Origin: Lates japonicus
Lineage: Eukaryota
Reading direction: 5' to 3'
NCBI GenBank assembly: GCA_033238685.1
Contig: BRZM01000010.1
Coordinates: 3,846,968-3,888,404, forward strand
Length of the DNA: 41,437 nucleotides
Of this stretch, positions 1-41,437 are shown piece by piece. Both the position numbers and the translations under genes were made by a program. The first letter of the stretch is position 1. Each line of letters opens with the position of its first letter. Below the pieces are notes generated by a model that had not been told where the DNA came from, did no database searches, and was given only the letters and a program-made list of their open reading frames with translations.

Positions 1-189
1 TCAGTATTAGTGATTTGTGTTTCTTGCTCTTATTGTTTTGAAACCCACACGTCTATTAACCGCCCCAACTGAAAAAGGATCGAAACTTTGTGCTTTCTAT
101 TTTAATGCAGCAGACGTTTCTCTAAATTAACACTCCTGCCTCAAATACTTTCTCTCTGTCGCTCCATGGTTTGTTTGACTGATTTCCAG

Positions 190-261
190 AAACCAACTGA
201 TGAGCAGCTGAAAGAGTGGGCGAACATGCTCAGATCAGAACAGTCTATTCTGAAGAAGTTT
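190..261 (+). CDS. tep1: TEP1 exon (TROVE N-terminal part); first exon visible in window
   Basis: Acceptor ttccag at 184-189; donor gtaagt at 262. Encodes KPTDEQLKEWANMLRSEQSILKKF, phase 0. An alternative acceptor gcag at 107-110 cannot be excluded. Confidence 0.5.
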
Positions 262-451
262 GTAAGTCAATATAGTTTTCTATTGTGTCATGAAATAAGG
301 TTTTTTTTAGATGTGTTAGTAGAACAACTACAACCTGTATTTGTAATAAAAACATGAATTCTAAACACTTCACTTCACATTTTAGAATTTTAGATTTTCT
401 GTCCCTTAATTGTTGCCGATATGGTTTGCAATGCTTTGTATTTGTTTGCAG

Positions 452-579
452 CTGCAGTTAGAGGGCAGTAAAGTGGTGGTGGTGGATAAAAAGCAGAGCG
501 AGTTCAGTATGAAGAAGATGATCAAGAAGCTTCACATTAAAGAACCAGCTGAACATGTCATGGCCATTCTTGGAAGAAA
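452..579 (+). CDS. tep1: TEP1 exon (TROVE)
   Basis: Acceptor tttgtttgcag; donor AA|gtaagac. Encodes LQLEGSKVVVVDKKQSEFSMKKMIKKLHIKEPAEHVMAILGRK. Ends phase 2. Confidence 0.7.
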
Positions 580-941
580 GTAAGACACACAAGCGCACAC
601 AGGCACAAAATCACAACTGTATCCTCACACTGATGAGCTGCAGAGAGGCTGCTGCAACTTTTTCAGCTGATTGAATTCAGTTAATGTTAAGGGCTCTAAC
701 AGCAAATGCACAGTCATCTTTTGTTTTTAGCTGAGACTTTTGTCCTCTAGAATTTGATTCATTTATTCTGTAGATAATAGGAATGTATAAAATGGAAATG
801 CAGGAGAAAAGGGTCGGGTTAGACTCAGTCTCAGAGTATTAGTTATATACCTGTCATCCTTGAGACCCATAAATTTACCTATCTCTGGGTTTGTCCAGCT
901 TCCACTTTAAAATGCGGCATGGTGGCTGTGTTTGTCACCAG

Positions 942-1099
942 GTATCCAGCTGACGTGAAGGCGTTTATCCACAGTGGAATGAAGGGCGTGTGGGACAGAG
1001 AGCGAGCTGGGCAGAGAATGAAGCTCAAAGAGCCAGAGACATGGGAACGACTGCTCAGCATGGAGGGCAACAAAGCCGCCACCTGGGAAAAACTCATAG
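942..1099 (+). CDS. tep1: TEP1 exon (TROVE)
   Basis: Acceptor gtcaccag. Encodes (K)YPADVKAFIHSGMKGVWDRERAGQRMKLKEPETWERLLSMEGNKAATWEKLI. Donor G|gtctga is weak; ends phase 1. Confidence 0.65.
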
Positions 1100-1415
1100 G
1101 TCTGAAAAGAAACTAATCACTCTGGGTTGGCATCAAACTGTGCAACGTGCATGGGCTTGCTGGCCAGTTTAATTACTGTATCACCAGTTCAAAGCACATG
1201 ATGATGGGAAAGAGTTACTGTCAGTCATCACAACAAACGTATCATCTTTGATCTGGTGTTTAATTTTGCTGACCTACAGTGTTCTTTGTCCAAATCCATT
1301 GAATCCATATTTTAGGTTATCCGCTACACACACATGCACATATCACACCTACAAGTATTCAAACACAAACTGTTCATAATCACACATGTTGATGAATAAT
1401 GTCTCTACTGTGCAG

Positions 1416-1525
1416 ACAACAAGTCTCTTCCATTTATGGCCATGCTGAGGAACCTGAGGAACATGATCACCAGGGGCATCAGTGAGGCTCATCACAAGAA
1501 GATCCTCAGCAGACTGACTAATAAG
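1416..1525 (+). CDS. tep1: TEP1 exon (TROVE)
   Basis: Acceptor ctgtgcag; donor AAG|gtgaga. Encodes (D)NKSLPFMAMLRNLRNMITRGISEAHHKKILSRLTNK, the characteristic TROVE motif. Confidence 0.75.
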
Positions 1526-1841
1526 GTGAGACACAATGAAGCATGTACTAAATCCTTACAGCCTGTTCAGGTGTTACACCTTCATTCTGCTTCACCATTC
1601 GGTATAAAGGGTATGAACCTGGAATTGTGGGGGCATTGTTGGTCCACCTTCAAGCCAGCAGTGGAGGTAGCCACAGAGCTGACTGGCAGGACAGACGCTG
1701 AGGCTGTTGTGTTACTTTATGCCTTTAAGGCAGCATAAAGAAGAGTCTTCTTAAGTGGCAATTTAGTGGGATCTCTGTTTGAAAGAGTCTATATTTCTGT
1801 TTGAGTCCCCTGTAACTGAGTATTTTTGATTTGATTTACAG

Positions 1842-1920
1842 AAAGCGGTTATTCAGAGTCGACAGTTTCCCTTCAGATTCCTCGCTGCCTACAAAGTCAT
1901 CATGGAGCTTCACACTTTTG
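1842..1920 (+). CDS. tep1: TEP1 exon (TROVE)
   Basis: Acceptor gatttacag; donor G|gtgagat. Encodes KAVIQSRQFPFRFLAAYKVIMELHTF. Confidence 0.75.
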
Positions 1921-2133
1921 GTGAGATAAATCAACATCAGATGGCACTAAAACTCTTGACTGAAAGTCATATTTAAAAATCTCATCTACTGGGTAGCTGA
2001 TTTTCAAGTAGGGATAAATGTTATTTAAGTAAAAGTATGTATACATATTAATTGATTTCAAATATTAAACCAGTTGTTAGCCAAAATAAATTGTTAGCCA
2101 ATGTAAATTTCCCAGAAGTGGGATAAATAAAGT

Positions 2134-2161
2134 CTATCTTATCTTATCTTATCTTATCTTA
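2134..2161. repeat. (TCTTA)n pentanucleotide microsatellite, intronic
   Basis: tatcttatcttatcttatcttatctta is read directly from the sequence. Confidence 0.9.
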
Positions 2162-2208
2162 AAATGCGAACTAGAGAACACATAAATTTCCTCCTCTTTG
2201 TCCTTTAG

Positions 2209-2401
2209 CCTCCTCAACACAGCAAGAAATTCCCCCTGCAAAAGAAATTTTGAAGGGCATCCTGAAGAGGATTCCCAAGTCCAAGCGCTACAGGCGTTTG
2301 GAATGGGAGACGACCCAAAGGAGCAGGCTGAGGGTGACACTTGGAGTGCCATTTATTTATCGAATGTACCGAATGAAGAAGGCCCAGCTCATGAAGGCCA
2401 A
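2209..2401 (+). CDS. tep1: TEP1 exon (TROVE)
   Basis: Acceptor tcctttag; donor AA|gtatgac. Encodes ...KEILKGILKRIPKSKRYRRLEWETTQRSRLRVTLGVPFIYRMYRMKKAQLMKAK. Confidence 0.7.
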
Positions 2402-2841
2402 GTATGACCGTATTATTATTCCTGAGTTGTGGATGTTTGTTTTTCTCCTCTGTTTTCTTAATTTTGAGATTACTTTTAATTCTCAGGGTTAGATATAATA
2501 TAGAAAGAAACACCTGTTTCAGTATTACCTTTCAAAGAATGACTGCATTGCTGCACTGATGGCCACTGTGGCTGAACAGGCAAAGAAGAGAGCAGTATAA
2601 ACTGAAACATGAACAGAAAATAAGTAGTTAAAGATGTCACTGAACTGCAGATAATCCCTGACAGGTGAGGTAAGGGTCATCAGATGAAAGACACAACAGA
2701 AAAATGAAGAATGACCTTTTGATGGAAAATTTACTTGGTCAGGTCACTTAAAAAATAACAAACACAAACTGACATCAACATGAAATTTAAGAAAGTATAC
2801 TCAGTCATATAACTTAACTGTTTCTGTATCTGTGCATCCAG

Positions 2842-3151
2842 TCAGAGGCTGTACTCTGTTGATCTGTTGGGCCGTTACCGCAAAGCTCTGGAGACGGCAG
2901 TACAGATCTCCTGCCGTTACAATGTGCCCCCGCTCCCTGGACGGACGGTCATTCTGCTCTCCACTAACATGTCTACGGATCACAACTGGAGCCAGAAGCA
3001 GGACTTCTGCCTCCCACCAGATCCAGAGCAAAAAGAGGAGGTGGAGGTGGAGGTGGAGGAGGAGGAGGAGGAGGAGGAGGAAAAAAAAGTGAGCAGGAGG
3101 ACAAGGGGGAGGACAAACACGGAGGAGACTGACGACAAGCTTGCTCCTTCT
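2842..3151 (+). CDS. tep1: TEP1 exon (TROVE C-terminal part plus acidic linker)
   Basis: Acceptor gcatccag; donor TCT|gtaagg. Encodes ...LLGRYRKALETAVQISCRYNVPPLPGRTVILLSTNMSTDHNWSQKQDFCLPPDPEQKEEVEVEVEEEEEEEEEKKVSRRTRGRTNTEETDDKLAPS. Contains a (GAG)n poly-Glu run at 3040-3085. Confidence 0.65.
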
Positions 3152-3276
3152 GTAAGGGCCTGTTTTTCTTTTGATTAGCAATAACACAAAGAAAGGCTGA
3201 TGTGTGAAATGTCTGACTCGGGTTTCAAAGACAATGAAATAAACTAACCCCTCTCCCCATTTTTATTTCCTCTCAG

Positions 3277-3429
3277 ATGGTTGAGGTGGCAGTTTTGCTC
3301 TCTCTGATGATTAGCAGCAGTGCCGAGGACAGCCAGCTCCACTTGATGGAGTGGAGTCACGGTGAAGAAGCCAAGCTCAAGTCTGACGTCCTTTTGGAAA
3401 ATGTCAGAAGTGTGATGAAGCAAATAAAG
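3277..3429 (+). CDS. tep1: TEP1 exon
   Basis: Acceptor cctctcag; donor AAG|gtcagt. Encodes MVEVAVLLSLMISSSAEDSQLHLMEWSHGEEAKLKSDVLLENVRSVMKQIK. Phase 0-0. Confidence 0.7.
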
Positions 3430-3671
3430 GTCAGTATTTTTTCTTTCAATAGTATTCATCCTTTTTTACCATCTCACACCAACATTAATTTTAGCTCTCA
3501 TCAGCAGTGACTAAACAGATTAATACTTAAAGATCTAAGAAAGGAACTTAGAATAATCTCTACCTCAGTGTAACAAGACACAACTGCATTAATTTCTGCA
3601 GTAGTAGCTGTATGCTTTGGAGGAAGTTTCTGTTTTTTTTCCCTTTATTCATGAATACATGTCTTTCACAG

Positions 3672-3743
3672 GCATGTCAAGAAAAGCCATACGAAGAGAA
3701 GGACGACAATTATTTCTCCAAAATATTAACCAAGAAAAACAAG
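3672..3743 (+). CDS. tep1: TEP1 exon
   Basis: Acceptor tttcacag; donor AAG|gtcagt. Encodes ACQEKPYEEKDDNYFSKILTKKNK. Confidence 0.65.
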
Positions 3744-4036
3744 GTCAGTTCACTTCATTGTCTGCAGGAGACACAACTTTCAGAGTTGCAACAGCTATTT
3801 AGTTCCTTGCCTGTGGATGGTGCACGTCAACATGTTACACCTGCGTTTCCAAATTACTGACATTGCTTGAACTGTGGCTCTGTCACCGAACGATATTTGC
3901 TGAGGAAATATCTGATTCTCAGGATGCTTCACGTCAGTGATGTGTTTGCCTGAAAGTGTTCAAGAGCTGCTGTTTTTGTAGGTGATGGTACAGGTTGTTT
4001 CTTTGATCATAGTGCTCATGTACCTCTGTGTCTCAG

Positions 4037-4158
4037 ATTGACAACATCATCGTTCTGGCTGACTGCTGGTTGAATCGTGATGTTGAGTACACCATCGACA
4101 CCTACAGAAAGGAAATAAACAGCAAAGTTCTTGAGGTGCAAGTCTTCATGTCAGCACG
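4037..4158 (+). CDS. tep1: TEP1 exon
   Basis: Acceptor gtgtctcag; donor CG|gtaatg. Encodes IDNIIVLADCWLNRDVEYTIDTYRKEINSKVLEVQVFMSA(R). Confidence 0.7.
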
Positions 4159-4369
4159 GTAATGCATTATTTTTGTGCTTTTGTGCTGCCTAGATCTTAC
4201 AAACAATATTAGAAAGCTAACACTGATGACAGTGTTTGGTGGATTCTTTTAAGGGTAGACAGATTCTTTCTAATGCAAAAATGTACAATAGAAAGTAGAG
4301 TAGTGATTTCTTTCTGATTCCTATTTCTAACTAATCTTGAATGCATCTGCTGTTGTTGACGTGTTACAG

Positions 4370-4435
4370 AAACTCTGAATACAGTCCACACAGGAACCAG
4401 GTGAAGCTGGCAGGCTTCAGTGAGCAAATACTGAG
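4370..4435 (+). CDS. tep1: TEP1 exon
   Basis: Acceptor gtgttacag; donor AG|gtaaaa. Encodes (R)NSEYSPHRNQVKLAGFSEQIL(R). Confidence 0.6.
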
Positions 4436-4854
4436 GTAAAATGTCTGGTTGCTCTTTTTTATCCAATGGCTTATTGAGATCATTTATATAAATGTAAGAA
4501 ATGTTTATGTCCAATGGAACTCTGATTATATATGTTGATTATGGTAGGAGTTTATTTTTACTTATCTTTTTTAGCAAGGCATATATTTAATTGCTTTCTT
4601 TCTGAAAGTTAGATGAGAAGGTCAATACCATTTATATGGCCATATGTAAATATTAGTGAACTTTAGAGGTGCTGGGAGGTTGATTTTGTTACTTGTGAAC
4701 ACAGCAAGACTTAGCTGTTTCTTCCTGTTTCCAGTCTTCATGTCATCCCACAGATATGAGTGTGTTTTTGATCCTCTCGTCTAACTGTTGTCACGAAAGC
4801 AAATAAGCATATGTTTCCTAAAATATTTAAATATTTCTGTACTCATGTGATCAG

Positions 4855-4998
4855 GTTTGTGGCAGAGCGAGGATCCTCCAGGCTGCTGGACCATGTAGAA
4901 CATTTGGACAAACTGTACAACATCACACCACCAGAGGGAGCTAAAGGCACTCAGACCACAAGCGGTCACGTCCCAATACCAGCCAGCCCCAAGTTAAG
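4855..4998 (+). CDS. tep1: TEP1 exon
   Basis: Acceptor gtgatcag; donor AG|gtagat. Encodes FVAERGSSRLLDHVEHLDKLYNITPPEGAKGTQTTSGHVPIPASPKL(R). Confidence 0.65.
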
Positions 4999-5184
4999 GT
5001 AGATTTTATTTAAAGCTCTGGAAAACTTGTTGTTAAACCTTACATTTTCTCATAAGTTGTAAATGATTGTAAAAAAACAACATTGTTTATCATTTTAACA
5101 CTGAAAAACTCTCCTAATCTGCCTCTTCTTCCCTCCTTTTTGTGTGTTCCTCACCTTAACACCAACTCCTTCCTCTGTCCTCAG

Positions 5185-5476
5185 GTGGCGAGGTGTGCGT
5201 GTGTTTGTCTCCTCCACCTTCCGAGACATGCACGCCGAGCGTGACATCTTGGTGAGGAGCGTCTTCCCAGAGCTCCGGCGTCGCGCTGCGCCGCACTGCC
5301 TCTACCTGCAGGAGGTGGAGCTGCGTTGGGGTGTGACAGAGGAGGAGTCGGGTCGAACCACGGAGTTGTGCCTGTCAGAGGTGTGTCGCAGCCAGATGAT
5401 AGTAGGAATCCTGGGAGAGAGGTATGGACTGGTTCCCCCCAAACCTGTTCTCCCCGACCTGCCACAGTACAGCTGG
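5185..5476 (+). CDS. tep1: TEP1 exon encoding DUF4062-like domain
   Basis: Acceptor gtcctcag; donor TGG|gtaaga. Encodes (R)WRGVRVFVSSTFRDMHAERDILVRSVFPELRRRAAPHCLYLQEVELRWGVTEEESGRTTELCLSEVCRSQMIVGILGERYGLVPPKPVLPDLPQYSW. This domain precedes the NACHT in TEP1. Confidence 0.8.
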
Positions 5477-5812
5477 GTAAGACTTGACTTTATGAAATAA
5501 TTTATATAAGAACTAATGAGTAGTTTCTGTGCTACTTAAATCAACAAACACCATCTTAATTCTGTAATACTTTACCTTTAAAATGAGGCTGGGATGTCAG
5601 GCTTGCTATAATTGTCCAAAAAAGGACAGAAATTATTCAAACACATTCTGCATACTTAATTTTCATCATGACAGGGGCACACAAAATAAAACTACCATTA
5701 TTACTTTAAAATGAAAGGGAAATGAGTTTGTTTTTATATGTGAATATTAATTTAAAATATTGAAAAAAGTAAAATTCTGTCATAATTCATATTTCTGTTC
5801 TTCTCTGTGCAG

Positions 5813-5934
5813 CTGGCGTCAGCACCAGCAGGTTTATCCATCACAGAGATGGAGATCCGTCAGTTTCAGGCTCTTTTCCCCGACACAGCACACCAGCGAA
5901 TGTTCTGCTACTTCAGGGACCCAAATATCACCAA
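5813..5934 (+). CDS. tep1: TEP1 exon (DUF4062 continuation)
   Basis: Acceptor ctctgtgcag; donor AA|gtacgc. Encodes LASAPAGLSITEMEIRQFQALFPDTAHQRMFCYFRDPNIT(K). Confidence 0.7.
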
Positions 5935-5979
5935 GTACGCTGTCAATGGCTAATATTCACACATCAGAATTTCTAGCTT

Positions 5980-5999
5980 GAATGAATGAATGAATGAAT
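5980..5999. repeat. (GAAT)n tetranucleotide microsatellite, intronic
   Basis: gaatgaatgaatgaatgaat is read directly from the sequence. Confidence 0.9.
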
Positions 6000-6133
6000 C
6001 ATTTTATTGTAAAGTAACTCCTTCCGATCAATTTGAAAATACTCACAGCATGTAGATATACTTATTTAAGTATGAAATTGAGTATTAAATGTATAAGTAT
6101 TCAAACTAAATCCATTGTGTCTGTGTTTCTCAG

Positions 6134-6247
6134 ATCAGTTCCAGTGGCTTGGAAATCAGATTTTGTTCCTGAATCAAAGGAGGCTGAGTCAAAAATGGCC
6201 GCTTTAAAAAGTAGAATCCGGGCCAGCGATGTCAAGGTCACTGAAAA
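6134..6247 (+). CDS. tep1: TEP1 exon
   Basis: Acceptor gtttctcag; donor AA|gtaagtc. Encodes SVPVAWKSDFVPESKEAESKMAALKSRIRASDVKVTE(K/N). Confidence 0.65.
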
Positions 6248-6448
6248 GTAAGTCATGTCAGTCATAAAAGCAGCGAGACTGTGGTATTAAAACTATTTTT
6301 GGATTACAGCTAATCAGAAATCCAAAGACCATTTTTAGACCTATTCAATGGTAGGTAGAATAGGTAAAATTTTGAGATTTTAAAAAAAATATTTAAACAT
6401 CACTGTAGATACATTTGCTGAGCCTGTATGTTTCTCTTTCTGTCCTAG

Positions 6449-6566
6449 TTACCCATGTGAGTGGGGAGGTGTGGTGGAAGGGAAACCATATCTGAAAAAC
6501 CTGGAGGACTTTGGCAAGGCTGTGCTGGAAGACCTTTGGATGGCAGTTCTGACGCAGTTTGTGGAG
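6449..6566 (+). CDS. tep1: TEP1 exon
   Basis: Acceptor ctgtcctag; donor GAG|gttagt. Encodes [39 protein letters not shown]. Confidence 0.7.
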
Positions 6567-6660
6567 GTTAGTTTCTTAGAGGTGTATCCCAGACAGTTTG
6601 TCAACATAGCCAACATAACAGTAGATTACAATCACCTCATTATTATTGTCTATCTGGCAG

Positions 6661-6849
6661 GAGGATGAAGAGGCTGAGGCTGCGTCGGATGTGACTGAGC
6701 AGGAAGTGCACCAGGGGGCGCTGCAGAGGCAGTTCTTTGGCAGGGCGAAGCTTCTGTCTGGAGCTGTGGAGATGGTGGGGCAAGTCCAGACCAAAGGAGG
6801 GATGATGGTGGTGGAGGGAGGACCTGGAGAGGGCAAAACTGTCTTCATG
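6661..6849 (+). CDS. tep1: TEP1 exon, NACHT P-loop (Walker A)
   Basis: Acceptor tatctggcag; donor ATG|gtaaat. Encodes [63 protein letters not shown]. The Walker A motif GGPGEGKT is present. Confidence 0.8.
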
Positions 6850-6981
6850 GTAAATTTGTTAAAGACATCAGCCTGTCAGGAACTGGACAGAAGTAGTAAT
6901 AAAGACAAAGAAAGCCCTGAGTGTCATCAACTGTTGAATGAAATAAAACTTTTACATATGTATATATCTCTCTCCACACAG

Positions 6982-7169
6982 GCTGCTCTAGCAGACGCCC
7001 TCAGGACTGGAGTAAAGTCCAGGAGAAACCTGGTCTGTGATGTCATCTCCTACTCTACAGCTGCCAGCCAATCAGCACGCTCTGTGGAGAACCTTCTCCG
7101 CTTCCTTATAAAGTGGTTTAGGAAGATGAAAGACACTGAGAAGGAATCACCGCTTCCCCACTCTTACAA
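6982..7169 (+). CDS. tep1: TEP1 exon (NACHT)
   Basis: Acceptor tccacacag. Encodes AALADALRTGVKSRRNLVCDVISYSTAASQSARSVENLLRFLIKWFRKMKDTEKESPLPHSY(K). The donor AA|gtgatt is weak, but it is the only one that keeps the next exon in frame. The alternative reading terminates at TGA 7171. Confidence 0.55.
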
Positions 7170-7283
7170 GTGATTTAGATTTTGAATTGTTTCCCAAATC
7201 ATTATGATGTACATGTAGGCCACATTGTCTGTGCATCATATTCATTATAATAATATATTTCTATAATATATTTCTTATCTCAG

Positions 7284-7425
7284 AGAGTTGCTGTCTGAAT
7301 TTCACTCCACGTTGAGTGACGTGAAGCAGGACAAACCTGTGGTGCTGGTAGTTGATGGGGTGGATGCTGTCCGAGATGGCGGAGGTCAGCTCACCTCTGA
7401 CTGGATACCACAGCAGCTTCCACAG
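7284..7425 (+). CDS. tep1: TEP1 exon (NACHT, Walker B-like hhhhDG)
   Basis: Acceptor cttatctcag; donor CAG|gtcggt. Encodes ELLSEFHSTLSDVKQDKPVVLVVDGVDAVRDGGGQLTSDWIPQQLPQ. Confidence 0.7.
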
Positions 7426-8091
7426 GTCGGTCAAACAGAAACATTTTTATTTTGTCATAAGACGACCCACGCATAACACCCTCATCCAAATACTGTATAA
7501 CAACAAAGGCAGCTCTGCCAATGTGACATTACTGCTTAAAAATTGTAACTTGCAGATCAAATATTAAATACAAAAACTCCAATAATTTCTAAGGATCTTT
7601 TGTCATCCTGAAAGCTGTTGCCGACTTTATCCTCCTGACATTGAAAAGATTTAGATCCAGACGTACCTAACGGAGTTTGTTATACCTAGTACGTTTGTCT
7701 TTTGTACATTCAAACAACTATAATTCAGATATAGAGCATTTTAGAAAACTAACTGAAAAACACGCACCTATTCTGGTAAGGTGTTGGTTTGCAGTCTAAA
7801 AAAAATGGGAAAGCCACACGCTCGTACTCAAATGCATTTATTATTAGATCAGGATCAGGTTAAGGCAAACTCCAGTAGTATGTGTGCAATCTCAGACAAA
7901 AGACATATTTCAGAGGTTACAAGCTAACAAAACAAAATGTGGTTTTGATGCAGGACAAAAAAATGTTGGCATTATTGTTAGCAGTGTCCTAAGCAGTTCA
8001 CCTACATTTATACACACTGATCGCATTGTTTTTGGTTGAAACTTTAGGCATTTGCATGTTGGGATAAAGTATATTCTCTCTTTCTTGTCAG

Positions 8092-8271
8092 GGAGTGTGT
8101 TTGGTAGTAAGCATCCCATCTAAAGCGGCTCTGCTACAAACCCTGGCCAAGAAAAGAAGCACTGTCCTGTTTATGCTGGGACAGCTTACGATGCCAGACA
8201 GGAAGGAGATTGTTCAGAAGGGACTTGACACCTTCGGGAAGAAGCTCAGTGACTCTGCATTCAACAACCAG
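8092..8271 (+). CDS. tep1: TEP1 exon (NACHT)
   Basis: Acceptor tttcttgtcag; donor CAG|gttctc. Encodes GVCLVVSIPSKAALLQTLAKKRSTVLFMLGQLTMPDRKEIVQKGLDTFGKKLSDSAFNNQ. Confidence 0.7.
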
Positions 8272-8366
8272 GTTCTCCTTATATGTTATAATTCTATATT
8301 TCTCTACACTAATGTTTTCTCAATCTGTTTTTTTACCTAAAATGTGTGTTTTCTGTGTTTTTCCAG

Positions 8367-8459
8367 CTCCAGACACTGATAATGAAGAAAGGAGCGGTGA
8401 ATCCTCTCTACCTGCACCTGGCCTGTGAAGACCTGAGGAACTTTGCCTCCTTTGATAAG
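8367..8459 (+). CDS. tep1: TEP1 exon (NACHT)
   Basis: Acceptor gtttttccag; donor AAG|gtctga. Encodes LQTLIMKKGAVNPLYLHLACEDLRNFASFDK. Confidence 0.7.
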
Positions 8460-8731
8460 GTCTGATTTCACTTTTTCTGGACACTTCTACAAAATCAGAT
8501 TTTTCTTTTTTTGTGAGGGCTCATTGACATAATGTATTCCCAAGGCCCTTAATTTTAAACTCAACCACCACAACTGGATGTCTGACTCCAAACATCATCA
8601 TATTTTGGGGTGGAAGTAGTTGATAGAGACAAATATCTTTGGGGTAAGAGCAGTGTATCCGGCCACCATGAACAGCTGCTGGTGTGGATAGTAACAATGA
8701 TGGCGGTGTCTCCTGTACGTCTGTGTCTCAG

Positions 8732-8867
8732 CTGAAGGAGAGCCTGCAGGGCTTGCCCCAGTCTCTGAGCCAGCTGGTGCAGCACAGCCTGGACAGACTC
8801 TGCTCCCAGTACAGAGGCATGCTGGGACTCCGCTGGGCCCTGGCAGCACTCACTGTCAGCCCTGCTG
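8732..8867 (+). CDS. tep1: TEP1 exon
   Basis: Acceptor gtgtctcag; donor G|gtaaga. Encodes LKESLQGLPQSLSQLVQHSLDRLCSQYRGMLGLRWALAALTVSPA(G). Confidence 0.7.
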
Positions 8868-9163
8868 GTAAGATCAAGAGTCAAGGAGAAATTTAAGATT
8901 GTATAAGTGGAATATAAAGGATAATAATTTATCACTGGCTTTGGTGCATGTATCTAAGTTTACATCCCCCAAATTATTAGACAATCAAGAGGAAGCATTT
9001 GAAAATCTGTTTTGTATTCAGCTATTCATCTTTGTAATGGCTTTCCTAAAAGTGTCTGATACTCCAGCATAGTTCAGACAATTGTCCACAGTTTTCTTCA
9101 ATAATAAGCTTAGCTTGAAAAGGGACTTTGGTTGGGTCAGCATTTTCTTCTCTTCACCCACAG

Positions 9164-9323
9164 GCCTGAAGGAGAGAGACTTGTACTCTTTGCTCAACAC
9201 ATGCAATGACCTGTCCTCACGGGACAGGCAGGTGCCATGGCAGGAAGTGCTGCAGCTGTCCAGGAAGCCTAAGGGACGCATTCCCATGGCAACTTTCACC
9301 CGTATAGTGCAGAGTTTACAAAG
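9164..9323 (+). CDS. tep1: TEP1 exon
   Basis: Acceptor tcacccacag; donor AG|gtatga. Encodes LKERDLYSLLNTCNDLSSRDRQVPWQEVLQLSRKPKGRIPMATFTRIVQSLQ(R/S). Confidence 0.7.
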
Positions 9324-9435
9324 GTATGAATCCCATATGAGTCACATATTTAAATAAACTGTACTGTATACTGAGGGCTGAGTAGAATTATAACAGCTCT
9401 GGTGGAGATCAAACCTTTTGCATCCCTTCCTGCAG

Positions 9436-9569
9436 CCTGATTGGTCCGTCTCATTGCCACGGCACTGACGACTCGCTGGCTCTAACAAACCCAGATTTGA
9501 GACGGGCCTTTGAGGACTTTCTCCTCCCAGCCGAAAGTGACAGGACCAGAGCTCACCTTGTACTAGCAG
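9436..9569 (+). CDS. tep1: TEP1 exon
   Basis: Acceptor cccttcctgcag; donor G|gtaaag. Encodes LIGPSHCHGTDDSLALTNPDLRRAFEDFLLPAESDRTRAHLVLA. Confidence 0.65.
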
Positions 9570-9650
9570 GTAAAGTACACATCATTTTCCTCGGATGCTC
9601 AAAGTATTAGTCGCTGTGGCGCCCGTTCTACTCTCTGTCTCTTTTCACAG

Positions 9651-9739
9651 CTCATCTGTGGGCATTAGCTGACCACCAGGGGACAGACACCTTCCTCCAC
9701 TGTGAGGCCAACTCTGTTATGCACCTGCCTTCCAGTCTG
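9651..9739 (+). CDS. tep1: TEP1 exon
   Basis: Acceptor cttttcacag; donor CTG|gttagt. Encodes (A)HLWALADHQGTDTFLHCEANSVMHLPSSL. Confidence 0.65.
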
Positions 9740-9979
9740 GTTAGTCATCACTCATTACATAGATACTACACAACGTGCTTTGGCATTAAGTTACTAACTA
9801 AAATATAAATGCTCCTGTTCCTGGAACAGGATTGTCAGTTCATTATACATTTGTGAAATTAATTGTATCAAACATTTATCAACATTTTGTAATATTGCTA
9901 CTGGAAAAAACTATAATTTTATATTATTACCTAATTTTACATTTTAACATCTCATATCCTTGTATTTGGCATTGATTAG

Positions 9980-10094
9980 ATTCAAAGTGGCCAGCTGGAG
10001 GCGCTCCATTCCCTGCTCTCCAGCTACTATTTCCTGTATGCTAATGTACGTCACGGCCTTCTGCACCACCTCCTGGAGACCTACAGGTTGTACG
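9980..10094 (+). CDS. tep1: TEP1 exon
   Basis: Acceptor attgattag has a weak polypyrimidine tract; donor G|gtgagt. Encodes IQSGQLEALHSLLSSYYFLYANVRHGLLHHLLETYRLY. Confidence 0.6.
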
Positions 10095-10210
10095 GTGAGT
10101 CTGCATGATGATACTGCATGATAAACATGGTGTTTGCCTTTACTAGTTTGGATGTTTTTTAGATGCTTTTCCCTCCGAGCTTTCATATGTTCTCTTTTGT
10201 CCCCCTGCAG

Positions 10211-10237
10211 ATAAGAAGCGCACGTCTGGACCCCCCT
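10211..10237 (+). CDS. tep1: Candidate 27-nt TEP1 micro-exon (frame-preserving)
   Basis: Strong acceptor ccccctgcag and strong donor |gtaagt lie 27 nt apart. Encodes (D)KKRTSGPP in phase 1->1. Skipping it also keeps the frame, so inclusion is not proven. Confidence 0.35.
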
Positions 10238-10322
10238 GTAAGTGTTTTAAAAATCCATTTTATCCAAAGAGTCCTGCCAAATGTGTTTCAGTACTCATAC
10301 AAGTTTCTCTGTGTCCTCTCAG

Positions 10323-10533
10323 CTGGCTTCCAGGACCATCTAGAGGACTGCCGGAGTTTCCTGCAGCGTCACGCCCCCCTGCTCTCATCCTGGCCGCCTC
10401 TTTTCATTCAGCAGGCCCTCAACGAGCCTCCACAGACCATTGCTCACACCTGGGCACAAGGCCTGGTGGGAAAAGGAGGCATTAGGGTAATTGAGTGGCT
10501 GAACAACAAAGATCAGATTGTTCAAGATTCCAG
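10323..10533 (+). CDS. tep1: TEP1 exon
   Basis: Acceptor gtcctctcag; donor AG|gtgagc. Encodes GFQDHLEDCRSFLQRHAPLLSSWPPLFIQQALNEPPQTIAHTWAQGLVGKGGIRVIEWLNNKDQIVQDS. Confidence 0.7.
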
Positions 10534-20985: not shown

Positions 20986-22223
20986 GTGAGTTAATGTTTT
21001 TAATGTCATTTTTAGCTACTTCAGCTGTCAGTTAATGTTTGCAGAGTTTGGGTTTTCCTCCTTAAAGTCGGATAATAACGTGGGGTTTTTTGCGGTTTAC
21101 CGCCCTGACCTCAATCTGGACAGGGACCAATCGTCTTCATAATAAACAGTGACTTTGAGAAGCAAGTGCTGACTTTTATCTTTTGTTTGAATGTAATGGC
21201 CGAATTAACTTTATAGATAGATTTGTGGTTGGACCCCCATTATACATGGCAGTTTGTTAGAGACAAACCCGTGCCCTAGAGCTGAAGAAATAAGTTCATG
21301 AATCAGCAAATCAGTGATTGATTTGCAACTGTGTTGATAACTAACTAAAGCTTTTATGTCACTTTTAAAGAAAAAATACAAAATTTTCTCTGATGCCAAC
21401 TTCTCAGATGTGATTATTTGCTCGTTGTTTGACTGCTGGTCTGACAAAACAAGACATTTCAATATCTTCTTAATAATAATGGCCACTTATCACTATTGGA
21501 CATATATTATCATATACACTAATCAAACAAGGGACTGTAAATGAAATAATGGAACAGTGATGGTAGATTTGCACATTATGCAGGAACCTTTAGCTGAATT
21601 TTCAATTCTAATATATGGGACACATAAAACAAAGCAATACAGTGATGATCACCATCTTCATTTAATTACCTTTTTATTTACTGTTCCGTCATTGATTAAG
21701 GCTTTAAAATGTAGTTGAGTAGATTCAACAGTTCCTACTTAACTTTTGCTTGTTTTCTATCCAATCTGTTGGTATTTCATTATTTTAATGCCCCAGTTTC
21801 TCCTTCTTAAACAGGCAAATCAGTAAAATGATCATTTCCCCCACCCGAGCCAGAAACATGACAATCACATCAGGTTTTCAGGTCCAGGCATGAAACCAGC
21901 TTCAAGTCCAGACTTGAAATCTGGACATGGAGCTGGACTGTGAGATGTAAACTAGAAAACACCTCCTTTAAAAATGAACAAAATCATCAGTGAGCTGACG
22001 TTATTGATTGGCATCTTATCCAGTTCAGTCTCCATGTAAAGCGGGGGAGCAGTGAGGCAGATTTATGCTGCTGACTCACAGGTCATGTCAGTGTGTGTTT
22101 ACCATCTGTCACTCACTTATACTGAATGTGGCTTCTACGTCAGCACTGAAACAACAGTGGAGATGATTCTCGTTTGTGTGATTTCATCCTTAACATTTTG
22201 TCTCTTCTTCTCTCCTCATTCAG

Positions 22224-22295
22224 CAAAAAGCAGCGTTATTCGGTGGGATGTTCAAGAAATCCACTAAGTCTGCAGAATCCTCTGTCCAAGCACAG
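22224..22295 (+). CDS. ApoL-domain gene, exon 3 (GMFKK module)
   Basis: Acceptor tcctcattcag; donor CAG|gtgata. Encodes QKAALFGGMFKKSTKSAESSVQAQ. Phase 0-0. Confidence 0.6.
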
Positions 22296-22599
22296 GTGAT
22301 ATTGTAGTTTTAATGTTTACTTTATTTAATTTCAATCTAGAAATGAGCTACTACACTGTAGAGTAGAGCAGTTCAGCAGTTCATACAGTGATTTGGTTGA
22401 AAATACCAAGCATTCTTTGAATTTAAGCTTCTCAGAAGGGTTGTTTGTGATAGTAAACTGAGCATCTTTTGGGTTTTGTCTTGCTTTGGCAAATTATAAC
22501 AAACATTTTTGCACCATTTTCTGTAAATTTTATCAATCAGCTGATCAAGAAAATAATCTACAGATTTATCACTCACACAAAGACTCTGTGACATTACAG

Positions 22600-22668
22600 G
22601 ATAATTTATCAGCCAGCAGTGAACTTTCAAAGAGCAATGACAGTCTGACCGACAACAACAACACCAAG
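22600..22668 (+). CDS. ApoL-domain gene, exon 4 (DLSASSELS module)
   Basis: Acceptor gacattacag; donor AAG|gtgtgt. Encodes DNLSASSELSKSNDSLTDNNNTK. Confidence 0.65.
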
Positions 22669-22801
22669 GTGTGTAAATTCATTCATTCATTCAAACCTTA
22701 TTTCTCTTCTCTTATCAACCCATAACTAATGTAAACTGAGTAAATACTATATCACATTTTAAATCAGTGACAGAGATTTTTTATATTGATGAATGTTTCA
22801 G

Positions 22802-22870
22802 GACAAAGGAGGCGTGTTCAAAGGAATGTTTAAGAAGACGACCAAATCTGCCAAAGAGGGTCAGCTACAG
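22802..22870 (+). CDS. ApoL-domain gene, exon 5 (GMFKK module)
   Basis: Acceptor gaatgtttcag; donor CAG|gttcgt. Encodes DKGGVFKGMFKKTTKSAKEGQLQ. Confidence 0.65.
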
Positions 22871-23267
22871 GTTCGTAGAGGCCTTCATGAACTCACTGTG
22901 CTGTACATCTTGTTTTTTTATATTTAAGAGCACAACTGATTGAACTAGAACTGAAATGAGTTGTCAGTTAATCAATTAGTTGATCAACAAATGATTAGTC
23001 AGCAGCAGTTTTGCTCGTTTATTAACATTTATCAAACAAAAAGGTCAAATATTTGCTGGGTCTTAAATCTAAGAGTTTACTGCTTTTCTCTGTTTTATAC
23101 AGTTTGAAACTGAATTTCTTTGGATTACACAATTTTAAGACATCACTTTTAACTATTTTCTGACATTATATAGCCTAAACAATTAATTGATTAATGAATA
23201 TATTTAAATTTGAGTGTTTCCTAAGTTAAATATTCAGATTAGGTATTCAACTTTTTTCTGTTAACAG

Positions 23268-23342
23268 GCCACCCTGTCATTACAAAATCCTGAACTCTCT
23301 GCTAGTAGAGACAGTTTAACAGACAACAAGAAGTCATCAAAG
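23268..23342 (+). CDS. ApoL-domain gene, exon 6
   Basis: Acceptor ttctgttaacag; donor AAG|gtgagt. Encodes ATLSLQNPELSASRDSLTDNKKSSK. Confidence 0.65.
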
Positions 23343-23435
23343 GTGAGTTCAGGTTTTGCTCTGTGATATTATTGGTAAGTTAGTCATGTTAGTCTTTGAA
23401 ACTTAAACTTTTATCTCTCTTCTATCTCTCTTCAG

Positions 23436-23504
23436 GACAAACCAGGTGTTTTGGGTGGGATACTGAAACGACCCAAACTAGGACACGTCCGGAGGCCTTC
23501 ACAG
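23436..23504 (+). CDS. ApoL-domain gene, exon 7
   Basis: Acceptor ctctcttcag; donor CAG|gtgaaa. Encodes DKPGVLGGILKRPKLGHVRRPSQ. Confidence 0.65.
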
Positions 23505-23645
23505 GTGAAACACGATCTTCTGTTACATATCCTGCACACACAAGGAAAATAGATCATCTGGGAAATTATCAGATTAATTGCTGACATCTAGAATGTAGTG
23601 TTGTTTTATTTCAGTAAGAGGCTAACAGATCATCTCATGTTTCAG

Positions 23646-23708
23646 GATCTTTTGGACAATGAGCTCTCAGCCAGTAATGACAGTCTGTCTGAGAACACAA
23701 ACACTAAG
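23646..23708 (+). CDS. ApoL-domain gene, exon 8
   Basis: Acceptor catgtttcag; donor AAG|gtgagt. Encodes DLLDNELSASNDSLSENTNTK. Confidence 0.65.
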
Positions 23709-24190
23709 GTGAGTCTCATCCACCAAATCATTAAAAAAAAATCTTTATCAATAAAACTAGTGTAGATCAGTCAGAGATCACAGCCTGAATAAAAGTTGGT
23801 TATATACCAGACTAAGATTCAAAATCACGAAACGACAAATACACACATATACTGGGGGTTCTGATGCCCTCCAGTAAATGTGCAGAGCTCGACTCACTGA
23901 ATGGAGAGTTTGGTACGTTTGTTGTTTTTGTTTTTGTGTGTAGAGAGCGAGGTGTAACTGCAGTCATCAGCAATTTGAAAGAAAGTACTGGCTGATGTGT
24001 AAATCCCTGCCTGTCTCTCAGCAGGGACAGCTGCATCAGTTTAGAAATACAAAACAAAATAGAGTTTATTTTATTTCAACTAACATTTACAATGTAAGTA
24101 ATTATTTTGTGTTTTTTTTCTTTCTTCAGGAGTCAGGTGGGATGTTCAGTGGGATGTTTAAGTTGCGATGGGACTTTTTTCTTTCTTCAG

Positions 24191-24259
24191 GAGTCAGGTG
24201 GGATGTTCAGTGGGATGTTTAAAAAATCCCCAAAGCTTGGAGTGAGGGCACCATCTCAG
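24191..24259 (+). CDS. ApoL-domain gene, exon 9 (GMFKK module)
   Basis: Acceptor ctttcttcag; donor CAG|gtgaga. Encodes ESGGMFSGMFKKSPKLGVRAPSQ. A truncated copy of the acceptor and first 33 nt lies 60 nt upstream. Confidence 0.65.
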
Positions 24260-24354
24260 GTGAGAGCTGTGCATTTCACTCATTTCACTTTAACCTGCTT
24301 TACAGTATGAGGAGATGATAATATTAATTACTTGGAGACGCTTCTCTCCCTCAG

Positions 24355-24423
24355 GATGACTTGTCTGCACCAAGCGAGCTCTCAGGCAGCAACGACAATC
24401 TTTCTGCAAATGGCAACACTAAG
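24355..24423 (+). CDS. ApoL-domain gene, exon 10
   Basis: Acceptor ctccctcag; donor AAG|gtgagg. Encodes DDLSAPSELSGSNDNLSANGNTK. Confidence 0.65.
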
Positions 24424-24663
24424 GTGAGGTGACCTTCACGAGCTTGTCTTGTACACTGTTACACTAACAGACTATAATCTTTAACTTCTGAACTGTAACA
24501 CAACACCGTTTTCAAGGCTGAGTTTGGAGCAATTTTGGAAGGAAGGCTCATCCTATTTGAATGAGAGTACAAACTGCTGTGTCAAATTCCTGCTCGAGTA
24601 AAATCCTCCACTATGGAAAAATGCTCTCAAACTGTAGTTTTAATATGATCTTTTTTTCTCTAG

Positions 24664-24732
24664 GAGTCAGGTGGGATGTTCAGTGGAATATTTAAAAAAT
24701 CAAAGCCCTCCGGCGCAAGGACACAATCTCAG
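24664..24732 (+). CDS. ApoL-domain gene, exon 11 (GMFKK module)
   Basis: Acceptor tttttttctctag; donor CAG|gtgaga. Encodes ESGGMFSGIFKKSKPSGARTQSQ. Confidence 0.65.
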
Positions 24733-24827
24733 GTGAGAGTTGTGCATCTGACTTGTCTCACATTTACTTGTGTTACTTTATAAAGAGATGATAAATGAAT
24801 TGGTTGATGATTGTGTCTCACCTTCAG

Positions 24828-24893
24828 GAGGATTTGTCTGCAGCCAGCGAGCTCTCAGGCAGCAACGACAATCTTTCTGAGAACAACGCAAAG
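24828..24893 (+). CDS. ApoL-domain gene, exon 12
   Basis: Acceptor tctcaccttcag; donor AAG|gtgtgt. Encodes EDLSAASELSGSNDNLSENNAK. Confidence 0.65.
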
Positions 24894-24987
24894 GTGTGTT
24901 AGAGCCATCTCCATCCTCAACTGAAACAAAAACTTCAACCATAACCATAAATAATGTAATTGTTAATGTTGTATATTATTTTCCTAG

Positions 24988-25044
24988 GAGAAGGGAGGAT
25001 TTCTAAGTGTGTTCAAGAAAAAAGCGGCCAGATCTCAGTCTCAG
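24988..25044 (+). CDS. ApoL-domain gene, exon 13
   Basis: Acceptor ttttcctag; donor CAG|gtaaga. Encodes EKGGFLSVFKKKAARSQSQ. Confidence 0.65.
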
Positions 25045-25398
25045 GTAAGATGAAAGTTAGTCAACGACAGGTTTTCAGTACAAATTGTTAAGTATTCTGT
25101 TTGAGTAATATTTCCTGGAAAAGTGAAAAAGTACATCAAAGTGGAAAAGAGTTGTGTCAAGTATTTTGTTTTCAGGAGGGGTACAAATACTTATATACTT
25201 ATATATATGCTTCTATTTTTTGCCCACTCATTTTTCACCTCACTGACAACTTAAAACAGAATATTTTGTCTGAGCTCTTCACTTGACTAACCTCCTTACC
25301 TTATAAATAAACTATAACCTGTTTGTAATTGTATCTGATGGTTATTTTGTGTCTTTTTTTGTCTTGGTTTTTGGGTTATAATGTATCACTCTTTATAG

Positions 25399-25458
25399 GA
25401 TGATTTGTCTGTGGAAGATGAACTCAGCACTGACAGTCTCACAGAGAAGCCTTCAAAG
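25399..25458 (+). CDS. ApoL-domain gene, exon 14
   Basis: Acceptor ctctttatag; donor AAG|gtgagg. Encodes DDLSVEDELSTDSLTEKPSK. Confidence 0.6.
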
Positions 25459-25581
25459 GTGAGGGATGAGGCTTGTTTGTTTGTTTGAAGCCTTTTTCAC
25501 TTGGACCTGCACTGCATGAACATGTAAGGAACAGCTGAAGATGTCAGATTGTAATTTAAAGTGCTCTTTAATCTCTGTCAG

Positions 25582-25632
25582 GGTGGAGTGGCAACAAAGA
25601 TCCGGAAGAATCCTTTCACTTCCTCATCTCAG
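25582..25632 (+). CDS. ApoL-domain gene, exon 15 (NPF)
   Basis: Acceptor tctctgtcag; donor CAG|gtcatt. Encodes GGVATKIRKNPFTSSSQ. Confidence 0.6.
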
Positions 25633-25744
25633 GTCATTTTCTCTCTCAATGAATGCTGCATCATATGAAATATTCTACCAGCCTGTTGCTGATGCTTTCT
25701 GATTGGTGAAATGCTGCTGATGTTTCTTTGTGTTATTATATCAG

Positions 25745-25819
25745 GAAAAGGAAACGACTGAACACTCTGGAGACTCAAATGAGAATACCTCCTCCACAGA
25801 GAAACCCAAAGCCAAGCAG
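25745..25819 (+). CDS. ApoL-domain gene, exon 16
   Basis: Acceptor ttattatatcag; donor CAG|gttggt. Encodes EKETTEHSGDSNENTSSTEKPKAKQ. Confidence 0.6.
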
Positions 25820-26041
25820 GTTGGTCATTACACCAAAAATCTTTTCTCTGTTGTCTTAACACTTTGGACGGAGACATTGTGGCATGAAAATCATTTTTTT
25901 AAAATTACTTTTTAGGCTTTAAGAAATTCAGATTTTTTTTGTCTGAATGTTTAGGAATGAGATCTGCTGCAATGTCAGGGTCAGGGCTACAATATGTTAT
26001 TTTTGTGAGAGGACAGTAACAGTGTCTTTGTCTTTTTTCAG

Positions 26042-26089
26042 AACGGTTTCAGTGCAATGATGAAGAGCACGTTCTACACTGACAAACAG
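26042..26089 (+). CDS. ApoL-domain gene, exon 17
   Basis: Acceptor tcttttttcag; donor CAG|gtgaga. Encodes NGFSAMMKSTFYTDKQ. Confidence 0.6.
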
Positions 26090-26182
26090 GTGAGATGTGG
26101 TGTATTGCACTCCATCATACTCCCCTGAAACTATATATTGTGGAAAAGTTTAACAATATGTTTTTGAAATTTTGATTTGCAG

Positions 26183-26251
26183 GAGAAGAACTCAGATTCT
26201 GATGATGAGGAGACACTGGACAATGGAGAGGGCCAGCATAGTCACAAACAG
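26183..26251 (+). CDS. ApoL-domain gene, exon 18
   Basis: Acceptor gatttgcag; donor CAG|gtttgt. Encodes EKNSDSDDEETLDNGEGQHSHKQ. Confidence 0.6.
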
Positions 26252-26372
26252 GTTTGTAAGGTTTTTAAATTTTTGGTAAAAGTTTTTGTTGTGTTGTTTG
26301 GATCTGATCAGCAGTTTCATTCATGTATTTCCATGTAGTTCAATTTCTCTTGATTTCTTTTCTCATATTCAG

Positions 26373-26426
26373 AATAAACTTGCTGGGGCGATGACAAAGC
26401 TGAATCCATTTCGATCTGCACACAAA
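26373..26426 (+). CDS. ApoL-domain gene, exon 19 (NPF; paralogue of exon 21)
   Basis: Acceptor tctcatattcag; donor AAA|gtaagg. Encodes NKLAGAMTKLNPFRSAHK. Confidence 0.6.
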
Positions 26427-26564
26427 GTAAGGGCAGTTTAGTTTGTAATCTTTTGATTTAGCGCTGAAGAAATAAGAAAAGTTCCTACTGATAATTCCAC
26501 AAGGACTGAACGGCCTAATTTATTTGTTTTTCATGAAGTAAGGATTTCTGTCTTCTCTGTGCAG

Positions 26565-26636
26565 AATGAGAAGCTGACAGGTTCTGATGATGAGGATCCA
26601 CCTGCAAGCAGCGATAAGTCATCAGGCGACAAACAG
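26565..26636 (+). CDS. ApoL-domain gene, exon 20
   Basis: Acceptor ttctctgtgcag; donor CAG|gtgctt. Encodes NEKLTGSDDEDPPASSDKSSGDKQ. Confidence 0.6.
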
Positions 26637-27551
26637 GTGCTTTGATATTGTTTGCAGTTACACACCACGGTTCTCTGATGCCATCAGGGCTTTAGTGTCT
26701 TGCTTTGTTGCCACTGATATGCAAGAGGCATTGTGAAGTCCTTAGGTAGAAAAGACGAAAGTCATGAGTCAAATCTTGAAGTTTTTAACAAACATTTTAC
26801 CCATAGGCCCTATCTGCAGTCCAGCTCAGCTTGTCTTGTCTGGTCTTCATACCTTAATTCTTTCAAGTAAATATCACAGAGAACAGCTTCTTCATCTTGC
26901 AGACTAAAGTTCACAGTAGAGAGTGGACAAAAAAAGTAGAGCAGGAGGACATGCAACAAGGGATTCCCTCTGGGACATTAAACTGGAGGTGCTGCAGCTC
27001 ATGTTCAGCATCCTGACCCCTTAAGAAAACAGTACATGATATTAAACTCCATCAGTAGGAAAACAAGAAGACATGGCAGCCTGACAGGTTTCTGATCAAC
27101 ATCTGAACAACTAATTTTTTATTTTTTTTTTGCTTTGAATTTCCTCTGTAGACATATTTGTTGAACATCAATCAAGTGCCCTTGTCTGCTCAGGAATAAT
27201 AGCCTTGTGGTGACATACTTTTGTTTGCAATCTGAATGCATTGTCACTGTACTAAAAATAGGTCATTAGTAGTCATTACATTACTGTAAAATAAAAGGCT
27301 CAGTTATCTGTTAGCCTCACATCATCTGTCTGTGCTTCTGAAAAACACTAAATCTAAACACATAACATAAATGAACAATCTTGACATGGATTTCTTTGAT
27401 TTGTTTTTGGTTCCTCTTACTTCTCTGTATCTTTAATGAGCTAATGTTGGTCTAGCTTTACTCTGAGCCGAGTGTGGTTCATGGCTGACAAAGCAGATGC
27501 AAATCTGAAATGTTGAGGCATCCACTTAGAACGATGTGCTCTTCCTCTCAG

Positions 27552-27605
27552 AACGCTATGATTGGAGCCATGTCCAAACTGAATCCATTTCGCTCTGGAA
27601 ACAAA
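27552..27605 (+). CDS. ApoL-domain gene, exon 21 (NPF; paralogue of exon 19)
   Basis: Acceptor ctcttcctctcag; donor AAA|gtaatt. Encodes NAMIGAMSKLNPFRSGNK. Confidence 0.6.
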
Positions 27606-28153
27606 GTAATTATGCTGTTAAATGTGTTTGGTGTTGGTGGAGGTGGTAGTGAGGTAGTCATAATCAGGACTATGATAGTGGTGGTGATGTCTGTAGGGAT
27701 TTCTTTGTTCATTTTAATGAGTAGCGCCGATGTGCTGAACACTCTTATACCAGTATGTTTGCATGTTTTAGCTTGTTGACTACAGATCACATAAACTTTT
27801 AATCACAGCTAACTGTGTTGGTGCAATTGACATTTTTTTATTTAGTTTTTCGACTTGAGACAAACACTTGTTTCTCTTCATTTCAGTACTATATAAAGAT
27901 CTATTACCATAGTCTTTACAGCTTTGACAAACTTTTCAAAAGTCTGCCTTTTGATTTTTGTGCCGTACAGAAGTGAATGAAAATGACTGTAATGGTAGAG
28001 TAGGTCAAATAGCATTTGAAAATAGTCACCAAAATATAATGAGATTCATTGTTGAGGAGCTAAAATGTGCAAAAGTACTGGTACAGACCTGTAAACACTA
28101 GAAAAGTTATCAGATTTTGGTTTAATATCTAATATTTCATGTCCTTTGTTCAG

Positions 28154-28216
28154 AAAGACACTGAAGACACAGAGGCACTCAAGGAGAACAAGAAACAAGT
28201 GGAGGAGCCGAAAATG
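28154..28216 (+). CDS. ApoL-domain gene, exon 22
   Basis: Acceptor tcctttgttcag; donor ATG|gtcagt. Encodes KDTEDTEALKENKKQVEEPKM. Confidence 0.6.
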
Positions 28217-28255
28217 GTCAGTCTATTTATTGCATCACTTATGAGTCATCAGTGA

Positions 28256-28256
<1 letters not shown>

Positions 28257-28296
<40 letters not shown>
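28257..28296. repeat. (CA)n microsatellite, about 20 units, intronic
   Basis: A cacacaca... run is read directly from the sequence. Confidence 0.95.
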
Positions 28297-28297
<1 letters not shown>

Positions 28298-28454
28298 CTG
28301 ATCAACTTCTCTCAAAAATACCCCATCTCCTCAAGCTCCTCCTCTTCCGTACCTCCACCACATCCTCCTCTTCCCCTTACCTCCCTGTAAATCCTGCCTG
28401 CTCGCTCTCAGACCTCAGTGTCCTCCTGCTCCAGCACACTGTGTGACTCTGTCT

Positions 28455-28486
<32 letters not shown>
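28455..28486. repeat. (TG)n microsatellite, about 14-16 units, intronic and complementary to the upstream (CA)n
   Basis: A tgtgtgtg... run is read directly from the sequence. Confidence 0.95.
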
Positions 28487-28495
28487 CCTTGTCAG

Positions 28496-28573
28496 GTCAA
28501 AAGCAACATGAACCAGCGAGAAAGGAAAGAAAGGAGTGAAACTCCATTGGTCCCACCCAGACCAACTGAAGAG
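28496..28573 (+). CDS. ApoL-domain gene, exon 23 (paralogue of exon 25)
   Basis: Acceptor gtccttgtcag; donor GAG|gtttgc. Encodes VKSNMNQRERKERSETPLVPPRPTEE. Confidence 0.6.
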
Positions 28574-28673
28574 GTTTGCATGCAGTCGAACACACCTGCT
28601 GTTCAGTGAAATGCGGTCCATGTGAGGCTTCTCTGACTTCTCCTCTGTCGGTCTCTGTCATTTTGTGCTGCAG

Positions 28674-28739
28674 GAAATGAAGAGGACTTCCACATATGAC
28701 AAAGTAAAACCAAGAGGAACTGAGGATAATCATAATCAG
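28674..28739 (+). CDS. ApoL-domain gene, exon 24 (paralogue of exon 26)
   Basis: Acceptor tgtgctgcag; donor CAG|gtacag. Encodes EMKRTSTYDKVKPRGTEDNHNQ. Confidence 0.6.
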
Positions 28740-29004
28740 GTACAGTTTGCACTTCTCAGATTTACAAAACAACGTGCAGGTCTGTATATTTCTTTTGTCC
28801 TCAGAGTTTTTTTTATTTCATTTGAACATATATGTCAGGATACAAATTAAATAAGTTATATAACAATCTTATGCCACATAGCAAGCAGCAAGCATAACAT
28901 TTACATACAGTGCTTTTAAAATAGTCATAAGTGGTTAAATTTCATGTTTTGTATCACTAGGTATCACTGTCACTTTACAAATATTGGTGTGTCTTTATTT
29001 GCAG

Positions 29005-29085
29005 GATAAAAAGGACATGACCTCCAGACAGAAAAAAGAAAAGCCTGCTGAGACTCCTGTAGTTCCTACCAGACCAACAGGGGAG
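29005..29085 (+). CDS. ApoL-domain gene, exon 25
   Basis: Acceptor ctttatttgcag; donor GAG|gtagag. Encodes DKKDMTSRQKKEKPAETPVVPTRPTGE. Confidence 0.6.
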
Positions 29086-29214
29086 GTAGAGTAAGCCTCC
29101 GGTGTACAGAACATTGGTTGTTTGTATCAGTTTGGAGCTGATGTATATCCATGTGTATCAATGCTGGACTGTGAGCCCTCGTGTTTTAGGAAACTTTTCT
29201 GGTTTAAATTTTAG

Positions 29215-29268
29215 GAGATGAACAGAGGAGCAAGACATGATATGCAAAAGCAGAAGACCAACCATCAG
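29215..29268 (+). CDS. ApoL-domain gene, exon 26
   Basis: Acceptor taaattttag; donor CAG|gtattg. Encodes EMNRGARHDMQKQKTNHQ. Confidence 0.55.
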
Positions 29269-29505
29269 GTATTGATGTGTACACACAGTACAAGCGTTGA
29301 ACTGATGCAAGGGTTTGCTGATAGGCTGAGCTGTTTGATTGACTTTGAATATCAGTTATTGGCTATGCTGTAAGTTACTCTCTGACCACTGTTACAAAAA
29401 ATCCCTAAAAACCTCTCATTTAAAAGAGATGCTAATGCTAAAAGATATTTGAAGGTAAACAAAATAAAAAATCTGTTATTAACTAAGTGGCTTACTTTGC
29501 TGCAG

Positions 29506-29592
29506 AGCCAGTCAGATGATGAAGGTCTCAAACAGGATGACTCTGCAGAGGCCAAAGACGAAGATGGGGTGAACCATCCAGAGAGCAAAACA
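29506..29592 (+). CDS. ApoL-domain gene, exon 27
   Basis: Acceptor ctttgctgcag; donor ACA|gtgagt. Encodes SQSDDEGLKQDDSAEAKDEDGVNHPESKT. Confidence 0.6.
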
Positions 29593-29639
29593 GTGAGTTT
29601 ATCTCTTCATCATCATTGGTCATGCTGCCGGTGATTGGC

Positions 29640-30120
29640 TGTAACGTGACATGTGGTAGAGGCATGCAGGAACAATACGTGGTTACGCCCACGGACGGGG
29701 TTCACGTGTATCTGTGTTGTGAACTACTGCAAAAAGGACATCGTTGCTAAGTCTGGCAACACGACCAATTTGATTAAGCATTTGAACATGCACGGAATCA
29801 ATTTAAGAGCAGAAAGTTGCTCCATGTTCAACTGCACGGGAGATTTAAAGGTCCTTAATATGCAGCAGTGAGCATTAGACACTGACTTGTCACTTGTTCT
29901 TTTGCACACAGTGGAAAAATGCCGAAGCTGAAAAATAAAACTCAAGATTTGTACCATAATATGTAATGTCATTTTCTTTGTTAGAATTGATTTGATATTA
30001 TATTGATATTATATATAATTGGTATTGAAAAAAGTTCAGGAACCGGTGTCAAAGTCAAGGTATTGGTATCGGTACCGGTATTGAAAATTTTTGAACGATA
30101 CCCAGCCCTAACTTAATGAC
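29640..30120 (+). mobile_element. Remnant of a hAT-type transposon with BED zinc-finger coding fragment, intronic
   Basis: ORF 29653-29871 encodes ...FTCICVVNYCKKDIVAKSGNTTNLIKHLNMHGINL. This fits the C..C...(S/T)TxNLxxHLxxxH BED-finger pattern. It is followed by short ggtaccggtatcgg-type repeats. The element is truncated and lacks a transposase core. Confidence 0.4.
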
Positions 30121-30886
30121 AGTTACATAAAGCTGGACAGACTTATTTACATAAAATGTATGTATGAGTCATCTGCGTGTGGTTTGAACCCACCTCTTGC
30201 TGCAACATGCAGGTGAAAACAAACACAGTATTTGAGAACTGTACTCTGCCAGGATCTAATTGTTCTAGTTCCTGCTTCCTTCTTATCAGTTCTTTCATGC
30301 CAGAGCCATGCAGATGACATGTGGCACCTTCAGGCTATTGTCAGAGTTTAACAAAGCTAACACTAACCCTTACCCTAGTCATGTGTTGTTTTTTTCCCCT
30401 TTTTGTTTGCCCTTAAGTAGCTTAAAGGTTATTAAGTTCATTTTGTTCCACTCTGTCTGACAGTATCATATATTCTGGAGAATGCTGGTGCAGTGTTTTA
30501 TTAAAGCTATAGTATGTTTATTGAGTGAAATATTCATTTACACATTTACCCAAAGCTAGAGTTTGTAATGACTGTCCCACCACTGCTGTTCATCAGAGGA
30601 ATGTGTTAATCTTCTAGCAGTAAGAGTACATGTTGGTGAGATCAGACTGTAATTAACTTTGATATACATTAAACAAAAATATAGATTCTTGAGTATTTGA
30701 GGAATGAAACAAACACAACATGTATGTATATTATTTGCTGAGAGATGTTTTTTGTTGCTCTTTGACAGTAGCAGCACATTAAGCACAGATGCAGTTGTTT
30801 TATTCAGTCACCAATGGCTCAAATGAAATGTAGTTTTTCCAGTTATTGTCACCTAACACACCTGTCTCTGTGCCATTTTTTTACAG

Positions 30887-30943
30887 GCCAAGGTGAAAAA
30901 ACACACGCACCATAACCCGTTTATGCCACGTGTTGCAGCCAAG
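30887..30943 (+). CDS. ApoL-domain gene, exon 28 (HNPFMPRV module; paralogue of exon 30)
   Basis: Acceptor ttttttacag; donor AAG|gtacat. Encodes AKVKKHTHHNPFMPRVAAK. Confidence 0.6.
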
Positions 30944-31497
30944 GTACATGACAGACTAGACATTTATCTATTTTCCACTTTCTGCCTACAACACCTGGGC
31001 TTATGTTTAATGCATTACCTGCTCAATTTTGTTTGGCAAAGGCTACCCAATGTTAAAGGAGCTACTTGTAAGTTGTGCTGTAGCTGCATAGTCAAAGTTG
31101 ACAGCTGTTTGGTTTCCAGTTTAGAGGTAATGTTGCAAGTCACCAAGAGCATTGTCACCAAGAGCTGTCTCCAGTGGTGGAAAGCAACAGCAATGTTTTA
31201 CTTCTTGTTCTACCACTGCTTTTCTTCTACTTAATTAGCTAACTGAAGTTAGTATTGCTAACCAGCTAGCCAGCCTGTCTCACCACTTTCCTTGCGACTC
31301 ACTGTAGCATCAAGACAGCCCTGAAAAAGTAGCGCAGTGATGACTGAAGCTCTTGGCAGGCTGTCACCACCACCCACTACCACATTTGGTGGCAGAGAAA
31401 ATTTACAAATAGCCCCTTTAATGTTTAAATGTTATTTTAATTCACAATTGTTACACTGATGCTTTATTATAGTGTGTTTGTTTATGGTTTGTTTTAG

Positions 31498-31587
31498 GCT
31501 GCATCTGATGATGAGGAGCTGAAAGAAGAAGATGAATCTTCATCCAAAGAGGAAAAGAAAGATGAGGAGGACAAGGACAAAAAAGAG
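31498..31587 (+). CDS. ApoL-domain gene, exon 29 (acidic)
   Basis: Acceptor ggtttgttttag; donor GAG|gtcatt. Encodes AASDDEELKEEDESSSKEEKKDEEDKDKKE. Confidence 0.6.
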
Positions 31588-31761
31588 GTCATTTAATTAA
31601 TTCCCTCTGCTTCATTTTTGCTTGTCGGTTTTTTTAGTTTGATTTTGACATTGATAGTCATCACAAACATTTTACTGTAAATACAGCTGAAGGAATATTT
31701 CAGAGTTTGATGTATATGTTCCCTGAGGTAACACTTAAATCCTGTTTTGTCTTCCTTTTAG

Positions 31762-31812
31762 ACCAAAGTCAAGAAACCTAAGCGACACAATCCGTTTATG
31801 CCACGGGTCAAG
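31762..31812 (+). CDS. ApoL-domain gene, exon 30 (HNPFMPRV module)
   Basis: Acceptor cttccttttag; donor AAG|gtaaca. Encodes TKVKKPKRHNPFMPRVK. Confidence 0.6.
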
Positions 31813-32853
31813 GTAACATTGAAACACATGACATATGACTGACAAACTTGTTTCCTCCCATGTCAGTAGTACCTCTCACTGGAGTCACATCTTTCACATC
31901 CCTACAACCTAATCAAAATGAATCAGATATTTTTGGGGGGGTTGGGGAAACAGTGGATTTATTTCAGTGTGGAGCCCTTGCAGCAGGCAGTGTATTTCTA
32001 TGTGCTACTGAACAAGACAAACTATAATTTGAGTTGACTGATCCAGACTGACGTCACATGTGACGCATCCACCCGTGTCAGGCATTCAATGGTTGTTAGT
32101 CTTTGCAAATTAAATTCAATGTTGAATATACGAGCGATCATGTGAAAGAAGCTGATGTCAGTGGGTGTTAACTAACAAAAACAAAACTTCCAGAGGAGGT
32201 TTGGTGATTTCCAATAAAGACAACACCAACCCATGTAAAATCCAAAGCTTTGTCAAAAAATACTACCTGCTCCATAGTGCAGTAGGAACTTGGAACTGAA
32301 CTTTGAATCATACACAATTTTCCCTCTCTGAGACAGAACAGATCTGAAGGCAGAAATTATCTACTTGTTTGAATTATTCTGTTAAGTGTTTTGATGATGG
32401 TAGTGGAGAGAGCTGTCTGACACCCTCCCATACTGTAGCTGTTCAGTTGGGTTGAGATCTCGTGACCATAAGCATCATTTTCATACTGATCATATCATTC
32501 AATGAACCTTTGTGACCTTTATCTGGTTTGTTTCTCCATTCGTATGCTTAGTGTATAGTTTGCCACCTGTTTGTATCTCTCTTGCTGCTGACTGAGGATA
32601 TGAAGTCTTGCCATGTTATTTTGGCAAGATAAGTTACTGTGGCATAGATGAAACTCCAAACACATATTATCTTTAGGAGCTAATCTTTGACCTAGTTACC
32701 TACCTGCTAACTTGAAGATCAGGGAAAATTAAAATAAGAAGTTACTGTGACATTGATATTTTGTCCAGTGTGCCTTTTTGCTTTGTAACATATATAAGCT
32801 AAATTTCTATTTATAATACAGGTGCTTTAATGGTGTGTTTGTCTTTGTTTCAG

Positions 32854-32907
32854 GCCAAAGCTGTACAGAGGCATGCAGGGGACGGAGCTGCAGACAATAC
32901 AGCAGAG
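32854..32907 (+). CDS. ApoL-domain gene, exon 31
   Basis: Acceptor gtctttgtttcag; donor GAG|gtagag. Encodes AKAVQRHAGDGAADNTAE. Confidence 0.6.
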
Positions 32908-33656
32908 GTAGAGAGAAGAAAACACACATCAGTCTTTGCTTCTCTGAGACAGAAAATTGTATTTGACGTTGCTTCTCTTTCTGACTTCTCCTTTCTTAAG
33001 TTGCCTGGCACACACACTAAGCTTTGAACTAAAAGCAACTTCTACCCATTTCCCACCCAGTCGATATCAGAATATTTGTCCATGGGACTGACATGTTGCG
33101 GTCTTACTCATTGTGGTTCAAGATAACAGACAACAGGTCTGTTTCAGTCACCTGATCCCTCCACTCCTCCTCCCTGAAAACAACCTCTTTCTTGCAGTTA
33201 TTTACAGTGTTTGTCTCCAGGGCGTCTACTCAGCTCCCAACAGAGACTATTATAGCCAACATGCTCTGCTGTTGTTTTGTCCCTCCGCTGCTGACATGAA
33301 ACCCACCCCCACACCTTCACACGGTGTTTGTGCATGTCTGTAACATGGAAGATGAGCTGAGATTAGGTTACAATGTGCCCAGACTTGTTTCTCTGCTTCC
33401 CTTTTCATTGTGTCCATGGAAAAGTTTGGCTCTCTTTACTTCTGCAAAAGCGGCAGTCAGACCATTCAAAATCCCTTATACCATCACTTCCCTTCTCTTA
33501 GTCTGAGCACACATCATATAAAAAGTGAAACTGAGTATATGTGATAAGTTCAGTTAAGTAAGATAAGTTTCAGTCTTGTCTCACTGATATAAACTTCAAC
33601 AACACTAAGAGATTTTGTCTCAACATTTTAAAGCTGTATTATTTCTGTTTTTGCAG

Positions 33657-33734
33657 AATGAAGGTGGAAACAGGTCCTTGTTTGACCAGCTGGAGGACTT
33701 CCGTATTGATCCAGCACAGCCTGAAAATGAGCAG
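33657..33734 (+). CDS. ApoL-domain gene, exon 32
   Basis: Acceptor tctgtttttgcag; donor CAG|gttggt. Encodes NEGGNRSLFDQLEDFRIDPAQPENEQ. Confidence 0.6.
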
Positions 33735-33842
33735 GTTGGTCTCTGAAACAAGATATGTCACCAAATTTAGATTCTGATACAGTCTGATGCGCCATTATTT
33801 ACTGTTTATAGCATCTGTTAAAATGCAAATGGTATCTTTCAG

Positions 33843-33882
33843 GATGTGGAGGATCTTATGGAATGGTGGAACACAGTGGAGT
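33843..33882 (+). CDS. ApoL-domain gene, exon 33
   Basis: Acceptor tggtatctttcag; donor T|gtgagt. Encodes DVEDLMEWWNTVE(S) and ends phase 1. The alternative donor two nt upstream gives an immediate stop in the next exon, so it was rejected. Confidence 0.5.
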
Positions 33883-33899
33883 GTGAGTTACAATAAAAT

Positions 33900-34375
33900 G
33901 TTTATCATTTTGTTTAGCTTTTTTGTGGGGTTTACTCTGAGGGTACAGGGCCGAATTTTGAGTTTTTTCTATAAGCACTTTCACTACATGACCAAAAGTA
34001 TATGGACGACTCTGTTTACATACATCTACATGCTGCTTTTCAAGGTTTGGGCCACAAAATCTGAATGCTACAGCATCAAATTTTAGACAGTAGTGTACAG
34101 TTTGAGGAAATCCCTCTCCAGCTTCAACATGACAATGCACAAAGCCAGATGAATATCATCAGTGCTGGACCTCACCAGTGCTGTAATGGTTGAATGGGAC
34201 CAAATCCCTGCAGTCAGGTTCAAAAATCTGGTAGAAGACCTGAAACCAGAAGAGTCTTATATGGGTCTCATATAGCAGCAGATAATGCTCATGGTTTTGA
34301 AATTAGATGTTCAACAAGCACATGAGCATCATGTTCTGGTGCCCACATACTTTTGGCCAAGTAATGTGTGTGAGA
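33900..34375 (+). mobile_element. Tc1/mariner-like transposase remnant (C-terminal DDE region), intronic
   Basis: Frameshifted translation gives ...LQLQHDNAQSQMNIISAG... and ...EWDQIPAVRFKNLVEDLKPEESYMGLI.... These resemble Tc1 motifs (QQDNAPCHTA... / EEWSKIP..LV.SMP.R...VI.AKGG.T.Y). The typical Tc1 end tacttttggccaag is present. Confidence 0.45.
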
Positions 34376-34421
34376 TGATGAGAAAGATAACAATTGTTCT
34401 TTCTTAATTTTACTTCCTCAG

Positions 34422-34473
34422 CATGGGAAGACACGCCTCAAGATGATGACATGACAGAAAAAGAAGAGGCCAA
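34422..34473 (+). CDS. ApoL-domain gene, exon 34
   Basis: Acceptor ttacttcctcag; donor AA|gtaagt. Encodes (S)WEDTPQDDDMTEKEEA(K). Confidence 0.55.
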
Positions 34474-34712
34474 GTAAGTGAAGGGTCAAATATATAAGCC
34501 CATACTGCATCTTTTCTTCGGTCTCTTCAGTATACCTTTTTCTCTTAATTCTAGTGGTATTTAGGCATGCAGATGCTTTCAGTTTTATGCACATACTACT
34601 ACTAATACACTACTGTCTGCATGTCTACATACACTGGCGTAAGTAGAAAAAATGTCATTTTTAGATACAGTGACCTGGCTCTATGTAATTACTCTCAACA
34701 TTATGTATTCAG

Positions 34713-35670
34713 GGCATTTGCTGTGACGGCTGAAAAGGTGCAGAAGGGAATCCGTGTCTTCAACAAACTGTTCTCGGAGCGCGCTGAGAGTCTCTGGCAG
34801 CACGTCATCGACCTCAACGGCATTGCTGATGCCCTGGACAAGTTCAACAAGAAAACAAAGATCGCTCAAATCACCGGCGGCTCCACTAGCGCCATTGGGG
34901 GTGTTGCCACCATCGCCGGCCTTGCTCTGGCCCCAGTCACTATGGGAACCTCTTTGATTGTGACGGCAGTGGGATTGGGCGTTGCCACAGCGGGCGGTCT
35001 GACATCAGCAGGTGCCGGCATCTCCAACCAGGTCAACAACTCAATGGACCGCAAGAAGGTGGAGAAGATCGTGGAAGACTACCAGGAAAAGATGGTGGAC
35101 TTGAACAAGTGCCTGAAATTCATCAAGCAGGGTATTGAGAACCTGCGCAAATTTGACCTGATCAAGATGAAAAAACATGCATACAATCGTGACTTCCCTG
35201 TGCTCAGTAGTAGTTTCTATGAGGACGGTGCCATGGCAGGAAAAGCTATCCTCATCAACGCCAATGAGATCATGCGTGTGGTTCAGATCGCCAACGTGGC
35301 CGGCAGCACAGCAGCCAGAGCGGTGCAGATCGCCAGCATGGCCACTGGTGTGCTCACTGGCCTCTTCGTAGGTATGGACATCTACTTTGTGGCTAAAGAC
35401 TCCAAAGAACTCAAGAAAGGAGCAAAGTCAGAGTTCGCTGCCAAAATCAGGGAGGTGGCAACACAACTGCACGATGGTCTGGTGGAGCTCAACTCAATAC
35501 GAGAGGAGCTGCAGTCCACCACACCAGAAAACAACCCTGACAAAGATACAGCTGCTTTGGATGATGACAAGAAAGAGAAAGATGATAGATATGACAGTTC
35601 AGAAGAAGATGAAATTGACCGCATTAAAAAAGCCATCAAAAAGGACTATGAGAATCGAGAATATGTGTGA
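34713..35670 (+). CDS. ApoL-domain gene, terminal coding exon: apolipoprotein-L family domain
   Basis: Acceptor cattatgtattcag; an alternative acceptor tcatttttag at 34664 would add 16 in-frame codons. Encodes (K)AFAVTAEKVQKGIRVFNKLFSERAESLWQHVIDLNGIADALDKFNKKTKIAQITGGSTSAIGGVATIAGLALAPVTMGTSLIVTAVGLGVATAGGLTSAGAGISNQVNNSMDRKKVEKIVEDYQEKMVDLNKCLKFIKQG...GMDIYFVAKDSKELKKGAKSEFAAKIREVATQLHDGLVELNSIREELQ..., then an acidic tail and TGA at 35668-35670. The Gly/Ala-rich membrane-insertion hairpin and overall layout match the ApoL family (Pfam PF05461). Confidence 0.8.
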
Positions 35671-36328
35671 ACAAAACTTCCAAAAGAACCGACTCAAAAC
35701 TACAATCAGACTTATTGTGAATGTCCAAAGAGGTGACTTCACTCTTGATGAAATACACAGGTTTCTAAAACTTCTAGATTTTTCTTTTAGGTAAGTGACT
35801 GCGAGGAATCTGATCAGCATTTACACTACAGGGAGGAACTGAGGTTTTGTGGTAGATAAAGTATCGTATCTGCTTCTCAGGCAGTTATGCCAACGTGTGA
35901 AACTGCCGTGTTGTCTATGAGAAAGTGGGATTTAAATAAATCATGTATTCGGATGGTGTAGTTTTAGATTAATTCAAGATATACTATAGGTGCAAAGTAT
36001 TTTCTATTTGTACTTTATAAAGTGTTGCTTAGAAGTTCATCAGAGTTTATTGGTTCATATTGAAACACTGGGGCTTTTACTGACCAGCTGTAGAGATTGT
36101 GTATACTCAAAGAGAGGAGTGCCTTTATTATTTATAATGCCTTTGAAATACTATATGATGCAGAGCAGCATTAATGTGTTTCTTCTCTTTTTTTTTCTTT
36201 TTGTTGTTGTTGTTTGGGGTGTCAGGGCTGCAATGAAACCACTTCCCTTCCACTTCAGGTTTTGGATATGATGTGGGATATTTTAATGTCTTGTTTGGCT
36301 TGATGACATTGGTCTGATTTTGAAGAAT

Positions 36329-36341
36329 AATAAACAATAAA
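36329..36341 (+). terminator. Tandem poly(A) signals (AATAAA x2), probable 3' end of the ApoL-domain transcript
   Basis: aataataaacaataaacactaataag lies about 660 nt downstream of the stop codon, with no competing exon-like signal in between. Confidence 0.4.
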
Positions 36342-37017
36342 CACTAATAAGTTTTGTTTTAAAGCTGCTTCCAAAAGAGCCGAATGACAAAATTATAGTG
36401 AGGAAGAACACAATTGGGTTGCATCAGCTGTTCATAAGTCAATCACTAATTTTGAGTGTTAAGTCCTTTCTAAGTCACTAGCTATTGCAAAAGCAGTGAT
36501 TTGCGAAATACGGTTTTGCCTCAAGATGAACGTTGAGATTGATGAACAGACCTTGTAATGTGACATAATGAAAGATCAGTGGGGTGGCGTCCAGGATGCC
36601 CCACAACACCCCGACAAAAAAATGATGAATGAACATGGCATTACGGTTATATTGCCCCTTGTTGGTTTGGCATGCTTTAGACTGGGTGTTTACAATTTCT
36701 TGACCCACCTTCCCAACAAGACACAAGAATGTGAACGATGGTTGGTCAAACTTATAGTGTTGACAATCTCCCGACCAAGACATGGAAAGAATTTATGGCA
36801 CCATATGTGCATAGTCTGACGTGGTGACCATCGTGAAAGACAAACCAATAGTGTAGTCTGATCCTGGCATAAGAAACCTATTACTGGTCATTTAATCTAA
36901 CATTATATTATTTTGTAATTTGGTGGTAAATTCTGTTTCTTCCCAGTTTAAATCATTAGTAAAGAGCATATTGATCAAGTGTGAAAGTCAGCTATTGTCA
37001 TTACTTCTAAAATTCCT

Positions 37018-37095
37018 AACTGGTCATACTAGCAAGCTAACGTTAGCTGTGTCAGTTTGTTCCGTTAGCTAGACAGCAGTTACACCTGACATTCA
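37018..37095. repeat. Interspersed repeat fragment carrying palindromic agctaacgttagct / gttagctag motifs
   Basis: It contains the perfect 14-nt palindrome agctaacgttagct and the nearby ccgttagctagac. A similar motif cluster (ttagctaactgaagttagtattgctaaccagctagcc) occurs at 31238-31275. Such gctaacgttagc strings are typical of multicopy teleost elements; assigning a family would need a repeat library. Confidence 0.3.
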
Positions 37096-38754
37096 CTTGG
37101 TGTAAATATTTAATAGCAACTAATCCCTACATGAGAAATAGTCCATGTGGAGCAATTTAGAAGTGTTTTATGTGTTCACTCAGTAAACACACACAGCTGG
37201 TGCAACCGACTCAAGGCACAGCCATTGGTTTTTAATGATGTTTTCTGTTGTATTAGTTGCTTTAATGGTTTCCAGGTGTTTAAAAAAAAGATCCTTGTTA
37301 GATGACTGGAATGACACAGGACTGACTCACCCTGTCCTGAAAACAATCATGTCCTTTATCGGAGCAATCAAGACTTATTTCAAAGTCGAGGTTTGATCTG
37401 TACTGTAAGCTCTCACAACTGCCTGTTGTTTTACTTCATATTTATTTTCCGGTCTTATTCTGGGTTGAGCTGGTTATTCGGTGATACCTATTTTTATGTG
37501 CAATATGCTGTAAAACTTTATGTGTAATAAATGTAAATGTAAAAATTGTTAATAAAAAGTAAGAGAAACACTTTGTCAATCTGTATATTTTATGCAAGTG
37601 AACAAACAATTTATCTCCTTCTACCGATGACTGCACTTGCTGAGTTGGTATTTGTTCAGTTAATAAGCAAGATAAACTCATTTGTCAGTGTCACTCAGCA
37701 CCGTTTACTTTTCTTCAGAGATTTCCATGATGATCCTGGGTGAGGTATGTTAGCTGCAAATGTCTCCATCACCCTTTAAAAAACATTTCGGCATAGGCTG
37801 TTTAACCTTTTATCTGTACTGTTACAAAACAAAAGGCCAATAACCACCTTTCAGTGGTTTCCCTTATGAAAAAACTCAGTCCTGATGCAGATGAAATAGG
37901 GATAAAAGCCCCTGGATGCAGGATGACTCACCTGGGGAAATTCTGGGAACTGAAAATAAAGTTTTAAGATTATTTTTATAGCTGTGATTTAAGATGAATA
38001 AGCTGTATATTAAAATTATATTTGTATATCATATTTGAACTAAATTAAAGATCAGTAGATTTAAATGTAGTGGTCCAAATGATTAATCAGTATGTGATAT
38101 CAATAGACCTTTGACACCTTCAGATGCAGAGAGTGAGTTCCTATGATTTCACTCTTAATGTGTCAGTGTTTGGACTTCTATTTTTGGAACAGCTCCCATC
38201 ACGTTTGGATTTTCATTACATGTTATTGACACTCCTGAAACTGATGAGTCAGAGTCTCACTGCCTGGGAACCAGAGGCCCACAGATACAGGTAGACCTCA
38301 AACTGGCCACGCCCAACTCCCAGGTGAATCCACTGCCATCACAAAGCCAGAGAGGAGACAACGGTTTCAGATCTTGCATCCTCTCCAGACCAGACCAGGT
38401 GAGATATTGAACTATCATCCTATGGGGATTTGTTGACTGAGATCTTCTGTGTGGTAGGATTTCTCCTCATTATATTTCAGACTTTTTCACTGTGAGGATT
38501 TGTGGCACAGAGGTTCTCAGGGCGTGTTTTGGTTTGCTTAAGATGCTTTGTTCGACCTATAACTGATGTTGCCTTTGGGTGGTGTCGGATATATTTCGAT
38601 TACTCAACACGGTAAATACACTTGTGAAACATGGGAACATGAGACAGACAGGTATGGTGGCGCATATGAGGTGAAGAGGGAGGAACAACTGTTGCTGACA
38701 GAGACGTGGCTAAATAAATAGCATTGCATGCTCCTATTTTCAACCAATTGATAT

Positions 38755-38781
38755 TCATATATATATATATATATATATATA
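38755..38781. repeat. (AT)n microsatellite
   Basis: atatatatatatatatatatatata is read directly from the sequence. Confidence 0.9.
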
Positions 38782-39194
38782 ATTATTATTGTTTGTATTT
38801 AAAATCACATTGCATTGCATTCTCTCTAATGCAAAGCCCGTGTGTAGTTTGACCAGTCAAATATATCACCGTTTTAATAAAACCACAAACTATTTTTCCA
38901 TCTTGTCTCAGCAAAAACTGCATGAAAGAAATGTATCTATACTGAGTTATAATGTAAAATCTGCATAAAACATAAAAATGAAATATTTGTCATCATATTT
39001 TTGTATGTTTATTGTACAAAATATATATTTGCATTTTATTTACAGAGTATATTTTGTCTAAATGTAAAAAATGTGAATTTGAAAACATTATACATTAACC
39101 TGACATATGGGGAAGTCCCATCTTTATACTTCTGAGTAAATATGTAAATAAATCCAACACAGTTTTTACTGTACATAACAACACACACACAAAT

Positions 39195-39404
39195 CACTTC
39201 AGGAGACTTCGGAGATGGGATTTCTGAGGTTTTGAGGAGCTCTTGAACGCATCATGCGTGCAGATGTTGTGTGGGTGTGGTGAAGTTTTAAAAACTCTTG
39301 GGAATATCTTATCGTTGAAGGAGTCGCCAGTGCACGCCGCTAAGATTTTGTTTGTGTGGCGTAAACTGAATGTTAAATCTCTCTGAAGTGTCTTCAAACC
39401 CTCG
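39195..39404 (+). other. Possible non-coding first exon (5' leader) of the downstream gene
   Basis: A locally GC-richer block (...gcacgccgctaagattttgtttgtgtggcgtaaactg...) ends in a good donor CTCG|gtaggt at 39405. It has no long ORF and is on the same strand as the coding exon at 41375. The start coordinate is a guess. Confidence 0.2.
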
Positions 39405-41374
39405 GTAGGTGAAAGCGCTCAGTCTGACATGAGAGACATTTAGTTTCTGTGTCTTCAGAGTCGTAATTATTTATAATTCACCGTCCATTTAAGTGTCGAG
39501 TGGAGTTTTGGTTTTGACTTCAGCTGGCTGCAGATTTAGGAAATGTGTATTGCTGTACTTCTCCATATGTTTCATACTGTAACTTAAAGTGGCCACTGTA
39601 ACGTGTATTTCCTTCTTATAGTAACACGTCGTGACACTTGGTTTGATCAGTTGCAGAAGTGGTTGACTGTGTTAGCTGTCATATACTCTGCACTTAAACA
39701 GTACTGAGATACTTGTACTTTAGAATCACCGTTTTTACCTTTCACTGTACTGCATATTGTTGACTGGATTAAGACCTTGCAAGAAGAACATGGTGCACAG
39801 AGATATGATGAATTGCTAAGTGCTGTTTTGCTGCTGATACAGGAGTACTTTGACTGCTTTACCAAACATCTGAAGGATCCAGGTTCTCAAATGTGAGGAT
39901 TTGTTGTTTTTCTTTGTCTTACAACACAGTAAATTGAATATTTTGTGATTTTGGGGTTGTTGGTCAGTCAAAACATTAACTTGTCCTCTGGGATAATTTG
40001 TTGGACTTTTTTTTTTTTTTACTGTTTCCTGATGTTTTACAAACTAAAATATTGATGGAGATGATAATTGGCTGATTAATCAATAGGGAAAATACTCATT
40101 ATTAACTGGTTATTTATCTGATGTAAAAAATGTGTCTTATTGTCTGACTAATAGTCAAAAAGCCAAAGATATTCAGTGTACCACTATAGAAGACTAGGGA
40201 AATCTTCAAATTGTTTGCATTTTAAAATCTTTTTTTCTTTCTTATTATTATGTTTTTGTTTTGTTTTTTATAAAAGTAATAAGTAAGTCTATTAAATATA
40301 TTCGTACCATGTCTGGGACTCAGTGGTAAACTTGGACAAGTTTCATAATATCAGACTTTATTGTTCAGGCTGTGATATTTAACTGACAAGTTATTGTCAG
40401 ACTAACAAAACCAAACAGTGAAGATAATACCTGGCTTCAATTATTTATGGGATTTTAGTGTCTTTTTTTAGCCGTCACAAGACGTATTTATCAGTGATTG
40501 ATGACCTCTTATACAGAAACATGTGCTGAATACGTCATGATTATGCAGCATTTTGTGACTTAACCAGTTCAGGAGGATATGCCTTCTTCATGGCAGGATG
40601 GCTGACTCGTCATGGGAGGAAAAGCACAGGTGAATTACAGGTATTATTTATACCTGTGCTTCTCCCACCATGACAAGTCAAAATGTGTGCCATGAAAAAG
40701 GCCTGTTAGCTGATTTGTTCAGTGGCACTAAGTGGATTATGGGACACACAGGGCTGCAAAAGATAAAACTGTCTTCTCAATTGACATGTTAGAAATCAGT
40801 ATTTTAAAAAGCTCTTTCCACAGCAGACATTTTGGCTCTGTCATAGCATGAAACACACAGGTGTTACTAATGACATTAACGAGCATTAGCAAGAGCTCTG
40901 CTCCATGTCGGTGTCCCAGGAGACCAGCATGTACAGCACCTGAGCTGTGCCCCTGATTCTATACTTCATACTGATTTCCATGTTGGTTTGTCTGCTTTCA
41001 AAACAAGTCAGTGTGTGCTCTAATACTGCTTTAAAACTCCTGAGTATTACTGTGCTTTTCCTCCAAGCATGCATTTGCACAGAGGAATGGAGGAACTGCT
41101 AACAGCTGCAAAACATTAAAACAAATCACAGATGGTGGCGAGACAAGACAGAAATGTCTTGGAAGATGAAATGCATATTAAATCTTTGGGGAAAGCATTT
41201 TCTCTGTCCTGTTAGTGTGAACTGTAAAGTATATTGATTTCTTCTTGCTGGAGGACGTCTGCTGTGGAGAACGGTGGAAGTTGGTTTCTTGTTTAAAGCA
41301 ATGATGCTTGAGTCTGAAATCAGCACAGACACAGTCAAATTTAACAACTGTATCTCTCTGTATTGTTTCTACAG

Positions 41375-41427
41375 GCAGGATGGAGGCGTGTATGGTGAAG
41401 CCAGAAGTCAAAAAGAAACCAAAGCCG
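41375..41427 (+). CDS. First coding exon of an unidentified + strand gene; CDS begins at ATG 41380
   Basis: Acceptor tattgtttctacag, then GCAGG ATG GAG GCG TGT ATG GTG AAG CCA GAA GTC AAA AAG AAA CCA AAG CCG|gtgaga. Encodes MEACMVKPEVKKKPKP, a basic Lys/Pro-rich N-terminus. The gene continues beyond the window. Confidence 0.4.
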
Positions 41428-41437
41428 GTGAGAATAT

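Follow-up and report, generated by a model that had tools for sequence, protein, structure and literature searches.

Within the window, the 41,437 nt of Lates japonicus DNA analyzed here, a gene encodes a protein with a C-terminal ApoL membrane domain and, ahead of it, a long arm in which the tripeptide NPF recurs five times. What are these motifs for? A sequence-only reading had proposed that they dock the EH domains of the Eps15/EHD/intersectin machinery. We assign a probability of roughly 0.55 to the candidate reading that the arm NPFs are EH docking sites tying the ApoL membrane domain to the endocytic/vesicle network.

The region from 25582 to 31812 is the middle and membrane-proximal part of a ~700-residue arm preceding the ApoL membrane domain of a teleost apol1 protein. 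The arm is made of short phase-0 exons, one module per exon, and exons 2-32 are 48-90 nt each with every length divisible by 3. The gene model includes the following features:

20813..35670, + strand: whole coding span of the teleost apol1-type gene, 35 exons, 1031-aa conceptual protein
22224..25044, + strand: exons 3-13, GG[MVF]F.G[MI]FKK basic-aromatic exons alternating with DDLSxxSELSGSNDNLS acidic exons
22224-22295, 22802-22870, 23436-23504, 24191-24259, 24664-24732 and 24988-25044, + strand: the GG[MVF]F.G[MI]FKK basic-aromatic exons
22600-22668, + strand: exon 4, part of the 35-exon gene model
33657..33734, + strand: exon 32, SLFDQLEDFR (Fxx[FL]xxxR-like, predicted helix)
33843..34473 (33843-33882 and 34422-34473), + strand: exons 33-34, DVEDLMEWWNTVE / SWEDTPQDDDMTEKEEA, WW helix and acidic linker adjoining the ApoL domain
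34713..35670, + strand: exon 35, ApoL domain (Pfam PF05461, E=3.4e-37), Gly/Ala-rich hydrophobic hairpins and acidic tail

Full-length orthologues of the conceptual protein are present in more than 100 fishes at 50-81% identity, and the Lates japonicus partial protein P0097 (555 aa), which takes in both HNPFMPRV exons, is a 100% match to the C-terminal 555 residues of the model. The C-terminal ApoL domain named by the sequence-only reading is recovered by its Pfam match; its identity is 0.90 among acanthomorphs and 0.81 teleost-wide. The SLFDQLEDFR-type motif of exon 32 finds a match in 98% of orthologues, and AlphaFold predicts a helix at 634-641 in this region of the Xiphias orthologue. The basic-aromatic/acidic pairs of exons 3-13 are cassettes in Hippoglossus, Gymnodraco, Epinephelus, Labrus and Trematomus. 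The suggestion that their recurring GGMFSGMFKK motif forms amphipathic membrane segments is unsupported: over the GGMF repeat run AlphaFold gives a single short helix, at residues 19-24 and directly ahead of the first GGMF motif, and the GGMF segments are not at the top of a hydrophobic-moment scan.

The five NPFs lie in exons 15, 19 and 21, which are predicted by the gene model, and in exons 28 and 30, exactly as first numbered, and fall into three classes:

25582..25632, + strand: exon 15, GGVATKIRKNPFTSSSQ, class A NPF (KNPFTS), codons 25609-25617
26373..26426, + strand: exon 19, NKLAGAMTKLNPFRSAHK, class B NPF (LNPFRS), codons 26403-26411
27552..27605, + strand: exon 21, NAMIGAMSKLNPFRSGNK, second class B NPF (LNPFRS), codons 27582-27590; cassette exon in other species
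30887..30943, + strand: exon 28, AKVKKHTHHNPFMPRVAAK, class C NPF (HNPFMPRV), upstream copy, codons 30914-30922
31762..31812, + strand: exon 30, TKVKKPKRHNPFMPRVK, class C NPF (HNPFMPRV), membrane-proximal, universally conserved copy, codons 31789-31797

Each of these exons is short, AG/GT-bounded, in-frame and a multiple of three in length, and the rest of the 41 kb holds one further NPF over all + frames and one on the - strand. Only 0.057 NPF would be expected by chance in a 690-residue arm against the five observed, and none of 200,000 shuffles of the arm gave five, the highest count being three. The five copies are not independent because exon pairs have been duplicated, two of the five being duplicates of others, but the three independent classes A, B and C are still far above chance. 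The codons of the five copies vary synonymously (AAT/AAC, CCT/CCA/CCG, TTC/TTT), suggesting that the constraint acts on the protein rather than on the RNA.

Conservation was followed at three depths: 51 acanthomorph orthologues, a teleost-wide alignment of 20 species, and a class C survey of 183 orthologue sequences. Among the acanthomorphs, the NPF is 98-100% identical in exon 19, 96-100% in exon 28 and 100% in exon 30, against an arm mean of 63%; exon 30 is the best-conserved exon of the arm, its identity of 0.90 equaling that of the ApoL domain. Teleost-wide, mean arm identity is 0.30 and the exon 30 NPF is still 100% conserved. The only tripeptide islands of the arm at ≥75% in this alignment are the NPF at 298-300 and K..NPF.P at 628-635, the class A NPF being one of the two. 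The class A pattern GKIL[KR]NPF..S.Q is found in Elopomorpha, Clupeiformes, Characiformes, Esociformes and Acanthomorpha; all three classes occur in Elopomorpha, Clupeiformes and Acanthomorpha, and class C also in cyprinids, catfishes, characins, salmonids, pikes and osteoglossomorphs.

Class C, as K[KR]xNPF[ML]P, was present in 179 of the 183 sequences, 41-78 residues before the WW helix (median 57). Its N and F are invariant in all 179, and conservation extends beyond the NPF core to K at -3, K/R at -2, M/L at +1 (179/179) and P at +2 (166/179); a polybasic stretch precedes it. Cyprinids and other short-armed lineages retain just one NPF. The NPF positions are therefore conserved in other fishes, and purifying selection at the protein level maintains all five NPFs as genuine short linear motifs. 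NPFs are also enriched in related proteins: a paralogous long-armed teleost ApoL-domain family (si:cabz01007807.1 / APOLD1-like) and long-armed apold1b (one protein examined) carry 1-4 NPF against 0.1-0.2 expected.

Predicted isoforms include the NPF exons, some of them as cassettes and none constitutively skipped, so that the number of NPFs varies by whole exons. The exon 21 equivalent (18 aa) differs among isoforms of Fundulus, Syngnathus typhle, Seriola and Chaetodon, the Chaetodon copy reading NLF, and in several species the exon pair corresponding to the exon 28 pair is spliced as a cassette. The exon duplications date far back, their introns having fallen to background identity, yet the motifs persist.

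Between the NPF exons lie acidic and proline-containing modules:

26183..26251, + strand: exon 18, acidic, EKNSDSDDEETLDNGEGQHSHKQ, one SDDE (CK2-type) site
26565..26636, + strand: exon 20, acidic, NEKLTGSDDEDPPASSDKSSGDKQ, one SDDE site
28496..28573, + strand: exon 23, ETPLVPPRPTEE, PxxPxR, class II SH3-type motif
29005..29085, + strand: exon 25, ETPVVPTRPTGE, second PxxPxR, duplicate of exon 23
29506..29592, + strand: exon 27, acidic, SQSDDEGLKQDDSAEAKDEDG..., one SDDE site
31498..31587, + strand: exon 29, acidic, AASDDEELKEEDESSSKEEKKDEEDKDKKE, one SDDE site

The acidic exons are interleaved just as the first reading described, and each carries one canonical CK2-type SDDE. Exon 20 duplicates exon 18: the two share 72% of their nucleotides, and their introns are at background identity. 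Of the acanthomorphs, 57-78% keep PxxPxR, and Otophysi share a conserved P[x][IV]PPR. A (TG)n tract ends 9 nt upstream of the exon 23 acceptor. A motif scan of the arm found no clathrin box and none of the AP-2 alpha-appendage motifs DPF/DPW, FxDxF or WxxF, so the protein does not qualify as a clathrin adaptor of the canonical kind.

Intrinsic disorder is predicted for the arm: AlphaFold gives residues 1-649 of the Xiphias orthologue a pLDDT <50 and hardly any secondary structure. The N-terminus is acidic and has neither a signal peptide nor a hydrophobic signal. Those human APOLs that lack a signal peptide occupy the cytoplasmic face of membranes (PMC8358165), and the fish arm, on the topology we infer, would face the cytosol.

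Which EH domains might read such motifs? All five NPFs are free of Asp and Glu for 3 residues on either side; residues +1 to +3 are T-S-S, R-S-A/G or M-P-R, the flanks are basic or neutral, and acidic clusters begin 5 to 11 or more residues after the NPF Phe. The EHD1-4 ligands MICAL-L1, Rabenosyn-5 and Rab11-FIP2 share the NPF core, but their motifs are directly followed by acidic residues (e.g. NPFEEEEED), which EHD1-4 favor and the basic EHD EH domain needs (PMC13282721). N-terminal-type EH domains, on the other hand, disfavor acidic flanks (PMC2238750). The flanks of the fish NPFs therefore fit Eps15/intersectin-type EH domains and not EHD1-4, and the N-terminal type (Eps15/Eps15R, intersectin, REPS, gamma-synergin) would be the likelier partner. 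Motif conservation, disorder, the missing signal peptide and the SDDE sites all favor the original interpretation; the flanks speak against its EHD subfamily reader, and its GGMFSGMFKK amphipathic helices are unsupported.

We propose that EH-domain proteins would dock to the NPFs multivalently and with low affinity; for EPS15, the presence of several NPFs is important for binding (PMC12808100, PMC12370899). The ancestral, obligatory site would be a single basic-NPF-[ML]P motif ~57 residues before the ApoL domain, with extra copies arising from ancient duplication of two-exon units, each an acidic SDDE exon and an NPF exon. Valency would be tuned by cassette splicing, CK2-type phosphorylation of the adjoining acidic exons could modulate binding, and the conserved PxxPxR motifs would add SH3 contacts. 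Because it carries both EH and SH3 domains, intersectin would be the most economical single partner.

The closest parallel is SCAMP1, an integral membrane protein whose NPF repeats, in a cytosolic N-terminal stretch, are ligands of the gamma-synergin and intersectin EH domains, with affinity rising through avidity when the repeats are linked (PMC8927860, PMC3645719). EH docking would likewise link the ApoL membrane domain to the endocytic/vesicle-budding network. EH binding is demonstrated for SCAMP1, whereas for the fish arm it is inferred; moreover, the tetraspan membrane domain of SCAMPs is unrelated to the ApoL domain, and SCAMP1 has 3 NPFs in ~50 residues, while in fish ApoL arms 1-8 NPFs are scattered over up to ~350 residues, in cassette exons of their own and separated by acidic SDDE and PxxPxR modules. 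Epsin, synaptojanin-170, Dab2, Hrb/AGFG1 and stonin 2 also bear multiple NPFs in long disordered regions, and such adaptors engage Eps15/intersectin EH domains weakly and multivalently (PMC12370899, PMC12808100, PMC3645719). In Dab2 an NPF-adjacent helix takes part in binding, and a short helix is predicted directly before the class B NPF of the Xiphias orthologue (AlphaFold). Unlike the fish arm, which is anchored to a membrane domain, these adaptors are soluble and carry clathrin-box and AP-2 motifs.

Several observations count against EH docking. A single NPF-EH contact has an affinity of ~0.2-0.35 mM (PMC12370899), and with EPS15 binding was seen for a triple-NPF peptide alone (PMC12808100); given this weakness, the single-NPF lineages are awkward. 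Class C is conserved beyond the NPF in a way that a generic EH pocket leaves unexplained. The arm is also without clathrin-box and AP-2 motifs. Finally, other NPF receptors exist.

The motifs may thus be functional with a receptor other than an EH domain, either COPII SEC23/24, for ER export of the ApoL protein, or another NPF reader such as POLE2, SSBP2/LDB1 or AURKA. We consider this unlikely. Several unrelated NPF receptors, these among them, have been described, with overlapping interaction networks (PMC12808100); ER and Golgi membranes, the former being where COPII acts, are home to human APOLs (PMC8358165); and POLE2 binding is decided by flanks, matching the extended conservation of class C. 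However, an NPF that recurs along a disordered arm is what typifies EH clients, epsin, synaptojanin, Dab2 and SCAMP1 among them (PMC12370899, PMC8927860). The fish protein ends in a hydrophobic membrane domain, whereas POLE2, SSBP2/LDB1 and AURKA reside in the nucleus or at the centrosome. The SEC24-binding NPF of yeast Sed5 lies in a YxxxNPF context, and this context is absent from the arm.

It is decidedly less likely than not, and in our view improbable, that K[KR]xNPF[ML]P is mainly a class I SH3 ligand ([RK]xxPxxP) or a composite site in which the NPF is secondary. RHNPFMP matches [RK]xxPxxP in 98% of the 51 orthologues, the K/R at -2 and the P at +2 show strong conservation across teleosts, and the separate PxxPxR motifs show that the arm presents SH3-type ligands. 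Yet the class I motif does not demand the invariant N and F of the 179 sequences, and classes A and B retain the NPF without a proline frame. In RxΦPxΦP, moreover, the position taken here by Asn is normally hydrophobic.

A role within the protein itself, with the NPF turn docking onto the ApoL domain (autoinhibition) or forming part of a basic-aromatic membrane-binding patch, is also doubtful. In its favor are the fixed spacing between class C and the WW helix and domain, the polybasic stretch before class C, and class A, which looks derived from the GGMFxGMFKK basic-aromatic module; EHD2 has an internal KPFRKLNPF loop (PMC4398442), a KPFxxxNPF precedent for autoinhibition. Classes A and B, however, are separated from the domain by hundreds of residues, a distance that varies, and sit in cassette exons; they are better explained as trans-acting docking sites, and no EH-like fold was detected in the ApoL domain (only PF05461). 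That the NPFs are a functionless by-product of exon duplication and low-complexity composition, for which the two duplicate copies and the decay of the exon 21 copy to NIF, NFF or NLF in some species might speak, is exceedingly improbable and effectively refuted by the conservation data, given three independent classes against the chance expectation and motifs that outlasted ancient duplications and stayed invariant while the arm fell to 30% identity.

EH docking thus remains our preferred reading. Our literature search found no link between ApoL proteins and NPF or EH domains, and neither a long N-terminal arm nor an NPF/EH link is described there for human APOL1-6 or APOLD1, with which the fish protein shares its C-terminal domain. 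Like APOL2-6 (PMC8358165) and zebrafish apol1 (PMC4492502), the fish protein has no signal peptide; its ApoL domain is highly conserved, whereas the APOL genes of primates underwent rapid evolution (PMC4492502). The fish gene neighbors TEP1, while the human APOL cluster adjoins MYH9, so the fish gene is not necessarily a one-to-one orthologue of human APOL1. Taken together, the conserved NPFs suggest, without proving it, a membrane protein tied to vesicle traffic, and the fish ApoL1 protein is a plausible new client of the EH network.

The AG/GT-bounded open exons at 20,813-35,670 on the + strand assemble into an ApoL gene of 35 exons and 1031 residues, in which exon 4 (22600-22668) was placed from the orthologue consensus. 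The last 555 residues of the model match an annotated partial protein of Lates japonicus (P0097) at 100% identity, which fixes exons 24-35, both HNPFMPRV exons included. The C-terminal ApoL domain proposed from the sequence is confirmed by the last exon, which matches PF05461 with E=3.4e-37 (128.9 bits, gathering cut-off 25.9; profile positions 43-297 of 298). ApoL is the sole Pfam family above threshold in this terminal exon, and a PDB sequence search with the same exon returned no match. Every exon from 2 to 32 is a multiple of three (48-90 nt), so skipping any one of them keeps the reading frame. The sequence-only reading had assigned five NPF tripeptides to exons 15, 19, 21, 28 and 30 of the arm that precedes the domain. 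These exon numbers are correct in the 35-exon model, and all five copies lie in frame within its spliced exons.

Features of the window
1-~18,600, + strand: 3' part of a TEP1-like gene (telomerase-associated protein 1), with TROVE, DUF4062, WD40 and TEP-1 C-terminal propeller matches
20,813-35,670, + strand: ApoL gene
22224-25044, + strand: exons 3-13, six GG[MVF]F.G[MI]FKK exons alternating with DDLSxxSELSGSNDNLS exons
25609, + strand: class A NPF (IRKNPFTSS), in frame, spliced exon 15
26403, + strand: class B NPF (TKLNPFRSA), in frame, spliced exon 19
27582, + strand: class B NPF, second copy (SKLNPFRSG), in frame, spliced exon 21
~29680-29790, + strand: BED zinc-finger fragment (..CVVNYCKKDIVAKSGNTTNLIKHLNMHG..) in intron 27, Pfam zf-BED E=7e-5
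30914, + strand: class C NPF, upstream copy (THHNPFMPR), in frame, spliced exon 28
31789, + strand: class C NPF, membrane-proximal copy (KRHNPFMPR), in frame, spliced exon 30

The TEP1 and ApoL genes are arranged tail-to-head, and a poly-Glu GAG repeat lies at 3035-3081 within the TEP1-like region. The zf-BED fragment of intron 27 is surrounded by stop codons and is probably a dead hAT-type transposon. Open frames on both strands at 35.7-41.4 kb, downstream of the ApoL gene, gave no obvious gene, and Rfam and tRNA scans of the window returned nothing. In another assembly (GCA_022829145.1, locus L001), two ApoL-domain genes form a tandem pair with ~4 kb between them.

The composition of the arm predicts 0.057 NPF where five are observed, and 0 of 200,000 shuffles reached five (maximum three). 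Outside these five, the 41 kb window has a single further NPF across the three + frames and another on the - strand. The five do not count as independent, since acidic and NPF exons were duplicated together as two-exon units (18+19 with 20+21; 27+28 with 29+30). Exons within the duplicated pairs are 68-76% identical and their introns stand at 0.52-0.64 identity against a background of 0.54 +/- 0.04, so both duplications are old. Three independent NPF classes remain, still far above chance. NPF exons are interleaved with acidic exons exactly as had been claimed, and the casein-kinase-like clusters proposed for the latter are found as predicted sites: exons 18, 20, 27 and 29 each have one S[DE][DE][DE] match (SDDE), CK2-type being defined as S/T-x-x-[DE] in an acidic run.

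Compared with two orthologous proteins (P0302, P0435), the class A exon (25582-25632) resembles a GGMF module with an appended NPF. Its forms are SSGMFGWIFRNPFGSS in Astyanax, GGMLGKIFWNPFASF in Esox and GGVATKIRKNPFTSS in Lates, and exon 17 (NGFSAMMKSTFYT) and class B (NKLAGAMTKLNPFRS) share the frame of this class A/GGMF module. Within the GGMF run, exon pairs 9/10 and 11/12 represent a younger duplication, with exons 84% identical and flanking introns 0.73-0.74 identical on one side of each exon versus the 0.54 background.

Searches with the conceptual protein returned full-length orthologues at 50-81% identity in more than 100 fishes, carrying the name 'apolipoprotein L1 isoform X..' or low-complexity misnomers. 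Nearly all of them have three NPF contexts: A KILKNPFTSSSQ, B MTKLNPFRSANK and C PKRHNPFMPRVK. In an alignment of 51 acanthomorphs the mean identity of the arm is 63%, the NPFs of exons 19, 28 and 30 are kept at 96-100%, and exon 30 is the best-conserved arm exon (0.90), equal to the ApoL domain. A profile from 30 orthologues searched against 1.8 billion cluster representatives, together with further searches, widened the range to Elopomorpha, Clupeiformes, Otophysi, Salmoniformes, Esociformes and Osteoglossomorpha. Thirty representatives were given species names, 29 of them teleosts; the sole mammal (Condylura) has no NPF arm. Eels, tarpon and shad have classes A, B and C, and class C is present in every group sampled, for example as QKKKPKNPFMPQIA in Danio aesculapii, VKKKKNPFMPHV in catfishes and characins and KGKKARNPFLPRRE in Scleropages, with the extended consensus K-[KR]-x-N-P-F-[ML]-P-[RQH]-[VI]. 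An NPF lies 41-78 residues (median 57) ahead of the WW helix, the segment of exons 33-34 adjoining the ApoL domain, in 179 of the 183 orthologue sequences that extend far enough upstream; the four without a proximal NPF are exon-skipping isoforms or poor gene models. In a teleost-wide alignment of 20 species, arm identity is only 30%, and the only tripeptide islands of at least 75% are the class A NPF and the class C K..NPF.P. The NPF positions, whose conservation had been named beforehand as the check on their significance, are thus kept across teleosts, and by this pattern they behave as textbook functional short linear motifs.

The arm differs about seven-fold in length across teleosts. Cyprinid apol1 proteins (P0351, P0353 and P0347), taken from the zebrafish congener Danio aesculapii and other cyprinids, are ~460 aa long with an arm of ~100 residues and one NPF, and nephropathy studies describe the zebrafish apol1 locus as a 2.6-kb gene (PMC4492502).

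The number of NPFs per protein ranges from 1 to 8 among orthologue sequences. When predicted isoforms were compared within 15 species, the equivalent of exon 21 (second class B, 18 residues) was a cassette in Fundulus, Syngnathus typhle, Seriola and Chaetodon, and pairs of an acidic and a class C exon were cassettes in Fundulus, Acanthopagrus, Cyprinodon, Sparus and Syngnathoides. PxxP exons and GGMF/DDLS exon pairs also differ between predicted isoforms. Constitutive skipping, which would have told against the docking idea, is not what these isoforms indicate: the exons are included in many predicted models. In a few species the redundant class B copy has lost its NPF to decay and reads NIF, NFF or NLF. 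Ahead of exon 23, the intron contains a (CA)20 tract at 28257-28296 and a (TG)n/(CTGTGTGTGT)n tract at 28439-28486, the latter ending 9 nt upstream of the exon 23 acceptor at 28496. UG repeats placed directly against a 3' splice site are familiar from CFTR exon 9 (TDP-43).

AlphaFold gives residues 1-649 of the Xiphias orthologue, which is 81% identical, a pLDDT below 50 and hardly any secondary structure, short helices being confined to the segment just before the class B NPF, SLFDQLEDF and DLMEWWNTV. The arm is rich in K/S/E/D, and the NPFs are predicted to lie in an accessible, intrinsically disordered region. An N-terminal signal peptide of the secreted APOL1 type was not found: MDRYDNLDLDLECDGGGVAQK has no hydrophobic core and is conserved among orthologues, and the N-terminus (MDRYDNLDLDLECDGGG...) is acidic and likewise conserved. 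Zebrafish apol1 has also been noted to have no secretory signal (PMC4492502), and human APOLs without a signal peptide, such as APOL2 and APOL3, are located at ER and Golgi membranes, on the cytoplasmic side (PMC8358165). From the acidic, signal-less N-terminus and this analogy, it is reasonable to infer that the arm is cytosolic.

The sequence-only reading had also suggested that the recurring GGMFSGMFKK motif could form short amphipathic membrane-binding segments. Amphipathic helices of this kind find no support in the model, where the one helix across the GGMF repeats is short (residues 19-24) and precedes the first GGMF, or in the hydrophobic moment, whose maxima lie next to the GGMFSGMFKK core and not over it. 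As an alternative, the motif may be a basic-aromatic membrane patch without structure, comparable to the MARCKS effector domain.

The 712-residue arm was scanned by regular expression for companion motifs, which were scored for conservation in 51 orthologues. The arm has two PxxPxR motifs, PLVPPR, matched in 78% of the orthologues, and PVVPTR, matched in 57%, and P[x][IV]PPR is kept in Otophysi (catfishes, characins) and in Umbra. A conserved PxxPx[KR] in a disordered arm is a putative class II SH3 ligand. The scan of the arm gave no clathrin box (L[ILMFV]x[ILMFV][DE]) and none of the AP-2 alpha-appendage motifs DP[FW], FxDxF and WxxF. Exon 32 (33657-33734) encodes FDQLEDFR within SLFDQLEDFR, where Fxx[FL]xxxR is kept in 98% of orthologues on a predicted helix; relative to the AP-2 beta2-appendage motif [DE]x{1,2}Fxx[FL]xxxR, it is without the required acidic residue 2-3 positions before F.

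NPF is the classic EH-domain ligand. The residues at +1 to +3 (T-S-S, R-S-A/G or M-P-R) are neutral or basic in 5/5 copies, and no D/E occurs within three residues of any of them. N-terminal-type EH domains (Eps15/intersectin/REPS) dislike acidic flanks, a rule taken second-hand from PMC2238750, and by it the five NPFs would be candidate ligands of this type. Single NPF-EH contacts are weak, about 0.2-0.35 mM (PMC12370899), and EPS15 required a triple NPF peptide (PMC12808100); a splice-adjustable array of three to five NPFs fits the way in which EH clients would be expected to gain avidity. SCAMP1 offers the best precedent: it is an integral protein of the membrane, and the NPF repeats at its N-terminus are bound by EH domains of gamma-synergin and of intersectin (PMC8927860, PMC3645719). 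The likeness to fish Apol1 is functional and architectural only, binding being a prediction for the latter, and the SCAMP tetraspan membrane domain is absent from the terminal exon of the ApoL gene. Intersectin carries SH3 domains as well as EH domains, the former binding proline-rich partners that include SOS and dynamin (PMC3645719), and could read the NPF and PxxPxR motifs of the arm together. On these motif features we consider EH docking of the NPFs likely, with a probability of roughly 0.55.

Class C, which is the only NPF of cyprinids and of other lineages with short arms, fits less neatly. Its conservation reaches well past the NPF, its distance from the domain is fixed, and a generic EH pocket does not explain its K at -3, M/L at +1 and P at +2. 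Class C also fits [RK]xxPxxP and may be a composite site, or its receptor may be something other than an EH domain; SEC23/24, POLE2, SSBP2/LDB1 and AURKA are known to read NPF (PMC12808100). Alternatively, avidity at class C may come from oligomerisation of the ApoL domain or from a polybasic stretch binding acidic lipid. EHD1-4, by a rule taken second-hand from PMC13282721, prefer an NPF with acidic residues directly after it; no such cluster follows any of the five copies, and on this flank-charge preference binding of the EHD type is unlikely. A splicing-enhancer constraint at the RNA level is disfavoured as the cause of NPF conservation, since synonymous codons vary among the five copies in the window, which places the constraint on the protein. 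The endocytic reading stands in part: the motifs are real and selected, its EHD-type part is unlikely and its amphipathic-helix part unsupported.

The profile search also returned other long-armed teleost ApoL-domain proteins. At least one NPF is present in about 20/22 representatives of the si:cabz01007807.1/'APOLD1-like' family, whose members have 1-4 NPFs where 0.1-0.2 are expected, for example in the context S-x-NPF-[YH]-[ST]-[YH]-[YH]. A long-armed apold1b protein of 707 aa has four NPFs in one species (Periophthalmus), and the apold1a family shares GGMF-like motifs with the apol1 arm and has no NPF. That NPFs recur ahead of ApoL domains speaks for a functional link, whether inherited or convergent. 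Full-text literature searching found no paper in which NPF motifs or EH domains are tied to ApoL or apol1, and a search on teleost apold1a/b gave nothing useful. The apol1 proteins described here already exist as automatic predictions; the proposed NPF/EH link is new and still unproven, and would place fish apol1, from a family in which this was not expected, among the candidate multivalent NPF clients of the EH network.

Taken together, we tentatively propose, as a possibility that is on balance doubtful, that teleost Apol1 is a membrane-embedded, alternatively spliced multivalent scaffold wiring an ApoL pore/membrane-remodelling domain into the EH/SH3 endocytic network (intersectin/Eps15). 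Coupling would run through an ancestral basic-NPF-[ML]P site and lineage-specific extra NPF, PxxPxR and phospho-acidic modules, a proposal that also draws on the two or three paralogous long-armed fish ApoL-domain families with NPFs. Every teleost lineage sampled has at least one invariant NPF-type motif in a predicted-disordered and presumably cytosolic arm, and many have a splice-tunable NPF array. The arm is a clean case of one motif per micro-exon, with valency set by two-exon duplication and cassette splicing. The concrete and cheap hypothesis it yields is that ApoL1 recruits EH-domain trafficking proteins or serves as their client.

Nephropathy models have used zebrafish apol1 in place of human APOL1 (PMC4492502, PMC4854397). 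Fish Apol1 differs from human APOL1 in its long arm, its lack of a signal peptide and a domain that evolves very slowly, and this architectural gap bears on the reading of cross-species rescue experiments. If the scaffold proposal is true, fish 'apol1' would be unlike human APOL1 in both architecture and mechanism, despite its use in kidney-disease modelling. Trypanolysis by human APOL1 aside, the normal cell role of the ApoL family is unsettled; on the same proposal, its ancestral job in the cell would be vesicle traffic, not innate immunity.
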